DNA of 64,000 nucleotides from contig CAWHBU010000004.1 of assembly GCA_963827685.1 (NCBI GenBank), positions 768,001 through 832,000 of the forward strand, written 5' to 3'. Shown in pieces: positions 1 to 64,000 of the stretch (positions are counted from its first letter, which is position 1; each line of letters starts with the position of its first letter). The stretch is from an uncultured delta proteobacterium (GTDB lineage Bacteria; Desulfobacterota; BSN033; UBA1163). The translations under genes were made by a program, and so were the position numbers. The notes under the pieces are model-generated. The model searched no databases and was not told the origin of the DNA. It saw only the letters and a list, made by a program, of their open reading frames with translations.

Positions 1-184
1 TAATTGATACAGAAACTTACAATGGAATTTTTAAAAATCGCCCGCCACTAAAGTTCCCAGATCGGTCTCTTACCTGCCCGGGTCAGTTCCCAGATCAAAA
101 TATAACTACGCGAACTAATTTACAAATAATGCGTTCCCAAATCACTTCAAGACAGTTCCGAGACTTTGTGAAATTTTGGCAAGA

Positions 185-548
185 CTACTTAATATCTGGT
201 CTCTCTTTGAGATAAAACCTATAGACCTCCTTGTCAGTAATAGAAACCAACCAATGCTTATTAACCAACCGAGTAGGATACTTTTCGTCTCCCCTTCTTT
301 GAAGTGCCTCTAAGTTGTCGAAGATATCAATCTGAAGGGATTTTTGCCCACCATATTTTTTAACCAAAGCCTGGATCTCTTTTTCAAGTTTCTGTTTTGT
401 AGGACTATCAATTAAGAGACTCCATATAGAACGATTGTGCTCCCCTATCGACCTGTCTAAAAATCCTGATATCTTCAGCGGCGTGCAACCTTATAATAAA
501 AAGCATCAACACACACAGGCCGACCGCCACGTGAATTTTACTTTTCAT
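185..548 (-). pseudogene. frameshifted predicted lipoprotein (~120 aa if repaired), downstream of repressor
   Basis: ATG at 548 with GGAGG RBS gives MKSKIHVAVGLCVLMLFII. Removing one base at 491-492 continues GCTPLKISG... in frame with the 185..367 ORF and creates a lipobox-like FII-G-C. Confidence 0.6.
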
Positions 549-549
549 C

Positions 550-1077
550 TCAGTCGCCCTCCTTTCTTTCCAACTTACTTAGTTCTATATTCTCGAGGAA
601 CGCATCTACATTGGACTCCAGAGCCGTAACGATCTTCTCATTCCCACTATTTAAAATTTTTATGACGTTGTCAATGAACTTTCTCACGGGCACATTTTCT
701 GATTGCCGGTTCTCGTGGTGTGCAGCTGACCCTCCGTACGTGAGAGGCGGTTCCGAAACTTGAAGGTATTCGAGACCCGCCGGTGGCGGACGTAGCAGCT
801 GCGTTAATTTCTGAAATAGATCGTCCGGTGATTCTTCCGACTGAAAAATTTGTTTGATCGCATTCCAACGTTCCCTGGACAGACCCCAGAGGATGGTGGC
901 TGGGGAGACGCCGAATTTTTCCTCGATAGTATATAGAAGATCAAGTGAAGGTTCCTTTTTCCCTGTCTCGATCTCGGATATGTACGCGTCGGAATATCCG
1001 ATGACATCACCAAAATCTTTTTGAACCTTATAACCCTTTGCCAACCTTAATTCCTTAATTCTTTCGCCTGGTTTCAT
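550..1077 (-). CDS. phage repressor, XRE-family HTH
   Basis: N-terminal HTH (IKELRLAKG..QKDFGDVIG...YISEIETGKKEPS); divergent from ner-like gene. Confidence 0.88.
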   Translation of the reverse strand: MKPGERIKELRLAKGYKVQKDFGDVIGYSDAYISEIETGKKEPSLDLLYTIEEKFGVSPATILWGLSRERWNAIKQIFQSEESPDDLFQKLTQLLRPPPAGLEYLQVSEPPLTYGGSAAHHENRQSENVPVRKFIDNVIKILNSGNEKIVTALESNVDAFLENIELSKLERKEGD

Positions 1078-1105
1078 TAATTCCGCTTTTTAGTTAATTT
1101 TTTAC

Positions 1106-1134
1106 TTGACAACATTCCGCAAATTTGCTAAATT
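1106..1134 (+). promoter_or_regulatory. early rightward sigma70-type promoter/operator region
   Basis: TTGACA (1106-1111), 17 bp, TAAATT (1129-1134); overlaps palindrome GCAAATTTGC (1119-1128) and repeated ATTCCGC. Confidence 0.6.
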
Positions 1135-1142
1135 CTCTGGCC

Positions 1143-1403
1143 ATGAGAGAGATTGACAAGTCAAACATCGAAACCGAAATAAAAAAGGCTCTTCTTGACG
1201 CCCATGTAAAACAGGTTCAGATCGCTCGTAAGCTCGGCATCGCAAAACAGTACGTCCATAGCGTGATAAAGGGCCAACGGCGCACTGCGTACGTAAGGAA
1301 GGCCATAGCCAAAGCCGCGGGGAAACGGATTGAGGATCTGTGGCCGGAGAATCATAAAAAGCCCCAGAACCACGTGGAGTTCGGGGCGAGAAAGGCGGCG
1401 TAA
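1143..1403 (+). CDS. Ner/Cro-like HTH regulator
   Basis: HTH ending AIAKAAGKRIEDLWP, typical of the Ner/SfsB family; Mu ner position. Confidence 0.8.
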   Translation: MREIDKSNIETEIKKALLDAHVKQVQIARKLGIAKQYVHSVIKGQRRTAYVRKAIAKAAGKRIEDLWPENHKKPQNHVEFGARKAA

Positions 1404-1450
1404 GATGATCCGGTTCATCAAACGAAAACTGGAAAAGTTCATAATCGAGA

Positions 1451-1711
1451 TCATCGTTCACGACCTCCAGCGGCGCGGACAAATATACAAGCATTTAAGA
1501 ATTTCCTTGCCTTCTTCAGAGCCATTTTTTCTATCTCGATCAAATCCAATGACGAGACCTCCTTCGGGAGGGAGACAATAACCGTGCACTGGGGGAGGGA
1601 ATCTCCGATCCCAATGGGATTGAATCTTACATGAGCAACAACCTCATTTTCCAAACAAAAGACTTCGTAGAGATAGGCCGCAATTTCCATAATAAAACGA
1701 TGGGGGTTCAT
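1451..1711 (-). CDS. hypothetical protein, antisense to early operon
   Basis: 86-aa ORF with GGAGG RBS; protein-like composition. Confidence 0.4.
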   Translation of the reverse strand: MNPHRFIMEIAAYLYEVFCLENEVVAHVRFNPIGIGDSLPQCTVIVSLPKEVSSLDLIEIEKMALKKARKFLNACIFVRAAGGRER

Positions 1712-1822
1712 CCCTCCAGGGGAGGCCGTATGATCCGCACTTCCGGCAAAGAGGAGAGGATCTGCGGCCTCGCTTTATTAACCATCCTATAAATTTTTTT
1801 GGTCAAAAGCAATAGCAATTTT

Positions 1823-2275
1823 ATGAAGAGATTTGCCAGTCCCGACCAGTTAAATTTCTTCGATCTACTCAGAGACCTTCGTCCGAAAAATAGCGGATTC
1901 TCATCATTTAATATAGACCTACTCCTACGCGAGACCATCAGCCAGGCGATCAAGGAATCGCCGCTTTCACGGTTTCAAATTGCTGCTCACATGAGCGAGA
2001 TTCTGGGCCTCGAGGTCAGCAAGTCGATGATCGATTCCTGGACGGCCGAGAGCCGCGAAGGGATCAACCGCTTTCCAGCCTGCTATTTACCGGCCTTTTG
2101 TCAGACCGTGAATTCGCTCGAACCACTGAAAGTGCTGGCGGATCTCCTTGGATGCGTCGTCGTCGAGGGAGAGGAGGCACTTCTCATTGAGCTTTCGAAG
2201 GTTGGGGTCGAGAAGGAGAAACTCTTTAAGAGAGAGAAGGCCATTAAAACGATTCTTGGGGGAATGAGAAAATGA
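1823..2275 (+). CDS. Mu-like early DNA-binding/regulatory protein
   Basis: LSRFQIAAHMSEILG..VSKSMIDSWTAESRE motif, seen upstream of transposases in Mu-like phages; ATGA overlap with transposase. Confidence 0.65.
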   Translation: MKRFASPDQLNFFDLLRDLRPKNSGFSSFNIDLLLRETISQAIKESPLSRFQIAAHMSEILGLEVSKSMIDSWTAESREGINRFPACYLPAFCQTVNSLEPLKVLADLLGCVVVEGEEALLIELSKVGVEKEKLFKREKAIKTILGGMRK

Positions 2276-4629
2276 GGCGACTCGTTGATACGGAGGAGGC
2301 GGCGAGGATGTTGGGGATCACATCCAGGGCGGTTCGGAAATGGTTCGCCGCCGGAAAGGTCGAGGGCAAATTTGAACCGGGCAAAAGGGCGGGCAGATCT
2401 GGAATGAAATTGTTCGTATGGATCGAGGACGACCAGAGGGCAGTCGGCAGTAGGCAGAAGGCAGATAAGAAAGAGAGAGATCATACCCGGGTGAATCGGG
2501 GGGAACCGGGACGAGAGATTGTCACGCCCCTGTTTAATGGCGTGCCAATCGATACGGAGACGCGGGGATCCGGAGACTCGGAGATAACTTTACATGGTTC
2601 TACGATGTTAACTAAAGACCAAAAAAACGCCAATTTTGTCAAGTTAACTGAAACCCTGCCGTCCGGGCATCAATTCCTGGTCTCACCCCACCAGGTCCCT
2701 CCTTCCCCGGACGGCGGGGTGCCTACACTCGAAACCGAGCTTCGGCACCCAGGGGCGCTTTCTCCGTCGGCAATAAATGCCGACGCTACAGAAAATGCCC
2801 TGGATTCCGGCCCCCGGATCGATGTCCGGGGCGAGCTCCGCCGGAATGACAAAGCGGATCGTATTGCCAACCTGCGGTTCGCCCTGATCCAAGCATTTAA
2901 CGAAGAGATCGCCAAAAACCACCGGCCAAAAGTAGAGACCATTCGCAATTTTCTATCATTATATAATAGCGGGGTTCTTTTGTCCGACATCCACAAAGAA
3001 CTCGGCGAGATCTCCCGCGCCACATTATATAACTGGCGCTCAGCGGCCGCGCCGCAGGATCTCACGCCCCAATATGGCGGGGCGGGGCAATCGAAGGTAA
3101 CCGAACACGAGAAAAATATCGTCCTCACACTGCTATTGCATCAAAACCGTCTGAAAGTCTCTTACGGCATCACACTCGCCAAAGAATACCTCACCAAAAA
3201 GAGAATAGACTCGCCTTCAAGCCCTTCCACGCTGCGAAGATTCATCGATCAATTCAAAAAAGAGCATTACGACATCTGGATCCTGCGGCGCGAGGGCGAG
3301 AAGGCGCTCAAAGATAAAGTCACTCCCTATGCTGAGCGCGACTGGCGCTTGCTCGAGGTGGGCGACGGCCTGGTCGCCGACGGCCATCGGCTGAATTTTC
3401 AAGTGATCAATCCCAACACAGGCAAGCCTTGCAGGGCGGCGCTGGTGCTTTTCTGGGACTGGAGAAGTTCTTATCCGCTCGGATGGGAGCTCATGCTCGA
3501 GGAATCGACCCAATGTGTCGCCTCAGCCCTCAGAAACGCCATCGTCGCCCTGGGTAAAATTCCGAAATGGGTCTATCTCGACAACGGCAAAGCATTCAAG
3601 GCAAAGGTCTTCACGCAGGACATCGATTTTGAGGATTCGGAACTCCCCGGCATGTTTGCCCGCCTCAACATCAATTACCATTTCGCTCAACCCTACAATG
3701 CCCAATCGAAACCCATCGAAAGAATTTTTGGGATCCTGAACGAACAACTCGAGCGTCTGGTCCCATCCTATACCGGCGCCTCTATTAATGATAAGCCCGC
3801 CTGGACGAAGCGAAACGAAAAATATGCCCGGTCCCTTCACAATCCCGTTATTCCCACAATCCCGGAGACGAATGGCCTGATTTTTGCCTGGCGCGATCGC
3901 TATGCAGAGAGATCCTCCAGGGGAAGGGACGGTCTCCGGCCTATCGATATATATAATGATGGGAAAGGCCCTGGCGTTGACCCGGCCGAATTGATCTATC
4001 TAATGATGGACCGCGAGATCAAACAGGTCCACCGAAACGGCGTCACCTGGCTTGGCTGGCACTGGTTTGATGAGGCCATGTACGGCCTCAAAGATAAAGT
4101 CGTCATCCGCTATTCTCTTTCCGATCTCTCACAGATATACGTCTTTCACAAAAATGAATTCCTCTGCGCCGCAAAACCCATCGAACTGGTGCATCCGATG
4201 GCCTCCGAAAGCGAGAACCCCAAAGACATGGAGGCCGTGAAGGACGTCATCCGCCTCCAGAAGAAGGTCAAAAACACTACCCGCAAACTCTGCGATCTCC
4301 TCGAGACGAAACAGGCGAGCCAGATCGATTGGAGCAGAACGAGAAACTCCGAGATCTCCGAGACGATAGAAAAGATCGAGGCGGAGAAGAAACCGAAAGT
4401 TGTGAGATTTTCGCCTTTTGCCGACGCTCCGGAGTCTGACCCGGAGATAGTCGAACATGATGACGCAGAGCAAGATCACCTGCCACAAAGACGACGGTTT
4501 AAATACGATTTTGAAAAATATGAATGGCTGATGGTTCAGAAATCCATATCCGAAGACGACCAAAAGTGGATCGACCAGTACCGAGCCACCTCTTCGGCAT
4601 TCAAGGATGTCATCGGAGGTAAACAATGA
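2272..4629 (+). CDS. Mu-like DDE transposase A
   Basis: N-terminal HTH; catalytic motifs VADGH, YLDNGKAF, AQSKPIER; Mu transposase C-terminal region (GVTW...VVIRYSLSDLSQIYVF). Confidence 0.93.
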   Translation: MRRLVDTEEAARMLGITSRAVRKWFAAGKVEGKFEPGKRAGRSGMKLFVWIEDDQRAVGSRQKADKKERDHTRVNRGEPGREIVTPLFNGVPIDTETRGSGDSEITLHGSTMLTKDQKNANFVKLTETLPSGHQFLVSPHQVPPSPDGGVPTLETELRHPGALSPSAINADATENALDSGPRIDVRGELRRNDKADRIANLRFALIQAFNEEIAKNHRPKVETIRNFLSLYNSGVLLSDIHKELGEISRATLYNWRSAAAPQDLTPQYGGAGQSKVTEHEKNIVLTLLLHQNRLKVSYGITLAKEYLTKKRIDSPSSPSTLRRFIDQFKKEHYDIWILRREGEKALKDKVTPYAERDWRLLEVGDGLVADGHRLNFQVINPNTGKPCRAALVLFWDWRSSYPLGWELMLEESTQCVASALRNAIVALGKIPKWVYLDNGKAFKAKVFTQDIDFEDSELPGMFARLNINYHFAQPYNAQSKPIERIFGILNEQLERLVPSYTGASINDKPAWTKRNEKYARSLHNPVIPTIPETNGLIFAWRDRYAERSSRGRDGLRPIDIYNDGKGPGVDPAELIYLMMDREIKQVHRNGVTWLGWHWFDEAMYGLKDKVVIRYSLSDLSQIYVFHKNEFLCAAKPIELVHPMASESENPKDMEAVKDVIRLQKKVKNTTRKLCDLLETKQASQIDWSRTRNSEISETIEKIEAEKKPKVVRFSPFADAPESDPEIVEHDDAEQDHLPQRRRFKYDFEKYEWLMVQKSISEDDQKWIDQYRATSSAFKDVIGGKQ

Positions 4630-5300
4630 AGGATCATTTCGTCGAGACCAAGAGCTTCAAGAAGTTTCGGGAAGGAATCGATCATATCAACCAAAAACTA
4701 AAAGGCGTCGAACGGATGCTTTTGGTTGTGGGCGAACCCGGACTTGGAAAAACGGAGGCAGCTATCCATTACTGCGCGATGAATGGCGCGGTATTCATTC
4801 GGACACTTGAAATGATGACCGGCTCGTGGGTGCTCCGGACCATTGTGAAAGAACTTGGCACCGAGCCATATTACCGGTCCGACAAAAATCATGATCTTAT
4901 CCGGGAGTTCCTCACCAGCAATCCCCGGACGATCGTCTTTGATGAAGTGGATAGGTTTACTCGCAAACCCGAGATCCTGGAGACCCTCCGCGATGTTCAC
5001 GACGTCTGCCATTGCCCAATCGTCTTTATCGGGGAAGAGACAGCCGACAAAAAAATGATGCATAACCGCAGGCTGTACCGACGCTTTGTAGAAGTTGTTC
5101 GTTTTGAAAAGCTTGATATTGACGGCGTGAAGAACTTCTTAGTTGAGACGAGCGACATCAAATATCAGGGCGACGCTGTAGACATGATCACACGCGAAAG
5201 TAATGGGAAAATCAGCGGGATCATCACCATGATCCATCATGCCGAAAACTGGGCGAAACGAAACAACGAGAAATCCATATCCGCCAAGGATCTGAAATGA
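4626..5300 (+). CDS. MuB-like AAA+ transposition ATPase
   Basis: Walker A GEPGLGKT, Walker B IVFDEVD, LETLRDVHD; follows transposase. Confidence 0.92.
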   Translation: MKDHFVETKSFKKFREGIDHINQKLKGVERMLLVVGEPGLGKTEAAIHYCAMNGAVFIRTLEMMTGSWVLRTIVKELGTEPYYRSDKNHDLIREFLTSNPRTIVFDEVDRFTRKPEILETLRDVHDVCHCPIVFIGEETADKKMMHNRRLYRRFVEVVRFEKLDIDGVKNFLVETSDIKYQGDAVDMITRESNGKISGIITMIHHAENWAKRNNEKSISAKDLK

Positions 5301-5800
5301 CCAGCCGTAAGGAGACTATTAAAGATGCCATCTTAAAACGATTGAGATTTTTCTCGCTGGATCAGATCGTCGAGGAGACCCATCTCCCGCGTAAAATCGT
5401 CCAGGAGATCCTCGACCTATTCGCAAAGGAGGGTTTGATCCGCGAGACCGAGCGGCCGCATAGCGTAGGGCGCCCGGGAATATACCGGATATGGCAGGTA
5501 GAGGAAGGAGAAACGTTCGCCTCGAGTAGAATGTGGGCGGTGGTTCGTTACAAAAGGGAATTCTGCCTGCGCGATCTCATCATCCTGGCCGATGCCAAAC
5601 GCGAGAACGCCCGCACATTCATCAAGTCGCTTCGCCGTACCGGTCTGATCGTGCCGAACAAACCAACGGGCATGGGCGTCTATTGGAGGCTCGTTAAGGA
5701 CCCAGGACCGAGAAGACCGTATGTGGGAGACCAGGTCAGTAGGCAGAAGGCAGAAGGCAGTAGGCAGAAAACAGAAGGAGGGAATCATGGAAAATCATGA
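5297..5800 (+). CDS. winged-helix DNA-binding early protein
   Basis: Two wHTH-like segments; C-terminus encoded by AGGCAGA heptamer repeats. Confidence 0.6.
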   Translation: MTSRKETIKDAILKRLRFFSLDQIVEETHLPRKIVQEILDLFAKEGLIRETERPHSVGRPGIYRIWQVEEGETFASSRMWAVVRYKREFCLRDLIILADAKRENARTFIKSLRRTGLIVPNKPTGMGVYWRLVKDPGPRRPYVGDQVSRQKAEGSRQKTEGGNHGKS

Positions 5801-6107
5801 CATGGAAAATGCAAGGCCATCAAGAGAGGGCTACGGGAAAATTCTGACGACGCCGGAGTCAATAGTGCGGATTTATAGGGAGATGGAGAGCCGGAGAGTG
5901 CCGCGAGAGACGCCCGCTTCGATGAAGCCGAGGCGAGGCGAGCCCTACATCTTCACGCCGAAGCGGCCGAAGATCCCGTGGTACCGGAAGATCAATTGGG
6001 AGTTTGTCATCGACGCATTCTGCATTGCCGCATTGGCTGCCGTCGCGTTCTATCTCGTGATCTGGGTTATGGTTCCATTCTTGAGGATGATATGGATGGT
6101 CAGCTAA
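5787..6107 (+). CDS. hypothetical membrane protein
   Basis: GGAGGG RBS; C-terminal hydrophobic helix. Confidence 0.6.
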   Translation: MENHDMENARPSREGYGKILTTPESIVRIYREMESRRVPRETPASMKPRRGEPYIFTPKRPKIPWYRKINWEFVIDAFCIAALAAVAFYLVIWVMVPFLRMIWMVS

Positions 6108-6304
6108 AGCGGAACAGTTCGGAGTCGGGAGTTCGGAGTTCGGAGAAAAGAATAGAAGATGACCGGTATTATTTCCCGTGTCCGCTGAGGAAAGGGCACC
6201 CCAGGATCGCGGTCACGATCTGCCACAAACAGAAGTGCATGTTCCTGATATCAGAAGACGGCAAACTGCGGTGTGGCTACGGAGATCAGAATGCCAGGAA
6301 ATAA
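6092..6304 (+). CDS. hypothetical Cys-rich protein
   Basis: GAGGA RBS; overlapping operon arrangement; CP...C...C...C. Confidence 0.5.
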   Translation: MDGQLKRNSSESGVRSSEKRIEDDRYYFPCPLRKGHPRIAVTICHKQKCMFLISEDGKLRCGYGDQNARK

Positions 6305-6497
6305 GAAATTCATATGCCCGTTCCTCAAGAGTCAGAGAAAGGTTTCAATCGAGGAATGTTTCGGATGTCCATTCGTCGCCGCAACCGTGGAAGAGGATAG
6401 ACAGATAATAAGCATCACATGCGGTTTCCCTGAACAGGCCGGGGAACGAATTGATCGGTTTGCGGTCAAGAAAATCGAAAGAGACGGGATTGCATGA
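6291..6497 (+). CDS. hypothetical Cys-rich protein
   Basis: GGAG RBS; CPF...CFGCPF...C. Confidence 0.55.
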   Translation: MPGNKKFICPFLKSQRKVSIEECFGCPFVAATVEEDRQIISITCGFPEQAGERIDRFAVKKIERDGIA

Positions 6498-6727
6498 AAG
6501 TCAAAGTCAATGGCGGGAAAGTGAGTTGGAGTGGCGTTTGGGAGACGATCATCCTGATTCTCTTTTTTTTAGTCCTGACGGCGGGGGCGTTTGGTTGGGG
6601 CATCATCTATGAGAACCGACGGTACCGGAGCGTCGAAAAGGAAGTACTGCTACAAGATCAGAAGATAAAAGAGATCAATGGAAAGCTAATTGCCTTAGAA
6701 GGCCGGCAGCCGAAAGAAAAGAAATGA
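6494..6727 (+). CDS. hypothetical membrane-anchored coiled-coil protein
   Basis: ATGA overlap; one TM helix then coiled coil. Confidence 0.6.
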   Translation: MKVKVNGGKVSWSGVWETIILILFFLVLTAGAFGWGIIYENRRYRSVEKEVLLQDQKIKEINGKLIALEGRQPKEKK

Positions 6728-7203
6728 GATGTCGGCATTGTGGAGGGGCAATTGTTGAGGATCAATGGGAACCCGGAAAATTAAAATGCCAAAGTTGCGG
6801 CCGGCGAGTCGCGGATCCGCAGGATCCGAAGGAGAACAAAATCATGGAAGAGAAAAAGACCTGTATCAAATGCGGAAAGGAACTTCCAAGGACGGAGGAA
6901 TATTTCAGCAAAAATGCGAGGAGAGAGGACGGGTTCGAGGGTCAATGCAAAACCTGCCGGAAGAAATATTTTGCGGATTATTGCGCCGGGAAACGTGTAA
7001 GGAAGGGAGCGAAGAAGGCCGAGAAGAAGGCCGCAGGGAAAAAAGATACGGGTCCTAAGATTATGGATCATCGATATGGCCCGAAAAAGGTCGAATCCAG
7101 CGAACTTCTCACAAAAGCCTCTCCGGCAGAGATTCTGATCGCCCTTCGCAAGGGTATGGCCGCTGAGATCGTCGCCATGATAGAGGAGAAATACGATCTA
7201 TGA
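6724..7203 (+). CDS. zinc-finger protein
   Basis: CRHC..CQSC and KTCIKC...F.KN....DG....CKTC motifs. Confidence 0.65.
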   Translation: MRCRHCGGAIVEDQWEPGKLKCQSCGRRVADPQDPKENKIMEEKKTCIKCGKELPRTEEYFSKNARREDGFEGQCKTCRKKYFADYCAGKRVRKGAKKAEKKAAGKKDTGPKIMDHRYGPKKVESSELLTKASPAEILIALRKGMAAEIVAMIEEKYDL

Positions 7204-7388
7204 CCAGCGTAGCCGAACGAGTCAAAGAATTCATAGAGACGTGGGACAGAACTCACTGCACCATTTGTGAGGACTCACTGCAGGACGGGAAATTTATAAT
7301 GATCGACGGGAAACTTTATTGCCTGACGTGCCATGAATTTGAACTCAATAAACCCAACAAGCCCAATGAACACAAAGGACACGTTTAA
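7200..7388 (+). CDS. small zinc-finger protein
   Basis: CTIC...CLTC; ATGA overlap. Confidence 0.55.
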   Translation: MTSVAERVKEFIETWDRTHCTICEDSLQDGKFIMIDGKLYCLTCHEFELNKPNKPNEHKGHV

Positions 7389-7734
7389 TAACCTCGAAGC
7401 AACGATCCTGCGATTCCTGGAGGCGCACCAGGGCAGGGATTTTGCGATCTCGCGGGCGAGACTCGTCGAAAAGATCAATGAAGGATGTGCTCCTCCGGAC
7501 GAGGTCAATGAGCGGACCATCAGGCAGACGATCAAACACCTGGTCGAGCGGCACGGAGAATGGATCGGATCATGTTGCAAGGGTTACTTCATGATCCAGA
7601 CGGACCAGGAACTCCTTGCCGCCTGCAAATACTACCACGGGTACGCCCTGAGCCTCCTTCATGTCGAGGCGAAGTTGAGGAAGATTAGCATGCCGGCGCT
7701 ATTGGGCCAACTCTCATTGGAGATCGGAAAATAG
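7366..7734 (+). CDS. winged-helix phage protein
   Basis: AISRARL...ERTIRQTIKHL...IGS...GYFM pattern. Confidence 0.65.
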   Translation: MNTKDTFNNLEATILRFLEAHQGRDFAISRARLVEKINEGCAPPDEVNERTIRQTIKHLVERHGEWIGSCCKGYFMIQTDQELLAACKYYHGYALSLLHVEAKLRKISMPALLGQLSLEIGK

Positions 7735-7735
7735 G

Positions 7736-7981
7736 ATGCTTCAATATCTCGATAAAAAAGGCCGGTTGTTATTTGTTGCCGAGGGTATCTGGTTTGCTCA
7801 GCCAGAATTTAAGACGGGGAAATTTGGGACGTTCTACCGAAAGGCCAAGGGCAGGGGCATGCACAGGGTAGTTTCACCGGCATTGCCCATGAGGAATACA
7901 CGAGAGGAAGCCGAACAAGATTTCTCAGAATACGTGCGCAAGCACGGGCTGGTGCCTGTCACCGTCAGTCACCAGGAATAA
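7736..7981 (+). CDS. hypothetical protein
   Basis: ORF in operon orientation with RBS. Confidence 0.55.
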   Translation: MLQYLDKKGRLLFVAEGIWFAQPEFKTGKFGTFYRKAKGRGMHRVVSPALPMRNTREEAEQDFSEYVRKHGLVPVTVSHQE

Positions 7982-8031
7982 TTGTAGCGTCCTCGTTTAT
8001 CGGGGGCGGATGGAGGTTAAAGGGGGTTGAT

Positions 8032-8253
8032 ATGGATTGGAAGATCTGGTTGGCCTTTGGGGTTGGAATTTTTTTTGGAGCCTGCGGAATGGCGCTATTG
8101 ATCGGATACGTCTCAGAGAGTCTGAGAATCCACCAGGAAAGATGTAAAATATTTTCGCAGGACCTGGAAGAGGTAGTTCCCTTTTTCGATTCCCTTAAAG
8201 TTACGAGAATCTATTTCGGTGTGCCCGTCTATAAAAAGGAGAAATCATCATGA
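8032..8253 (+). CDS. hypothetical membrane protein
   Basis: N-terminal TM helix; overlaps gam start. Confidence 0.55.
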   Translation: MDWKIWLAFGVGIFFGACGMALLIGYVSESLRIHQERCKIFSQDLEEVVPFFDSLKVTRIYFGVPVYKKEKSS

Positions 8254-8777
8254 CACTCTCGGAAATTGAAAGATTGGCGAAGGAATTTTCCGATGCACGG
8301 ACGGTCCTACGCGATCGCGTCGAGGTGCTCAATGAAGGGCTGACTGCGCTCAAAAAGCGGTATCTTCCGGGAATCCGCAACGCCGTGGAGAAAGCAAAAG
8401 AGAAACAAGCCGGTCTCTCGGACGCAATTGATGGTAGCCGCGATCTTTTTATGAAGCCCCGGACCATGACACTCTTCGGGATCAAATTCGGTATCGAAAA
8501 GCAGAAGGGAAAACTCGAATGGGAGAAGGGGGCGGTACCGGGAATTGTAAAACTGATCAAGAAATTCTTTCCCGATTCCTGGGAGGCTTACGTCAAGGTC
8601 AAAGAAGACCCCATGAAAAAGACGTTGGCGACCCTTCCGAGCGCGGATCTCAAAAAGCTCGGGATTCAGGTCACGGAGACCGGCGACGCGGTCTTCATCA
8701 AGCCCACGGATTCCGAGGTCGATAAGTTGGTGGATGCGCTGCTCAATGAGAAGAAGGAAGGGGAAGATGAGGAGTAA
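8250..8777 (+). CDS. gam: Mu Gam-like host-nuclease inhibitor
   Basis: Coiled-coil N-terminus, LFMKPRTMTLFGIKFG, LKKLGIQVTETGDAVFIKP; Mu early-region position. Confidence 0.72.
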   Translation: MTLSEIERLAKEFSDARTVLRDRVEVLNEGLTALKKRYLPGIRNAVEKAKEKQAGLSDAIDGSRDLFMKPRTMTLFGIKFGIEKQKGKLEWEKGAVPGIVKLIKKFFPDSWEAYVKVKEDPMKKTLATLPSADLKKLGIQVTETGDAVFIKPTDSEVDKLVDALLNEKKEGEDEE

Positions 8778-9138
8778 TTGGGCGTTTGAGCAACATTTGA
8801 AGCAATTGGAAGAGTACGAGATGGTTGGGCAAAAGAAAAACGAAAACTGGTATGAAGAATGGATCGAGCAACCGATACGAGACGTTGTGAAACTTCTGAG
8901 AGACAATGGATTCAACACTGAATGTTCATGCGGGCATGAGATGTATGTTCAGTGCCAGTACTTAATGGATGGAGATATTCACAGACTTCATCAATTGATT
9001 TGGCACTATCTGCATAACGTTGGGAAACCAATCGATTTTGAGATTGCTGTTCTTGTGAGAGTTATGGACGGTCACGCCTATTCATCTCTGAATGTAGAAT
9101 TCGGCATCCATCCGGGGTCAGAGAGGAAATCTAAATGA
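8767..9138 (+). CDS. hypothetical protein (T-x-x-SCGH motif)
   Basis: [21 protein letters not shown]. Confidence 0.6.
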
Positions 9139-9335
9139 TGGATAACCGTGACCTGGTGACGCGGATCGCTGATCAGATGGGGAATCGCCTGAGCCAAAAG
9201 CTCCTTGGAATTACCCGAGGCGTCAAACCAACCGGACCCTGGAGACGCCGGATGCCGAAAGTGGGGCGAAATGAACCTTGCCCATGCGGAAGCGGAAAGA
9301 AATATAAGAAATGTCATTTGGAGGGAACCCGATGA
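9135..9335 (+). CDS. SEC-C motif protein
   Basis: [20 protein letters not shown]. Confidence 0.8.
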
Positions 9336-9631
9336 AAGACCTTGAACTTAGGAATCCAGAGCTTTTTGAAATGATCAAAGAAGAAAGTCTGCGCCAAATT
9401 CGGAAATGGGGAATCCAGGATAGGGATCCCTTTGAATGGCTGGCATACATCACTGAAGAACTTGGTGAACTCTCATGTGCAATCTCGGAGTATGAATATA
9501 GAGGTGGTCTTCAATCGGAAGTCGTGAACGAGGCCGTTCAGGTCGCGACACTGGCCTTGAAAATCGCCGAAATGTTTATAGAGACCCCAATGGCACAGTG
9601 GAGAATAGAGGATCAGCGAGGCCAGAGATGA
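9332..9631 (+). CDS. MazG-like NTP pyrophosphohydrolase
   Basis: [12 protein letters not shown]...EAVQVATLA. Confidence 0.78.
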
Positions 9632-9783
9632 ACGATATATTTTGGATCCTACTATTGAGCATCTTAGCTGGCGGGATCCTGATCTTTTCATTTGGATTCA
9701 CGAAGAAATTTCTGAGGATAAAGGATGTGCATGGTTGGCACCGGGTCAAACGCGCAGCCGCTGACGAACTATGGGGAGATTAA
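9628..9783 (+). CDS. small membrane protein
   Basis: ATGA overlap; TM helix. Confidence 0.5.
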   Translation: MNDIFWILLLSILAGGILIFSFGFTKKFLRIKDVHGWHRVKRAAADELWGD

Positions 9784-9996
9784 ACCATCACCATGATCCC
9801 AACCCACGGAGACAAGGGCCTGGAGGATCGGGATCCAGCCTGTCTAACTCCATTGCGATGGGCGTTCAGGAGCCGGCCGAAGACGGACAAGATGGAGATC
9901 GCAAAAGGCCCCAGGGCCGTATAGACCCTGAAAAAAGAGAACGCCCCCCGGTGATCCGGCAGCCGGGGGAATTTAAAAGAGGAGAAAACAATAACG

Positions 9997-10221
9997 ATGG
10001 GAAACGTCGAGATCAAACTTTCTTTGAAATTATCCCCGGAAGTCGAGGAGCAAAAGTTCAAGGACGCTTTTTACCCTAAACCCAAATGCCCTGACTGTGG
10101 AGGAGAGAAATTTTTGAAGGGGCCAGGGGCCGGATTGTCAATGAACATCAAATGCGCGAATCCGGCCTGCGGGTCAAAATTCAACGTCTGCCCGGTGATG
10201 AGATCCATCGAGCGAATCTAA
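9997..10221 (+). CDS. zinc-ribbon protein
   Basis: CPDC...CANPAC; AGGAG RBS. Confidence 0.6.
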   Translation: MGNVEIKLSLKLSPEVEEQKFKDAFYPKPKCPDCGGEKFLKGPGAGLSMNIKCANPACGSKFNVCPVMRSIERI

Positions 10222-10234
10222 AAAAAGGAGGTAC

Positions 10235-10480
10235 ATGAAAATGGCAGTATTACGATGCAAGATGAGAGTTTTTCAGGTTTTACATCACCTTGATAATGAC
10301 GGGAAGGTGGAGCAGGAAACGGTCAAGTTTATTGCGGTTTATGCGAAGGAGGGGCCCAACGCTGAGTGGTCCAAGTGGACCCCTTCAGCCCACTTTGAGA
10401 TCTGCATCAGTAATCCTGATGCCTTCAATGAATTTTCAAAGGGCCATGAGTTCTATGTCGATTTTATTCCGGCGGAGTAA
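10235..10480 (+). CDS. hypothetical phage protein
   Basis: AGGAGG RBS; N..WSKWTPS...I.ISNP.A...F..G.EFYVDF pattern. Confidence 0.7.
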   Translation: MKMAVLRCKMRVFQVLHHLDNDGKVEQETVKFIAVYAKEGPNAEWSKWTPSAHFEICISNPDAFNEFSKGHEFYVDFIPAE

Positions 10481-10537
10481 CCATGCCAAACCGTAAGCTC
10501 CAGGCTGCGCCAGTTTAGAGTTCGGAGTTCGGAGACA

Positions 10538-10990
10538 ATGCCAGTAAGAAAACTTCAAATTAAAATCAAGATCGCTCAGAAGCAGCTCGGGATCGAGGAC
10601 GCGGTCTACCGCGATATCCTCTACCGGAAATTTCGGGTATCGTCTTCGAACTCCCTCTCGGATTCGCAGGCGTTGGTTCTGATCCGCCATTTTAAGGATC
10701 TCGGGTGGGTCCCGAAAAGCAAACCAAAAAAATATGACGATCAAAAGGGCGATGTCTATTCGGCCAGTCCCGGGCAGAAAAGGTTGATCGAGGTCCTCTG
10801 GCATGAGGTCTATCGGGGCAACGACGAAACGAAACATCTTAGGCAGTTTCTGTTTAATCACTTCAAGGTGAGCGATGTGAATTTTTTAGATCGACGGACG
10901 GCCTATGAGGCGGTGGAGGCATTGAAGGCGATGCAGAGGAGAAGACCCTCTGCCCAATGCGGAATGCGGAACGCGGATTGCGGAGTTTAA
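10538..10990 (+). CDS. gemA: GemA/Mu gp16-like regulatory protein
   Basis: KIKIAQKQLGIEDAVYRDIL....SS..LS....LIRHFKDLGW; QKRLIEVLW; AVEALKAM. Confidence 0.8.
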   Translation: MPVRKLQIKIKIAQKQLGIEDAVYRDILYRKFRVSSSNSLSDSQALVLIRHFKDLGWVPKSKPKKYDDQKGDVYSASPGQKRLIEVLWHEVYRGNDETKHLRQFLFNHFKVSDVNFLDRRTAYEAVEALKAMQRRRPSAQCGMRNADCGV

Positions 10991-11009
10991 CCAAGAACTG
11001 GGGGGAATC

Positions 11010-11264
11010 ATGGGATTTATAAGATTCGGAATCTGCAAAAACATGGAATGTCGGCAGGTTTTTGAGAAGAAGGCCGCCAACCAACGGTTTTGCCCGAATT
11101 GCAGTTATTGGAAAAAATATGAAGGCGGGTCAGTGATGAAACGCCTGTATGAGGTGGAGGGCCAACTCAAGAAAGGGGCCGATCAATCCGGCAATCCGAA
11201 GGTCTGGACGGCGGAGGAATATTCTCAGGAATTTTTGAGAAGTCTGATACCGAGTCACCAGTAG
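11010..11264 (+). CDS. zinc-finger protein
   Basis: CKNMEC..F......QRFCPNC. Confidence 0.6.
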   Translation: MGFIRFGICKNMECRQVFEKKAANQRFCPNCSYWKKYEGGSVMKRLYEVEGQLKKGADQSGNPKVWTAEEYSQEFLRSLIPSHQ

Positions 11265-11322
11265 GCAGAAAGCAGAATGCAGAAGGCAGCAATCATGGTG
11301 CGGAGACACGGTGAAAGATTTG

Positions 11323-11331
11323 TGATATAAT
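11323..11331 (+). promoter_or_regulatory. extended -10 promoter upstream of lipoprotein gene
   Basis: TGaTATAAT. Confidence 0.5.
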
Positions 11332-11414
11332 CGAACTGGAAGGCTTGCCCGGTTCGCCCATGTCTCATCGAGGCGAGCCCGCCGGACCTTTAGGGCAGGA
11401 GGGAGGCAACGAAG

Positions 11415-11687
11415 ATGAGAAATTTAATCGTTATTTTATTTTTTATTTTCTTGGCGGGATGTGCCTACACGGGCGGGTATTGGACCAAACCGGATTATTC
11501 CTGGGAGCAGTATAAGTCGGATCGCGATGACTGTACGGCAATCGCGTCTTATTGGAACCCAACGGCAGGCTTTTTTACTCCCACGATGGTGAGGCAAAAT
11601 ATACCTCCTCAACATACGAGACGATTTGGATATTGCATGGAAATGAGAGGATATGAGTGGGTTCAGACCCAGAGTGAAATGAGGTGA
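11415..11687 (+). CDS. predicted lipoprotein (moron-like)
   Basis: Signal peptide with lipobox LAGC; DRDDC...CMEMRGY; GGAGG RBS. Confidence 0.75.
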   Translation: MRNLIVILFFIFLAGCAYTGGYWTKPDYSWEQYKSDRDDCTAIASYWNPTAGFFTPTMVRQNIPPQHTRRFGYCMEMRGYEWVQTQSEMR

Positions 11688-12067
11688 TTTTTGACACTCG
11701 ACCAGGCCCGGAAAGAGAATATAAAGAAGGAAAACGAATTTTTCACAAAGCCTTATTGTTTTGCGGTCGGAGTGATCACGGGATTGATTGTAGCATTCCT
11801 TTTGATTTTAGCCCTAGTCGCCCTAAAGGGCGGTTTTTAATTAATATGAAACTCGAAGAGGCGCGGAAAATGAACTGGATAAAAGAGAAACCAACAAAGA
11901 TCGGGTACTATTGCTTGAGGCGACTCAAACTTAATGATACCGAGGTCAATATCGCTTTTGTGTATGAGGATATAGTTGAAATTTTAGGAATTCAAAAGGA
12001 ATTTCGCATAAATGCTGATGTTCTTGATGATGCTGAATGGTACGGCCCGCTGGAGCCGCCGAAATAA
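11684..12067 (+). CDS. hypothetical protein (true start may be downstream, MNWIKEKPTKIGYY)
   Basis: W..EKP...GYY...EWYGPLEPP phage motif. Confidence 0.55.
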   Translation: MIFDTRPGPEREYKEGKRIFHKALLFCGRSDHGIDCSIPFDFSPSRPKGRFLINMKLEEARKMNWIKEKPTKIGYYCLRRLKLNDTEVNIAFVYEDIVEILGIQKEFRINADVLDDAEWYGPLEPPK

Positions 12068-12082
12068 TGTGCAGGAGGGATA

Positions 12083-12394
12083 ATGGAAATTAAAGAACTA
12101 ACCGGCCCCTGCTCACTTGTACAGTTTGATGATTATCTTGAAGAGGGGGACGAGATACAATGTCCCGATTGCGGGGAATTTTCATCCCATAGAGATTGGA
12201 AAGAATCGACGGTGCCCTGTGAGGATTGCGGAACGCACATCGCGATTCAATGCCCAAAATGCGACAAACGGTTCGATACGGTGTGGCCGCAGAAATTTCA
12301 CATTAGGGAGACCGAAGAAACCCGCCGTATTCTAATTGAAAAAATGAAGCAAGGTGGATTCGATGACGAAGAAATAAAAAAGATAATGGAATAA
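12083..12394 (+). CDS. zinc-ribbon protein
   Basis: CPDC, CEDC, CPKC; AGGAGG RBS. Confidence 0.65.
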   Translation: MEIKELTGPCSLVQFDDYLEEGDEIQCPDCGEFSSHRDWKESTVPCEDCGTHIAIQCPKCDKRFDTVWPQKFHIRETEETRRILIEKMKQGGFDDEEIKKIME

Positions 12395-12411
12395 AACGGA
12401 GGGAGGAGTGA

Positions 12412-12594
12412 GTGACGCTCGACCAGGCCCGGAAACTTCATCAGGAGATCAAAGAGATCAAGAAACGCTACGGCATCTCTTATAGCGACTACCACGAGGA
12501 GGAGCGGGAGGGCGAGGTCCGGTTCGTCAACATCACTCTCAGGGCCAAAATCGATCCCAATAAAAAGGACTTGACAAGAGGTAAGAACATTTGA
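12412..12594 (+). CDS. hypothetical protein
   Basis: GGAGGAG RBS, GTG start. Confidence 0.55.
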   Translation: MTLDQARKLHQEIKEIKKRYGISYSDYHEEEREGEVRFVNITLRAKIDPNKKDLTRGKNI

Positions 12595-12634
12595 TATCAA
12601 TATGTCAAAGGCATTAACTGACATATTTGATATC
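12571..12634 (+). promoter_or_regulatory. promoter with candidate operator upstream of RHH gene
   Basis: TTGACA 12571-12576; 9-bp inverted repeat AATATGTCA/TGACATATT (12599-12627); direct repeat TTTGATATC. Confidence 0.5.
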
Positions 12635-12641
12635 CGATGCG

Positions 12642-12794
12642 ATGGCTATTAAACAATATCCCATGCGAGTGGAAGAGGAGATTTGGAGGCGGGCAAAGGC
12701 AAAAGCGGCGCTCGAAGGGATCACGATGAGAGAGGCCGTCGAAAGACTCTTGAAGGGATGGATTGATGGGAAGTTAGAGATCGAAAAAAAATAG
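12642..12794 (+). CDS. ribbon-helix-helix protein (50 aa, below ORF-track cutoff)
   Basis: MAIKQYPMRVEEEIWRRAKAKAALEGITMREAVERLLKGWIDGKLEIEKK, a typical RHH pattern. Confidence 0.75.
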   Translation: MAIKQYPMRVEEEIWRRAKAKAALEGITMREAVERLLKGWIDGKLEIEKK

Positions 12795-12798
12795 ATTA

Positions 12799-12843
12799 AC
12801 TCCCCCTCGCCCCCTCTTAGATTAGGAGGGGGTTGGGGGCGTT
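12799..12843. repeat. C-rich/G-rich palindromic repeat (CCCCTC...GAGGGGG family)
   Basis: ACTCCCCCTCGCCCCCTCTTAGATTAGGAGGGGGTTGGGGGCGTT; related to host copies at 52519 and 58496. Confidence 0.55.
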
Positions 12844-12860
12844 ACTAAACAAGGACGAGG

Positions 12861-12917
12861 AAAACCCGACTTGTGTTCGTCGGCAGTAAATGCCGACGCT
12901 ACAGGTCGGGTTTTTTT
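12861..12917 (+). terminator. intrinsic terminator immediately upstream of the endolysin RBS
   Basis: AAAACCCGACTTGT...ACAGGTCGGG-TTTTTTT stem with inner GTCGGCA/TGCCGAC hairpin. Confidence 0.7.
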
Positions 12918-12928
12918 ATGGGGTCGAA

Positions 12929-13438
12929 ATGATCATCACTCACTGGTCGCACATCATGATTCACCATTCGGCAAGTCCGGACAGTCGCACGTTCGGTTGG
13001 CAAGAGATTAGGCGATACCACATGTCGTGGCGCATTGATGGAACAAGCGTCAGCAAGGAAGAATACGATCGGAGACTCTTGGCGAAACAGGGAACGCATT
13101 TTGAGGCTCCGGACCGAGATATCGCCTATCACTTCGGGATTGAGTTGGTCAACGACCGTTATGAAATTTTCGTTGGCCGGGATCTGGACCAGGATGGGGC
13201 GCATTGTATCGGGATGAATCAGAAGGCCATCGGGATCTGTTTCATTGGAAATTTTGACGGGACCCGGGTCCCGGCAGATCAGTGGACAGTGGGCGTCTTT
13301 TTTGTGAGAAGCCTCTGCCGGATCCTATTGATTCCGATCACGTGCGTTATTCCGCATCGGGATTACGCCCAAAAGACCTGTCCGGGCAAATTATTCGATA
13401 TGGAACTTTTCAGAAGAGATCTTTTGAGGATCACATGA
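12929..13438 (+). CDS. endolysin, N-acetylmuramoyl-L-alanine amidase (Amidase_2)
   Basis: HIMIHHSA, IAYHF, GAHC.G.N...IGICFIGNFD, PHRD...KTCPG. Confidence 0.9.
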   Translation: MIITHWSHIMIHHSASPDSRTFGWQEIRRYHMSWRIDGTSVSKEEYDRRLLAKQGTHFEAPDRDIAYHFGIELVNDRYEIFVGRDLDQDGAHCIGMNQKAIGICFIGNFDGTRVPADQWTVGVFFVRSLCRILLIPITCVIPHRDYAQKTCPGKLFDMELFRRDLLRIT

Positions 13439-13462
13439 CCGAACCGATTTTCAAGGAGTAAG

Positions 13463-13792
13463 ATGTACATGCTGAAACTTATCTCAGACAACATGGACCT
13501 CATCGCCCTCGGCGCTTTTATTTTGGCGCTTCTCTTTGTTTTTTTCGGATTTGTGATCTATCTGTCCTTATCTTCCAGACTAAAGGAATACTTCGTCGAT
13601 GATGGAGGAAAGCTTTCTATGGGCAGGCTGATTTGTTTTTTGAGTATCTTCTTCTATATCATCAGCGCCGCCTATGGTCTACTTTCAAAGGGAATATTTC
13701 CCGACATCCCAACGAATTTATCGGTACTCGTTGGTGGACTTTACGGATTGAATAAATTCAGCCCCACCGTTCCATTTCAGGGGCCAAAATAA
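13463..13792 (+). CDS. putative holin
   Basis: 2-3 TM helices, G.LSMGRL motif; follows endolysin. Confidence 0.65.
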   Translation: MYMLKLISDNMDLIALGAFILALLFVFFGFVIYLSLSSRLKEYFVDDGGKLSMGRLICFLSIFFYIISAAYGLLSKGIFPDIPTNLSVLVGGLYGLNKFSPTVPFQGPK

Positions 13793-13810
13793 AGAAGGAG
13801 GTCAAAGCAA

Positions 13811-13990
13811 ATGGAAACAGCTCTAATTCTTATCGGAACTCATCTGGCGTGCATTGGCGGCGGCGTATTTGCCGGCGCATTGATCTGGAGAAACAATGCA
13901 AAGAAATTCTCCAGATTGGAAGATGAGGCAAAGGCAAAAGGGAAAGAAGTGGTCAGTTGGATTAAGGAAAAGACCGGGATCGATCTATGA
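13811..13990 (+). CDS. small membrane protein in lysis cassette (59 aa)
   Basis: AAGGAGG RBS; METALILIGTHLACIGGGVFAGALIWRNN...; overlaps next start. Confidence 0.6.
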   Translation: METALILIGTHLACIGGGVFAGALIWRNNAKKFSRLEDEAKAKGKEVVSWIKEKTGIDL

Positions 13991-14376
13991 TCAATTTCCT
14001 CAGGTCTCATTGGAAGGTCATTCTTGTCGCCGTGGGCGTCTTGATTCTCATCGTCATGGTCGCCTATCCGAATCAGATCGCCAAAAAATATCTTGGCATG
14101 CTGATCGATCAGATCCGGGTCGATCAATCCAATATCGTCAAGACGTTGGAAGAGACCGTGACAAAGCGTGAGATGGAAATTGCCGACCTCGAAAAGCAGG
14201 TCGAGATAAACCGGGCTCAACAGGTCCAGGTCAGAGCCGAAAGCGAACGGCTCAAAGGGAGGGTCCTTGAACTTCAAGGTCAGCGCGAAACGATTGTTAT
14301 TTCTGGCGATCCTGATCGGATCGTTGATGAACTGCGCAGGCTTGGTTTCAGCACAGCCCACCGCGGTTGCAAATGA
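13987..14376 (+). CDS. i-spanin-like protein
   Basis: N-terminal TM plus coiled coil; overlapped by next ORF. Confidence 0.55.
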   Translation: MINFLRSHWKVILVAVGVLILIVMVAYPNQIAKKYLGMLIDQIRVDQSNIVKTLEETVTKREMEIADLEKQVEINRAQQVQVRAESERLKGRVLELQGQRETIVISGDPDRIVDELRRLGFSTAHRGCK

Positions 14377-14713
14377 TCCTATATGTGAGGACGTATCCGA
14401 TGCCCAGGAGATGGTCCGTCGTCTTACGGATTATAACATTCTGCGAGAGATGGATCAGGTCAAGGACCAACGGATCGCCAACCTTGAGAAAGAGAACGAC
14501 CTTCTCAAGAGGGAAAACGAGCTAAAGGATCGGATCATCGCCCTTAAGGACATGATGATCGAGGCCAAGGACAAAGCCTTTGCGGACCTGAAAGACGTCG
14601 CCGATAGGGCGATTAAGCTTGCCGAGATCTCGAAAAAATCTACGTTGAGCGAGATCCTCGAATGGATCATCAGGATCGCCCTCTTTGCAGCCGGAGTCTT
14701 TGTGGGGAAATAA
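14267..14713 (+). CDS. o-spanin-like/exported coiled-coil protein
   Basis: Signal peptide with Cys, coiled coil, C-terminal hydrophobic helix; overlaps the i-spanin-like gene out of frame. Confidence 0.5.
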   Translation: MNFKVSAKRLLFLAILIGSLMNCAGLVSAQPTAVANDPICEDVSDAQEMVRRLTDYNILREMDQVKDQRIANLEKENDLLKRENELKDRIIALKDMMIEAKDKAFADLKDVADRAIKLAEISKKSTLSEILEWIIRIALFAAGVFVGK

Positions 14714-15034
14714 ATGGTTGAAAATTTCTTTGGCTGTCTTGGGGGATGGATTTCGAATTGGGGGCCGGGGCTTTTGATCGCCCTGATCATGCTCTACGGC
14801 CTTTATAAAGGGTTGATCAGGCTCGGCGAAAAAGTGGGCCTCAAAATTCTCAGTGCATTGGAAAAACCCGCTGCGGCCCTCAATCAACAGGCCGAGTCGA
14901 TGGACCGACTTACCCATTCGATTCAGGAGTATGTCGGGCGCGATCAATCAGAACATAGAGAAATCATCATCCTTCAGAAAGTAATTCTCGAAGAGATCGA
15001 AAAAATGAGGCGAGACGCAGATGACAGAAATTAA
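14714..15034 (+). CDS. Mu gp25-like membrane/coiled-coil protein
   Basis: TM plus coiled coil; position before gp26/27/28-like genes. Confidence 0.55.
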   Translation: MVENFFGCLGGWISNWGPGLLIALIMLYGLYKGLIRLGEKVGLKILSALEKPAAALNQQAESMDRLTHSIQEYVGRDQSEHREIIILQKVILEEIEKMRRDADDRN

Positions 15035-15323
15035 AATCGAACGATATCGTAGGATCAGGGGCAAAATTCTCAGGTTGTTAATCAAATGGCATCCTGCCCC
15101 GCTGAACCTGGAAGAGTTGCATGCCCTTCTGGACGATATGGGATACCCCATAACCAAGGAAGAGCTCGAGAGTCATCTCGTCTACCTGGAGGAACCTGGA
15201 TACATCAAGATCGAAAAAAGAATGACGGAGGGGATGGAGAGTAAAAAAATCCGGATATTGAAAAAGGGGATCGACGTCAACGACGGCCTCGGCTCCGGAG
15301 ATATCGGGATCACCAGGGGTTAA
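15021..15323 (+). CDS. Mu gp26-like winged-helix protein
   Basis: RGKILRLL...ELESHLVYLEE.GYI...KGIDV..G. Confidence 0.65.
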   Translation: MTEIKIERYRRIRGKILRLLIKWHPAPLNLEELHALLDDMGYPITKEELESHLVYLEEPGYIKIEKRMTEGMESKKIRILKKGIDVNDGLGSGDIGITRG

Positions 15324-15333
15324 GGATCTCATC

Positions 15334-15849
15334 ATGAGGCAGAGGCCAGAAAAAAAAGAATATTCCTTTGAAGTCGTCGAGACAGCCGAGAACCTCTACG
15401 TCTACAAAAATAAGACCTACGAGGAAATTTCGAAGATTCTCGATATTCCGGTAGTCACCCTCCAGCGATGGGGGGCCGACGAGAAGCCAGACAAGGGCGG
15501 AAAGGGCGGCTACGAGTGGCGTAAAAAGAAACTCGAATATATCAAGCAGCGTGTCGGAACAAGGAAAGAATTATACCTGATCAAGGATCACTTGATTAAG
15601 GAGGCTAAAGAGAACACCGACCCCCTGGCGGTATATAAATTGGCAACTCTTCAAAGAACGATCGATGCCGAGGAGAAGGGGGACATAGATGAAAGCATGC
15701 AAAAGATCGACCGGCCTCAAATATTTCTCGATTTTCTCAAGGATCTTGTCTCTTATCTTAAAGAACACGATGCGGAAGCACTGGTGGCATTGGAAAAGAA
15801 TTTTGATCCATTCATAGGGTTCGCAAAGAGCAAATACGCGAACCCTTGA
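15334..15849 (+). CDS. terminase small subunit (Mu gp27-like)
   Basis: AENLYV....YEEISKIL.IPVVTLQRW HTH; precedes TerL. Confidence 0.75.
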   Translation: MRQRPEKKEYSFEVVETAENLYVYKNKTYEEISKILDIPVVTLQRWGADEKPDKGGKGGYEWRKKKLEYIKQRVGTRKELYLIKDHLIKEAKENTDPLAVYKLATLQRTIDAEEKGDIDESMQKIDRPQIFLDFLKDLVSYLKEHDAEALVALEKNFDPFIGFAKSKYANP

Positions 15850-15922
15850 TTACACAGATTCCAAGAGCGAGATTTCTCAGATTTAAAATCGGTGTAATCG
15901 GGGTTCTAAAATCCGTGTAATC
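15848..15922. repeat. GATTACAC-GATT/AATC-GTGTAATC hairpin element, copy 1 (before terL)
   Basis: Two GATTwCwC.GATT units then two inverted units. Confidence 0.85.
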
Positions 15923-15935
15923 ACGCGAGGAACGA

Positions 15936-17615
15936 GTGAAACGAGTTTTGAGTGAAAAGAAGTTCGATCTTGAGATTGAGGCGATCCGGTCGCTGATCCA
16001 ATCGGTTGCCAAACCTTTCCCCGTTGACAAGAAACTCCAGGAGGAAAGGATCGAGCGCGGCTCGCACGATCTTGAATTTTTCGGCCGCACCTACTTCCCG
16101 CATTACATCGAGGCCCCCTGCTCGGCATTTCACCGTTACGTTTGCGAACGATATACGGCGATGGTCCTTCGGGCGGTCGAGACCGGAGAAGGAGACAAGG
16201 AGGCCGATGCGGCTCCTCGAGGAAACGCCAAATCGACCTGGGCCGATCTCGTCTTCGCCCTCTGGTGCGCCGCCTTCGGATATCGCCGTTTTATCGTCAT
16301 CGTCAGCGATACCGCTTCGCAGGCCGAGGATTTCATCCAATTCATCAAGGCGGAGCTCGAGGTGAACGAGCGGCTCGCCCAGGACTTTCCGAAACTCTGC
16401 GGCCAGGGGCCTATCTGGCGGGCCGATACGATCATCACCGCAAACCGGGTCAAAATCCGAGGCGTGGGCGCTGGGCAAAAACTAAGAGGCATGCGCCACG
16501 GATCCACACGGCCGGATCTCGTGATCGGGGATGATTTGGAGAATGACGAGGCCGTTGAATCTCCGGATCAGAGGAAGAAAATGGAGAGGTGGTTTTTCAA
16601 GGCACTGATGAAGATCGGCCAGAAGGATACGGTCTTCCTGATCCTCGGGACCATCCTTCATTACGACAGCCTTCTCAGTGATCTCCTGAGACGACCCGGA
16701 TGGAAAGGTCGCAAGTTCAAAGCCGTCATAAAATATTCCAGCTCAAAACTATGGGAAAAATGGGAAGAGATCTTCGTCGATATTTCCATCGGAAAAGAAC
16801 AAGCCGAAGAAGCGGCCGATGCCTTTTTCGAGGCCAACAAAGCGGAAATGCTTGCTGACACCGAGGTCCTCTGGCCCGAGGTCGAGGATTACTATTATCT
16901 GATGAAAATGCGGATCTCAGACGGGCCTGCCTACTTTGAATCGGAGAAACAAAACGAGCCGATCAATCCGGAAGATGCAATCTTCCTGGGAGAATGGTTT
17001 GTCGACTGGGAAGAAGGAGACGTGGATCTCACCGGCATCGCGCACGCGGGCGCATGCGATCCGTCTCTCGGAAAACGGAACAAACGTGGGGATTCATCAG
17101 CAATACTCGGCGGGCGGATGAAGGACAACGTTCTGTATCTCGACGTTGCGGATATCGAGCGCCGGCAGCCAGACAAAATTATGACCGATATTCTGGCGCA
17201 TCACACCCGTGATCCCTTCGATAAATTCAGGATCGAGATCGTGCAATTTCAGGAATTCTTTGCGCGGCAATTTGAAAAGGTCGCGCATGATACCGGCCGG
17301 ACGATGAACATCGACAACTACATTCCCAACGCCGACAAAGATTTGAGGATCATCCGGCTCCAGCCCTGGATCAAGAATGGCTGGATCCGCTTCAAGCCCA
17401 ACATGAGGGAGCTCAAACGGCACCTGATCTATTACCGGCCAAAAAATAGGGGCGGCCCAGATGATGGCCCCGATGCATTGGAGATGCTCCTCGGACTTTG
17501 TGAGGCGGGTTTGATGCCTGCCGCGTCTGTTTCGAGTGAGACGGGAAAGGGCGATTATCACGCGGAGCGGAGGCGGGGCATCATGGAGAGGTTTGGATTT
17601 AGAAGGGCAGCATGA
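15936..17615 (+). CDS. terL: terminase large subunit
   Basis: APRGNAKST Walker A, RPDLVIGDDLEND, ACDPSLG, DDGPDALE nuclease motifs. Confidence 0.93.
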   Translation: MKRVLSEKKFDLEIEAIRSLIQSVAKPFPVDKKLQEERIERGSHDLEFFGRTYFPHYIEAPCSAFHRYVCERYTAMVLRAVETGEGDKEADAAPRGNAKSTWADLVFALWCAAFGYRRFIVIVSDTASQAEDFIQFIKAELEVNERLAQDFPKLCGQGPIWRADTIITANRVKIRGVGAGQKLRGMRHGSTRPDLVIGDDLENDEAVESPDQRKKMERWFFKALMKIGQKDTVFLILGTILHYDSLLSDLLRRPGWKGRKFKAVIKYSSSKLWEKWEEIFVDISIGKEQAEEAADAFFEANKAEMLADTEVLWPEVEDYYYLMKMRISDGPAYFESEKQNEPINPEDAIFLGEWFVDWEEGDVDLTGIAHAGACDPSLGKRNKRGDSSAILGGRMKDNVLYLDVADIERRQPDKIMTDILAHHTRDPFDKFRIEIVQFQEFFARQFEKVAHDTGRTMNIDNYIPNADKDLRIIRLQPWIKNGWIRFKPNMRELKRHLIYYRPKNRGGPDDGPDALEMLLGLCEAGLMPAASVSSETGKGDYHAERRRGIMERFGFRRAA

Positions 17616-17728
17616 GTTCGTTGGGTTTATTGCCTGCCTGCGCGAAGCCGCTTCGGCATAGGCAGGGGTTCATTGAGTTTATTGAGTTAGCTCAAGGAAC
17701 TCAAGCAACCCAAGCAACTCGATGAACC
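17614..17728. repeat. 9-mer palindromic array (GRGTTYATT/AAYYCAA) carrying a 34-bp CCTGCC...GGCAGG insert at 17633-17666
   Basis: Read directly from sequence; removing the insert restores ...TTTATTG|GGTTCATT... Confidence 0.85.
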
Positions 17729-17743
17729 GTGACCGGAGTAACC

Positions 17744-19207
17744 ATGAGGATTAAAGACAAATTAATTGATGCGTTTTTTGGAAGTACCATTGAATCGAAG
17801 GTGAAGGAACGCATTAAGGCGGCGTCGATCCTCGATGCGCCGACGGTTGAGGACCTTAAGTGGAGGCGCCTGACCACCAACGCCAACCGCGACCTTCTGC
17901 CCATAACGCAGGACCGGATGATCGAGATCGCCTACTGGCTTCACGAGACGAATCCACTCGCGGGCTGGCTGATCGATATCACCACGGCTTTCATCATGGC
18001 CGAGGAGTTGCCGTATGAATCAAAGGATGAGGAAATCAAGGCCGTGCTCGATGGTTTCTGGAACGATCCAGTCAACCGGATGGACCTTTACTTTCCGAAG
18101 CACGTCTCCGAACTCCACATCTTCGGCGAGCTCTGCATGCCCGCCTTTGTTGCAAAGCAAACGGGCCGGGTGAGGCTCGGCTACGTAGATCCAGCGCAGA
18201 TCGATATCGTCGCGACCGACCCCGAGAATGTGAAGATGCAGATCGGCGTCATCACCAAGCCCTGGACCGGCCTGGTCGGGGGCTTTCAGATCAATCAGGA
18301 TCCCAAAAAATATCGGACGGTCCTGCCGGAGGAAGCCGAATACGTTCTTTCGCCCACAGCGAAGCAGCTCCGCAATCAATTCACGGATGGCGATTGTTTT
18401 TATTTCTCGATCAATAACGTGACGAATTCTCCGAGAGGCCGATCGTCTTTGCTTTCCGTCGCCGATTGGCTCGACGCCTATGAGCAATATCTTTTCGATT
18501 TCGCGGATAAGTGGCCGCAGTTCAACTCCTTCGTGTGGGACATCTTGGTGCAAGGCGGCAACGAGGACGACATCAAAAAACAGGTCGCGAACTTCAGCAA
18601 AAAATCCGGGTCATCCTTTGGCCATAATGAGAAAGTGACACTGTCGCCTTTGGCGCCCGAGATGAAAGCAATGGATGCGGAGACTGGAGCCAGACTTTTT
18701 CGCAATCATATCCTCGGCCCGTTCGGATATCCGGAGCACTGGTATGGCGGGGGAGGCGACGTGAATCGGGCGACGGCCTCCGAGATGGATATGCCGGCAA
18801 TCAAGATGCTCTCATACAAGCAAAATTACGTAAAATTTGCGCTGATGGAAATCCTCGGATACCAGGTCAGGCAGGCGAGGCAGGCTGGTTATCTCCGGGC
18901 GCCGGGGGATGCGACTTTCTCAGTGACCACGCCGGTCATGCAGGCAAAGGATGTTTCCAAATTCGGAGCGATGGTCCAGCAGGTGGCGGCAGCCCTGTTG
19001 ACGGCCGAGAGCCAAGAGTGGATCGATAAGGAGACTGCCCGCAAACTCTTCGCCGCAATGGTCGGATTCCTCGGAGTGGATATCGATCTCGATGAGGTGA
19101 AGAAGGCCCTGGCGGAAGGCGGGGGAGACCAAAGTGCGATCCAGGATTACCTGAAGAAAAAACCGGTCCTGCCTCAACCCGCGCAAGGGGTGAGGAGAGT
19201 GAAGTAA
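17744..19207 (+). CDS. portal protein
   Basis: Follows TerL; ~490 aa; FGELC, RGRSSL, GYPEHWYGG..DVNRATA. Confidence 0.82.
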   Translation: MRIKDKLIDAFFGSTIESKVKERIKAASILDAPTVEDLKWRRLTTNANRDLLPITQDRMIEIAYWLHETNPLAGWLIDITTAFIMAEELPYESKDEEIKAVLDGFWNDPVNRMDLYFPKHVSELHIFGELCMPAFVAKQTGRVRLGYVDPAQIDIVATDPENVKMQIGVITKPWTGLVGGFQINQDPKKYRTVLPEEAEYVLSPTAKQLRNQFTDGDCFYFSINNVTNSPRGRSSLLSVADWLDAYEQYLFDFADKWPQFNSFVWDILVQGGNEDDIKKQVANFSKKSGSSFGHNEKVTLSPLAPEMKAMDAETGARLFRNHILGPFGYPEHWYGGGGDVNRATASEMDMPAIKMLSYKQNYVKFALMEILGYQVRQARQAGYLRAPGDATFSVTTPVMQAKDVSKFGAMVQQVAAALLTAESQEWIDKETARKLFAAMVGFLGVDIDLDEVKKALAEGGGDQSAIQDYLKKKPVLPQPAQGVRRVK

Positions 19208-19217
19208 AACCCAAAAA

Positions 19218-19248
19218 AGCATGGGGCATGGGGCATAGAGCAGAGAGC
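19218..19248 (+). repeat. GCATGGG/GCAGAGA heptamer run
   Basis: AGCATGGGGCATGGGGCATAGAGCAGAGAGC. Confidence 0.6.
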
Positions 19249-19269
19249 AAAAAAGGACAAGGAGGCGCG

Positions 19270-19488
19270 ATGAAAAAAATCTATAGACCGGAAGAATTGG
19301 CGAAAAAAATAGGAGTCACGGAGAGGGTACTCCTCGATTGGAGAGACCTCGGGATGCCCTGGGTAAAAATCGGCAAAGCGATCTACATTTTTGAGGATAG
19401 TTTCATAAGGTGGGTCAAGACCCAGGAAAGGGTGGGTGTTGCTCAGGATGCCTCAGGACAAGACTTATCGGAGGAACCTATACAATGA
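19270..19488 (+). CDS. excisionase/MerR-like HTH protein
   Basis: YRPEELAKKIGVTERVLLDWRDLGMPWVKIGK; AGGAGG RBS. Confidence 0.75.
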   Translation: MKKIYRPEELAKKIGVTERVLLDWRDLGMPWVKIGKAIYIFEDSFIRWVKTQERVGVAQDASGQDLSEEPIQ

Positions 19489-19606
19489 GATGCCCCCTCT
19501 TTTTTTCGTTACGTTTCGCATACGGATTGATGCTGTTTCACTACGTTTGGACACCTTTTGGTGACGCCGGATCAGGGGTCACTGGTCAAAATTGGGTCTT
19601 TCGGCT

Positions 19607-19671
19607 CAATCCGCAATCCCTGCCTGCGCGAAGCGCTCCGGCGAAGGCAGGCGCAATCCGAATTCCGCATT
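19607..19671. repeat. CAATCCG heptamer run interrupted by a 33-bp CCTGCC...GGCAGG element (19619-19651)
   Basis: Removing the element gives CAATCCGCAATC|CGCAATCCGAATTCCGCATT. Confidence 0.8.
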
Positions 19672-19680
19672 GGAGGCAGG

Positions 19681-20499
19681 ATGCCGTCTCTTAAGGAAAT
19701 CGAGTTTGCACGAAAGATGAAGGCGTTGCTCCAGGAGGCGGATAACCTTCAGGATGACGCGGTAAAGAGGGTGCTCGCCATCCTCAGCCAGGCGCGAAGG
19801 GAAGTGGCAGCCGACGTGGCATCGACCGACTGGGAGGCTTACCGCCTCAAGGGACTAAAGGAAGCAATCGAGAGGGCGATGACCGATTTTGCTGACAAAT
19901 ACAGTATTGATCTCAGGAGCGCCCAGGCCGACCTTTTCGACCTCGGCATTGCCAGGGCGAATATCCCTCTCGGCGTTGCCACTGCCATGTCGATGGTCCC
20001 ATCCATCAATATCAAGGCGCTGGAGATCGCCCAGAACTACTCGTCGGATCTTATCAGCAACCTTACTGAAGACGCGATCAAGAAAATCAATCAAGAACTG
20101 ACGATGGGGATCCTTGGCGTGAAGACGCCCTTTGAGGTGATGACGGCCATCGGGAAAAATCTTGAGGATCCTTCGGTTTTTAAATCGATCGCAAGCCGGG
20201 CAGAGGTGATCACCAGGACAGAGACCGGAAGAATTTTCGAGATGGCCACTCAATCGAGGCTTGAGGACGCACAGAGGGTTGTGCCGGACATGAAAAAACA
20301 ATGGATGTCGTCGCCGATGAGACCGACGGCCAGGCCCGAGCATCACACGCCAGAGGTTGATGGACAGATCCGCGATGTGGATGAGACCTTTGACGTGGCC
20401 GGAGAGCAGTTGATGTTCCCGGGCGATCCGGCGGGATCCCCGTGGAACACAATCAACTGCGGCTGACGGAGTGTGCCGTATATGTCCAGTTGGGCATGA
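19681..20499 (+). CDS. MuF/gp30-SPP1 gp7 family minor head protein; candidate selenoprotein (TGA 20464-20466 read as Sec)
   Basis: RAEVITRTET, KKQW, R.EH...DGQ....ETF, FPGDP.G...NTINCG-TGA-RSVPYMSSWA-stop. The family normally ends in N-C-x-C. Hairpin follows the TGA. Confidence 0.8.
20482..20497 (+). promoter_or_regulatory. candidate bacterial SECIS hairpin
   Basis: ATGTCC-AGTT-GGGCAT (6 bp with one G-U); loop GU at +23/+24 after UGA. Confidence 0.5.
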
Positions 20500-20500
20500 A

Positions 20501-20628
20501 GGGTTATTGGGTTCATTGGGTTCGTTGAGTCATTGAGTTTTCGGGTTCATTGAGTTCTTTGGGTTATCGGGTCCATTGGCCTGCCGCAGGCCTGCGGCAG
20601 GCAAGCAACTCAAAGAACACAAGTAACC
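20501..20628. repeat. 9-mer palindromic array with two CCTGC.GCAGG units at centre (20580-20601)
   Basis: Read directly from sequence. Confidence 0.85.
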
Positions 20629-20655
20629 GGAAGGAGCGACGGAGAGGCGCAAAAA

Positions 20656-21222
20656 ATGAAGAAGAGATTAATTGAGGTTATAGCGTGCGGACTCGTAGTT
20701 GCGGCACTTGCCGTCGCGACGTACTACCGGAACGAGATCTGGGGAAGCGAGATGAGCCTGTGGCGCGACGCCGCGAAAAAATCTCCTTATAAGGATCGGC
20801 CTGCGATCAATCTTGCGACGGCGTTGGCCCAGCAGGGGAGATTTGAAGAGGCCAAACATGGGATTCAGAGATACCTTGAGATCAATCCGCAATCCATCGA
20901 GGCCCAGAACAATCTCGGAGCGATTCTGAGCCTCCAGGGAAAATACGACGAGGCCCTTTACCATATTTTTGAGGCCCTGCGAATCGATCCAAAAAACCCA
21001 ATCGCCCACAATAACGCGGGCGCGGTTCTATGCAAGCAAGGCCAGTACCAGGAGGCCCTCATCCATTTTAAGGAGGCGCTCAAAAGCAAGTCCGATTTTG
21101 AGGACGCGCGGAAGAACTACGAGACCATCTCGGCGGCGATAAAGAAGAAGGTTGAGGCTAAAGTTGAGGTTAAGGCTGAGCCAAAGGCTAACGCCAAGGC
21201 TAAGGTTGAGTCTAAAGAATAA
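20656..21222 (+). CDS. membrane-anchored TPR protein
   Basis: N-terminal TM, TYYRNEIWGSEMSLWRDAAKKSP, three TPRs (NNLGAIL..QGKYDEA); C-terminus encoded by AAGGTTGAGGCT repeats. Confidence 0.85.
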   Translation: MKKRLIEVIACGLVVAALAVATYYRNEIWGSEMSLWRDAAKKSPYKDRPAINLATALAQQGRFEEAKHGIQRYLEINPQSIEAQNNLGAILSLQGKYDEALYHIFEALRIDPKNPIAHNNAGAVLCKQGQYQEALIHFKEALKSKSDFEDARKNYETISAAIKKKVEAKVEVKAEPKANAKAKVESKE

Positions 21223-21245
21223 TCCAAAAAAAGGAGGTTACGACA

Positions 21246-21473
21246 ATGGCAAAGATTGATCCGAAGTATTTGAAGGGAATCAAAATGACAGGGGCAGATG
21301 AGAAAATCGTTGAAAAGGACGGAAGGAAGACCACGCAGAGCATTCCCTGGGAGCGCCAGGCGACGGAAGAGGACGTCCTTTCCTGGAAGGACTATGGCGA
21401 TTTCGTTCGCATCGCTATTAAGGATGGCCGGAAATACGACGTGTCTAAGGAAAGGAAAGAAGAAAAAAAATAG
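21246..21473 (+). CDS. hypothetical head-module protein
   Basis: AAGGAGG RBS. Confidence 0.7.
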   Translation: MAKIDPKYLKGIKMTGADEKIVEKDGRKTTQSIPWERQATEEDVLSWKDYGDFVRIAIKDGRKYDVSKERKEEKK

Positions 21474-21480
21474 AAATGAT

Positions 21481-21554
21481 GATTTCATGGATTAAAAAGC
21501 GGGATTTCACAGATTCGAAATCCATGTAATCACGGTTTTAAAATCGGTGTAATC
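21481..21554. repeat. GATTACAC hairpin element, copy 2 (before capsid gene)
   Basis: Same four-unit architecture as copy 1. Confidence 0.85.
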
Positions 21555-21573
21555 ACGCGAGTGGAGGCAAACA

Positions 21574-24207
21574 ATGGATCCCAAAGAGGCTCAAAAGGCC
21601 AGAGCGAGCAAATGGAATATCGCCATTAAGGATGGCGGCCATGTGACGAAACCTGGGCAGTGGTCGAGCGTTCCGGATGAGGAATTCCTCGATCCGGTCA
21701 ATTATCGATATCCGTGTCCTAACGCAGATCAAACCAGGGCGGCAGCCGCCTACTGGGGCCAGGCCGACAACCAGGCGCAGTACTCGAGCGAAGAGAAAGC
21801 CATCATTAATAGAAGGCTCGATGAGATGGAGAAAAAATTTAATATTGGAGATCGTCAATCGGGTGCCATGAGCTTTTCCGAGACTCGCCGCGCTCTCTGC
21901 CAGGCGCTTTCGGCAAAATTTCCGAACATGCCCGGCGATATCGTTGATATCTACAACGATTATTGCATCTTCTCGGACGGCGAGAACAACCTTTTCGAGA
22001 TCCCATATGGTGTCGATGCAAATGGGACCATTACGTTCGGCGACAAGGTAAAGGTGAGAAAAGAAGTAACCTATTTGAAAGTGTCATCTGCCTCTCATCT
22101 CTCAAAGGCCATCGGTGCCACGACGGATCCGAATTACGGATACCAATGGGACGTTCAGATCGTCGAGGCGGGCCCAGACCGTCAAGGCACGGCGATCTAT
22201 CCCTACGAGGTCCTGAAAGCGGCGATTCCTCTGTACGAAGGGGCCAAAGTTTTTGCCCTCTCTCAGGGTCAACATGATAATCCCGATAATCCATTCGGAA
22301 AATCAGTCCGCGATCTCGTGGGGTGGATCTCGGGTGTGAGACCTAACGACAAAGGGTTGGAAGGAAAACTCAATATTTTAAAAACCGCATCCTGGCTTCG
22401 GGACATGATAGTCGATTCCTGGAATCGTGGGAAAAAAGACCTGGTCGGCCTTTCCCATGACATCCTGGCCAGGGTGGCATCGGGTCCGGCGCCGCGAAAG
22501 GCAGAAAAGATCGTCCGGGTCGATTCGGTTGATGTTGTCTATGATCCCATCGCAGGTGGGAAATTCATAAGAATGGCTGCGGCCGCGGCTAAGGCGGCGA
22601 GTCAAAAGGAGGCTACCATGTTCAAGCAGATGTTGGCCGCACTTAAAAAGCAGCGGCCGGATTTGAAGGATCAGATCGAAGCGTTGGAGGCAAAGGGCGA
22701 CGCCGTCACCGAGGACGAGATCTCCACTCTCCTGGCACAGGTGACGGGAGCAAGCACAAGCAGAAGCGAGTTTGAAAAATATCTCGAAAAACTCACCGCA
22801 TCCGTGAGCGAGATAACCAAGCAGCAGGCCCAGAAAATGATTGACGAGGCCACGAAGAAATTCGAGGATGCCCAGAAACTCCTGGCCTGCGCGCAGTTGC
22901 TGACGGATGAGCTCGAAGCGTCGAAGCTGCCGGATGTGATGAAAGCGCGGATCAGGAAACAGTTCTCCGCCAGGGTCTTCGAAGTCGAAGACCTCAAGGC
23001 CGCGATTAAGGATGAAAAAGAAATTGCGGATAAGTTGACCGGAAGCGGGACAGTGAGCGGAGTCGGCGGCCTTCGCATGGAGGTCGGAGAAGGCGAACCC
23101 GAAAAGCTCCAGGCCGCTCTCGATAAACTCATGGGAGCGGAGGTGGACGAGAAATTTAAAACCGTGCCGGCGTTCCATTCTCTCAGGGCAGCGTACACGC
23201 GGCTGACCGGAGACCCGGAGGTCCGCGGGATTCCCTCGCGCGAAGCGATCAAGCTCGGCGAGGCCTTCATGAACATGATGAGGCTGCCGGCTGCCTACAG
23301 CACAAGTTCTTTCTCGTTCGTGCTGGGCAATTCGATGTATCGGCGTCTGATCAAAGAATACAATGCGGTGAACTACCGCGAGGACGCGTTGATCTCCTTC
23401 TACCGTAACGCCGAGAATTTCAAAACCCTTGAGATCATCCAGGTCGGCTATTTCGGAGACGTGCCCGATGTAAACCCGGAAACGGCCGATTATGTCGAAA
23501 TTACCATGCCGACGGATATCGAGGCGACCTACGCCATCAACCAGAAAGGATGGATTTTGACGGTTACGCGGCGGGTGGTGCTTAACGATGACCTCAAGAC
23601 CGTGACCCAGCTCATTTCCAAGATGGGCCGTGCGCACAGAAGGACCCATGCCAAGCGCGCATGGAACAAAATTATTTCGAACGCCACCTACAAGGGCGAC
23701 AGCAAGGCCCTGTTCCATACGGATCACGGAAACCTCGGGGCTGTGGCGCTTACCCTTGACGCGACCGGCGTGGCCACTGTGACGAACCGGTTAAAGGCCA
23801 TGTACGCCCAGGCCGAGCAAGATTCTGGGGAGAAACTGGCACTCATTCCAAGATGTCTCTGGGCCCCGAGAGATTGTCTTGAAATCGCCCAGGGACTCAA
23901 TGCGCCCTGGCCGGGGGCAGCTACGCCCAACCCCCACGCCTACAGGTTCGGTCAGAACAACGAGAACATCATCTGCAACCCGCTCTTCACGGACGTCAAC
24001 GATTGGGGCCTGATTGCCGATCCTGGAGATGCGGAACTTCTCGAGGCGGCCTACCTCAACGGGCAACGGGAACCTGAATTTTTCGTCGCCGATAACCCGG
24101 TGATGGGCCAGATGTTCGTGGCGGATAAGATCCAATACAAGAGCCGCCATGAGTACGAATTTGAGATCGCGGACTATCGCGGGTTCGATAAATCGGTATG
24201 CGCATAA
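21574..24207 (+). CDS. fused N-terminal domain/prohead protease/scaffold/major capsid protein (HK97 fold, Mu gpT-like)
   Basis: N-terminal FLDPVNYRYP domain; protease-like GLSHD...SVDVVYDPIAGG; coiled-coil scaffold; capsid motifs LFHTDHGN, YLNGQREPE, IADYRG. Confidence 0.85.
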   Translation: MDPKEAQKARASKWNIAIKDGGHVTKPGQWSSVPDEEFLDPVNYRYPCPNADQTRAAAAYWGQADNQAQYSSEEKAIINRRLDEMEKKFNIGDRQSGAMSFSETRRALCQALSAKFPNMPGDIVDIYNDYCIFSDGENNLFEIPYGVDANGTITFGDKVKVRKEVTYLKVSSASHLSKAIGATTDPNYGYQWDVQIVEAGPDRQGTAIYPYEVLKAAIPLYEGAKVFALSQGQHDNPDNPFGKSVRDLVGWISGVRPNDKGLEGKLNILKTASWLRDMIVDSWNRGKKDLVGLSHDILARVASGPAPRKAEKIVRVDSVDVVYDPIAGGKFIRMAAAAAKAASQKEATMFKQMLAALKKQRPDLKDQIEALEAKGDAVTEDEISTLLAQVTGASTSRSEFEKYLEKLTASVSEITKQQAQKMIDEATKKFEDAQKLLACAQLLTDELEASKLPDVMKARIRKQFSARVFEVEDLKAAIKDEKEIADKLTGSGTVSGVGGLRMEVGEGEPEKLQAALDKLMGAEVDEKFKTVPAFHSLRAAYTRLTGDPEVRGIPSREAIKLGEAFMNMMRLPAAYSTSSFSFVLGNSMYRRLIKEYNAVNYREDALISFYRNAENFKTLEIIQVGYFGDVPDVNPETADYVEITMPTDIEATYAINQKGWILTVTRRVVLNDDLKTVTQLISKMGRAHRRTHAKRAWNKIISNATYKGDSKALFHTDHGNLGAVALTLDATGVATVTNRLKAMYAQAEQDSGEKLALIPRCLWAPRDCLEIAQGLNAPWPGAATPNPHAYRFGQNNENIICNPLFTDVNDWGLIADPGDAELLEAAYLNGQREPEFFVADNPVMGQMFVADKIQYKSRHEYEFEIADYRGFDKSVCA

Positions 24208-24223
24208 ATGGCCAGGGGCCATT

Positions 24224-24300
24224 GATTTCACAGATAAAAAAAGGTTGGATTACACGGATTAAAAAATCTGAGCAATCTTGGTTTTAAAATCAGTGTAATC
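24224..24300. repeat. GATTACAC hairpin element, copy 3
   Basis: Same architecture; followed by AGCGAAGC and RBS. Confidence 0.85.
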
Positions 24301-24323
24301 AGCGAAGCAAAAAGGAGGAAACA

Positions 24324-24758
24324 ATGAAAAGGTTAAGAAAAGGTCTATCGGTTTTAGCGATTCTGATGATGCTGATGCTGCCGATGGCGGCGTTGGCTGC
24401 CACGCCTAACCCTTCGCCCGCATCGCCCGGATATATGGTGCTGACGTTTCATGTGAGCGGTGCCATCACTACCGGCAACGGCACGGGCATCATCAAGTTT
24501 AACATGCCATTCCCGGCGAGACTGATCACGGTGCAACAGAGTTGCCAAACACTTACGGGGACGGCGCCAACAGTCGATGTCCTAATTGCCGGATCGTCCG
24601 TCCTGACCTCCGTGACGACAATGACAACCGCCGGCATCGTTTACGAGGCGGCCATTGCAACACCTACGATCGCGGATGAGGCAGCGGTGACGGTCAATTT
24701 GACTACGGGCACCTCCGTCGGCAACACCACGATCATTATGGTGCTGAAAAGGCAGTAA
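24324..24758 (+). CDS. putative capsid decoration protein with signal-peptide-like N-terminus
   Basis: Directly after the capsid gene; beta-rich Thr/Gly/Ala composition; MKRLRKGLSVLAILMMLMLPMAALA. Confidence 0.6.
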   Translation: MKRLRKGLSVLAILMMLMLPMAALAATPNPSPASPGYMVLTFHVSGAITTGNGTGIIKFNMPFPARLITVQQSCQTLTGTAPTVDVLIAGSSVLTSVTTMTTAGIVYEAAIATPTIADEAAVTVNLTTGTSVGNTTIIMVLKRQ

Positions 24759-24762
24759 AATT

Positions 24763-24889
24763 GTTACTTGGGTTCATTGGGTTCGTTGTGTTTATTGGGT
24801 TTATTGAGTTCATAGGGTTAACTCAAGAAACTCAAGTAACTCAAGTAACCCAAAGAACCCAAGTAACTCAACAAACTCGATAAACCCAA
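24763..24889. repeat. 9-mer palindromic array (centre GGGTTAACTC)
   Basis: About 6 units per arm. Confidence 0.88.
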
Positions 24890-25579
24890 ATGAACTACGC
24901 TCAGATCAAAGACAAGGTTGATCAGACGGTAAAAGACACGGCCGGCAAGCTCGATCCGACCGAGCGGGATAATTTCATCCAGGAGGCTGTAAAAATATAC
25001 AGTAAGCATCGGCCCCGCGAGGTGGTCAAGGATATCGCAGGCGCGAATGCGTACGACTATTCGATTGGAACGAACCTTGCTTCGTGGATCGATGATTTTT
25101 CAATCATCAAGAGCATCGAATATCCGGCAGATCAGAGAGATCCTCAATACATCGATGAGGACGATTTCATCATTTATAAGAAGGAATCCGATCTATTCAT
25201 CAGATTTTTAGCAGACACACCGCAAGCAACCGAGAAAATCCGGGTCACGTATACGGCCCTTCATATACTTTCTGAAGCACTGAACACCATCCCTCTGGTC
25301 GACCAGGATGCGGTTTGCAATCTCGCTGCCAGTCTCTGTTCCGGCGCCCTGGCAAGCTACTACGCCCAAACTTCCGACTCAACGATCGGAGCCGATTCCG
25401 TCAATTATCGGACGAAGAGTCAGGAATATTCCTCGAGGGCAAAGGACCAGAAGAAACTTTACATGGACCACCTTGGCCTCAAGGATGGTGATGTCGCCCC
25501 GGCGAGTGTCAGGAAGGCGGTGGACGTAACGTATCCCGGAGGCGCGGATAGACTAACGCACCCGAGAAAATGGAGATAG
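24890..25579 (+). CDS. head-tail adaptor/connector protein
   Basis: Position after capsid; IQEAVKIYSKHRP, AVCNLAAS, TIGADSVNY. Confidence 0.65.
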   Translation: MNYAQIKDKVDQTVKDTAGKLDPTERDNFIQEAVKIYSKHRPREVVKDIAGANAYDYSIGTNLASWIDDFSIIKSIEYPADQRDPQYIDEDDFIIYKKESDLFIRFLADTPQATEKIRVTYTALHILSEALNTIPLVDQDAVCNLAASLCSGALASYYAQTSDSTIGADSVNYRTKSQEYSSRAKDQKKLYMDHLGLKDGDVAPASVRKAVDVTYPGGADRLTHPRKWR

Positions 25580-25581
25580 TA

Positions 25582-25620
25582 AACAGAAGGCAGTAGGCAG
25601 AAGGCAGAAAGCAGAAGGCA
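25582..25620 (+). repeat. AGGCAGW heptamer run
   Basis: AACAGAAGGCAGTAGGCAGAAGGCAGAAAGCAGAAGGCA. Confidence 0.75.
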
Positions 25621-25641
25621 AAAAGTTCCAGGATTCAAAAA

Positions 25642-26100
25642 ATGATAGACCTGAAGTTCACCGTTGACTGGAGAAATCAGCAAGCCTTCGAACAGGCACC
25701 CGAGATCTTCCAGCAGGAGAAGGCGGCCGCACTAACTGAGGCAGGCATGCTCCTTGAAAAAGAGATCGCGGCGAGGACTCCCGAAGGCGCCACCGGCATT
25801 CTGAGAAAGTCAATCGCTTCGCAATTGTTCGGAGACAGGATGGAAGTCGGAACGCCGATTGCCTACGCAGAGCCGGTTGAATACGGATCGAAGGCCCACT
25901 GGGCGCCGCTGGCGCCTCTGGAAATGTGGGCCATTAGAAAATTCGGCGATGCAGCGATTGGGAAAAAGGTCTGGTATTCCATCGCTCATAAGGGAACGAG
26001 GGCGGTTCTCATGTTCACCCGGGCTTTTGCCATGAATTATTCGAAGATCGAAAAGATTCTCGAATCGATCGGCGATAAAGTCGCCGCAAGGTTTAAGTAG
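25642..26100 (+). CDS. HK97 gp10-like tail completion protein
   Basis: TPEGATGILRKSI, YAEPVEYG, SIAHKGT. Confidence 0.75.
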   Translation: MIDLKFTVDWRNQQAFEQAPEIFQQEKAAALTEAGMLLEKEIAARTPEGATGILRKSIASQLFGDRMEVGTPIAYAEPVEYGSKAHWAPLAPLEMWAIRKFGDAAIGKKVWYSIAHKGTRAVLMFTRAFAMNYSKIEKILESIGDKVAARFK

Positions 26101-26202
26101 TTTATGGGGTTCATTGAGTTATTGGGTTCATTGAGTTCCTGCGGCAGGCCAATAAACCCAATAAACCCAATAAACCCAATGAACCCAATGAACCCAATAA
26201 CC
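26099..26202. repeat. 9-mer palindromic array with CCTGCGGCAGG at centre (26138-26148)
   Basis: Read directly from sequence. Confidence 0.88.
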
Positions 26203-26206
26203 AGAG

Positions 26207-26692
26207 ATGAGTATAGCGAATATAAGGACCCAGATCAAAGCGATCCTTCAAACCGTGAGCGGGATCGGCGTGGTCCATGATTACGAACGCTGGGCCGTGG
26301 ATTGGGCGAAAGTCCTGGACCTCCTGAAGCCGGCGGATCAGGACAAGATCAATGGTTGGATGATCACGAGAACGGGCCTCGAAGAAAAACTGGAAACCTT
26401 CGGAATAAATCTTGCGGGCCACAGCATTCTGATTCGTGGAGTTTATAGCCTGGATGACGCAAGCGCCTCCGGCAAGACGTTCGATGATCTGATCGACGCC
26501 ATTCGAGATGCCTTCCGTGTGAAATATGATCTGAACGGATCCTGCCAGTCGATTTTTATGGATTTTGCCGAGATGCAGGCGGAAGGAAAGATCGGGATCC
26601 AGGTGAAGATCAACGAAGTGAGGACCTTTGCAGGGGTCCTCTGTCATTATTGCGAGCTCCTTCTCGGAGCGCAGGAACGAATTAGTTACTGA
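26207..26692 (+). CDS. tail terminator-like protein
   Basis: IRTQIKAILQTV.GIG.VHDYER...FAGVLCHYCEL; precedes tail tube. Confidence 0.65.
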   Translation: MSIANIRTQIKAILQTVSGIGVVHDYERWAVDWAKVLDLLKPADQDKINGWMITRTGLEEKLETFGINLAGHSILIRGVYSLDDASASGKTFDDLIDAIRDAFRVKYDLNGSCQSIFMDFAEMQAEGKIGIQVKINEVRTFAGVLCHYCELLLGAQERISY

Positions 26693-26861
26693 GTTACTTG
26701 GGTTCTTTGAGTTCTTTGAGTTCTTTGAGTTGTTTGCCTGCTGCAGGAACTCAATGAACTCAATAACCCCTGCCTATGCCGAAGCGGCTCCCGCCTACGC
26801 GAAGTCCACGCTTCGGTGGGCGTAGGTAGGTCGCGCAGGCAGGCAATGAACTCAATGAACC
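26691..26861. repeat. 9-mer palindromic array with centre CCTGCTGCAGG and nested 34-bp plus 41-bp inserts
   Basis: 26769-26789 plus 26831-26843 is the exact reverse complement of the 17633-17666 element, split by 26790-26830. Confidence 0.88.
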
Positions 26862-26877
26862 AGAAAATGGAGGCAGG

Positions 26878-27048
26878 ATGAAAGAGAAAAAATCATCGGA
26901 GAAAACCGAGACGGCGGCTCAAGCCGAACCGTTGACCCAAATTCTGACCATCAAAGATGCGGTGACGTACATCGTCGACGAGCAGGGAAACGAAGTCAAA
27001 CAAGAATCAGAAAGCAGTAAGCAGAAAGCAGAAAGCAGTGATCAGTAA
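26878..27048 (+). CDS. small hypothetical protein (56 aa)
   Basis: GGAGG RBS; C-terminus encoded by heptamer repeats. Confidence 0.45.
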   Translation: MKEKKSSEKTETAAQAEPLTQILTIKDAVTYIVDEQGNEVKQESESSKQKAESSDQ

Positions 27049-27082
27049 TTACTGCCTACTGCCTGGTGCCTACTGCATACTG
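27006..27082. repeat. AAGCAGW/CTGCCTA heptamer palindrome
   Basis: Left arm AAAGCAGTAAGCAG..., right arm TACTGCCTACTGCC... Confidence 0.8.
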
Positions 27083-27101
27083 AAGCACAGGAGGTTTAAA
27101 A

Positions 27102-28034
27102 ATGCCATTAAGATTATTTGCGACACAACTCGCAGCAAAGGTTGAGACCACGGAAGGGACGAAGGAGACGCTGGCGGCTGCCGATGCCGTCCTGGTTTCA
27201 AACATCAAGTTCAGCCCCGATATTGAAATGGCCGCGCGGGATTGTTTGAGGGGCACACTGTCGCGCGATCCGAGTATATCGGGGAAACAAAAGGCCACGA
27301 TCTCATTCGATGTCGAGATGAAAGGCTCTGGTACTGCGGGCACCGCGCCCGATTATGGGAAACTGCTCAAAGGTTGCGGCTATTCGGAGACAATCGTGGC
27401 ATCGACGTCCGTGACATATAAACCTGCCACGAACAGTCTCTCCAACTCGTTCACCCTTGCCATCTATATGGACGGCGTGATCGTGCGGATCTGGGGCGCC
27501 CGGGGAAACGTGAAGGGATCGATGAATTCGGGAAAGCCGGGGATTCTCTCATTTGAGTTCCAAGGAGCAGTCTTCGAAGTGGTCGATGGAGCTCTCCTTA
27601 CGGGAACCTCATATCCCACGACCATTCCTCCGGCCTTTCTAAATGCGTCGCTTCTGCTCGATGCTTATGCGGCGATCTGCAGCAAGGTTGATTTCGACAC
27701 GGCCAACGTCCTGGGTCTCAGAGAGAGCATCAATTCGCCATCGGGTTTTCTCTCATGCCTCATCACCGGCCGAAACCCGAAGGGGTCACTCGATCCGGAG
27801 ATTCCGCTGGTTGCAAGCTATGATTTCTTTGGAAAGTGGAAGACCCCTGCGACACTCGGATCTCTTTCTCTCGCAGCATCAGGATCCGCGGGAAATATCG
27901 TGACCGTAAGTTTCCCAAAGGTAAGATACGCCAAGATCGCATCGGAGGATCGAAACGGGATCCGGTCACTCGGCCTTGATTTCGAGGCGTGCTTAAGCAC
28001 CGGCGATGACGAGATCTCGATCGCACTAACATAG
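27102..28034 (+). CDS. major tail tube protein (non-contractile)
   Basis: LAAKVETTEG, ISFDVEMKGSGTAGTAPDYGKLLKGCG; no sheath gene in the window. Confidence 0.8.
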   Translation: MPLRLFATQLAAKVETTEGTKETLAAADAVLVSNIKFSPDIEMAARDCLRGTLSRDPSISGKQKATISFDVEMKGSGTAGTAPDYGKLLKGCGYSETIVASTSVTYKPATNSLSNSFTLAIYMDGVIVRIWGARGNVKGSMNSGKPGILSFEFQGAVFEVVDGALLTGTSYPTTIPPAFLNASLLLDAYAAICSKVDFDTANVLGLRESINSPSGFLSCLITGRNPKGSLDPEIPLVASYDFFGKWKTPATLGSLSLAASGSAGNIVTVSFPKVRYAKIASEDRNGIRSLGLDFEACLSTGDDEISIALT

Positions 28035-28054
28035 TCTCCAAAAGAAGGAGACTT

Positions 28055-28129
28055 GATTACACAGATTAAAAGGCTCGATTACACCGATTTAAAAATCTGA
28101 GTAATCTCGGTTTTAGAATCAGTGTAATC
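28055..28129. repeat. GATTACAC hairpin element, copy 4
   Basis: Same architecture; followed by AGCGAAGC and RBS. Confidence 0.85.
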
Positions 28130-28153
28130 AGCGAAGCACAAAAGGAGGATCAC

Positions 28154-28510
28154 ATGAAAAAGATATTTCTTGCTGTTCCGATCTTGGTGCTCATGGCCAC
28201 ATTGGCATTTTCAGCTACCCTAAATATCAGGGCAACGTGGACTCCCAATACGGAAGGAGACATGGCAGGTTACAACCTTTATCGAACCGATGGGAGTAGG
28301 GTGAAAATTAACTCCGTTCTGATTCCTCACCCGCCAACGTTGCCGTATGCATTCTCAGTCACGGTTCCAGATGCCTCGAGTGGAACATTAACCTTTGTTC
28401 TTACGGCCGTGGATACATCGGGGAATGAGAGTGCGGACAGCAATACAGCAAGTTATTCATACGACTTCGTTGCCCCAGGAGCGCCTAAAGCGCTGAGGGT
28501 AACACAGTGA
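28154..28510 (+). CDS. secreted fibronectin-III-like protein
   Basis: Signal peptide; WTPNTEGDMAGYNLY...FVLTAVDTSGNES..SN...PGAP..LRV. Confidence 0.78.
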   Translation: MKKIFLAVPILVLMATLAFSATLNIRATWTPNTEGDMAGYNLYRTDGSRVKINSVLIPHPPTLPYAFSVTVPDASSGTLTFVLTAVDTSGNESADSNTASYSYDFVAPGAPKALRVTQ

Positions 28511-28749
28511 TCACCGGCCATGAAAGGCGAATTATTAATCATTGCATTGTGATCGCACACTTGGCGGGCATGGTGAGTCAGGGAAAGGCATGGCAGAACA
28601 AGGAAAAGTGGGAAGATGAGGAAATTAGGAAAAGAGAGAAGGATCTGAAAACACGGATCGCAGCATTCCGGATAACCCACTCAATGGATCAAAAATATGG
28701 AATCGAAAAAGGCATCCCCGATCAGAAATCTTTGGCTGTTGATCGGTAG
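28507..28749 (+). CDS. hypothetical protein
   Basis: GTGA overlap with previous gene. Confidence 0.45.
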   Translation: MITGHERRIINHCIVIAHLAGMVSQGKAWQNKEKWEDEEIRKREKDLKTRIAAFRITHSMDQKYGIEKGIPDQKSLAVDR

Positions 28750-28861
28750 CGATAGTATAGTGATCGATTGGAATAAAAAAATAGAGATGTTTCCTCAAGT
28801 CAAGGGTGTACGGGGATGCAAAAGAACAGCATCAAAAGTCTACATATTTAGAACGGAATAG
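28697..28861 (+). CDS. small hypothetical protein (54 aa)
   Basis: MESKKASPIRNLWLLIG...; fills the gap before the next gene. Confidence 0.35.
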   Translation: MESKKASPIRNLWLLIGSDSIVIDWNKKIEMFPQVKGVRGCKRTASKVYIFRTE

Positions 28862-28864
28862 ATA

Positions 28865-29548
28865 ATGGGAATCTTTGGCGATCAAAATCAAGAGTCTGAT
28901 CCCAGTGGCTGGGAGAATGACATAGATCTATGTCAGTTTCAATTTACCGGCATAACCGGAACCTACACCGGAAGTATCAGTGTTGATCTTGAGGCCGTGC
29001 CAGCCAGCCCTAACAACAAAATGATTGTTGGTCTATATAAAGCAACTGACCTTTCTAAAGTTGCTGTCAGTGCAGAAATGACTGGGCTTGTGACGGGTTG
29101 GCAAACGGCAAACTTGATTGGTTCATTTACATTGACAAACAATGCCTATTATTGGTTGGTTGTTTCTGCTCCAAGTGGAAATGCTGGTTATAGTGCCGCT
29201 GGTGCTATCGCAGGTCAACATGGATGGGATACAAGAGCCTACGATGGCACATTACCAGACCCAATGGTAATTGATAGCACCGAACAAAAAATATGTTCCA
29301 TCTATTGCACCTATACGGCAGCTGGTGGTGCAACCCTCGAACAGGAAGGCTTTCGGTTTCGCAACGATGACGGCAGCGAATCCGGAGCGACCTGGAAGGC
29401 TAATCAGGACGCCAATGTCACCGTGCCGAAAAATCAGAACACCCGGCTCCGGATGCTTATCAATGCGACCGGCGATCCGGCGGCCGACAGCTACCAGCTC
29501 GAGTGGCGAAAGACCAATGACCCGATCTGGAGAAAAGTGGCCATGTAA
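28865..29548 (+). CDS. virion accessory/fibre protein
   Basis: Beta-sandwich N-terminus (YYWLVV); C-terminal QEGFRFRNDDGSESGATW...RLRMLI...YQLEW. Confidence 0.6.
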   Translation: MGIFGDQNQESDPSGWENDIDLCQFQFTGITGTYTGSISVDLEAVPASPNNKMIVGLYKATDLSKVAVSAEMTGLVTGWQTANLIGSFTLTNNAYYWLVVSAPSGNAGYSAAGAIAGQHGWDTRAYDGTLPDPMVIDSTEQKICSIYCTYTAAGGATLEQEGFRFRNDDGSESGATWKANQDANVTVPKNQNTRLRMLINATGDPAADSYQLEWRKTNDPIWRKVAM

Positions 29549-29560
29549 AGCGAGGCAATT

Positions 29561-30769
29561 ATGGACTTTGTTTCTCTGGTAAACGGTTTCAGCAAAACGA
29601 TGCCGAGAGGAATGCCTCCCATCTCCGTGGCGCATCCCTGTTACGGCATTATAGGAAGCTGCCATCCGGAAAAAGGATTCGTTGCGCCGAGGCGAAGATG
29701 GGCCTCGACCAATGCAATCCTCAAGGATCATCACAGGAACGTTATCAAAGCTTTGCGGTTCGCCGAGGATCACTGCCCTAAGGCCGCTGTCGCAGGCATA
29801 ATCTCGCTGCTCGCCCGCGATCCCTTCGCTCTTCCATATGTTCTGTCCGCCATCTCGAGTTATGACGGCATTGTGAGCGCGAGGGGCAGCGGGGCGCTTC
29901 AGGATGTTTGGATGAGCATGACTGCGACCCAGACACCGGTGACCACGGTCTGGTACGACCTGATGAACTTTGCAGGGTGGCAGCCGATGACCGCTCCGTC
30001 AATCACGGCTTACGCAAATGCCGGAACGGGCGGAGCGGTGCTGGATGCGGCCTCCAACGGATCATGGCTGACGAACCCGGCCGGATCCAACAAGAAGTAC
30101 ATCGTTTCGGTCGGCCTCAATGTCACCAGCATCTCGGGTTTTTCCCTCGCTCTACTCTACGATTGCCTCTGGGCGGGGTCCTACGCCATCACCTCCAACG
30201 CCACCATCAATCCGACCACCGACGTCTCGGTGACGAGGTGGGCCTCGATGACGCCCGGGAACGCGGATTTCGCCGGCGGCAACATGATGCAGACGGTCAT
30301 CTACTCCGCCACTATTACTTTCAGCGTGGCTGCCACCATCACGATCACCTACACCAATCAGATCGGAACGACGGGAAAGATCACGGTTTGGATCACCTCA
30401 TCCTCTGGAATGGCCACGAGCAGGATCGTCGGCAATACCACTTACAACTCGGCGACGGTTCTTCCCAACACCCCGTTCATGCCTCTCACGAACGGCGGGG
30501 ATTCCGGCGTGGTGAAGCTCGAGCAGGTCGTGATTTCCGGTGGCACGGTCACGGTCGGCACGGTCTACCATAAGATCGTCCGTCCGCTGATCGTAATGCC
30601 CTTCATCGCAGCGGGTTCGTACATCGAGCAAGACGCCACGCTGAATATAGGGAACATGGTCGAGCTCCGCAATGTCTCTCAAGTCTGCGGGTGCCTCGGA
30701 TGGGACCTTTTCTCCGCCGGCACCACCGCCGCCTCGATGTCGGCTTTTTTGCGGATGGTCGAAGGATAA
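29561..30769 (+). CDS. virion accessory/fibre protein
   Basis: Thr/Gly/Ser-rich beta protein (LYDCLW, TITYTNQ.GT, MPL..GDSGV). Confidence 0.6.
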   Translation: MDFVSLVNGFSKTMPRGMPPISVAHPCYGIIGSCHPEKGFVAPRRRWASTNAILKDHHRNVIKALRFAEDHCPKAAVAGIISLLARDPFALPYVLSAISSYDGIVSARGSGALQDVWMSMTATQTPVTTVWYDLMNFAGWQPMTAPSITAYANAGTGGAVLDAASNGSWLTNPAGSNKKYIVSVGLNVTSISGFSLALLYDCLWAGSYAITSNATINPTTDVSVTRWASMTPGNADFAGGNMMQTVIYSATITFSVAATITITYTNQIGTTGKITVWITSSSGMATSRIVGNTTYNSATVLPNTPFMPLTNGGDSGVVKLEQVVISGGTVTVGTVYHKIVRPLIVMPFIAAGSYIEQDATLNIGNMVELRNVSQVCGCLGWDLFSAGTTAASMSAFLRMVEG

Positions 30770-30770
30770 T

Positions 30771-32219
30771 ATGCCACGACTCTATTATGGCGACAATCGC
30801 GGATTCAGGATAAGAGGCGGACTTTTCGGAAACACGCCGCGCTCTTACGTCGAGGACTTTGTTAGACCTCCTTTCTCCGCCGCCGTCGCTCAATTCATGA
30901 GAAAGAGCTCCGCAAATAATTGGACACCCATGCCGGTAGGAATCGAGGCCGCGGCTTTTTTTCAGATGTCAGACTCAGCTTATATTTCTGACTCCGGCGA
31001 GGATACGACATACCAGTTGACGCCTCCGGGCGGCAAATCGGCGTCCGATTTTCAGGCTGGGAAGATCCGCGACAACGCAAACCCGGTCGACCTCATCGAT
31101 CTCGGCCTCGACAAATATACCGAGATCGAATTCTGCATGCAGGCGAAGGACGCCGCAGAGCAAGACTCGATCTATGAATTCAGGATCACAAAAAGCGGCA
31201 TCGTTCTCGATACCTACACCTTGACCCCCCAGTGGACGATCGGATCGGGTGGTCAACTCTATTATGGAACCGCAGTGATCACTGCCGTCGGCATCGTTCT
31301 ATCCCAAATTCAACCATCGATCACGCGGGTAACCGTGGCAACCGGCGTCGTGGCCCTCGTGAAATCCGTTCTGGAGACTATTTCGGTCACCGCGATCGGA
31401 ATCGTGGCGCTCACCAAGCAACCACGAATCGTCAGGGCATTGACCGGCACCGGCACCGTGGTTTCCTCCGCATCCAAAGTGACGATGGCCTCTGCGATTA
31501 TTGTCGCAACGGGGATCATTTCCGCGCTGATCCAGACAAGGAAAGCCATTGCTGCCGTGGCAACCGGCGTCGTGGCATTGGTTATGCAGTCGCGCATTTT
31601 GTATGCGATCGTGGCGACCGGGATCGTGGCGGTTACGAACCAAATGCGTATCACAAAAGCAACGGTGGCAACTGGCGTCCTCACTTCCAGTCAGGCGCTG
31701 GTGAAATTGGTTTCCGCCATCGTCACCGCGACCGGAATTCTATCGGCGACGCAACGAACCTTTAAGATCGCCCCGGCCATTGCCTTGGGTATCGTGAATC
31801 TCGCGATTCAGATCAGCGAGACTTTCGCCTCCGTCGCAACGGGCCTCGTCGTCTCGATCAGGAAGACGAACGTCAACAGAGCAGTGACCGCAGTCGGAAA
31901 TCTCACCTCCTCAATGCTGCGCGTGACGCTGGTGCTTGCGGCGCTGACGGCCACCGGCGTTGTCATGGCAGTCAAACAGGTAAGATATACGTTTGCATTG
32001 ACGGCGACTGGCGTGACCCTTTCATTCAGGAAGTTCTACGTTACGGCCACGATCGTCGCAACCGGGATCGCCGCAGACTCGGCCTATTTGGGCATGTTCC
32101 TTACGACTTACGCTCGGAATCTTGTGGCGATCCAAAGAGATCTCTCTTTCTCTGCCAGGGCGAGGGGGCTGAGTTTTGTGGCCTTTGCAAAAAAATTATT
32201 TTTTAGGGGGAAGCCATGA
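30771..32219 (+). CDS. repetitive fibre protein (~19-aa ATG[IV]V repeats)
   Basis: ATG at 30771 after GAAGGA; long Ala/Thr/Val/Ile repeat region. Confidence 0.65.
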   Translation: MPRLYYGDNRGFRIRGGLFGNTPRSYVEDFVRPPFSAAVAQFMRKSSANNWTPMPVGIEAAAFFQMSDSAYISDSGEDTTYQLTPPGGKSASDFQAGKIRDNANPVDLIDLGLDKYTEIEFCMQAKDAAEQDSIYEFRITKSGIVLDTYTLTPQWTIGSGGQLYYGTAVITAVGIVLSQIQPSITRVTVATGVVALVKSVLETISVTAIGIVALTKQPRIVRALTGTGTVVSSASKVTMASAIIVATGIISALIQTRKAIAAVATGVVALVMQSRILYAIVATGIVAVTNQMRITKATVATGVLTSSQALVKLVSAIVTATGILSATQRTFKIAPAIALGIVNLAIQISETFASVATGLVVSIRKTNVNRAVTAVGNLTSSMLRVTLVLAALTATGVVMAVKQVRYTFALTATGVTLSFRKFYVTATIVATGIAADSAYLGMFLTTYARNLVAIQRDLSFSARARGLSFVAFAKKLFFRGKP

Positions 32220-32371
32220 AAATTTTTGATTTCCTGTTCAAGCGAATGACCAAAGTGACCGCTGACTCAAGGAGCAAGAAAAAAGTAACATTGGACATGG
32301 TAGTCACCCGGGCCGATGGCTCGGTGGAGCGTTACATGGCCGATGAAAAGGGCCAAAGGAGGATCAAATGA
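32216..32371 (+). CDS. small hypothetical protein (51 aa)
   Basis: ATGA overlaps at both ends; VVTRADGSVE motif. Confidence 0.55.
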   Translation: MKIFDFLFKRMTKVTADSRSKKKVTLDMVVTRADGSVERYMADEKGQRRIK

Positions 32372-32577
32372 AATTGAGATTCGGAACATTTCCGAGGGAG
32401 GTGAAGCTTTACGACGGCGATGGCGTTGAGGTTTCATCGAAATTTGAAGAAGGCGTCCTCATCGGAATCGAGTTAACCAAGAAAGAGGTCCTCGCCATCT
32501 TCGGAGAGATAGAGGTCGAGAAAGCTGCGCCGGGCGAGGTACTCCGGAAAATAGCCGACGCATGGAAGGAGGGATGA
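32368..32577 (+). CDS. hypothetical protein
   Basis: AGGAGG RBS. Confidence 0.6.
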   Translation: MKLRFGTFPREVKLYDGDGVEVSSKFEEGVLIGIELTKKEVLAIFGEIEVEKAAPGEVLRKIADAWKEG

Positions 32578-32581
32578 TCGA

Positions 32582-32989
32582 ATGGACCCCTTAACTTTTT
32601 TATGGTTATTGGCTGCCGTTCTGCTCTTCGGGGCGACGATGTATACCCAGTTCGGCGAGGAATTGATCGTCGATTTCATCGATGCGACGGCAACCCCAGG
32701 CACGCATTATATCGGCGCCGGAACCGGGGCGGGCTCCTACGTCAAAGGCACGACCATTATCTTCACCGAGGTCGGCGAGGCGAGGGTATCCGCGACCAAG
32801 AGCCAACCGGCCGCGGATAAGAATCAGTGGCAGGCCACGCAAAATTATACCGGCACCAAGACGATTACGAATGCCGCCGTCTGCTCTCAAAGCACCGGAT
32901 CGAACGTGATGCTTGGCGTGGATGCGCTTTCCATCGCGGTCAACAACGGCGATTCGATCCAGTATACATTCACGCTGGAGCAGACATAG
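32582..32989 (+). CDS. tail-fibre/collar-associated structural protein
   Basis: HYIGAGTG...TEV.E.RV...TITNAAV...IAVNNGDSIQYTF. Confidence 0.6.
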   Translation: MDPLTFLWLLAAVLLFGATMYTQFGEELIVDFIDATATPGTHYIGAGTGAGSYVKGTTIIFTEVGEARVSATKSQPAADKNQWQATQNYTGTKTITNAAVCSQSTGSNVMLGVDALSIAVNNGDSIQYTFTLEQT

Positions 32990-33004
32990 GATTAGGATCC
33001 GACG

Positions 33005-33352
33005 ATGCAGGTCTTAGATTTTGATGCGGCCCTCGAGAAGCAGCCTTCCGAACAGTTGACGATCAGACTGGAACTGGCAAAGATCTATTCATCCCTGGTC
33101 GTCTCGGGTTATGTCCTCGCCACCGCCGATCTGAAGGTTTTCGACTCGGAGGGCACGGACGTCACGGCAACAATGGTCTCGGGCGCTCCCACGATCGATG
33201 CGGTCAACTATTACATTTTTACAACGATGATCGCCGGCACGGACGGAAAGGATTATTATGGCAGGCTTAAAACCACCTGGACCAAGGCAAGCCAACCTGA
33301 CCAGAAACCGGAATGCGATTTTTTGATCCAGGTGCGGCAGAAAGGATTTTAG
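33005..33352 (+). CDS. fibre-tail adaptor-like protein
   Basis: EKQPSE...AGTDGKDY...TT pattern. Confidence 0.5.
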   Translation: MQVLDFDAALEKQPSEQLTIRLELAKIYSSLVVSGYVLATADLKVFDSEGTDVTATMVSGAPTIDAVNYYIFTTMIAGTDGKDYYGRLKTTWTKASQPDQKPECDFLIQVRQKGF

Positions 33353-33375
33353 GATTTGCGTAACAAAAGAATGCC

Positions 33376-33460
33376 AGGTTGCTTGAGTTCATTGGGTCAC
33401 CTGGGTTCTTCGAGTTAACTCAAGCAACTCAATAGACCCAATAAACTCAATAAACCCAAC
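33376..33460. repeat. 9-mer palindromic array (centre GAGTTAACTC)
   Basis: Read directly from sequence. Confidence 0.85.
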
Positions 33461-33475
33461 AAAGGAGGTGAAATC

Positions 33476-33966
33476 ATGAGCGAAGTTCAAGAAAAGTTTC
33501 TGGACTATCTCAAAAAGGATCGCAGGAGGTCCTTTAACCTGAAAGAGTTCGATCCGGATCTGGATTGTGTGATCTTCTATTCGCCGATTACAGTCCTTGA
33601 CATGGAGAAGATCCTTACTCTATCGGGCGGCGGATCGAGTACGAAGGATTTTCATATTTTTATGATCCTTGAGAAGGCCGAGACGGAGAGCGGAGAGAAA
33701 GCATTTTCAATAGATTTTAGGCCATACCTCGAGAAGATGGATTGGGACATTATATCCGGGATCTCCAACCGGATCAACAAAAGAATCCCAGTCCCGGAAG
33801 TAAAAAAAACCTTAGAGACGACCCCTTCCTCTTAAATCTGTACGCTCTCGCCGACAAAAAGCGTACCTTCGTAAAAACCATATTGGAATCTGGAATCACA
33901 ATGGAAGAGTTTCAGTACCAGATCGCATTTTATGAGATCCAGGCGGAAGAAATAAATAAGGGTTAA
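33476..33966 (+). CDS. tail assembly chaperone (33476-33835) with -1 programmed frameshift extension to 33966 (lambda G/GT-like)
   Basis: Slippery A8 run at 33802-33809 (GTA AAA AAA ACC); open -1 frame ...NLRDDPFLLNLYALA...; directly before tape measure. Confidence 0.8.
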
Positions 33967-34095
33967 TTGAGTTTGTTGGGCTCATTGGGTTTATTGGGCT
34001 TATTGAGTTCATCGGGTTTATTGGGTTCGTTGGGTTTATTGGGTCTATAGGATTAACTCAAAGAACCCAAAGAACTCAAAGAACCCAAGTAACCC
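33960..34095. repeat. 9-mer palindromic array
   Basis: About 10 left units and 5 right units. Confidence 0.88.
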
Positions 34096-34112
34096 ACTGA
34101 GCGGAGCGAAAC

Positions 34113-35972
34113 ATGGCGGGAATCATCATTGAATTGACCGTTGACGATAAGGGCACCGTCAAGGTCAAGCAATTTACCGACGAGGCAAAAAAAGCCTTCG
34201 ACCAGATGAAGAAAGGGCCGGAGGATGCGAAGGGGCCTCTCGCATCGCTCCAGGAAGGCTGGGTTGCCCTGACCGCGAAAATCGCCGTAGCGAGTGCCGC
34301 GATCTATACAGTCGTTAGAACCATCTCATCTCTTGTGGCCGAAGCCGCCGAGTTCGAAGCCAGCGAAACCCGACTCGGTTTTGCTGTGGACAGGGCCGGA
34401 TACTCATGGAATACCTGGAAATCCTACGTCGATGCCTGGAACGAGAGCATTGTTAAAACGACCCTGTTCACCGATACCCAGGCGAACCAGGCGCTCGCCA
34501 GGATGCTCATGTACACGACCAATCTCACGGAGGCACAAAAAGGCGCCCGCCTTGCGATGGACTTATCGACGCGCTCCGGAGAACCTCTCGAGGAGACTCT
34601 CAGGATGATCGGCATGGCCATGACCGGCAACGTGGAGATTCTCGGAAGATATTTCCCTCAGTTTCGGAATCTGAACACCATCCTTGGAGAGAACGCATCT
34701 CTCGACACAAAGGCAGCCTATGCCATGAAAGTCCTGACGGATCAATTCGGCGGCATGGGAAAACAGTTGCCGATCTTCAAGGACGAGGTCACGGAGTTTA
34801 ACAAATCGTGGGGTGACACGAAAAAACTTTTCGGCGAGGATTTGTTGCCGCCGATCACGGCAGTCTTGAACATATTCAAGGGCGCCCTCGAGGAGATACG
34901 GGCGTTTAAGCAGGAGCTAAAGGAAGGGTATGGTCTGCTGGAAGAAAAACCGACCCCCCAGAAAGGACCAATGGCCATTTTTACGGTCGACGAAGGCCTG
35001 CCGGAAAAGATCAAGACAACTGTCCTCGATCCTTATGCCAAATACAAAAAAATTGTCGAAGAAGTAACTGCGGCCCTTGAATCCACCATTCAGATAGAAG
35101 ATGAGCGCGGCCAGGTTGCAATGGGCCGACAAGAACTTATCGAGATGGGATGGGTAAAGGAAAAAAACTTGGTCGAACAGGTTAAGGAGGAACTCACAAG
35201 ACTCGACTCAGAGATGAACGAGTGGGGCGAAGTCAGTGTGGCCAGGCAAGAGTTAGTTGAATCAGGATGGAACAGGGTCAAGGATGCACAATCTGAGACG
35301 AGAAGAATCCTAACGGAGTATGCGAAGACCTTTGGGGATACGGCTCTCGAACAAAAAATTCGCCTTGAAGAACTTGCGGTCGAAACGGAAAAACTTCAAA
35401 GGCTTGGCGTTCCCCAGGAGGCGATACAGAAATATACCCAGGCTGTGAAATCAAACATGAGCGAGATGACATCAACCTGGCAGGAACTCGGGAATAATAT
35501 CAATTCGGTCTGGAGCGAAAACGTGACGGGAATTCTGAAGGGGACAACGACTATTAAGGATGCCTTCAAGAATATGGCGACCGGCATGGCTGATGCCTTT
35601 ATCAGCGCGGTCACAAAGATGATTGCAAACTGGATCCTCTTTCAAAACGTCCAGGGGACTTACAAGGTAGGCCAGGGGTTAATTGGCTTGATTGGCGGTA
35701 TTTTTGCTCAAGAGGGCGGAATTTTCAATCAACCCACTCCTGCGATCATCGGCGAGGCGGGTCCCGAAGCCGTCATCCCTCTCAAGGGCGGTAAGATCCC
35801 GATCGAGGGCAGCCAGGGCCAGACAATCATCAATCACAATTATTTTGGGGTCACTGACGCTGAAGGCTACCGGCGCATGGCGCTGCAAAATAAGGATCTA
35901 CATCAAGGGATGGCCTTAGCAGCTTTTTCGGAAGGCAAAAGACGAAATCTTAAGGAATTCAGAAATAGGTAA
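34113..35972 (+). CDS. tape measure protein
   Basis: IIIELTVDDKG start, helical composition, C-terminal FAQEGG...IGEAGPEAVIPL. Confidence 0.88.
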   Translation: MAGIIIELTVDDKGTVKVKQFTDEAKKAFDQMKKGPEDAKGPLASLQEGWVALTAKIAVASAAIYTVVRTISSLVAEAAEFEASETRLGFAVDRAGYSWNTWKSYVDAWNESIVKTTLFTDTQANQALARMLMYTTNLTEAQKGARLAMDLSTRSGEPLEETLRMIGMAMTGNVEILGRYFPQFRNLNTILGENASLDTKAAYAMKVLTDQFGGMGKQLPIFKDEVTEFNKSWGDTKKLFGEDLLPPITAVLNIFKGALEEIRAFKQELKEGYGLLEEKPTPQKGPMAIFTVDEGLPEKIKTTVLDPYAKYKKIVEEVTAALESTIQIEDERGQVAMGRQELIEMGWVKEKNLVEQVKEELTRLDSEMNEWGEVSVARQELVESGWNRVKDAQSETRRILTEYAKTFGDTALEQKIRLEELAVETEKLQRLGVPQEAIQKYTQAVKSNMSEMTSTWQELGNNINSVWSENVTGILKGTTTIKDAFKNMATGMADAFISAVTKMIANWILFQNVQGTYKVGQGLIGLIGGIFAQEGGIFNQPTPAIIGEAGPEAVIPLKGGKIPIEGSQGQTIINHNYFGVTDAEGYRRMALQNKDLHQGMALAAFSEGKRRNLKEFRNR

Positions 35973-35975
35973 AGA

Positions 35976-36056
35976 AGACCTCAGACCTTAGACTTTAGAC
36001 CTCCGACTTTAAATCTTTCAGTCTGGAGTCTGAAGTCTATAGTCTGATGTCTGGAG
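35976..36056. repeat. AGACYTY/AGTCTGR heptamer palindrome
   Basis: AGACCTCAGACCTTAGACTTTAGACC...AGTCTGGAGTCTGAAGTCTATAGTCTG. Confidence 0.8.
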
Positions 36057-36064
36057 TTTGAGAA

Positions 36065-37096
36065 ATGGCGCTAACTCTTCCCCACGACAATGAGCTAATC
36101 CTCGAGTATCCGTATCAGGAAGACCTAACCTTCAAGACCGTTATATCGCAGGCCGAAAATGGCGTGGAGCAACGTCAACAGCGCTGGAGCCAGGGCAAGC
36201 GCACCTTCAGCCTAAAATACATGAATTACAGAAAGCATCTCAACAGGCTCTACAATTTTTATACGCTGTGCGCCGGCTCGGCAAAATCCTTTAATTTTCA
36301 ACCCGTGATCGATCCGCTCCTTCCCTATGATCAAACCACCATCTGGCTTCCTCTACATGAAGGAGGAGGAGCCAAAGTGGACGATTGGAATGGTTATATT
36401 TTTCCGGCCCTGACCTGCAGGTTCATGGATGACAATCTTTCGCTCGAAGAATTTTCGGTCAGACTTCAGCGGATCGGGATTAAGATCTACCAGTTCGAGC
36501 CGATCGTTTTCACCAACAACTATGGAATATTGACCGGCGGCGCGTGGAACCTGTGCCCGGACTACAGTTCGTGCATCTCCTTCAACGGATCGTCGGACTA
36601 TCTTTCTTTAGGAGATGCTGCGGATGCAGATGTAGGAACGGGGAACTTTAGCTTTGCGTTTTGCATTTATGCTAATTCTCTATCAGCGATTCTATACGTG
36701 ATGAGCAAGTATACCAACATTGGGGGTGCTGCTGGTTATGAACTCTATATAACAACAAATGGAGTGATCATATGCGTAGTTACTGATGGAACCCACACAA
36801 ATTCGATAGGGAGTGCAACTTCGGCGATCCCGAATCAGAGTTGGAAAATCGTTGCCGTGACGGTTAACCGCAGTGGGAATGGTCAGATTTATGTGAACGG
36901 TGTAGCAAGCGGTTCCCCAACGGCTATTACAGCCACTTCGACTATGAGCAACGCCACAAGCCTTTACCTGGGACGGATCGAAGGTATTGGATATGCCAAT
37001 TGCAAACTCAGGAATTTCCTCTTTGCCAAAAAAGTCTGGACACAAACCGAGCTCGATCTGATCTTCGATACATGGAGGCCGATCTTCGGAATCTAA
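36065..37096 (+). CDS. distal tail (Dit/gpM-like) protein with LamG/concanavalin-like domain
   Basis: FKTVISQAENGVEQR...W...KRTFSL; LamG motifs ISFNGSSDY, FSFAFCI, W..VAVT, IYVNG. Confidence 0.75.
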   Translation: MALTLPHDNELILEYPYQEDLTFKTVISQAENGVEQRQQRWSQGKRTFSLKYMNYRKHLNRLYNFYTLCAGSAKSFNFQPVIDPLLPYDQTTIWLPLHEGGGAKVDDWNGYIFPALTCRFMDDNLSLEEFSVRLQRIGIKIYQFEPIVFTNNYGILTGGAWNLCPDYSSCISFNGSSDYLSLGDAADADVGTGNFSFAFCIYANSLSAILYVMSKYTNIGGAAGYELYITTNGVIICVVTDGTHTNSIGSATSAIPNQSWKIVAVTVNRSGNGQIYVNGVASGSPTAITATSTMSNATSLYLGRIEGIGYANCKLRNFLFAKKVWTQTELDLIFDTWRPIFGI

Positions 37097-37099
37097 TAT

Positions 37100-37753
37100 A
37101 TGCCCACCGAGGTTACGAACACCTTCAGGGACGAAAAAAACAAGCAGGTCAATGCTCCGATAACTCTGTACGAGGTGGAGATCGACAACACGACGGAACT
37201 CGATATCGCGGAGTATGACGTCCCCGTGGTTTATGGCGGCAAGGTCTATACTCCGTTTCCCATCACCCGCGAAGGGATCCCCATGAATTTGAGTGGCGAA
37301 ATCGATATGGTGAGAGTTGCCGTCGCCAACGTGAACCAACAGATGGGCGCCTATCTTCTTGCGAATAACGGCCTCAGGGGAAAGAAGGTAGTGATGAAGT
37401 TGGTTTTCAGCAGCCTACTCGATGATCCCGATGCCCATATCGACAACGAATATTGGATCGATGGGGCGATTATAACCGAGCAGACGGCCACGTTCAATCT
37501 GACCTCGAAGCTCGACTTGCTTCAAGTACAGATCCCTTTGAGAAGCTTCATTCGCGATTTCTGTCCCTGGGACTATAAAAAACTGGGATGCTGGATATTT
37601 ACAGGAACTTATTCGCCCCCGTCCGGATTCGCCAACGCGGCCACGCAGTGCGATAAGACGCGAAAAGGAGAGCACGGCTGCGAATATCACAACAACGTAA
37701 AGCGATTCGGAGGATCCCCGACAATGCCAGCCAGAAGAGTATATGTGATTTAG
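37100..37753 (+). CDS. lambda gpL-like tail tip protein (4-Cys C-terminus)
   Basis: YGGKVYTPFPI; CPWDYK..GC...CDKT.....C..H.N..RFGG.P. Confidence 0.8.
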   Translation: MPTEVTNTFRDEKNKQVNAPITLYEVEIDNTTELDIAEYDVPVVYGGKVYTPFPITREGIPMNLSGEIDMVRVAVANVNQQMGAYLLANNGLRGKKVVMKLVFSSLLDDPDAHIDNEYWIDGAIITEQTATFNLTSKLDLLQVQIPLRSFIRDFCPWDYKKLGCWIFTGTYSPPSGFANAATQCDKTRKGEHGCEYHNNVKRFGGSPTMPARRVYVI

Positions 37754-37761
37754 GAGGCTCG

Positions 37762-38190
37762 ATGAAATTCGATAAGCAGAAATCGGATCGGATAGCGCAG
37801 GAATTGCTCAAATGCGGGTTCGAAAAGGCCGGAAGAGGCCCAGACAAGATCGACTGCATGGGCGTCATCATCATCTACATGAAGGAGTTCGGGATCGAGA
37901 TCCCGGACTATTCGCATATCAAAGATTGGGGCAAGTATGACGAGGAATACGTCAAGGCGATCCCAAAGTTGCTGCGAAAGTTGGAATCCGATGAAAAACT
38001 CAGAATAGGGGACATCATCGTTTTTCGCAACACGCAGGAGGTTACGGGCAATCTCAATCACGCGGGTATTTACCTCGGCGACAACGATTTTATCCACGCG
38101 GGCGCAAAGTTCGGGGTAATGATCGATAAACTCTATGAGCGGTTCTGGAAAGACAGAGTATATGGACATTTCCGACTAAGGGAACAATGA
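37762..38190 (+). CDS. NlpC/P60 tail assembly protein (gpK-like)
   Basis: GRGPDKIDCMG, GDIIVF, HAGIYLGDNDFIHA. Confidence 0.88.
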   Translation: MKFDKQKSDRIAQELLKCGFEKAGRGPDKIDCMGVIIIYMKEFGIEIPDYSHIKDWGKYDEEYVKAIPKLLRKLESDEKLRIGDIIVFRNTQEVTGNLNHAGIYLGDNDFIHAGAKFGVMIDKLYERFWKDRVYGHFRLREQ

Positions 38191-38251
38191 TCCAATTCGC
38201 AAAGGACACGGTAGCGATTTATAGGATGGTCAAGGAGTTCAGCAAAACCGT

Positions 38252-41200
38252 ATGATCACGGTTAAATATTTTCCCTGTATTTTTGAAGAAAAATCCTACG
38301 AGTTTGAGTCTCGAAATTCGTCCCTTGCCACCGTTCTTCTCAGCCTCATGAGGAGATTCCCCGAGATAAGAAAAGATTCGGGGAACATCTCGATCAGGGT
38401 CAACGGTAAATTGATCTCTCCTTTTGGTTGGGCCCGGACTTCGCTGAAGGATGGGGACAAGGTATTCATCATCCAAGAAATAGGAATAATCGACTGGATA
38501 TTGGAAGCGTGGATCGCCATATCCGCGGGACTTTCTCTATCTACCGTCACGGCCGCCGGTCTTTCCGCATTTACGATCGCTGGCATATCGGCCGCCACCA
38601 TCTCGACTATCCTGAGCGTCGTGCTTGTCGTTGCCTGCATCGCTTTTTCAATTTATTCGATGTGTAACAAACCCGATGCCGCAAAGGCCATCGGCGCGTC
38701 TTCCCCGACCTACGGCTGGGATGGCATCAGAACAAATATGGGTCAAGGATCGCCCGTTCCCCTGATCTATGGAGAACACATCACGGGCGGCACATTGATC
38801 GGCATTTACGTAAGTACCGACGGAGAGAAAAATTATTTGAATATGCTGATCGCCCTGGGCGAGGGAGAGATTGGCGGAATAATGAAAGAGGACCTCTCCG
38901 GCCTCTGCGCATCGAATGCCGACAATCCGTACATCAAGATCGACAACAATTTCTTAAGCAATTATGGTGCCGGTAACTATTGGTGGGACTACAGGCTCGG
39001 AACCCAGGAGCAAGAGATCATCCCGGGCTGGGAAGATATCAAAATCGTTTACGAGCCGGGGTCCCCGAGCCTGAAGGGCGACAACTACATCTATACGACT
39101 GTTGATTCCGACGTGGAAGCCTTTGAACTTGGCATTCGGTATACTCAAATGGTCGTCTATTGGCACAACCGGACTTACGCGGAAACCCTCAACCTGCGCA
39201 TCTCTCACAGGATTCACGGTACAGCCGAATGGACCGATGACGGCGTCTTTTCCGTGGCCGGCGCCACGATGTCACCGTTGAGAAGACGGTTCCGGAAAGA
39301 TGAACTTGCGCCGAATCAGTACGATATCAAAATCCATTTCGAGAGCATGGATCCGGGTTACGATTCCGATGCCTTTTTGGACAACGTTACGGAAATAAAG
39401 TATGGCGCCATCTCCTATCCATTCACCGCGGTCGTAGCACTTAAATTTCTGGCCACGGAGAAGATGAGCGGCAGTACGCCAAACGTCCTGATCAGGATGA
39501 GAGGACTCAAAATCAAAAATCTCGAAACCGAAGTCGTCGAATGGTCGCCGAACCCCATCTATGCGGTAAATGACGCGATAGTAAACGAGCGGTACGGCCT
39601 CGGCAGGTTTCTTTCCTCGGTGAACATCGACACAGACCAGCTGATCGAAGAGGCCCAGCATTGTTTCGAGATGGTGGGAGACGGAACCAAGAGGCCTGCC
39701 GACGCCGTAACCGCGACCAGCCTCACTTGCAGTAGCTATACCTTCGTGGCGGGCGATATTGGCAGGACCATCTGCATGGTGTCTCCTCTCGACTCTACGG
39801 CGTACACGAGTCTCCTGATCACGTCTTTAACCGGGGACCATCAGGCCAACGGGACGGCTGGTTGGTCGGACGGAATCCCGACGGGATCGGAATGGGAGTT
39901 CGGAGAACATAGATTCGAACTCGACCTGGTAGTGGATAGCCAGGACAACGCCATTAGCCAGATTCAGGTCATGTGTGCAAGTTTCAGATGCGCCCCTCTT
40001 TGGACGAAGAACGTGGTCCAATTGATTATCGACCGGAAAAAAACGCCGAGCTATTTATTCAATATGGGAAATATTCTCGAAGGAGCGTTCCAGCATACTT
40101 TCGGAAGCGAGAAGGAAAAGCCTACGGTCATCGAAGTAGATTTTGCAAATAGGGATTCCTACTACCAAAGGGAGGTCAGGGAGGTCGACAATAATGAAGC
40201 CTTCCTGGCGAATAATCCGAGACGCATTCGGAAACTTAGTCTGCTCGGCTGCACACGGCCTTCCCAGATATTCCGCGAGGGCAGATATCAGCTGAGAGCG
40301 GCCCAACTCCAGGACCAATCCATCCAGTTTGGCGCTATGATCGATGCGATCCATAATCTCCCAGGCGATCTGATCAAATTTCAGCACGACGTAAATGCGT
40401 GGGGCAAGGGCGGCCGCATCATGGCGGCAACCATTAATTCAATAACTGTAGATCAGGAAATCCAGATCGAGGCGGGCAAGACTTATGTCGTGACGGTCAG
40501 GCAACCAGGGGCGACGGCGGGATCTGAAATCCTGGAGACAAGGACGGTCAATAACGCCGCCGGTTATACGAACCTGCTGACGGTCTCGAGCAATTTTTCC
40601 GCCGTTCCTCAAGGATTTTCGCTCTATGCTTTTGGGCAGTCGAACGTAGAGGCCGTGCCCTTTACCATAACCAAACTCACCCGCACAAAGGACAATCAGA
40701 TGCAGGTGGAGGCGAGTCTTTACGATGTGAACGTCCATGCCGACACGGGCATAATCTTGCCCGAACCCATCTACTCGCAGCTGCCAAATCCCCTCAAAGT
40801 GCTGCCGGTCACGAATTTAACGCTTACCCAGGGCGGAAACACTCTTGACGACGGGAGCTGGTCGCCGTGGGTTGAGATCGGATTCGTCGCCCCGGACGAT
40901 CCTATTGTCGTTGCGTGGGATCATTGTGAGGTCTATATCTCGATATCTCTGGACGGCTTTGTCACGGAGGCGACGCAATTCTACGGCAATTGCACGCAGC
41001 AGAACGGCTATGTCATACGCAGCTCCTGGCTCGTAGCGGGAGTGACCCTGCGCGTGCGTCTTGTGAGCGTCAATAAATCAAATAAAAAAGGCGATTGGTC
41101 GACCAGCCCTTACGCCGATATCACGATTGCCGGAAATGCCACCGCGCCGGCGAACGTCAGTGGCTTCGCGGTGACCCAGGTGGCCGATCACTTGAATTTT

Positions 41201-42301
41201 GCGTGGAATGCCGTAACAGATCCGGACGTCGATCATTACGAAATCAGGGAGGGCGCAAGTTGGGCAGCCGGGACAGAGATCGCCTACCGGCTTTATGGTC
41301 TGGCATTTACCCTGTTCGATTTTACCAGCGGGGCAAAACATTATTGGATTAAGGCCGTCAACAGAAGCGGAATCCCTTCGGCAAATGCCGCCGGTTACCT
41401 GATCACCGTGGTGGGCGTCGATATTGGGACAACCCCGTCGGGCCTTACCGTCGATAGCACATTCAAATATATCATTTTGAGCTGGACGAATGCCTCAAGC
41501 CCAAACGTTCAGTACACCGAGATCTGGAGGTCGGACGATAATAATAGATCGCATGCTTCCTTGGTCGGCATAAGTGATGGGACCATCTTCTGGGACCTGA
41601 TCGGGACCACAGGAACGACGAAATACTATTGGATTAGAACGAAAAACCTCAACGGCGGCAACGGCCCCTGGCTTCCATCGAGTCCTACGGGCGGGGTTTC
41701 GGCAACCACGGCGCAATTGCAAACCGGAGACTTTGCCGACCTGAGCATTACCAACGCCAAGATCGCTAATCTGGCCGTTGACAGCGCCAAAATTGCTCTC
41801 CTCGCGGTTCAATCTGCCAATATCGATAATTTAACGATTCATGGGGTCAACGTCGCCTACTTTATGGTTTCGCGGGGCGTGCAGTTCTACAATGCCGCCG
41901 GGTTCAGCCTTAGCGATGCCAATGAGCACGAGATCGGAACCATCACCTTCGTGACTTTCGAGGCAGCCGATAGTATATGGCTATGGGCGTCGGTAGCAAT
42001 TACTCAATATGGATTGAGTTCGGGAAAGGGAGGGGGGCTTCCGATTCCAATTCATTTTCGGGTGCGAAGAGATTCCATAAGCGGACCTGAAGTTTGTGGA
42101 GGGACCGGATTGGGATTCGGGGCTTACGCATCGGTGGTATGGAATGATCCCCAACCAGTAATTTTGATCGGCAGCGACATTCCAGGAGGCAGTCCTGGAA
42201 ACCATGTGTATAAACTTACGGCCCAAGCAGCCTATGCTCCGGACGTGCAGTCCGCAATCACTGCCTATAGGCTGATGATGGGCAACGCAAAGAGTCGATA
42301 A
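38252..42301 (+). CDS. tail tip/host-specificity protein (gpI-like N-terminus fused to gpJ-like body, FN3 domains)
   Basis: Ubiquitin-like N-terminus (IRVNGK...LKDGDKV), PVPLIYGE, LGEGEI, YPFTA, WSPNP, FN3 repeats, ITNAKIANLAV. Confidence 0.88.
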   Translation: MITVKYFPCIFEEKSYEFESRNSSLATVLLSLMRRFPEIRKDSGNISIRVNGKLISPFGWARTSLKDGDKVFIIQEIGIIDWILEAWIAISAGLSLSTVTAAGLSAFTIAGISAATISTILSVVLVVACIAFSIYSMCNKPDAAKAIGASSPTYGWDGIRTNMGQGSPVPLIYGEHITGGTLIGIYVSTDGEKNYLNMLIALGEGEIGGIMKEDLSGLCASNADNPYIKIDNNFLSNYGAGNYWWDYRLGTQEQEIIPGWEDIKIVYEPGSPSLKGDNYIYTTVDSDVEAFELGIRYTQMVVYWHNRTYAETLNLRISHRIHGTAEWTDDGVFSVAGATMSPLRRRFRKDELAPNQYDIKIHFESMDPGYDSDAFLDNVTEIKYGAISYPFTAVVALKFLATEKMSGSTPNVLIRMRGLKIKNLETEVVEWSPNPIYAVNDAIVNERYGLGRFLSSVNIDTDQLIEEAQHCFEMVGDGTKRPADAVTATSLTCSSYTFVAGDIGRTICMVSPLDSTAYTSLLITSLTGDHQANGTAGWSDGIPTGSEWEFGEHRFELDLVVDSQDNAISQIQVMCASFRCAPLWTKNVVQLIIDRKKTPSYLFNMGNILEGAFQHTFGSEKEKPTVIEVDFANRDSYYQREVREVDNNEAFLANNPRRIRKLSLLGCTRPSQIFREGRYQLRAAQLQDQSIQFGAMIDAIHNLPGDLIKFQHDVNAWGKGGRIMAATINSITVDQEIQIEAGKTYVVTVRQPGATAGSEILETRTVNNAAGYTNLLTVSSNFSAVPQGFSLYAFGQSNVEAVPFTITKLTRTKDNQMQVEASLYDVNVHADTGIILPEPIYSQLPNPLKVLPVTNLTLTQGGNTLDDGSWSPWVEIGFVAPDDPIVVAWDHCEVYISISLDGFVTEATQFYGNCTQQNGYVIRSSWLVAGVTLRVRLVSVNKSNKKGDWSTSPYADITIAGNATAPANVSGFAVTQVADHLNFAWNAVTDPDVDHYEIREGASWAAGTEIAYRLYGLAFTLFDFTSGAKHYWIKAVNRSGIPSANAAGYLITVVGVDIGTTPSGLTVDSTFKYIILSWTNASSPNVQYTEIWRSDDNNRSHASLVGISDGTIFWDLIGTTGTTKYYWIRTKNLNGGNGPWLPSSPTGGVSATTAQLQTGDFADLSITNAKIANLAVDSAKIALLAVQSANIDNLTIHGVNVAYFMVSRGVQFYNAAGFSLSDANEHEIGTITFVTFEAADSIWLWASVAITQYGLSSGKGGGLPIPIHFRVRRDSISGPEVCGGTGLGFGAYASVVWNDPQPVILIGSDIPGGSPGNHVYKLTAQAAYAPDVQSAITAYRLMMGNAKSR

Positions 42302-42302
42302 A

Positions 42303-43643
42303 ATGCAGGGCTACGTAGCGCTCAAAAATGGGTGGGTTTCGGAAATTCAAACGGATGAAACGGGATTGGAGTACGATGCTCGCGTCGCCTCCGGCGACGT
42401 CCCGGTGGCACGTCAGGACGTAATTCGCAAGTTGATGTCTTGCCAAGCCATCATGTTTTGGGATGGTAAGCAATTCTGCCAGGTTAAGAATCCAAGAGAT
42501 ATCTGGAAGCGGATCAGATTGAACAATTTTCATGGAATTGCAGCGTCGCGCGGTTATCAACGCTGCATTGACGCACTGGATCCCAATTTCCCGGATATAC
42601 CCGCGGAGGCGGTCATCGAAATGCCGCCCCTCGAAGGGAAAAGTAGGGAACCTTCGTTTGAAACCGAATTTAAACCAGGATTGAAAGTTACCTTATCGAC
42701 CGAGGACGACCTGGGCATTTGGGAATCTTCGATGATCGGCTCCGGTCTTTATAGCAAAGACGAGGCGTGGCAGGTCGGCTCCGAATGGCTCACCGATACA
42801 ATGACGTGGCCCGTGAAGGTGACGTGGAAAGACAAACCCCTGCAGATCGAGATGTTTCACCTGGGCGCTGGGAATAGCGTTTATGGCGGCTTTGCCGCTC
42901 ATATAGACCGGACGAGACCGGGATGGTTCTGGAAACAAATGTCTTTGCCCGTGCTGAGGGCCCTTTACGCCGAAGGGTATGAAAATATCATTTCCCAGAT
43001 CAGGATCGACAAGCCAGATTATGCCAATTTTTTAGTAGAGACTTACGGCCATGAGATCCTAAAAAAGACCGATAAGGCCATCAACCTGCGGCTCAACATT
43101 AAAGAGGCAATCAAAAACATGGGCGACTGGCCGGCGCGCAGGACATTGGGCATCGATTGGAAATGGGAGGAAGGCGATGTATTGGTGAGGGAGGCGACTG
43201 AGGACGACCTTCCAGGCATTAGTGCTGCAATCGAAGAGTCATGGGGAGATAATCCAAGAAAACAATTAGCTGTTTATAACTTTGATGTTTATTGGAATTT
43301 GGATAGTGCTGCAATTCTCTTGACCTTTGAGAATGGTGTGATAACGGAAGTCCGAACATTCCGGGAAAGAAAAGATCCAAGCATTAATCTTAGAGCGAAC
43401 CTCGTAAGAACCATCACTGGTAAACCTAAACTATTTGACCTGTCTTTAATAGCTTGTGCGGAGTGGGAGAAAGCTGTTGGATATAAAACTACCTCTTTTA
43501 TTCTTGAAACCAAATTATTTGATAAAGTCAAAGATGTATGGTCAAAAAGAGGATGGACAGTCTATAGCCAGAATGCTGATATCACCGAATGCCGGATGTC
43601 GATCGGGGATGCACTGAATGCTAAGAAGCAGGCTATTAAATAA
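42303..43643 (+). CDS. hypothetical protein with probable GNAT-like domains
   Basis: VLVREATEDDLPGI start motif; two alpha/beta halves; no clear acetyl-CoA loop. Confidence 0.45.
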   Translation: MQGYVALKNGWVSEIQTDETGLEYDARVASGDVPVARQDVIRKLMSCQAIMFWDGKQFCQVKNPRDIWKRIRLNNFHGIAASRGYQRCIDALDPNFPDIPAEAVIEMPPLEGKSREPSFETEFKPGLKVTLSTEDDLGIWESSMIGSGLYSKDEAWQVGSEWLTDTMTWPVKVTWKDKPLQIEMFHLGAGNSVYGGFAAHIDRTRPGWFWKQMSLPVLRALYAEGYENIISQIRIDKPDYANFLVETYGHEILKKTDKAINLRLNIKEAIKNMGDWPARRTLGIDWKWEEGDVLVREATEDDLPGISAAIEESWGDNPRKQLAVYNFDVYWNLDSAAILLTFENGVITEVRTFRERKDPSINLRANLVRTITGKPKLFDLSLIACAEWEKAVGYKTTSFILETKLFDKVKDVWSKRGWTVYSQNADITECRMSIGDALNAKKQAIK

Positions 43644-44112
43644 TGAGGAAGCCTATTGCCTATGGGTGGCCTTTGGGATTGAAATAGGTATCATAACTCT
43701 GCGGGAAATCTACGGACCGTATTGGCCGAGAAAGCCGTTGCCGGGAGAGGTCGTCTACGAATGGCGGAAAGGAGATGATCTTGTTGCCTGGACCAGTATT
43801 AGAGAGGATCTATTGGAACCTGTTCTGCATGCACTGTTAGGGGTCTTTCCGAAACATCAAAACACAGGACATGCTCGGATGATATTCGACCTGGCAATAG
43901 GGGAAGGGTTTAGATTATTCCCGAATTCAGAGTGGGTCTTCGTAGATATCAGTAAAAAAAATCCGAGATTCTTCGACTATATGAAGCGGCAGAATTGCCG
44001 GTGGAAACAGGTCGGAGAGTTGCTGGTACCGGAGCCAGGTTACACAATCTTTGGGCTCGAAAAGGAAATCTATATTCAATATCGAAAGGCGGACAGCAAC
44101 CCGGGAGTTTGA
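43618..44112 (+). CDS. GNAT-family acetyltransferase-like protein
   Basis: GVFPKHQNTGHARMI resembles GNAT motif A; ISKKN...WKQVG. Confidence 0.55.
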   Translation: MLRSRLLNNEEAYCLWVAFGIEIGIITLREIYGPYWPRKPLPGEVVYEWRKGDDLVAWTSIREDLLEPVLHALLGVFPKHQNTGHARMIFDLAIGEGFRLFPNSEWVFVDISKKNPRFFDYMKRQNCRWKQVGELLVPEPGYTIFGLEKEIYIQYRKADSNPGV

Positions 44113-44223
44113 CCCTCCCGAACCCTGTGTTGGCACACAGTACGAGATAACCCGCTACCATCCGCCTGCATGCGCAAGGCGTTTATATCAGGGGCCGTCT
44201 CGAAGGTCAAGGGAGGGTCAAAC
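44102..44223 (+). promoter_or_regulatory. structured leader of methylase gene (alternative hairpins over the RBS)
   Basis: GTTTGACCCTCCC (44107-44119) is the perfect complement of GGGAGGGTCAAAC (44211-44223); competing local stem CGGGAG/CTCCCG. Confidence 0.55.
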
Positions 44224-44224
44224 A

Positions 44225-45007
44225 GTGAAAAAGTTCTTTGCATATCCCGGCGGCAAATGGCCAATAAGGAATCAAATCATCGCTCTGTTTCCGGTCCATA
44301 TGACCTACGTCGATGTTTTCGGCGGCTCGGCCTCGATCCTTATAACCAAGCCGCCATCGATCGGAGAGGTCTTTAATGATAAGAGCGAGGAATTGGTTAA
44401 TTTCTTTCGCGTTGTAAAACACCGGCCTGCAGAGTTGGCAGAAAGAGCAAAATTCTGGATCCATTCAAGAAGTTTGTGGGGCGAGAAAAAGGCACAGATC
44501 GCTTTAAGGGATGAGGTCGCTCGTGCCTTCCGGTTTTGGGTCCTATTGGAAGATTCATTTGGCGGCATGGGCGGGACATTTGGGACAGGCCGTGAGGCGG
44601 CACGGTCAGTGACGCACGCGCGCGATTACTTGGAGGAGATTGCTAACCGGTTGAGGTCCGCGCATATCGAGTGCCTCGATTTCGCCGCCTGTATAAAGAA
44701 ATATGACGCCTTTGAGACGTTTTTCTATTGTGATCCACCTTATCCCGGCACAAAGGGCGGCGATAAAAATTACGACCAATTGAGTGATCAGGAATGGAGG
44801 GATTTGCGCGATATTTTATCCGGCATCAAGGGCAAATTCCTTCTCTCCTCGAGTCAACACAAAACGGTTCTCTCTTTATTCAAAGGTTTTTCGATCGGCA
44901 GGATTTCCGCGCCCGTTTCGCTTCCGAGGGGCAGAAATAAAGGTCGTCGCCAGGAATTAGTGATCGCAAATTACAGTTTGCCACGGAGAAAATCGAGCGC
45001 GAATTGA
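44225..45007 (+). CDS. DNA adenine methyltransferase (D12/Dam family)
   Basis: FAYPGGK, YVDVFGGSASI, EVFND, FYCDPPY, KGKFLLS, ELVIANY; GTG start after GGAGG. Confidence 0.92.
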   Translation: MKKFFAYPGGKWPIRNQIIALFPVHMTYVDVFGGSASILITKPPSIGEVFNDKSEELVNFFRVVKHRPAELAERAKFWIHSRSLWGEKKAQIALRDEVARAFRFWVLLEDSFGGMGGTFGTGREAARSVTHARDYLEEIANRLRSAHIECLDFAACIKKYDAFETFFYCDPPYPGTKGGDKNYDQLSDQEWRDLRDILSGIKGKFLLSSSQHKTVLSLFKGFSIGRISAPVSLPRGRNKGRRQELVIANYSLPRRKSSAN

Positions 45008-45029
45008 GGTAGAATTCGGCGCTCAAAAT

Positions 45030-45200
45030 ATTTCACAAGCAGATTAAGACGCCACTGAGTTTTGGGAGACGAATTGACCAAAAAATCAGTCGACGTATTT
45101 TTGTTGCCTGAAACAGGGATTTTGTAATATGATTTCACAAATCGTCCAAACAATTTGAAAAAAAATCCAAAACTCCTTGCCAAACCATATTGACCTGGCA
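45030..45200 (+). other. probable right end of prophage (transposase-binding repeats)
   Basis: ATTTCACAA (45030, 45132) and CTTGCCAAA (45176) are inverted copies of TTGTGAAAT/TTTGGCAAG at 166-183; repeated CCAAA; ends ...TGGCA at 45200. Confidence 0.5.
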
Positions 45201-45249
45201 AGATAACGATTAAGCTTATCTGCGCGCTTTGGCGTATCCTCAGGATTTT

Positions 45250-45360
45250 TTAGGCTTGTTTTCTGGCTTTTTTGTCGGCAATAATATCGAGCAACGCGTC
45301 TGGGTGTGTAGCCGCAACCCCTAACAATACTCGGGCCGGATCTTCCACGTCGCCTTTCCT
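45250..45360 (-). pseudogene. remnant of XRE/HigA-type antitoxin C-terminus
   Basis: ...EDPARVLLGVAATHPDALLDIIA..., resembling the PxGPARxLL..HP tail; no start or HTH. Confidence 0.4.
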
Positions 45361-45442
45361 TCTATTCTACCCCAACGGCTAAACCCACGGAAGGGCATTG
45401 AACACCAGGAAAATTCACGTCTAGTGCAGTACTTTGACTTGT

Positions 45443-45670
45443 TCATAACAATTTGTCAAATTCTTCCACTGTTAATTTTGCCTGTTTCAATATATGAGAA
45501 AGAGTAGACCGTTTGATCGGACGGTGAGCGGGGACAGTTAATTTAAGTGTTTCAGTGGAAGTGTGCTTTTGGAGTCGAATATGGCTTCCTTTTTGCCTTA
45601 CAACAACCCATCCGCTCCGTTGCAGCGCTCTGATGATTTGATCATATGGCAGGCTTGGAATTTTGGTCAT
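45443..45670 (-). CDS. hicA: HicA-family toxin
   Basis: GWVVVRQKGSHIRL...LTVPAH...TLSHILKQA. Confidence 0.9.
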   Translation of the reverse strand: MTKIPSLPYDQIIRALQRSGWVVVRQKGSHIRLQKHTSTETLKLTVPAHRPIKRSTLSHILKQAKLTVEEFDKLL

Positions 45671-45870
45671 ACCGCCAGCTCGATCATTTCAGCATTAGGG
45701 GCGAAGACCTGATCATCTTCGATAGGCTCCAGGTAAAGTTCAATAGCCTCTCGTATATTCTTAAGTGCTTCCTCTTTACTGTTCCCTTCGCTGATGCAAC
45801 CCGGCAAGGAAGGAACGATTGCTGTATAACCGCCCTCTTCACTTGGCTCCAATATAATCTTAATTTTCAT
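45667..45870 (-). CDS. hicB: HicB-family antitoxin (short form)
   Basis: EEGGYTAIVPSLPGCISEG.SKEEALKNIREAIELYL. Confidence 0.9.
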   Translation of the reverse strand: MKIKIILEPSEEGGYTAIVPSLPGCISEGNSKEEALKNIREAIELYLEPIEDDQVFAPNAEMIELAV

Positions 45871-45997
45871 GATAGCGCCTCCCATCATAAATATACACTA
45901 TTTCTGTGGAACTTGTCATTTTTCAAACTCTTTCAAAAAGCTTAGTTTAAGAAAGTAAAGGATAAAGCTCTGACCTCATTTCCCAACCCTGTTCCGC

Positions 45998-47893
45998 TCA
46001 CAGCTTCACTTCGAGGAGGCTCGTTTCGACTTCTGCAAACAGCTCGTCAAGAGACTGTTGTATGGTGATTGTTTCTGCGATGGCTGTTACCACCGTGGCG
46101 TAGTGAGCTACTTCTTCGGATGAAAGCTCCCTGCCCTTGCGGTCCTTGAGCCATTTCTCTGAAACCTGATAGCCGCCAATGTGATATTCCCAGACTTCGG
46201 GAGGAATGCCAGCAAACCATTTTTCAGGATTAATGTGAACACGAGCTTTCTTTTGATCGTGGATTACTTTGACAACACGAAGGTCTCCGGGCCCTTCGCA
46301 CTTGGAAATGGGCTTGGCAAGCCTCTTGGATTTGAGCAGGTGGAGTTCAACAAGCTCCTCGCCCTTTTCGGCAAGTTTGTTAAAAAGGTTGTACTCCTTC
46401 GTGAACGGGACGCGAGGGAAATCGGTCTTCAAGAACTCCACATATTTTTTCCGGTAGGCATTGGGGGGGGTGAGCAAGGCAAGAGGTTTTGTTAAGCCTA
46501 TCTGCTCAAGGACAAGAGCTGTCGAGACGGGTTCCTTTTTGCTCGATGCTCGATAAAGAGCCGAGATAATGGCCTGCTCAATTTCTGCCCCACTGAAATC
46601 CGCAGCTCTTTCAGCCAATAACTTACAATCGAATTTCTCAGGATCTTGCCCCCGTTTCCGGAGATGAATGATGAAAAGAGACATCCTTATTTCTTGATCC
46701 GGCAGATCGACGAAAAATATCTCATCAAAACGTCCTTTTCTTAAAAATTCTGGGGGGAGGCGAAAAATGTCGTTGGCTGTGGCGGCTAAAAAGCACTTGG
46801 ATTGGCGTTCCTGCATCCAGGTCAGAAATGTTCCGAGGACTCTTTGGGAAACCCCTCCATCCGATTCTCCTGCCGATGCAGCAAAGCCTTTTTCGATTTC
46901 ATCGATCCATAGACATAATGGAGACAATTTATCTACCGTGGCCAAGGCTTTTCTGAGATTCTGTTCTGTCTGTCCAATATATTGACCATAAAGTCTTCCG
47001 ATGTCGAGACGATAAAGAGGCAATCCCAGCTCCTTGGCGACTGCTTTGACAGCCAGACTTTTACCACAACCCTGTACTCCCATCAAAAGGACTCCTCGCG
47101 GCGGGGGCAGAGAGGAGGTGTCCATCAGAAAGCTTCCCCTACGCTCACTCAGCCAGCGTTTTAAATGGTCGAAGTTGGCGATGTTCTCTTTATCTTCAGT
47201 GATGCAAAATTCGAGTAATCCCTCCTGATCAAAGAGCTTCTTCTTATAGGATTCGACGGTGTTCAAGTCTTTGATGTCAATGAGATGATCATCGATAAAA
47301 CATTGGTGGATGACATTTCTGATCTGCTGGACTGATAGCCCCTTTAGAGACTTAACAATTTTTTGTATCTCATCAACAGTCAAGGATATTTTTCCCCTCT
47401 CGTCTCTGATCAACTCGTTAAATATCCCCTTCAGGAGTGAACCGATTTCCTGCTCATCCGGGTATCCTCCGACGATGTGAGCTGCCTCGGGTTCAATGTC
47501 TCTTGGGAGCTTATACTCCGGACTTACGATGACAATCGTATTTTTTGTGTTCTTGATCAGATTCACCAAATCCTTAAAGAGCCTTAAAAGAAGAGAGTTC
47601 TCCAGGTACTTGTCAATATCTTTCAGAACAAATAATCCTGATTCAGACCGATCCGATTTGATCAAGGAAAGGATGGTCTTGAGCATTTTTTCTGGATCTC
47701 CTGTTTGATAATAGGAACTTTCATTAAAACCTCTTTGAAGCCCCACTGTCACCGACCATTGATAAAAAATAAGATTTAATTGACTCGCGGTCTGCCTAAG
47801 CTGGTTTACCACATATTCTTCATCAATCGATTCTACAAAAATGACGGGATATTTTGACCTGATTAGGAGGGTAAGCTCATCGTTTGCAAGCAT
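45998..47893 (-). CDS. Ycf46-like AAA ATPase fused to a type ISP restriction-modification C-terminal fragment
   Basis: GVQGCGKS, LWIDEIEK, LPPEFLRKGRFDEIFF; then YRKKYVEFLKTDFPRVP...VWEYHIGGYQVSEKWLKDRK. Confidence 0.8.
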   Translation of the reverse strand: MLANDELTLLIRSKYPVIFVESIDEEYVVNQLRQTASQLNLIFYQWSVTVGLQRGFNESSYYQTGDPEKMLKTILSLIKSDRSESGLFVLKDIDKYLENSLLLRLFKDLVNLIKNTKNTIVIVSPEYKLPRDIEPEAAHIVGGYPDEQEIGSLLKGIFNELIRDERGKISLTVDEIQKIVKSLKGLSVQQIRNVIHQCFIDDHLIDIKDLNTVESYKKKLFDQEGLLEFCITEDKENIANFDHLKRWLSERRGSFLMDTSSLPPPRGVLLMGVQGCGKSLAVKAVAKELGLPLYRLDIGRLYGQYIGQTEQNLRKALATVDKLSPLCLWIDEIEKGFAASAGESDGGVSQRVLGTFLTWMQERQSKCFLAATANDIFRLPPEFLRKGRFDEIFFVDLPDQEIRMSLFIIHLRKRGQDPEKFDCKLLAERAADFSGAEIEQAIISALYRASSKKEPVSTALVLEQIGLTKPLALLTPPNAYRKKYVEFLKTDFPRVPFTKEYNLFNKLAEKGEELVELHLLKSKRLAKPISKCEGPGDLRVVKVIHDQKKARVHINPEKWFAGIPPEVWEYHIGGYQVSEKWLKDRKGRELSSEEVAHYATVVTAIAETITIQQSLDELFAEVETSLLEVKL

Positions 47894-47923
47894 CTTTCGT
47901 CCCTCGAAAAGAGAGAATTTGCC

Positions 47924-48472
47924 TCACCGGGGTGTAGCGATTTCCTTTAAGGCATCCTTATAAATGTCAAAGGTATTTGAATCGAAAAGCACGAATCGGA
48001 CGAGTTTGATTTCGGGATAGTCTTTCAGGTAGTCCATCACCGTCTTTAATGCAATTCTGGAAGCCTCCTTTACAGGATATCCATAGATTCCTGTACTGAT
48101 TGAAGGGAAGGCAATTGAAGCAATCTTGTTCTGGGTACACAGTTCCAGACTCTTTCGGTAAGCGCCCGATAAGAGTTCAGGATCCTTGGGTGATCCTGAA
48201 TATCTCGGGCCCACCGCATGGATCACATATTTGGCCTTGAGATTCCCTCCACTCGTAATCACAGCTGATCCTGTGGGACAGCCCTTATACTTCGCCCTCA
48301 GTTCAGACATAACGGAAGGCCCGCCTGCCCTGTGGATGGCACCATCCACCCCACCTCCTCCCGCCAATGCAGAATTGGCAGCGTTACCAATGGCCTCGGT
48401 GTCCTGTTGGGTGATATCGCCCTGCACGATTTCTAAAATGGATTTCTGGACGTTGACTTTCATCACGTTCAC
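47924..48472 (-). CDS. ymdB: macrodomain O-acetyl-ADP-ribose deacetylase
   Basis: GDIT, NAANSALAGGGGVDGAIHRAGG, VIHAVGP, AFPSISTGIYGYP. Confidence 0.9.
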   Translation of the reverse strand: MNVMKVNVQKSILEIVQGDITQQDTEAIGNAANSALAGGGGVDGAIHRAGGPSVMSELRAKYKGCPTGSAVITSGGNLKAKYVIHAVGPRYSGSPKDPELLSGAYRKSLELCTQNKIASIAFPSISTGIYGYPVKEASRIALKTVMDYLKDYPEIKLVRFVLFDSNTFDIYKDALKEIATPR

Positions 48473-48510
48473 CTCTCATCTGGAATCTTTCCTATCCATA
48501 CCAAAAAGAG

Positions 48511-48540
48511 TTGACATCGTCAATAGGATGGGGGTATGGT
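48511..48540 (+). promoter_or_regulatory. candidate sigma70 promoter for MFS gene
   Basis: TTGACA 48511-48516, 18 bp, TATGGT. Confidence 0.4.
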
Positions 48541-48548
48541 TTCAGGCG

Positions 48549-49739
48549 ATGAAAAAAATTCACTACGGCTGGGTGATTGTTGGGGTGGGAGTCCTCGTAA
48601 AGATGACAGGCTTGGGGTTTGGCCGGTTTGCCTATCCCATGCTCCTGCCGAATATGAGACGGTCGCTTGGATTTAACTATAGCGAGATGGGGCTTTTGAG
48701 TGGAGCCATGATGCTGGGATACCTTCTCTTCTCTCTTATCGGTGGAATGTTGGCAACACGATTTGGTCCCAAAAGGATTGTGGTCGCCTCCCTCCTGTGT
48801 GGAGCACTTTCTATGTTCTTCATCAGTAACTTATCGGGCTTCTCTTCTCTTCTTTTTTTCAGCTTTGCCATGGGAGCGGGCGGTGCAGGTTCTCACATTT
48901 CCATAACCACTCTACCCATGGCATGGTTTGGGGAGCGGAGGTTGGGCAGGGCCCTTGGCGTTGTGACAGGTGGAACAGGCCTTGGTATTGTAATCACAGG
49001 CCTCTTGCTTCCCTATCTCCTGTACAGCTTGGGGAAAGAGGCGTGGAGACAGTGCTGGTTCCTTCTGGCCTTGATCACCTTTTCGGTTGCAGTGGTCGGA
49101 GCGATATTTTTAAGAGAAAAACCGAGTCAGGCGACATTCCCTCCTTCCGGTCCTGCTGGATACAAAGAATCCATTCCCTCTGCTGGAAAAAGAAAAGGAC
49201 TCAACCTCAAGGCAATTTTTATCATCTATTTCATCTTCGGATTTGCCTATAACATCTATGCGACTTACTTTGTCGCTTATATGGTAGAGGAGATTCGACT
49301 TACAGAGAAAACGGCAGGGGATATTTGGGCCATTTTTGGCTGGATGTGTGCGGGGAGTGGATTGATCTGGGGATTCCTTTCGGACCGCTTGGGCAGACGA
49401 AAGGCGTTGCTCTGGAACAACGCGATCATCTCTCTTTCGGTTCTCCTTCCCCTTCTTTTTTATCAGCCTTTCTTCATGGGTTTTTCTGCCCTTCTTTTTG
49501 GAGGGACTTTCTTAGGAACGGTCACCATCATTGCAGCGGCGATTGGAGATCAGGTAAGTGAAAAAAGGAGTTTCGTTTATGGTTTGGTCACCCTGATCCA
49601 CGGCACCGGACAGTTCTTGGGAACGACCTCCGGTGGGTACTTAAAAGATTTGACGGGCACCTTTCAGCTAACCCTTATCGTTTCCCTGACCGGCTTTCTC
49701 CTCTGCATACTCCTGACCGCGCTCAAGAAAGAAGGGTGA
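48549..49739 (+). CDS. MFS transporter (YbfB/YjiJ-like)
   Basis: About 12 TM; GFGRFAYPMLLP, LSDRLGRRK; start MKKIHYGW. Confidence 0.88.
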   Translation: MKKIHYGWVIVGVGVLVKMTGLGFGRFAYPMLLPNMRRSLGFNYSEMGLLSGAMMLGYLLFSLIGGMLATRFGPKRIVVASLLCGALSMFFISNLSGFSSLLFFSFAMGAGGAGSHISITTLPMAWFGERRLGRALGVVTGGTGLGIVITGLLLPYLLYSLGKEAWRQCWFLLALITFSVAVVGAIFLREKPSQATFPPSGPAGYKESIPSAGKRKGLNLKAIFIIYFIFGFAYNIYATYFVAYMVEEIRLTEKTAGDIWAIFGWMCAGSGLIWGFLSDRLGRRKALLWNNAIISLSVLLPLLFYQPFFMGFSALLFGGTFLGTVTIIAAAIGDQVSEKRSFVYGLVTLIHGTGQFLGTTSGGYLKDLTGTFQLTLIVSLTGFLLCILLTALKKEG

Positions 49740-49805
49740 GGAAATCTCTCCCACCCTTTTTAGAATAACTCAATAACTTATTGACTCAATAACTCGCTAG
49801 CCCCT

Positions 49806-50417
49806 TTACAGGGTTTCATAAAACGATTTTTTCAAAAACTTAAAGGATGCAACAAATTTATCGAAGATCTCAAAAGCGGATAGATCGTAAGGCCCATCCA
49901 TGGGTCTCCATTGGGTAATATAAAAACCTACAATCCGGCCACCCCGTTTACCGAAGATGACTTGAGCTCTGACCTTCTCTTTTTTCACTGGGTCCTTTCC
50001 CTCCACCAGCACTGCCAGTCCTTCTCCACCAACGACCTGTACTTTTTTTCTCTCCAAAATTTGGAACTGGAGGATGGCGTTGAAAAGGAATCGCTTGAAA
50101 AACTCCCTTTCCCTCCCCTCGAACGATGCGGCTGTACAGCCGAAAGGCTCCTCATCATAAGCAAACGTGGTTAAAGAGGGGAATGATCCAGGGTCTGATC
50201 TCATAAATCCAAAATTGATATCATTCTCTCCTGCTTCTACCCTTAGTAATTTCCAATCCGGGGGAGGGGGCAGGAACTCAAACTCATCTTCCCAAATGAC
50301 CATTCCCTGTGGAGTCAATCTGTAAGGAACCTTCTTAGAGTTTTCCATTGTGGCACATCCGGAAAACCAAGCCACTACCAACACTGAGCATAGAATCGTC
50401 AACAACTTTCCTTTCAT
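49806..50417 (-). CDS. lipoprotein
   Basis: Signal with FSGC lipobox; overlaps upstream stop. Confidence 0.75.
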   Translation of the reverse strand: MKGKLLTILCSVLVVAWFSGCATMENSKKVPYRLTPQGMVIWEDEFEFLPPPPDWKLLRVEAGENDINFGFMRSDPGSFPSLTTFAYDEEPFGCTAASFEGREREFFKRFLFNAILQFQILERKKVQVVGGEGLAVLVEGKDPVKKEKVRAQVIFGKRGGRIVGFYITQWRPMDGPYDLSAFEIFDKFVASFKFLKKSFYETL

Positions 50418-50968
50418 GGCTTTCCTCCTTCCTGGTTCAATGCTTTGAGAAAGAGGAGAATATCCTTGAAGTCAGGTGAACCATCCCTGACATAACGGAT
50501 GATTCCAGTTTTATCGATAATCACCGTTCGCCTTCCAAAGATGGGCTTTGCTTCAGGCGAAGCATCGAAATAGAAACCTAAAAAAGAAGTGATGTTCGAA
50601 AGGAGGGGGAAGGTTATACCTAAACTATTCCCCCAATATTTTAACGTTGTGACATCATCCCGGCTGACGCCCACGACCCGGGCGTTGAAGCGGTCATAGA
50701 GGGAAAGGTTCCTCTGATGACCCTCCATTTCGCCCGTTCAGACAGGGGTGAAGGCGGCTGGAAAGAACGTGATGATCAGATGGTACTTTCCATAGTACTC
50801 GTCGGCATAATTAATCAACCGGTCCTGCGTGGATGGCAGGGTAAAATTGAGTGTCTCTCGACCGATTAACTCTATTCTTTTTGCAGCTTCCACATGGGAG
50901 AGAGGAAGAAGGAATAACAAAAGTAAAGGCAGGGGAATCCATTTGTGGTAAAGAATCTTTCTCCTCAT
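50414..50968 (-). CDS. exported peroxiredoxin/AhpC-like selenoprotein (Sec at TGA 50738-50740)
   Basis: Two ORFs in the same frame joined by TGA: FFPAAFTPV-U-TGEMEG (Prx PxxxTxxC motif), then VVGVSRD, FPLLS, RRTVIIDKTGIIRY. Confidence 0.85.
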
Positions 50969-51069
50969 GATAACCTCCTTTCTATCATTAATTAATGATT
51001 AAAGAATTTTACCTCATTTTGTTAGCTTTTGCAATTCAGCTTAATGAGCTTAATGAGTGCAGATTTCTC

Positions 51070-52500
51070 TCACGGCTGAAGGACAAGAGGTAATGTGCGC
51101 GAGATGACGGAGAATAGGGGTGAGGGCATGACCCCTAACCACAGAATCATGATGAATATCAGCCCGCCTGCAATACGATCGGAAAGAGCCGTGTCAGAGA
51201 TTGTGACTTTTCTTTCTTCGGGTCGCATGTAAAGGCAGACAATGACTTTTAGGTAAAAATAGATGGATAGAACGACGGTTATTATTCCGATGACTGCCAG
51301 CACGATGAAATCGGCCTGGAGGGTGGCCTGGAACAGGGCAAACTTTCCAATGAAACCTGCTGTTGGAGGAAGGCCGGCTAAGGAGAAAAGACAAATGGTA
51401 AGGAAAGCAGACTGCCACGGATGCGAATAACCAAGACTCCTATAGTCCTCGATCGTATCTAAATCATCCCTTTTTTCTGAAAATATGGCTAATGCACCAA
51501 AGGCGCCTAAGTCCATCAACGCATAGACGGTCAAGTAGAACATCACGGCCGAAGCCCCGTTTTGTTTTACTGCCAATAAAGTCATCAACAAATAACCCAT
51601 CTGGGCAATGGAAGAGTAGGCTAACAAACGTTTTATCCGGGTCTGTGTCAAAGCAGCAATATTTCCGGCAACCATCGTCAGAGCAGACAACACCCACAAC
51701 ACAGGTGTTAAATAAGGCCAGACCACATCCCCGGAGGCAAAAGCAAAGCGCAACAGTGCAGCGAATAAGGCTACCTTTGAACCTGCTGTCAAAAAGGCAG
51801 TGACAGGTGTTGGAGCTCCTTGGTAAACATCCGGTGTCCACAAATGAAAGGGGACCAGAGAGATCTTAAAACCGATGCCGACCAGAATGAGACTTATACC
51901 GAGTAATATCACCGGTGTGTTGGCGCTAGGAATATTGACTGACAAGCTTTGGGCAATATCCAGTTTGCCGGTGGCCGCATAGAGCATGGCAATGCCAAAG
52001 ATGAGAAAAGCACTTGCCACCACGCCCATGACAAAGTATTTTATCCCGGCTTCATTTGACTGCGGATCATCTTTCCGGATAGCGATGAGGACGTACAGGG
52101 AAATTGACAAGATTTCAAGCCCCAGAAAGAAGGTTAGCCAATGGAGAGCCGAGGCGACGAACGTCATCCCCAGGGCGGCAAAGAGAACGAGCCCGAAAAA
52201 CTCGTCTCCTGCGAAGCCCCGATTTTTCGCATACGGATATGAGAAGAGGAGTGTCATCCCGGTGATGGCTAAGATAAGAAAGGTGAAGAATCGGCCATAG
52301 CCGCTCGCTTCGAACATGCCTGCAAGCTGGGGTTCCTCGGGCCCCGTCAGGAGAGCGACTGCGCCGGCTGTCAAAACGAAGATCAGCGCCATACCAAAGA
52401 GAAATCCAGGCGGTCGGTGTCGCCAAAAACCACCGACACAGAAAATGAAAAAGCCCCCTGCGGCAAGGGTGAGTTGGGGGAGAATAGAAAACCAATCCAT
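51070..52500 (-). CDS. nuoN: NADH-quinone oxidoreductase subunit N
   Basis: EAGIKYF, GFKISLVPFHLWTPDVYQGAP, KRLLAYSSIAQ. Confidence 0.95.
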   Translation of the reverse strand: MDWFSILPQLTLAAGGFFIFCVGGFWRHRPPGFLFGMALIFVLTAGAVALLTGPEEPQLAGMFEASGYGRFFTFLILAITGMTLLFSYPYAKNRGFAGDEFFGLVLFAALGMTFVASALHWLTFFLGLEILSISLYVLIAIRKDDPQSNEAGIKYFVMGVVASAFLIFGIAMLYAATGKLDIAQSLSVNIPSANTPVILLGISLILVGIGFKISLVPFHLWTPDVYQGAPTPVTAFLTAGSKVALFAALLRFAFASGDVVWPYLTPVLWVLSALTMVAGNIAALTQTRIKRLLAYSSIAQMGYLLMTLLAVKQNGASAVMFYLTVYALMDLGAFGALAIFSEKRDDLDTIEDYRSLGYSHPWQSAFLTICLFSLAGLPPTAGFIGKFALFQATLQADFIVLAVIGIITVVLSIYFYLKVIVCLYMRPEERKVTISDTALSDRIAGGLIFIMILWLGVMPSPLFSVISRTLPLVLQP

Positions 52501-52518
52501 AGATCTGATCCTTCCTCG

Positions 52519-52560
52519 CACCCTTCCCTCCCCCTCAAGGGGGGAGCGTGAGGCCGGGGG
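52519..52560. repeat. CCCTCCCCC/GGGGGGAG palindrome between nuoM and nuoN
   Basis: Read directly from sequence. Confidence 0.55.
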
Positions 52561-52579
52561 TCACTTTAGTTCACTAGTT

Positions 52580-54049
52580 TCACTTCAATAGTTCCAATAA
52601 TCCCTGGACCGGCTCCTGGATAAGATCCAAAACCGGTCCTGGATACAAACCAATAAAGAGCACGGCGATCGCCAGGGTTACCAAAATCACCGTTTCCCGA
52701 GTTGTCACATCCCAGAAGGTGTGCTCTTTCCTTGTTTCACCGAAAAGCGTGGATTGGACTACCCAGAGAATGTAGATGACAGTAAAAAGGAGACCGGCGA
52801 ACCCGATCACCGAAACCGCTGTGTTTTCCCGGAAGGTACCGATCAGGATGAGGATCTCGCCCACGAAATTGTTGAGCCCCGGGAAACCCATAGAGGCAAT
52901 AGCAAAGAACAAGAAAAAGGCACTGAAGACAGGCATTTTTTTCCAGAGCCCGCCGAGATCGGATAAGTCCCTGGAGTGGGTCCGTTCATCTAACATCCCC
53001 ACAAGAATAAAGAGTGCCGAGGTGGTCAGCCCGTGGTTGACCAGTTGCAACACGGCACCCGAAAGGGTCAGGATGTTCCAGACCGCAATTCCGATCACCA
53101 CGAGGCCCATATGAGCAATGCTTGAGTAAGCCACCAAGCGTTTGATATCCTTTTGCGCCAAAGCAATCCAGGCTGCATAGAATAAGCCAGCCAATCCCAG
53201 CCCGAGCAGGAGAGGGACAGAGAGCTTAGCTGCCGTGGGGAAAAGTGGAAAGGCAAACCGCAATAGTGCATACGCACCCGTCTTCAGGAGTAAGCCAGCC
53301 AGAATAACACTCCCTGCCGTAGGTGCTTCTGTATGGGCATCGGGCAGCCAGGTATGGACAGGAATGATAGGGACCTTGATTGCAAAAGCTAACAGGAACG
53401 CGGCGTAGAGCAATATTTCAGCAGACCATGAGAGAGGCGTATGGATCAATTGAGTGAAGGAGAAGGTGTAAGTCCCGGTCTGACTGCCATGGATGAGGTA
53501 GAGGCTGATCAATGCGATCAACATCAGCAGGCTGCCGGTCATGGTGAAAATGACAAATTTGAAGGTGGCATAAATTCGTCTTTCATGACCCCATATCCCG
53601 ATGAGGAAAAACATGGGGAAGAGTTGGACTTCCCAAAACAGGTAGAACAAGAAGAGATCTGTGGAGAGAAAGACACCCAGGATTCCGGTCTGCATGATGA
53701 GTAAGAAGAAGTGGAATGCTCCCACACGGTTTTCAATTTGCCTCCACGATAGGAGCACACAGAGGATGCCGAGAAATGCCGTGAGCAGGATAAGCATCAA
53801 GCTGATGCCATCCAGGCCAAGGCTATACCGTATGCCAAAGCGTTCTATCCAGGGAAAATCCTCTACCAATAACCATCTGACTCCGGTCGCGGATTGCGCC
53901 TTGAGATCCATGGTCAAGAGGGAAAGGATCAGGAAAAAATCTGCGAGGGTAATGGCGAAGCTGGTCCATCGGCACAGTTTCGCATGACGCCAGGAGAGAA
54001 GCACCAGCAGGCTGCCGAAAAAGGGAAGAAATACAATTAAAGAAAGCAT
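52580..54049 (-). CDS. nuoM: NADH-quinone oxidoreductase subunit M
   Basis: LDGIS, FYLFWE, HTWLPDAHTEAP, KRLVAYSSIAHMG. Confidence 0.95.
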   Translation of the reverse strand: MLSLIVFLPFFGSLLVLLSWRHAKLCRWTSFAITLADFFLILSLLTMDLKAQSATGVRWLLVEDFPWIERFGIRYSLGLDGISLMLILLTAFLGILCVLLSWRQIENRVGAFHFFLLIMQTGILGVFLSTDLFLFYLFWEVQLFPMFFLIGIWGHERRIYATFKFVIFTMTGSLLMLIALISLYLIHGSQTGTYTFSFTQLIHTPLSWSAEILLYAAFLLAFAIKVPIIPVHTWLPDAHTEAPTAGSVILAGLLLKTGAYALLRFAFPLFPTAAKLSVPLLLGLGLAGLFYAAWIALAQKDIKRLVAYSSIAHMGLVVIGIAVWNILTLSGAVLQLVNHGLTTSALFILVGMLDERTHSRDLSDLGGLWKKMPVFSAFFLFFAIASMGFPGLNNFVGEILILIGTFRENTAVSVIGFAGLLFTVIYILWVVQSTLFGETRKEHTFWDVTTRETVILVTLAIAVLFIGLYPGPVLDLIQEPVQGLLELLK

Positions 54050-54059
54050 ACCAATGCCC

Positions 54060-55937
54060 TCACCCAGAAAACCATCCAAAGGCTAAAGCGCAGAGTATCG
54101 CTGTGAACCCCAAGAGGAGCATGACCAGATAAGTCGAGAGCCTCCCTGTCGTCCAATGCTGCAATCCAGTAGAAAAGATCTGGAAGAGATTTCCCGTTTG
54201 ATCCATTCCTTCGTCCACAACCCCTTCGTCAATTTTCAACCATAAGAACGCTGCGATTCGTTGATAAGGCCGGACAACCGCTTTTTGATAGAATCGATCT
54301 AAGTAAAATCCCGACTCAAGGAGCTCATTCAGACCCTTTTGCAATGCTGCCGGCTGGCGGGCATAGAGAAAGTAGGCCCCTATCAGCACGGCGATGGAGA
54401 AAAGCCCGCTCCCAATTTCCATCGTCCACTCTAAGCCAGGAGAAACATTAAGCTGGGGAAGACTTCCAGAGACTGGGGAGAGGTATTGTGCCAGCCATTC
54501 CTTTCCAGACCAGATGACTGGAAGATTCAGAAAACCACTGAACAAAGAGAGAAGAACCAATGGCCACAATGTCCAGACCATTAACTTTGGCACCCGTCGA
54601 ATCTCACGATCTTCCTGGTTTTCGGATGTCCCCAGGAAGACGATGAAAAAAAGGCGAAATATATAAAGGGGTGTTAACAGAGCTGTAACCGCTGCCATGA
54701 ACCATAGGACTTTATAAATCAGTTCCGGGTGTCCGAAGGTCGCTAAAAGAATGCGGTCCTTGCTGAAAAAACCTCCTGTAAAGGGGAGGGCACCCAAGGA
54801 GAGCGATCCGGCCAGAAAGAACCAAAAAACGGTAGGCAGACGATCGCGCAGATGACGCATTCGAAAGATATCATGCTCATCATGGAGGGCCTGAATCACA
54901 CACCCAGCAGCGAGAAAAAGCAAGGCCTTAAAAAAGGCATGCGAAAGCAAGTGGAACATTCCTCCGATGATATCGCCAACCCCGACTCCCAGAAACATAT
55001 AGCTCACCTGGCTGATGGTTGAATAAGCCAATACCCGCTTGATATCCTTTTGGGTCAAAGCCGAGCAGGCTGCATAAAGAGCCGAGACGGCACCGACAAT
55101 GGAGATAGTGAGCATGGTCATCGAGGACAGCCTTACGACCGGAAAGAGCCTCATGAGTAAATAGACGCCTGCGGTGACCATGGTGGCCGCGTGAATTAGA
55201 GCAGAGACGGGCGTAGGCCCTGCCATGGCATCGGGCAGCCAAACTGTCAAAGGAAGTTGGGCAGACTTGCCGACAGCAGCCCAGAGAAGCAAGAGCCCCA
55301 ATGCCGTCGCCATACCCAAGCTCAGGGAGGAGGCCTTCGCATTAATGTGGAAGATAGAAAATTCATTAAAAACAATAAAGAAAAGGCCGATGGCAATCCC
55401 GAAGGCCACGTCTCCGATGCGTGTCAGCACAAAGGCTTTTCGACCTGCTGCTGCATTGACCACATCCCGGTACCAGAAACCGATAAGGGCGTATGAGCAG
55501 AAACCAACACCTTCCCAGCCCAGGTACAAAAAGATCAGGTTGTCTGAGAGGGTGATCACCAGCATGGAGAAGACAAAAAGGTTCATGTAACAAAAGTAAC
55601 GGACATAATCTTCATCCTCCCGCATAAAGCTGACAGAATAGAGATGGATGAGACTGGAAACAAAGGTGACCATCAAGGCCATGATCGCTGCAAGGGGATT
55701 ATAATAAACACTCATGGAAGCCGAAAAATCATTGAGGGCAATCCATCTGAACAGGGTGAGGACATAACTTTTCTGACCTGCCATGGCAAAAGCGACGATC
55801 GCCATCGACAAAGATCCCAAGACACTGCCGCAGGCAATGGTTTCTACCGCCCGTCTCGGCAAACGGCGTCCCACGACCGCTTGGAGAAACGCTCCCAATA
55901 AAGGGAAAAGGATTAGCAGAAGGAGGATCGTTTTCAT
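54060..55937 (-). CDS. nuoL: NADH-quinone oxidoreductase subunit L
   Basis: GKSAQLPL.VWLPDAMAGPTPVSALIHAATMV. Confidence 0.95.
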   Translation of the reverse strand: MKTILLLLILFPLLGAFLQAVVGRRLPRRAVETIACGSVLGSLSMAIVAFAMAGQKSYVLTLFRWIALNDFSASMSVYYNPLAAIMALMVTFVSSLIHLYSVSFMREDEDYVRYFCYMNLFVFSMLVITLSDNLIFLYLGWEGVGFCSYALIGFWYRDVVNAAAGRKAFVLTRIGDVAFGIAIGLFFIVFNEFSIFHINAKASSLSLGMATALGLLLLWAAVGKSAQLPLTVWLPDAMAGPTPVSALIHAATMVTAGVYLLMRLFPVVRLSSMTMLTISIVGAVSALYAACSALTQKDIKRVLAYSTISQVSYMFLGVGVGDIIGGMFHLLSHAFFKALLFLAAGCVIQALHDEHDIFRMRHLRDRLPTVFWFFLAGSLSLGALPFTGGFFSKDRILLATFGHPELIYKVLWFMAAVTALLTPLYIFRLFFIVFLGTSENQEDREIRRVPKLMVWTLWPLVLLSLFSGFLNLPVIWSGKEWLAQYLSPVSGSLPQLNVSPGLEWTMEIGSGLFSIAVLIGAYFLYARQPAALQKGLNELLESGFYLDRFYQKAVVRPYQRIAAFLWLKIDEGVVDEGMDQTGNLFQIFSTGLQHWTTGRLSTYLVMLLLGFTAILCALAFGWFSG

Positions 55938-55938
55938 G

Positions 55939-56244
55939 TCAGTCCTTCATCAGACTGTAGGCATCGGCATTGACAGAACCGGTACGTCGCTGGGAGTAAA
56001 CGATCAATGCCAAGCCCACGGCAACCTCTGAAGCCGCAACTGCCATAATAAATAGGACGAATATTTGTCCGTCCAGAAGCTGCCAGCGAAGCGATGCCCC
56101 AACAAAAGCAAGTCCGGCAGCGTTCAGCATGATTTCCACCCCGATGAGAATCATGATCAGATTGCGGCGTGCGATGGCACAAACGGCTCCCATCAGGAAA
56201 AGAATGACAGCCAATAGGAGCACATGATAGTAAGGAATGATCAT
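55939..56244 (-). CDS. nuoK: NADH-quinone oxidoreductase subunit K
   Basis: RRNLIMILIGVEIMLNA, VAASEVAVGLA. Confidence 0.95.
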   Translation of the reverse strand: MIIPYYHVLLLAVILFLMGAVCAIARRNLIMILIGVEIMLNAAGLAFVGASLRWQLLDGQIFVLFIMAVAASEVAVGLALIVYSQRRTGSVNADAYSLMKD

Positions 56245-56756
56245 CGCGTCTCCTTCGATTTCTTTTCCCCCCTGCCGAGGTAAAGGGCGCCTACGAGAGC
56301 GATGAGCAGCAGAAAAGAGGCAATTTCTACCGGGAACCAATAATTCTGAAAAAGAAAATGGCCAAACTCTTTAGGGGTTGCCATAGAAATACTTAGGGTC
56401 CTCCGGCTGTCGGGAACTGAAAAGAGGAGGGCTGCCGTGACCATCAGAGAGATTCCACCCAACACGATCGCAGGAAACCACTGCCGCAGCGCAGCCCTTT
56501 TAGTCCTCGCAGAGGGTTCCATCCGGATCATCATAATGATAAAGAGGAACAGGACCACAATCGCACCGGCGTAAATGATGACTTCCAGGACAGCAAGGAA
56601 AGGAGCTCCCAGAAGATAGAAGAGAAGGGCGGTGCCGAGAAAGGAGATGATCAGGTAGATTACGGCATGGACCACATGGCGACGAGTGATGGCGAGCGTT
56701 GTGGCGATCAGGATGACGATTCCTAACAGATAAAAGAAAGCCGCATATAAAGTCAT
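56241..56756 (-). CDS. nuoJ: NADH-quinone oxidoreductase subunit J
   Basis: VIIYAGAIVVLFLFIIMM, FPVEIASFLLL. Confidence 0.95.
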   Translation of the reverse strand: MTLYAAFFYLLGIVILIATTLAITRRHVVHAVIYLIISFLGTALLFYLLGAPFLAVLEVIIYAGAIVVLFLFIIMMIRMEPSARTKRAALRQWFPAIVLGGISLMVTAALLFSVPDSRRTLSISMATPKEFGHFLFQNYWFPVEIASFLLLIALVGALYLGRGEKKSKETR

Positions 56757-56775
56757 GCCAACACCTCAAACTTAT

Positions 56776-56935
56776 AGTTCGGAGCTCGGAGTCCAGAGTT
56801 CGGAGGCAAAAATTTATTTAATCTGAACCTAAGATTCATGACTATTCACCTTCGTGCGGCATTGAGTCATTGGTTGGACGCCATCCATAATTTGTTAAGT
56901 CTTACCTCCTAACTCCTAACTCCCACCTCCTAACT
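56776..56935. repeat. CGGAGTT/AACTCCT heptamer arms flanking ~100 bp between nuoI and nuoJ
   Basis: GTTCGGAGCTCGGAGTCCAGAGTTCGGAG ... CCTCCTAACTCCTAACTCCCACCTCCTAAC. Confidence 0.7.
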
Positions 56936-56944
56936 TATGACTTA

Positions 56945-57472
56945 TCATGGCAAATTGCTCTTGAGATTGACAGGTTTCTCTTCATTGATGTGAGTTCCTT
57001 TATCCCCCACCGTGGTGACTCCGGCGTGGCGATAAAAATTATATTCCTTGTTCTTACCACCGTGGTTGACCAGAAGGTCCTCTTTTTCAGCCACAAGCTT
57101 TAAAACCTCACGCTCACACGTTTCAAAAAAGGGAGTCAATTGGATCGCCAGGGTAGGGCAAGCCTCCTCGCAGAAGCCGCAGTAAATGCAACGCGCAAAG
57201 TTGATTCGGAACCATCGTGGATAACGACGGCCATCCTCACGCTGAGCCGACTGCATGGAGATACAACTGACCGGACAGACCGCGGAGCAGAGATAACAGG
57301 CCACACAACGTTCCTCTCCATCGGGGTCGCGAGTCAGGATGATCCTTGCCCGAGAGCGAGCGGGTAAGGAGCGCTTGTATTCAGGGTATTGTTCCGTAAT
57401 CGGTTTACGCAAAAGATGTTTGAAGGTGATTGAAAAACCGGTGATGAACCCCCTTAACCATTCCTTCAACAT
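56945..57472 (-). CDS. nuoI: NADH-quinone oxidoreductase subunit I
   Basis: CVACYLCSAVCP, CIYCGFCEEACP. Confidence 0.95.
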   Translation of the reverse strand: MLKEWLRGFITGFSITFKHLLRKPITEQYPEYKRSLPARSRARIILTRDPDGEERCVACYLCSAVCPVSCISMQSAQREDGRRYPRWFRINFARCIYCGFCEEACPTLAIQLTPFFETCEREVLKLVAEKEDLLVNHGGKNKEYNFYRHAGVTTVGDKGTHINEEKPVNLKSNLP

Positions 57473-57484
57473 TCTTATCTCCTT

Positions 57485-58489
57485 CTACGACTCGATCATT
57501 AGAATGACTGCGCCGGTGGCCATGATGTTGAGCAGGGCGAGAGGGATGAGTCCTTTCCAGCCCAGGGACATCAGTTGATCATACCTTAAGCGGGGCAATG
57601 TCCCCCGCATCCAGATCATTACGAATACGATCGCAAGAACTTTAAGGACGAACCAAACCAGGGGAGGGAGGAGCGGGCCGCGCCATCCCCCCAAGAAAAA
57701 GGCCGCCACCAAACCGCCAAGAACGATGAGGGTGATGTATTCCCCCAAGAAGAAAAGGCCGAATCGCATGCCACTGTATTCCGTATGATAGCCGGCTACC
57801 AGCTCATTTTCAGCCTCCGGCAGGTCAAAGGGTATCCGTTTAATCTCTGCTACGGCACTGACGAAAAAGATTAGGAAAGAAATCGGTTGAACCAGAATGA
57901 AAGGATAATGGGCCTGTGCATTGACAATGTCAACGAGACTGAAGGACCGGGCCAGCATGACGATGGGAACCAAGGAGAGCCCGAGGCTGAGCTCGTAGCT
58001 GATCATCTGTGCAGCACCCCGAATTCCACCCAACAGGCTATATTTTGAATTAGAAGCCCATCCTCCTAACGCGACGCCATAAACACCGAGGGAAGAAAGG
58101 GCGATGGCGAAAAGCAAACCGACATTTAAATCTGCAATGACCATAGGGATGGATCTGCCCCAGAGTGTGAGACCGTTTGCAAACGGGATGACGGCAAAAA
58201 TCAACATTGCCGTAGTACCCACGGCCGCCGGGGCGAGGAGAAAAATCGTCTTATCCGCTGCCTCAGGTACCGTGTCCTCTTTGGTGATCAGTTTGATGAG
58301 ATCGGCCAATGGCTGGAGCAGTCCGAATCGGCCAGCCCGATTCGGGCCGTAACGGACCTGCAGTCTGCCGAGAAGTTTGCGTTCAACCCAGACTAAGTAG
58401 GCGGCCGCCAGGAGCAAAACAAGGAGTACAACTCCAAGCTTTATGACAAGTAGAATAAATCCTGCGATCCAAGTTTGCATGCTTCTCAT
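57485..58489 (-). CDS. nuoH: NADH-quinone oxidoreductase subunit H
   Basis: GLLQPLADLIKL, AAQMISYE, PFDLPEAENEL, LPRLRYDQLM. Confidence 0.95.
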   Translation of the reverse strand: MRSMQTWIAGFILLVIKLGVVLLVLLLAAAYLVWVERKLLGRLQVRYGPNRAGRFGLLQPLADLIKLITKEDTVPEAADKTIFLLAPAAVGTTAMLIFAVIPFANGLTLWGRSIPMVIADLNVGLLFAIALSSLGVYGVALGGWASNSKYSLLGGIRGAAQMISYELSLGLSLVPIVMLARSFSLVDIVNAQAHYPFILVQPISFLIFFVSAVAEIKRIPFDLPEAENELVAGYHTEYSGMRFGLFFLGEYITLIVLGGLVAAFFLGGWRGPLLPPLVWFVLKVLAIVFVMIWMRGTLPRLRYDQLMSLGWKGLIPLALLNIMATGAVILMIES

Positions 58490-58495
58490 CTTCCT

Positions 58496-58585
58496 CCTCT
58501 CCCCTGACGGGAGAGGGCTGGGGTGAGGGTGCCAGATAACCCATCGTACCCCCTCCCCTCGATCCCCTCCCGCCAGGGGAGGGGA
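58496..58585. repeat. CCTCTCCC...GGGAGAGGG palindromic repeats between nuoG and nuoH
   Basis: Two hairpin units. Confidence 0.7.
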
Positions 58586-58608
58586 TTTTTTGAGGTGACA
58601 CCAGAAAC

Positions 58609-61104
58609 TTACACTTTCTTTATCCGGTCAATGGGCACCTTCACAGGGTACTCCTTCATTTTTTGCCACTGCAGTTGGCGATGCCGCGGCAAAACCATCA
58701 CCCCTGAAGCCATGTTCTCCGCTATGGACACATCAATTTCCAATGGTCCTCCATCAAGGGAGAGAACGACCCTGTCTCTGTCGTTGAGATTCAATCTCTT
58801 GGCATCCTTTGCATTCATAAAGAGACATGGAGATTTTTCAACCTGCTGGATGTATTTGGAGTAACCAGAAAGTTCTTCTGTACCAAAGGTCCAGTCCACG
58901 AGTAGGAGTTCCAGAGAATCGAGAGGAGAAGAGGACTTTTCCAATTTTCCCAGCGCATCCTGAGAAAAAGGGCTTCCACTCCTTTGAGCAGGGATGAGTC
59001 GGATATTCTCTCGCGGATCAGAAGGTTTCAGATTGGTAAAGATTGGATTTTCTTTAGCCAACCAGCCCCACAAGTCATTGAATGACATCGTGGGAACCAA
59101 AGACATGGCATGGGCGAGTTCTTCCAAAATCTGCCAGGCTGCTTTGGGTTCACTTCCTGGAATATCACTTCTGAAGGTTCTTGGTGGATGATCGGCAGCA
59201 CTTATCTGCTCAATCGGTATCCCCCCGGCATGAACTGGTTTTGAGAATTGGGCTCTCCCTTCCTGATTGATAAAGGCTGACTCCGTTTCAAAAAGAGGCA
59301 TTGTTGGTAACAAGATATGTGCAAGTTGTGCCGATCTCGAATTCAGATAGTCGAGCACCAATAAGAAATCGAGCTTATTGAAAGCCTGCTTCAGCCTCTG
59401 TCGGTCCGGGAAAGAGGAGAAGGGATCGCTCTCGACAAGAATGAGGGCCTTTACAGAACGATTTTCAATCGCCTCAATAATCTGCATCAAAGAATAATTC
59501 TCTGGAGAGAGAAGTGAGGCACCGAATGCATTCGCCCCTGGCATCAGATAAAAAAGCCCGGTTTTTCCCTTCGCTGCCTGGAGGAGCAGGGCGTTGTCAG
59601 CCGCCACTTCGGGCGTCGTCTTACGAACAATATCGGTACCGCACACGATTACGGGACGATGACTTTGCTGGAGTTTTGACGAAAGTCCGACGATATGATT
59701 GTTGATCGAAGGATCGAAAGGAGAATCTGTCGGGGCCGCATCATAGAAGCGGAGGGCATCAGGTCCGAAGACTTCTGCAACAGAGCGACTGACTGCTCTC
59801 TTCACGACCAGACTCATTAACAGATCCATATCCGAAGGAGATAATGGCAAATGGACAAATTCAAAAGGAAGAAAAATAGGCCTGGGATCGATCACCGCTG
59901 TGGTTGCTCCGTTACGATAGGCCTGTCTCATCGCCATAGTAAGCATAGGAGCTTCATTGACAGGATCCGCGCCCACTGTTAGGACGAAGTCGGCCTTCTC
60001 AATCTCGCGCATAGAAATGGCGAGTTGTTTATCCAACCTCGAAATGGCACTCTTCAACTTGCCAGCGATGATAGGATCATCAAAATAACCCGGTTCCTGC
60101 CATCCGTGTAGCTGGCAAGAACGCTTCAGCATCCCTTGATTCTCAAGGCTACTGCGACTGGAACTCATACAGGCGATCGAACGGGGTCCTCCGCTCTGCA
60201 TGATCTGTTTTAATCTTTCCCCAGCTGTTCGGATCGCTTTATCCCACAAAACCTCTTCCCCACCGATTCTTGCCCTCCGCGGCCTTTCGGGGAGGTTGGC
60301 ATAGTCAAAGCCATATCGTCCGCGGTCGCAAATAAAATATCCATTGACCGCTTCATCGAAATGCGCTTCGAGCCGAACGATCTCGCGATAACGGGCGCTC
60401 GTGATCGTATGGCATCCCAGGCAGCAATGGATACAAAGGGAGGAGCCTCGTTGATAGTCCCAGCGCCGGCCCTTGAAGCGAGATGGCTTGTCTGTATAAA
60501 CGCCCGTTGGACAGATATCGATGAGGTTTCCAGAGAAAGGGCTTTCCAGAGAGCCATCCTTGAACCGGCCGAAATAAGTATGATAAGCAATCTGCAAGGC
60601 TCCCAGGTCGCGATAACCGGTAAACTCCTGATAATAACGGAGGCATCGCCAGCAATGGATACAGCGATTCATCTCATGCTGGACAAAGACGCCCAGATAT
60701 TGGTCGCGATAAGTCCGCTTTTCACCAAGATAACGCCTGATGCCATGGCCGCCCGCAACGGTCATATCCTGGAGCAAACAGTGCCCGCCTTCATCACAGA
60801 CCGGGCAATCATGGGGATGGTTCATCATCAGCCACTCAATGACATGTTTGCGAAAATCAACTGCCTCTTCATTGGTCGTTGAAACCACCATTCCGTCTTG
60901 GGCGTCGGTCATACAACTCATCTGCACCCCCTTGACCGGACCTTCCAAAAATTTGACCGCACACATACGGCAGGCGCCTACCGATCCAAGAGCTACATGA
61001 TAGCAAAAACGCGGGATGATGATTCCCAGGCGCTCAGCGGCCTCAATGACTTTCATCCCTTTTGGAACTTCGATTTCTATACCGTCAATCCTTAACTTGG
61101 GCAT
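58609..61104 (-). CDS. nuoG: NADH-quinone oxidoreductase subunit G
   Basis: IPRFCYH...GACRMC, HPHDCPVCDEGGHC, RCIHCWRC, ICPTG, ICDRGRYG. Confidence 0.95.
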   Translation of the reverse strand: MPKLRIDGIEIEVPKGMKVIEAAERLGIIIPRFCYHVALGSVGACRMCAVKFLEGPVKGVQMSCMTDAQDGMVVSTTNEEAVDFRKHVIEWLMMNHPHDCPVCDEGGHCLLQDMTVAGGHGIRRYLGEKRTYRDQYLGVFVQHEMNRCIHCWRCLRYYQEFTGYRDLGALQIAYHTYFGRFKDGSLESPFSGNLIDICPTGVYTDKPSRFKGRRWDYQRGSSLCIHCCLGCHTITSARYREIVRLEAHFDEAVNGYFICDRGRYGFDYANLPERPRRARIGGEEVLWDKAIRTAGERLKQIMQSGGPRSIACMSSSRSSLENQGMLKRSCQLHGWQEPGYFDDPIIAGKLKSAISRLDKQLAISMREIEKADFVLTVGADPVNEAPMLTMAMRQAYRNGATTAVIDPRPIFLPFEFVHLPLSPSDMDLLMSLVVKRAVSRSVAEVFGPDALRFYDAAPTDSPFDPSINNHIVGLSSKLQQSHRPVIVCGTDIVRKTTPEVAADNALLLQAAKGKTGLFYLMPGANAFGASLLSPENYSLMQIIEAIENRSVKALILVESDPFSSFPDRQRLKQAFNKLDFLLVLDYLNSRSAQLAHILLPTMPLFETESAFINQEGRAQFSKPVHAGGIPIEQISAADHPPRTFRSDIPGSEPKAAWQILEELAHAMSLVPTMSFNDLWGWLAKENPIFTNLKPSDPRENIRLIPAQRSGSPFSQDALGKLEKSSSPLDSLELLLVDWTFGTEELSGYSKYIQQVEKSPCLFMNAKDAKRLNLNDRDRVVLSLDGGPLEIDVSIAENMASGVMVLPRHRQLQWQKMKEYPVKVPIDRIKKV

Positions 61105-61107
61105 CTG

Positions 61108-61225
61108 TTTGGTTTTTCTGGTTTCTTAAGTTTCTTTCGTTTATTAGGTTTATCTCCCTACGTCGTTTGGGTAAAAGCTGGTTCTTTTTTTCCTACTGCT
61201 TACTGCCTACTGCGTTCTGCTTACT
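61108..61225. repeat. 9-mer-like run plus CTGCYTA heptamer run between nuoF and nuoG
   Basis: TTTGGTTTTTCTGGTTTC... and CCTACTGCTTACTGCCTACTGC. Confidence 0.65.
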
Positions 61226-62492
61226 ATTTCTTATATGGACATTTCTTCTGGCTGATGTGCTCCTGGACCTCATCCGGAAAATGATCGAGCAAGCTCGTTA
61301 CAGGCATAGTGGCTCCAGGAGCAAAAGCACAATAGGATTTCCATGTGTGTTGACTCATGCGCCGGAGCATAGGAATAAACTCTTCCCTCCCCTCTCCAGC
61401 CTCGATGCGCCAGAGCAAATCCCTGATGAAGGGCAGTGCCTCTCGACAAGGGGTGCACCAGCCGCAAGATTCCCGGACGAAAAATTCGATCAAATTCAAA
61501 GTCGCTCCAACCAGACAGGTTTTCTGATCGAAGACAATGACGGCACCGGTCCCCAGCCTGTTCCGGCACTTCTTTAGGCCCTCGAAATCCATCTCGACAT
61601 CATAATCCTCTTTCCCGAGAAAACAGGTGGAAGCTCCCCCCGGCAGACACGTCTTGAATTCGGACCCCGGAAGCAACCCGCCCGCATGTTCTTCAACGAT
61701 TTCACTTAGGCGTGTTCCCATGGGAAGTTCAAAACAACCCGGACGATTCACCTTTCCACTGACACAATAGAGCTTCGTTCCGGCACTGGTTTTGGTCTTG
61801 GCTAAGGCTTTGAACCATTCGGGCCCATTTCTGATGATATGGGGTACGTTGACAAGGGTTTCCATGTTATTCAGAACTGTGGGCTGATCCCAGAGTCCCT
61901 TCTCCGTCGAGCGAGGGGGGGATTGTTTAGGATGAGCTCTCATCCCCATGATGGCATTGATTTGTGCTGTTCCCTCGCCGCAAATATACCGGCCCCCACT
62001 TCGGTGGACGACGAGATCGAAGGAGAAGTCACTTCCCATGATATTCTTGCCAAGGTAGCCAGCCTCTTTAGCGATCCTTATCTCTCTTTCAAGAATGAAA
62101 GCACTGCTTTCGTAAGAAGGCCGGACAAAGACAATTCCCTTTTGTGCTGAGACAGAATATCCAGCGATTATTGTTCCTTCGATGATCATGTGGGGGTCGG
62201 CATGGGTCATGATGCGATCCTTAAAGGTGCCGGGTTCCATTTCATCAACATTGGTGATCAGGTATCTCGGGAAAGGAGCATCGTCAGCAACCGATTTCCA
62301 TTTAAGCCCTGCAGGAAATCCAGCCCCTCCACGCCCCTGAAGTCCTGAATCGATAACGATCTGTTGGACTTCCTTGGGAGAGTATCTCTGAAGGGCCGTG
62401 GCTAATGCCTGGTAGCCGCCACTTTGGCGATACTCGTCTATCGTGGCGATTCGGTTTGGTTTGCGATTCTGGAAGATCACTTGCGGGTACAT
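61224..62492 (-). CDS. nuoF: NADH-quinone oxidoreductase subunit F
   Basis: GRGGAGFP.G.KW, DEMEPGTFKDR, YICGEGTA, ESCGWCTPCRE. Confidence 0.95.
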   Translation of the reverse strand: MYPQVIFQNRKPNRIATIDEYRQSGGYQALATALQRYSPKEVQQIVIDSGLQGRGGAGFPAGLKWKSVADDAPFPRYLITNVDEMEPGTFKDRIMTHADPHMIIEGTIIAGYSVSAQKGIVFVRPSYESSAFILEREIRIAKEAGYLGKNIMGSDFSFDLVVHRSGGRYICGEGTAQINAIMGMRAHPKQSPPRSTEKGLWDQPTVLNNMETLVNVPHIIRNGPEWFKALAKTKTSAGTKLYCVSGKVNRPGCFELPMGTRLSEIVEEHAGGLLPGSEFKTCLPGGASTCFLGKEDYDVEMDFEGLKKCRNRLGTGAVIVFDQKTCLVGATLNLIEFFVRESCGWCTPCREALPFIRDLLWRIEAGEGREEFIPMLRRMSQHTWKSYCAFAPGATMPVTSLLDHFPDEVQEHISQKKCPYKK

Positions 62493-62497
62493 TCAGC

Positions 62498-62992
62498 TTA
62501 CCTTGCCATCCTCGGTTGAGGTATTTCAGACCTCAACCGGTTGAGAATGTCGTCAATTTTTTCAGGAGTCAAGGGACCATAAGCCCTCCCGTTGATCAAC
62601 ATGGCGGGGGAGAGATCACAATAGCCGATGCAGGCGGTGGGAAGTATGGTAAACAATCCATCCTCTGTCGTTTCTCCAGGTCTGATCCCGAGTTTTTTAG
62701 AGAGATAATCCAGCACCGAATTATACCCGTTCATCCAGCAGACGACGCCATCGCAGACGTGGATAACGAATTTCCCTACTGGCTCGCGATAAATAAAATC
62801 GTAAAAGGTGGCGATTTCCTCCAATTCCAGGGGGGTCATACCAAGAAGATGGGCGCCTTCTTCGAGCGCCTCATCGCTCAGATAACCAAAGTGATTCTGC
62901 AAGGCGAACATAATATCCACGGCCAATTCCCGGGGATGATCCACCTTGGCAATCTGTGTTTGTAATGTTTCGAGTAGTTCTATAGGCAACAT
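62498..62992 (-). CDS. nuoE: NADH-quinone oxidoreductase subunit E
   Basis: ATFY, VCDGVVC, CIGYCDLSP. Confidence 0.95.
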   Translation of the reverse strand: MLPIELLETLQTQIAKVDHPRELAVDIMFALQNHFGYLSDEALEEGAHLLGMTPLELEEIATFYDFIYREPVGKFVIHVCDGVVCWMNGYNSVLDYLSKKLGIRPGETTEDGLFTILPTACIGYCDLSPAMLINGRAYGPLTPEKIDDILNRLRSEIPQPRMAR

Positions 62993-63003
62993 AAACCTAA
63001 CCT

Positions 63004-63146
63004 AATTGAGGAATTGCGAATTTAGGAATTCATAAGGCTTATTGGGTCAATTGAGCTTATTGGGTTATTGAGTTAACGCAAAGAACTCAAGTAACCCAAG
63101 CAACTCAAATAACCTTGTAATTCCCCAATTCCTAAATTCCTCAATT
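63004..63146. repeat. nested host palindrome: AATTGAGG/CCTCAATT 8-mer arms enclosing a 9-mer palindromic array
   Basis: Inner array centred on GAGTTAACGC, same family as the prophage arrays. Confidence 0.85.
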
Positions 63147-64000
63147 CACCGATCAATATCCGGTAAGATGTAATCGATTGACCCAACAATGGCCAGCAGG
63201 TCCGAAACCAGCCTTCCCTTCGCCATCAACGGCATCACCTGAACATTGGCGAAGCCAGGAGTTCGTATGCGCATCCGGTATGCCATATGGAGTCCATCGC
63301 TGACGACATAGTAGCCTTGCTCGCCTCTTGCAATCTCAGTGGCTGTGTAAGCCTCTCCTCTGGGAATCTTTGGTCCTCGTGTCACATTAATAAAATGATG
63401 AATAAGGCTCTCGATATCTTTTAGAGTGTCTGATTTATCCGGAACCGCATAACGATAGTCATCGCAGACATACCTTCCGCCGGGCATCTTGGCTGCAGCC
63501 TGTTCGATGATCCTTAAACTCTGTCGCATCTCCTCCACCCGAACCAGATATCGTGCATAGCAGTCCCCATTTTCAGCCGTTGGAATGTCGAATTGAAAAT
63601 TCTCGTAGCCAGAGTAAGGAAATTTTTTTCGCAGATCCCATTCCAGGCCGCAAGCACGTAAGTTGGGCCCAGTAACTCCCCATTCCATGGCATCCTTCAG
63701 AGAGAGCTGTCCTACACCGCGAGTCCTGGCTTCAAAAATGGGATTTTTTGTGATCAGTGATTCGTATTCTTTGAGGCGGGCCGGAAAGATTTTAATAAAG
63801 TCATCGACCGCCTCTTTCCATCCCTCCGGTAAATCGGCCGCTACCCCCCCGATTCGAAACCAGCTTGGGTGAAGACGGCCGCCCGTGATCAGTTCAACGA
63901 TATCCATGAGCTTTTCCCTTTCACGGAAGGTATAGAAAGTCGGGGTGATCGCTCCCACATCGTGGCAATAGGTACCAAACCAGACGAGATGATTGTTAAT
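63146..64000 (-). CDS. nuoD: NADH-quinone oxidoreductase subunit D (or CD), 5' truncated by window
   Basis: [51 protein letters not shown]. Confidence 0.93.

What the first reader, a model, noticed from the sequence alone, without database searches (positions are those of the whole stretch)
19681..20499. Candidate phage-encoded selenoprotein: MuF minor head protein with UGA at its conserved terminal Cys
Seen: the ORF reads ...PGDPAGSPWNTINCG-TGA(20464-66)-RSVPYMSSWA-TGA(20497-99), and the second stop abuts the next intergenic repeat array (20501). A hairpin ATGTCC-AGTT-GGGCAT (20482-20497) puts a loop GU at +23/+24 after the UGA. Established: MuF/SPP1 gp7 head-morphogenesis proteins end in an N-C-x-C motif followed by a short tail. 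Bacterial SECIS elements are hairpins just 3' of the UGA with a G early in the apical loop. In the same window, a host Prx gene has UGA at its catalytic Cys, so the host appears Sec-competent. Inference: the phage uses host SelABC to make a C-G-U metal/redox motif in a virion protein, which could tie head assembly or DNA ejection to selenium status. I know of no described phage structural selenoprotein, but I cannot search the literature.
Basis: partly seen in the sequence, partly recalled or inferred. Interest (0 to 1): 0.9.

Follow-up and report, generated by a model that had tools for sequence, protein, structure and literature searches.

The report
Phage head protein with selenocysteine codon
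A prophage gene for a minor head (MuF-type) protein carries an in-frame UGA exactly where relatives have a conserved cysteine, and comparison with many related phages indicates that this UGA is read as selenocysteine, which would make it a selenoprotein encoded by a bacteriophage.

Summary
The MuF-like ORF (19681-20463) is followed by TGA (20464-66), ten in-frame codons (RSVPYMSSWA), a second TGA (20497-99) and the hairpin AUGUCC-AGUU-GGGCAU.

In 118 distinct related loci, the codon at the second Cys of N-C-x-C is TGC (62), TGT (30) or TGA (26), never TAA or TAG. Of 18 loci my pattern missed, 1 has TGA, 14 Cys and 3 are cut.

Every TGA gene keeps the conserved tail in frame. Its codons vary mainly at third positions. 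TGA also serves as the terminal stop in 11 of 26.

A tree needs 15 Cys/UGA switches, at least 6 of them forced by well-supported branches. All 26 TGA genes have a hairpin about 17 nt after the UGA.

The host has selA, selB, selD and tRNA-Sec, plus at least eight or nine in-frame-TGA genes of its own.

Caveats: among close relatives, hairpin stability is no greater in UGA forms than in Cys forms. No Rfam SECIS family matches. Selenium incorporation is untested, and the role of the C-x-U motif is unknown. My literature searches found no phage selenoprotein.

The parts
19681..20499 (+). MuF-like minor head (head morphogenesis) gene. Read with UGA as Sec it gives 272 residues; under table 11 it is called as 261 aa.
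   Evidence: PHROG 2468 'head morphogenesis' scores E 1.7e-26. Pfam PF04233 scores 25.9 bits (21.8 without the tail), below the 29.6-bit cut-off. 47 of 62 homologs carry PF04233.
19673..19677 (+). GGAGG ribosome-binding site before the ATG at 19681.
   Evidence: Read directly. Homologs start at the same Met.
20464..20466 (+). In-frame UGA at the second Cys of the N-C-x-C motif; proposed selenocysteine codon (residue 262).
   Evidence: homologs have TGC, TGT or TGA here and never TAA or TAG. Contigs of two public runs show the same TGA, and so does an approximately 87%-alike variant contig.
20467..20496 (+). Ten-codon tail RSVPYMSSWA, translated only if the UGA is read through.
   Evidence: It matches the tails of Cys homologs (CRSVPYMASWQ, CYTVPYMSSWA). 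It raises the profile scores. Both changes after the UGA in the variant contig are synonymous.
20481..20498 (+). SECIS-like hairpin: 7 pairs (two of them G-U), apical loop AGUU at 20488-91.
   Evidence: The same position and loop type (A-G-[GU]-U) occur in 18 of 18 aligned UGA relatives, with compensatory changes. Its spacing resembles that of the host's own post-UGA hairpins.
20497..20499 (+). True stop codon (TGA) of the gene, inside the 3' arm of the hairpin.
   Evidence: The Cys homolog L022 ends at the same place...SSWA then TGA.
2272..4629 (+). Mu-type transposase; marks the element as a transposable prophage.
   Evidence: phrog_310 transposase, E 1.7e-90.
15936..17615 (+). Terminase large subunit.
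   Evidence: phrog_38, E 1.2e-101.
17729..19207 (+). Portal protein, directly upstream of the head module that holds the MuF gene.
   Evidence: phrog_10963, E 1e-42.
21574..24207 (+). Protease / major capsid fusion protein.
   Evidence: PF25209 Phage_capsid_4, E 1.2e-28; phrog_4523 and phrog_133.
50414..50968 (-). Host peroxiredoxin-like selenoprotein gene (F-T-P-V-U, UGA at 50738-50740). It shows that the host decodes UGA as Sec.

Best explanation
The gene encodes a MuF-type minor head protein of a Mu-like transposable prophage, and the second cysteine of its conserved C-terminal N-C-x-C motif is replaced by selenocysteine.

Proposed mechanism. During late gene expression, the ribosome reaches UGA at 20464-66. 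The hairpin 17 nt downstream (20481-98), which is itself part of the coding tail, acts as a bacterial SECIS. The host SelB carrying Sec-tRNA(Sec) then inserts Sec. Translation continues for ten more codons to the real stop, giving a 272-residue protein that ends ...N-C-G-U-RSVPYMSSWA. When Sec insertion fails, a 261-residue product lacking the second Cys position and the tail is released.

Shown here: the Cys/UGA alternation, the coding conservation of the tail, the presence and position of the hairpin, and the host machinery.

Inferred: that SelB binds this hairpin, that selenium is incorporated, and that the C-x-U pair is a redox or metal site. H221, E242 and D249 are invariant in both alignments, which fits such a site.

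Insertion of Sec at UGA is inefficient (recalled from the literature). That would be tolerable here, because MuF-type proteins are needed in only one or two copies per capsid (SPP1 gp7, as cited in PMC5576092, passages seen).
For: 1. Protein level. 15 of the 47 nearest homologs (P0002-P0048, 36-90% identity) end exactly at ...N-T-I-[NR]-C-[GS]. The rest continue with C-x-[ST]-x-P-[YWF]-x-x-x-W.

2. DNA level. 168 loci were fetched, and 150 plus the window matched my motif. That gave 118 distinct sequences: TGC 62, TGT 30, TGA 26. The other 18 loci were 1 TGA (L124), 14 Cys and 3 cut before the motif. No TAA or TAG occurs at this codon anywhere.

3. TGA is not reassigned in these genomes. 11 of the 26 TGA genes end their tail with TGA (TAA 10, TAG 4, one open beyond 39 codons).

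4. The tail is coding. Mean column entropy at codon positions 1/2/3 of the codons just after the UGA and outside the hairpin is 0.64/0.44/1.46 (18 sequences) and 0.68/0.51/1.33 (7 sequences of a second clade). Reading TGA as Cys and adding the tail raises Pfam PF04233 from 21.8 to 25.9 bits and PHROG 2468 from 86.8 to 94.4 bits.

5. Repeated switching. The tree of 113 rows was built only from residues before the codon. It needs 15 Cys/UGA changes, and at least 6 are forced by branches with SH-aLRT of 95 or more.

6. The hairpin. All 26 TGA sequences fold a hairpin at about +17 to +35. In the 18-sequence alignment, 90.5% of cells pair and 4 of 7 pairs show changes on both sides. The covariation score is 0.227 against 0.092 in shuffles, reached by 0 of 500. 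Among genes with the same H-P-x-W residues, CAU-CCC-AG[GU] is found in 16 of 16 TGA genes against 7 of 21 Cys genes (Fisher p = 2e-5; not corrected for kinship). TGA never occurs in subfamilies whose tails lack a hairpin.

7. The host. tRNA-Sec scores 81.7 bits, selA 629.9, selB 357, and selD 384 with its own in-frame TGA. In-frame TGA also occurs in 2 Prx, 3 Fdh-alpha-like and 3 MvhD genes; one of the Fdh-like cases may be a gene boundary. Their hairpin loops lie about +22 to +30 after the UGA.

8. An independent prophage. In a search of 401 genomes of the phylum, only G000 and G212 have the gene, and both have 1 TGA. G212 is 35% identical, reads ...IHCG-TGA-DHVPYHAGWA-TGA, and has selA and tRNA-Sec.

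9. Not an error. Five cluster members at 90% identity or more stop at the same codon. Contigs of two runs and a variant contig keep TGA, although those runs may be the window's own source.
Against: - No experiment shows selenium in the protein.
- No Rfam SECIS family matches the region, even at E up to 10. No dedicated bacterial SECIS predictor was available.
- The window hairpin alone is unremarkable (z = -1.37).
- Among homologs that share the H-P-x-W tail, hairpin stability does not differ between TGA genes (mean -10.1 kcal/mol, n = 16) and Cys genes (mean -9.3, n = 21); p = 0.20. The large difference seen over all sequences (p = 7e-8) therefore comes from distant Cys homologs with other tails. 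The hairpin is largely a by-product of these codons and does not by itself mark UGA genes.
- In the second clade, the pair counts are no better than shuffles (72 of 500).
- Frames +1 and +2 after the TGA stay open about as long as frame 0, so openness alone proves nothing.
- The share of TGA genes (26 of 118) is biased. The query alignment was made of truncated forms, and only the best 80 loci per collection were kept.
- Statistics across related sequences overstate independence.
Confidence: 0.85

Rival explanations
1. The TGA is a genuine stop. In about a fifth of family members the functional protein simply ends after N-C-G, and the downstream sequence is a conserved untranslated element (a hairpin with some regulatory role) or a decaying relic.
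For: Sec insertion is untested. The hairpin is not specific to TGA genes. There is no Rfam SECIS hit. Other frames are equally open after the TGA.
Against: - Third-position variation in the codons after the TGA shows protein-level selection in frame.
- The tails of TGA genes run to the same kinds of C-terminus as those of Cys genes.
- A free choice of stop codon would give some TAA or TAG, yet TGA is used in all 28 cases: 26, plus L124 and L181.
- Both changes after the UGA in the variant contig are synonymous.
- The second Cys is invariant in all Cys forms.
Confidence: 0.07
2. The UGA is read through by something other than the Sec pathway (near-cognate Trp or Cys tRNA, a suppressor tRNA, or an altered code in these phages), giving a full-length protein without selenium.
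For: Only the readthrough is supported by the comparative data, not the identity of the inserted residue. Phages with recoded stop codons are known (recalled from the literature, not checked here).
Against: - The UGA aligns only with Cys codons, never with Trp or Gly.
- TGA is the terminal stop in 11 of 26 of the same genes and ends the neighbouring phage ORFs under table 11.
- Both genomes that carry a TGA form have selA and tRNA-Sec.
- Cys forms also occur in genomes where selA was not found: 3 of 7.
- The hairpin sits where the host's own Sec genes have theirs.
Confidence: 0.06
3. In this particular prophage the TGA is a recent nonsense mutation or an assembly error in a decaying element.
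For: TGC or TGT to TGA is a single base change, and prophages often decay.
Against: - Relatives at 90% and 83% identity from other data sets end at the same codon.
- The sister sequence L017 (60% identity) also has TGA with the tail RSAPYMASWA.
- Contigs from two runs agree.
- The rest of the head and tail module is intact.
Confidence: 0.02

Closest known systems
Bacterial selenoproteins with Cys-containing homologs and a coding-region SECIS (for example the host's own SelD, Prx-like, Fdh-alpha and MvhD genes)
   Same: In-frame UGA aligned with Cys in homologs. A hairpin lies a few codons downstream inside the coding sequence, with its apical loop at about +22 to +30. The genes depend on selA, selB, selC and selD, all present in this host.
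   Different: This gene belongs to a phage, and its product is a virion-associated morphogenesis protein with no known enzymatic or redox role. The Sec lies 11 residues from the C-terminus, so the SECIS-like hairpin overlaps the real stop codon. No MuF-type family appeared in the selenoproteome papers I searched by term; their supplements were closed.
MuF / SPP1 gp7 head-morphogenesis proteins (Pfam PF04233, PHROG 2468)
   Same: Sequence similarity over the whole protein. The gene sits next to the portal gene in the head module. It has the conserved C-terminal N-C-x-C motif and short tail.
   Different: The second Cys is encoded by UGA. The described members (phage Mu gpF, SPP1 gp7) have Cys (recalled; the motif is seen in all Cys homologs). 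The best match among cultured phages is only 36% identical (Microcystis phage Mae-JY22).
Selenoproteins of animal viruses (poxvirus glutathione peroxidase homologs; recalled, and 'viral selenoprotein' appeared only in listings of papers on animal viruses)
   Same: A virus borrows the host Sec-decoding machinery for one of its own genes.
   Different: Those are captured host antioxidant enzymes that use the eukaryotic 3'-UTR SECIS. This is a bacterial-type coding-region element in a phage structural-module gene with no cellular counterpart.
Predicted tRNA-SeC gene in Basilisk-like Bacillus phages (PMC6145125, passage seen)
   Same: It links phages to the selenocysteine system. The authors called it, to their knowledge, the first such gene identified in bacteriophages.
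   Different: That is a tRNA prediction with no phage selenoprotein gene named. Here the phage carries the selenoprotein gene and relies on the host tRNA. I did not scan the prophage for a tRNA-Sec, so I make no claim about one.

Membership tests
Bacterial selenoprotein (SelB/SECIS-dependent UGA recoding) | In-frame UGA at a position occupied by Cys in homologs | tested here: met
   118 distinct loci: TGC 62, TGT 30, TGA 26, with no TAA or TAG. Further TGA cases are L124 and L181.
Bacterial selenoprotein (SelB/SECIS-dependent UGA recoding) | Protein-coding conservation continues downstream of the UGA to a shared C-terminus | tested here: met
   The tail motif is conserved in all TGA genes. Codon-position entropy is 0.64/0.44/1.46 and 0.68/0.51/1.33. 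Profile scores rise when the tail is included.
Bacterial selenoprotein (SelB/SECIS-dependent UGA recoding) | Stem-loop shortly 3' of the UGA with G early in the apical loop (criteria recalled from the bacterial SECIS literature) | tested here: met
   All 26 TGA sequences have a hairpin from about +17. Loops are A-G-[GU]-U in 18 of 18 aligned sequences, or GGACU-type in the second clade. The window hairpin is at 20481-98. The host's own Sec genes have loops at about +22 to +30.
Bacterial selenoprotein (SelB/SECIS-dependent UGA recoding) | The hairpin is specific to UGA-bearing members or recognised by a SECIS model | tested here: inconclusive
   Stability does not differ from that of close Cys relatives (p = 0.20). 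No Rfam SECIS family matches. However, the exact 5' arm plus loop sequence occurs in 16 of 16 TGA genes against 7 of 21 Cys genes. No bacterial SECIS predictor was available.
Bacterial selenoprotein (SelB/SECIS-dependent UGA recoding) | Host encodes selA, selB, selC (tRNA-Sec) and selD | tested here: met
   All four score over their curated cut-offs in G000. G212, the other genome with a TGA form, has selA and tRNA-Sec.
Bacterial selenoprotein (SelB/SECIS-dependent UGA recoding) | Selenium is actually incorporated at the UGA | not testable with these tools
   Needs 75Se labelling or mass spectrometry.
MuF / SPP1 gp7 head-morphogenesis family | Significant sequence similarity to the MuF domain | tested here: met
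   PHROG 2468 'head morphogenesis' scores E 1.7e-26. 47 of 62 homologs carry PF04233. The window protein itself scores 25.9 bits against PF04233 (E 1.8e-5), below Pfam's 29.6-bit cut-off.
MuF / SPP1 gp7 head-morphogenesis family | Gene lies in the head module next to the portal gene | tested here: met
   The order is terminase 15936-17615, portal 17729-19207, MuF 19681-20499, protease/capsid 21574-24207.
MuF / SPP1 gp7 head-morphogenesis family | Protein is in the virion and bound to the portal | not testable with these tools
   Known for SPP1 gp7 only (PMC5576092, passages seen).

The most novel reading that the evidence does not exclude
A whole clade of uncultivated tailed phages of anaerobes makes a virion protein with selenocysteine. 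Production of fully functional particles would then depend on the host's Sec-decoding capacity and selenium supply, so the UGA would act as a host-range or physiological gate.

The tail codons H-P-x-W-D/E form a hairpin by themselves. The family is therefore pre-adapted: a single TGY-to-TGA change toggles between a selenium-dependent and a selenium-independent form. This would explain the 15 inferred switches.
Probability: 0.3. Interest if true: 0.9.

Novelty: new variant of a known kind. Interest (0 to 1): 0.85.

Why it matters
Selenoproteins are known from cells and from a few animal viruses. In my searches I found none described for a bacteriophage. A 2026 review of the prokaryotic selenoproteome does not contain the word phage.

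If confirmed, this would have four consequences:
- It would add a new selenoprotein family whose members are structural-module proteins rather than redox enzymes.
- It would show that phages exploit the host's most specialised recoding system.
- It would point to chemistry (redox or metal) at the universally conserved but unexplained N-C-x-C motif of MuF/gp7 proteins.
- It would reveal a systematic annotation error: about a third of the nearest homologs in protein databases are truncated at this codon.

It also offers a natural, very short SECIS-plus-stop arrangement that could be useful for C-terminal Sec tagging.

Tried and rejected
- Rfam scan of 20400-20620 at E up to 10: only chance-level hits, no SECIS family.
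- PDB by sequence with the family profile: nothing relevant; the best hit was E 0.31 to an unrelated protein.
- AlphaFold2 of the whole protein (mean pLDDT 70.1) and of the C-terminal domain (85.0), each followed by Foldseek against the PDB: no match at E <= 0.001. The fold gave no clue to the role of the Cys pair. I had recalled a possible ADP-ribosyltransferase relationship of the MuF domain. The passages I read in PMC5512222 and PMC5576092 do not say this, so I dropped the idea.
- NCBIfam: no family matches the protein.
- Open-frame length after the TGA as evidence: rejected, because frames +1 and +2 are open for similar lengths.
- Hairpin stability as a discriminator: the all-sequence comparison looked strong, but it vanished when restricted to homologs with the same tail residues.
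- Second-clade covariation: not better than shuffles.
- Scan for other selenoprotein genes in the prophage by reading through TGA. The one candidate (12890-13792) is two adjacent genes in one frame, the second with its own Met and a hydrophobic sequence.
- RNA evidence: no RNA holder was listed. The contigs laid are DNA, come from one study, and may be the window's own source.
- The listing of cluster members gave almost no organism names for the truncated homologs.
- Supplementary tables of the selenoproteome surveys were closed. They may list families that I could not see.
- Not used: the search of protein representatives, complex prediction, the protein-atlas search.
Full report
OBSERVATION

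An ATG at 19681, preceded by GGAGG, opens a frame that reads ...PGDPAGSPWNTINCG. It meets TGA at 20464-66, continues in frame as RSVPYMSSWA, and ends at a second TGA at 20497-99. The hairpin AUGUCC-AGUU-GGGCAU lies at 20482-97 and is extended by outer G-U pairs to 20481-98. Its loop G and U lie 23 and 24 nt after the UGA. A tandem array (20507-65, period 17) and a palindrome (20578-602) follow. Taken alone, the hairpin is not unusual: z = -1.37 against shuffles.

WHAT THE GENE IS

The 261-residue product matches PHROG 2468 'head morphogenesis' at E 3.4e-24. It matches Pfam PF04233 (Phage_Mu_F) at 21.8 bits, below the 29.6-bit cut-off.

Reading the TGA as Cys and adding the tail raises both scores, to 94.4 bits (E 1.7e-26) for the PHROG and 25.9 bits for Pfam. 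The alignments then run past the TGA.

The gene lies between the portal gene (17729-19207) and a protease/major-capsid fusion gene (21574-24207), downstream of the large terminase (15936-17615). The element also has a Mu-type transposase (2272-4629), a tape-measure protein and a tail-fibre J protein. It is therefore a Mu-like transposable prophage occupying roughly the first 45 kb of the window. Host genes on the minus strand follow.

FAMILY COMPARISON, PROTEINS

A search of 5.8 billion proteins gave 62 homologs. Of the 47 nearest (P0002-P0048), 15 end exactly at ...N-T-I-[NR]-C-[GS]. These include the two closest, at 90% and 83% identity. The others continue with C-x-[ST]-x-P-[YWF]-x-x-x-W and a short variable end. 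The 71%-identical P0004 reads ...NTINCGCRSVPYMASWQ.

FAMILY COMPARISON, DNA

I fetched 168 related loci: 8 from genomes, 80 from metagenome contigs and 80 from IMG/VR. The query for the last two was an alignment of the truncated forms, and only the best 80 loci of 444 and of 403 were kept. Frequencies are therefore biased towards relatives of the truncated forms.

A motif script placed the codon in 150 loci plus the window, which gave 118 distinct sequences: TGC 62, TGT 30, TGA 26. Of the 18 loci my pattern missed, 1 has TGA (L124), 14 have Cys codons, and 3 are cut before the motif. TAA or TAG never occupies this position.

Every TGA gene continues in frame with the family tail, in three forms:
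- x-S-[ILV]-P-Y-H-P-[RS]-W-[DE]-E...
- [ST]-H-V-L-T-x-x-[DE]-W-E...
- R-S-x-P-Y-M-x-S-W-A (the window and its sister L017)

TGA is itself the terminal stop in 11 of the 26 (TAA 10, TAG 4, one open). TGA is therefore an ordinary stop in these genomes, except at this one codon.

THE TAIL IS TRANSLATED

Openness of the frame proves nothing here, because the other two frames are open for similar lengths. The pattern of variation is the real evidence.

In the four codons after the first tail codon, which lie outside the hairpin, mean column entropy at codon positions 1, 2 and 3 is 0.64, 0.44 and 1.46 in 18 UGA genes. Pro is CCG/CCT/CCC/CCA and Ile is ATA/ATC/ATT. In 7 genes of the second clade the values are 0.68, 0.51 and 1.33.

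A variant contig about 87% alike, from a public run, keeps the TGA. Its two differences after the TGA (20469 G>A, 20472 T>C) are both synonymous in this frame.

REPEATED SWITCHING

I built a maximum-likelihood tree of 113 rows using only residues before the codon. It needs 15 changes between Cys and UGA, and at least 6 are forced by branches with SH-aLRT of 95 or more. Shuffled labels need about 23. The window groups with L017, which also has UGA (support 99). Cys genes that keep the exact hairpin sequence (L153/L154 and L019/L099) are sisters of UGA genes, as expected for recent conversions.

THE HAIRPIN

All 26 UGA sequences fold a hairpin beginning about 17 nt after the U of UGA. In the 18-sequence alignment, the loop A-G-[GU]-U and the two closing C-G pairs are invariant. 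90.5% of cells pair, and 4 of 7 pairs show changes on both sides. The covariation score is 0.227 against 0.092 in shuffles, reached by 0 of 500. Most of the double changes come from the window/L017 lineage: its codons changed from H-P-R-W-D-E to M-S-S-W-A-stop while the helix was kept.

Wobble positions inside the helix are frozen. Among genes with the same H-P-x-W residues, CAU-CCC-AG[GU] occurs in 16 of 16 UGA genes against 7 of 21 Cys genes (p = 2e-5, not corrected for kinship).

Against this, three results must be told:
- Hairpin stability is not greater in UGA genes than in Cys genes with the same tail (-10.1 vs -9.3 kcal/mol, p = 0.20).
- The seven second-clade sequences show no more pairing than shuffles.
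- No Rfam SECIS family matches.

I read this as follows. The codons for H-P-x-W-[DE] form a hairpin by themselves. UGA appears only on such backgrounds, and never in subfamilies with other tails. UGA genes then fix the arm and loop sequence.

THE HOST

The window's genome (5.2 Mb, 14 contigs) has the full Sec machinery:
- tRNA-Sec, 81.7 bits
- selA, 629.9 bits, a few kb from the tRNA-Sec
- selB, 357 bits
- selD, 384 bits, with its own in-frame TGA

In-frame TGA also occurs in two AhpC/Prx genes. It occurs too in three Fdh-alpha-like genes, one of which may be a gene boundary, and in three MvhD genes. Folding the 50 nt after those UGAs gives hairpins with short G-rich apical loops at about +22 to +30. 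The phage loop lies at +25 to +28.

OTHER GENOMES

Among 401 genomes of the host's phylum, only the host and G212 have a match, and both have one in-frame TGA. G212's gene is 35% identical and reads ...IHCG-TGA-DHVPYHAGWA-TGA. That genome has selA (partial, at a contig end) and tRNA-Sec.

Of seven genomes carrying Cys forms, selA was found in four and not found in three. These genomes may be incomplete. The numbers are small but run in the expected direction: UGA forms occur only in Sec-competent hosts, and Cys forms occur in both.

NOT AN ERROR

The cluster of the 90%-identical homolog holds five sequences from several sources, and all stop at this codon. Contigs of two runs cover 20464-66 unchanged. 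They come from one study and may be the source of the window, so they are weak as independent support.

WHAT THE RESIDUE DOES

This remains open. Passages in PMC5576092 and PMC5512222 describe MuF as a virion-associated domain of unknown function. They describe SPP1 gp7 as bound to the portal, present in one or two copies per capsid, and needed for efficient infection.

No solved structure resembles the family by sequence. None resembles it by fold either, although the C-terminal domain model is confident (pLDDT 85).

H221, E242 and D249 are invariant in both alignments, and C260 is invariant in A6 and at least 90% conserved in A1; the C/U at position 262 is always occupied. This would suit a metal site or a redox/catalytic centre. 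In UGA genes the middle residue is G in 22 of 26. I infer a selenylsulfide-forming or metal-binding C-x-U site. This step is inference only.

LITERATURE

Five full-text searches combined selenoprotein or selenocysteine terms with phage, prophage, MuF and virome terms. None found a paper describing a phage-encoded selenoprotein.

- A 2026 review of the prokaryotic selenoproteome (PMC13188914) contains no 'phage', 'virus', 'capsid' or 'morphogenesis' (term search).
- Term searches of the 2022 preprint on eight new selenoprotein families and of the 2016 survey PMC5029168 gave only irrelevant hits.
- PMC6145125 reports a predicted tRNA-SeC in Basilisk-like phages (passage seen).
- Poxvirus selenoproteins are recalled, not checked.

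Supplementary tables were closed, and subscription journals are not covered, so 'not in print' is limited to these searches. NCBIfam has no model for the protein. The closest cultured phage is 36% identical.

VERDICT

This is most likely a selenocysteine-containing MuF-type head protein, one of a clade of such phage proteins that repeatedly exchange Cys and Sec. The missing pieces are biochemical: proof of selenium incorporation, of SelB binding to the hairpin, and of the function of the C-x-U motif.

Noticed in passing
window 20507-20602; also L042, L116/L117 and L181 just 3' of the MuF gene: Short tandem repeats sit immediately after the MuF gene. In the window there is a period-17 array (3.4 copies) followed by a 25-nt GC-rich palindrome. 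Other loci show different repeats at the same place: GGAGGTC units in L042, GCTGATA units in L116, and GGGGGCA and CAGA units in L181. Their role is unknown.
   Followed up: partly
window 20656-21222 (+): A TPR-repeat protein with an N-terminal hydrophobic segment is inserted between the MuF gene and the protease/capsid gene. Its best NCBIfam similarities are to TPR lipoproteins such as Tgl and PilW, all far below their cut-offs. It looks like a cargo gene (moron) inside the head module.
   Followed up: partly
window 50414-50968 (-); G000 C6:489003-489929, C3:1045980-1046348, C4:8536-10536, C4:127410-127778 and others: The host is rich in selenoproteins. In-frame TGA occurs in selD, two AhpC/Prx genes, up to three Fdh-alpha-like genes and three MvhD genes. 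Each has a hairpin whose loop lies about 22-30 nt after the UGA.
   Followed up: partly
window 21574-24207 (+): An 877-residue head protein combines DUF6582 at the N-terminus, protease-like PHROG matches in the middle, and a major-capsid domain (PF25209) at the C-terminus. It appears to be a protease/scaffold-capsid fusion.
   Followed up: no
window 12890-13792 (+): Two ORFs lie in one frame, separated by a single TGA (182 aa, then about 117 codons). The second has its own Met and a hydrophobic sequence, so this is two adjacent genes and not a second selenoprotein.
   Followed up: partly
homolog C-termini (P0010-P0045; loci): Many family members, Cys and UGA forms alike, end in ...A-A directly before the stop codon. 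This shared C-terminal end is unexplained.
   Followed up: no
L164 3754 onwards: One UGA-form gene has no stop within 39 codons after the UGA and continues into a longer C-terminal extension (…KGEAWQHIKDSQLGSNPGGKF…). It may be a MuF fusion protein with an internal Sec.
   Followed up: no

Follow-up and report, generated by a model that had tools for sequence, protein, structure and literature searches.

Small CCTGCC hairpins inserted precisely into other repeats across many bacterial lineages, and a candidate GIY-YIG mobiliser

The CCTGCC hairpins, elements of about 30–50 nt, are among the smallest mobile DNAs seen. Their copies are dispersed over many lineages and accumulate in other repeats and in one another at recurring bonds. 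Each copy enters complete between two neighbouring bases, with nothing duplicated or lost. Judged from the sequences of filled and empty sites, CCTGCC-type elements are very probably mobile and precise in their insertion. The best explanation of the whole, to which somewhat less than even confidence is given, would be that they are non-autonomous mobile hairpins cut in trans by a GIY-YIG nuclease.

Mini-elements of a Mu-like prophage

The window, meaning the whole 64,000-nucleotide stretch that was analysed, contains a Mu-like prophage followed on its right by host genes, including the nuo operon. Mini-elements occur in the prophage part only, at about 0.5–45 kb. The features are listed below; array bounds are approximate.

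550–45007, plus strand: Mu-like prophage (repressor, Mu transposase, AAA, Gam, GemA, terminase, MuF, capsid, tail, Dam)
17613–17728, no strand: 9-mer inverted array around A
17633–17666, plus strand (TNC strand on plus): mini-element A, 34 nt, between the terminase and portal-like genes
19607–19671, no strand: heptamer (CAATCCG-type) run around C
19619–19651, plus strand: mini-element C, 33 nt, in the heptamer run 5' of the MuF-like head gene
20580–20601, no strand: two 11-nt units, head-to-tail, at an array centre
26138–26148, no strand: 11-nt CCTGC-G-GCAGG unit at an array centre
26686–26861, no strand: 9-mer inverted array around B
26737–26747, no strand: 11-nt CCTGC-T-GCAGG unit at the centre of array B
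26769–26843, minus strand: mini-element B, 34 nt, equal to A, split into 26769–26789 and 26831–26843
26790–26830, plus strand: 41-nt relative in the apical loop of B

The three mini-elements and their Russian-doll nesting had been described in a sequence-only reading, and they are present as written: A and C were found in place, C within its heptamer run, and B is the exact reverse complement of A once the 41 nt inside it are left out. Both 34-mers lie in the same orientation at the ATTG^GGTT bond of the 9-mer family. The 41-mer reads CCCGCC, TAC, an arm, TTC and GGTGGG plus a tail. The 16-nt 5' word of the element occurs twice in the window against 0.07 expected, a number reached by none of 100 shuffles.

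Removal of A and B restores the array without duplication, as had been claimed. Once their flanks are joined, A, B and the 41-mer give junctions with exact counterparts at other points of the window, of 20, 16 and 36 nt, respectively. If one to five duplicated bases are assumed instead, the longest matches are 11 nt for each of the three. The clean insertion of C, claimed likewise, stands less firmly: its joined junction does recur, over 13 nt, but the duplication models reach 12 nt, so the junction test discriminates weakly, and of the two matches for C one is simply the adjacent unit of the same heptamer run. The possibility that A and B arose by duplication of one larger segment was checked and is not plainly the case. 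The elements are identical at 34 of 34 positions and their left flanks match at only 14 of 19, which argues against a single segmental duplication.

Four 11-nt CCTGC-N-GCAGG units, absent from the earlier description, mark the centres of 9-mer arrays (four against 0.05 expected). At these turning points, a few array bases are lost in comparison with unfilled centres. Such units are possibly minimal members of the family or footprints of it, and the one at 26737–26747 is probably a minimal or degraded member.

Arrays of 7- and 9-mers lie in the prophage part of the window as well as in the host part and are therefore a host-wide feature. They fill many intergenic gaps of both parts, often as inverted pairs (24763–24889, 33960–34096, 25584–25625, 27008–27082 and 63039–63147). 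No enzyme associated with the arrays was found in the window. The same holds for a mobiliser of the mini-elements: as had been noted, the window encodes no candidate, a search for GIY-YIG, Y1, DUF559 or similar genes having found none. The Mu DDE transposase is present, and its chemistry duplicates the target. No orthologous empty allele of the window sites was found; the only match of the portal-like protein is a phage at 39% identity, too distant to be used for this purpose.

Other repeats and genes were seen in passing. A dispersed repeat of about 65–85 nt (ATTACAC..GTGTAATC type) has four prophage copies, at 15863–15929, 21495–21561, 24230–24313 and 28059–28142. Positions 21574–24207 encode a capsid-type protein of 877 aa whose N-terminus carries a DUF6582 domain, and a TPR gene lies within the head module at 20656–21222. 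Between two antiporter-like nuo subunits, a 62-nt repeat with 79% identity (53118–53179 and 55015–55076) is probably due to paralogy.

Spread, build and junctions of the family

A scan of GTDB genomes for the 5' word of the element, a gap of 6–30 nt and GGCAGG returned at least 116 stretches (115 loci) with at least 119 matches, representing at least 117 distinct sites in at least 83 assemblies. Dispersal of the family is borne out. The matches listed are a sample and not a census. Among them, 116 sites fall into 74 flank clusters, and five of the 117 sites carry the exact 34-mer of the window. The lineages represented in this list are Nitrospirota, Nitrospinota, Deltaproteobacteria/Thermodesulfobacteriota, Alphaproteobacteria, Bacteroidetes, Ignavibacteriaceae, Zixibacteria, Peribacteria/Peregrinibacteria and Pseudobdellovibrionaceae. 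A Thiobacillus locus (L104) departs from the common architecture, perhaps because it matched by chance, and is kept in every count. Three element variants and one related hairpin gave chance-level matches only in plasmid and phage collections. No description of the hairpin family was found in the CC-licensed main text of PMC and bioRxiv, and figures or tables of repeat consensus sequences, such as those of PMC3733652 and PMC6006769, could hold one. The family is widespread and real, and apparently undescribed in the texts searched.

The copies share one build. CCTGCC, TGC, a self-closing arm, a trinucleotide and a 3' block of fixed length can be read in 103 of 119 copies (the 117 sites listed plus two from the window). 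The trinucleotide, which the search had left free, is TTC in 80, TCC in 15, TAC in six and another in two, so that TNC accounts for 101 of the 103 among the matches listed. Elements of 31, 33, 34, 42 and 45 nt differ chiefly in the length of the arm. A relaxed scan for the architecture gave 24 distinct matches against 1.7 in shuffled DNA, including ten anchor-type copies and two that are non-members by eye; seven different compensated basal stems were seen, and the 41-mer of the window fits the pattern. The terminal inverted repeat had been taken as the defining structure; the conserved feature is instead a 3 × 3 internal loop. It lies between a basal stem and a variable apical hairpin and consists of TNC × TNC, or GNA × GNA on the opposite strand. 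The latter is the paired-loop form of the stable GNA motif. GNA loops with sheared G–A pairs are described as stable DNA motifs (PMC3201870, PMC13037366), and we infer that the DNA fold is the functional fold of the element. A C(UNCG)G RNA reading of the short forms is possible. Rfam covariance models at the gathering score gave no match in the window and, in six loci, only tRNA and group II intron matches.

Precision was assessed by looking up the joined flanks of each site in all fetched DNA, with the junction shifted stepwise from –5 to +5. With 9 nt per side, an exact empty junction of 18 nt exists for 11 of the 117 sites listed at offset 0 and for none at any other offset in that range. 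With 8 nt per side (16-nt junctions), the numbers are 14 of 116 listed sites at offset 0 against at most one elsewhere, and with 7 nt per side 19 against up to 11. Junction words of 6 bases are uninformative (41 at offset 0 against 34–57 elsewhere, again among the matches listed). For the sites listed, the empty copies can be recognised as paralogues of the repeat that hosts the filled one. In one pair (L024 and L098), 152 of 156 columns match apart from a single 34-nt gap, and the difference between filled and empty is exactly the 34-mer; this is a 156-nt repeat region common to two assemblies and not a proven allele. These results agree with the claim of precise insertion without duplication. 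Apparent 2-nt duplications are in excess among the matches listed (30 against 14.3 shuffled), and a reading of them as target-site duplications was rejected because empty GA^GA and GG^GG sites retain both halves.

Beside the filled site of L024, a segment of 1329 nt is duplicated within positions 1–2901 at 100% identity and with a spacing of 1572 nt. This duplication may be real or an assembly artefact.

Target sites and relation to known repeats

Insertion favours pre-existing repeats, as had been proposed. A 14-mer of the flank recurs in the data for 56 of 115 listed sites (44 of 97 when the largest class, GCGA^GAAC, is left out); among intergenic controls the figure is 242 of 1050. Survival in harmless sites may account for part of this enrichment. 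The host repeats among the matches listed are heptamer arrays, CGTC-type REPs, CCCCT..AGGGG hairpins, a Nitrospira repeat, tRNA-linked hairpins and the element family itself; the CGTC-type assignment was made by eye, with the family name taken from PMC3733652. Nesting is not confined to the window, for seven of the 117 listed sites have an outer copy that resumes past an inner relative, and two more listed copies sit inside shorter CCTGC..CAGG units. Three levels of nesting, as in the window, are found in L003 and L059. The 9-mer target of A and B is absent from the contexts of the matches listed, and the heptamer-array bond of C is used again in L043 and other 7-mer arrays.

Sequence around the joint is only weakly constrained. 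Among the matches listed, a purine precedes the element in 61 of 74 independent contexts and G or C follows it in 55 of 74; by site, the figures are 104 and 94 of 117. The commonest flanking 4-mer is found in six of the 74 contexts on the left and four on the right. The suggestion that the elements target hairpin DNA holds in part: in a strict test, junctions lie within a hairpin of at least 6 bp at 26 of 115 listed sites against 134 of 852 intergenic controls, an excess that is modest and no more. Empty sites have a lower folding energy (–8.8 against –6.2 kcal/mol), which is confounded by GC content (0.56 against 0.50). A rule by which the elements enter hairpin loops at their 3' edge was considered and rejected: the signal is weak, and the sites of A and B lie in array arms.

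Orientation depends on the target. At the heptamer-array bond, both orientations are used in a ratio of 5:4, C of the window included, and in the CGTC-type loop the ratio is 2:1, among the matches listed. Two other target classes are strictly oriented in the same list (20:0 and 12:0), which could be due to strand-specific chemistry or to composites passed on by descent. One flank cluster, that of the GCGA^GAAC class, has 20 listed sites in 16 genomes and a single orientation; six sequence variants of 32–42 nt are found at its site.

Eight of 81 listed sites lie within ORFs of at least 250 aa. Of these eight, six were looked at and resemble spurious frames or N-terminal extensions. In-frame insertion into real genes is not established. 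The elements do yield read-through peptides and so distort gene starts in MAG annotation.

The closest parallel, compared by description only, is with the SDRs of cyanobacteria, in which a very small structured repeat is set at a fixed point of another repeat. SDR1–8 of Nostocaceae, from Elhai et al. in 2008, are said to be 21–27 nt long and to be inserted in tandem heptamers. We know of no enzyme that moves them. SDR5 has been described as inserted in HIP1 (PMC5861425). By analogy, the CCTGCC hairpins would work like SDR elements, as tiny repeats set into other repeats. They differ from the SDRs in that they span many non-cyanobacterial lineages with near-identical sequence, measure 30–50 nt, nest in themselves and have a GNA × GNA loop; unlike the SDRs of Nostocaceae, no cyanobacterium appears in the titles of the 115 loci listed.

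The hairpins resemble REPs in size and fold and lack the REP tag and doublet. Like GTAG REPs and REPINs, they are imperfect hairpins in the range of 20–65 nt with a short tail, intergenic, multicopy and non-autonomous, as these are described in PMC3733652, PMC3116915, PMC6006769 and PMC3479197, and the hairpin–bulge–hairpin form recalls long REPs (PMC6006769). The rule given there places GT[AG]G 0–2 nt 5' of the hairpin foot, whereas the tails on the GNA strand of the CCTGCC elements read CCTG, CCAG or CTTG. The unit gained between empty and filled copies is one hairpin and not the inverted doublet of a REPIN, and the junction bases vary, unlike the CT at which TnpA-REP cleaves. REP families are mostly species-limited, whereas the CCTGCC family crosses phyla. 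REPs also serve as its insertion targets, the reverse of the insertion of REPs into palindromes reported in PMC3733652. The same source describes CGTC-tagged REPs as small hairpins without a dedicated transposase; these share the small hairpin form, and one CGTC family flanks a GIY-YIG gene in L072, but tag and fold are different and the CGTC REPs host the insertion. With the non-autonomous derivatives of IS200/IS605, the hairpins share the absence of target duplication and the implication of folded single-stranded DNA; those derivatives, however, have two subterminal hairpins, a fixed tetra- or pentanucleotide target and a fixed orientation, a set of traits that the CCTGCC elements do not share. 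As to orientation, the 5:4 and 2:1 ratios reported above contradict a fixed one and the 20:0 and 12:0 classes do not. Inverted ends of 6–7 bp recall a classical MITE of the DDE type, from which the elements differ by leaving no target duplication.

How the hairpins may move

Enzymes were sought in 144 ORFs of up to 450 aa, out of 179 within 450 nt of copies, in 79 longer loci. No Y1, IS110 or resolvase gene was found among these neighbours of the matches listed, and a Y1 motif gave no match in the 115 listed loci or the window. For RAYT genes, the figures are likewise 0 of 144 neighbours and no motif match, in the flanks of the sampled copies listed. The non-autonomous nature of the elements can be counted as supported. 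A RAYT/Y1 or small nuclease gene flanked by the element had been suggested as something to look for: the Y1 part of this found no counterpart, and the nuclease part found a single one, a GIY-YIG gene (one of the 144 neighbours listed) in L039. There, a tRNA-Ser is followed by a hairpin of the same build, which begins at the CCA of the tRNA and is interrupted by a 31-mer, and then by a 79-aa GIY-YIG gene. Hairpins of this kind, whose 3' arm is complementary to the CCA-containing 5' arm, lie at or near the CCA end of four tRNA genes, that of L039 included, and small nuclease genes of other loci stand between inverted hairpins:

L039, 6148–6237: same-build hairpin at or near a tRNA CCA end
L084, 361–435: same-build hairpin at or near a tRNA CCA end
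L036, 11046–11120: same-build hairpin at or near a tRNA CCA end
L014, 1927–2001: same-build hairpin at or near a tRNA CCA end
L072, 10735–11028: GIY-YIG gene with inverted flanking hairpins (CGTC-type or other)
L016, 17301–17702: GIY-YIG gene with inverted flanking hairpins (CGTC-type or other)
L024, 5345–5755: DUF559 gene with inverted flanking hairpins (CGTC-type or other)

The fetched DNA of L014, L036 and L084 contains no GIY-YIG gene, and the GIY-YIG query had no match in the plasmid and phage collections. The link to GIY-YIG genes is not exclusive, as two such genes are flanked by different hairpin families; nuclease genes between inverted hairpins suggest where the mobiliser that CGTC REPs lack might be sought.

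Where the N-terminus of a homologue has been called too long, the extension shows the upstream DNA in the form of a read-through peptide. Among close homologues of the GIY-YIG protein, tRNA-like read-through lies upstream in 11 of 16, and the upstream peptides fit the hairpin in 12 of 16 against 3.1 shuffled (12 of 17 against 2.5 in a second count), with a pattern designed after some of these homologues had been viewed. One upstream peptide, PAYAKASAGKP, begins like a translation of the 41-mer of the window. No downstream peptide of the close homologues (0 of 18) fits. In independent cluster representatives, the same pattern fits 8 of 37 against 5.2 shuffled (maximum 8) and a stricter one 5 of 36 against 1.95 (maximum 5). 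A core pattern is found upstream in 13 of 37 against 6.3, upstream on the other strand in 13 of 37 against 6.8, and downstream on the opposite strand in 13 of 32 against 5.7. By these peptide patterns, the association of hairpin and GIY-YIG gene appears strong for the upstream side of one subfamily and modest beyond it.

To our knowledge, GIY-YIG enzymes hydrolyse DNA and do not perform strand transfer. The nearest solved relatives of the protein profile are UPF0213 BH0048 and SLX1, which places the candidate in the family of stand-alone prokaryotic Slx1-like nucleases (UPF0213). Slx1 belongs to the structure-specific endonucleases; the prokaryotic relatives are described as stand-alone minimal domains with a predicted role in repair (PMC1564403), in passages that mention no link to tRNA-adjacent hairpins or mobile repeats.

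The chemistry first suggested for these elements was of the HUH/Y1 type, in which a RAYT- or TnpA-like enzyme encoded elsewhere would peel a single-stranded hairpin off and paste it in. HUH enzymes cut and rejoin single strands, there is no target duplication, two target classes are strictly oriented, and the 5' tail with its hairpin–bulge–hairpin resembles long REPs (PMC6006769). The guide GT[AG]G is nevertheless missing at the hairpin foot, and the 74 contexts listed share no fixed target word, although TnpA-REP requires CT (PMC3479197) and IS608-type enzymes a tetranucleotide. One bond takes both orientations in 7-mer arrays and in the CGTC-type loop, and Y1 is absent from the neighbours and by motif (among the matches listed; ORFs of at most 450 aa, with 36 of 115 loci short). 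This suggestion is therefore not upheld as it stood and is considered unlikely. Either orientation at one bond and a weak sequence bias would be natural if no dedicated enzyme existed and hairpin oligonucleotides, freed by structure-specific nucleases of the host, were captured at breaks made in other repeats by the repeats' own nucleases or by repair. The targets do include hairpin families that flank small nuclease genes (L072, L016 and L024), and the small flank losses of the array-centre 11-mers fit capture for those units. Random capture, however, should give ragged ends, and the ends are invariant and the joints precise over many lineages; capture ranks below the HUH/Y1 reading. Lower again stands a spread at the RNA level, in which the hairpin would be excised from a transcript, ligated into another structured RNA and returned to DNA by reverse transcription. 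A similar model has reportedly been proposed for cyanobacterial SDRs. C(UNCG)G is an RNA tetraloop motif, and on the plus strand the variable TNC with its neighbours can also be read as one; a variant copy at L077 (741–782) even lies inside a group II intron, just before the reverse transcriptase domain. But the 42–45-mers use the same bases in an apical stem, which favours the internal-loop reading, there is no Rfam match, and only one reverse transcriptase neighbour was found among four long ORFs scanned.

Two further accounts are very improbable. The hairpins might not be independently mobile; a few ancient insertions could have been carried along passively by the repeats that host them, or copied by gene conversion. 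The single orientation of the GCGA^GAAC cluster and the same phase of A and B in one family point that way, and against it stand the 74 unrelated flank clusters and the several variants at the GCGA^GAAC bond, both among the matches listed, as well as nesting in both directions; as a complete account, passive composites are already largely refuted. Least probable is that the elements are non-autonomous passengers of IS110/IS1111 recombinases. Such recombinases target REPs, and both the repeat targets and the lack of duplication would suit them. There is, however, no long target word and no shared core dinucleotide (A precedes 44 of 117 listed sites, though the element ends in GG), and the 144 neighbours listed contain no IS110.

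A small Slx1-like GIY-YIG nuclease acting in trans is tentatively preferred as the mobiliser of the hairpins. In this proposal, the element would fold in single-stranded form into a basal stem, the GNA × GNA loop, a variable apical stem-loop and a short tail, and would move as such a folded single strand. It would enter a repeat that is extruded or single-stranded, by joining at a nick or blunt break whose position is set by the fold of the target more than by a sequence word, with a weak S-R^S bias only. At the weakest step, the cutting would be done in trans by the stand-alone Slx1-like GIY-YIG nuclease, whose gene lies behind a tRNA with a same-build hairpin just upstream, and a host ligase or polymerase would complete the joint. 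The CCTGCC family may then be a free-roaming offshoot of the gene-linked hairpin. The wider notion that minimal Slx1-like GIY-YIG nucleases at tRNA 3' ends mobilise a cross-phylum superfamily of GNA × GNA hairpins is rather doubtful.

The movement of repeats shorter than 50 nt has long awaited an explanation. With its defined ends, its many precise filled and empty junctions, its conserved fold and a 79-aa protein as candidate enzyme, the family makes the question amenable to bench work with short oligonucleotides. Practical interest would also attach to a scarless insertion system of 30–50 nt whose apical arm can be exchanged. If the proposed mobiliser is the true one, it would form a GIY-YIG counterpart of the RAYT–REP pair and a route of transposition without DDE, HUH or recombinase chemistry, and the hairpins would be hyperparasites of the genome's other pairs of small nuclease and repeat.
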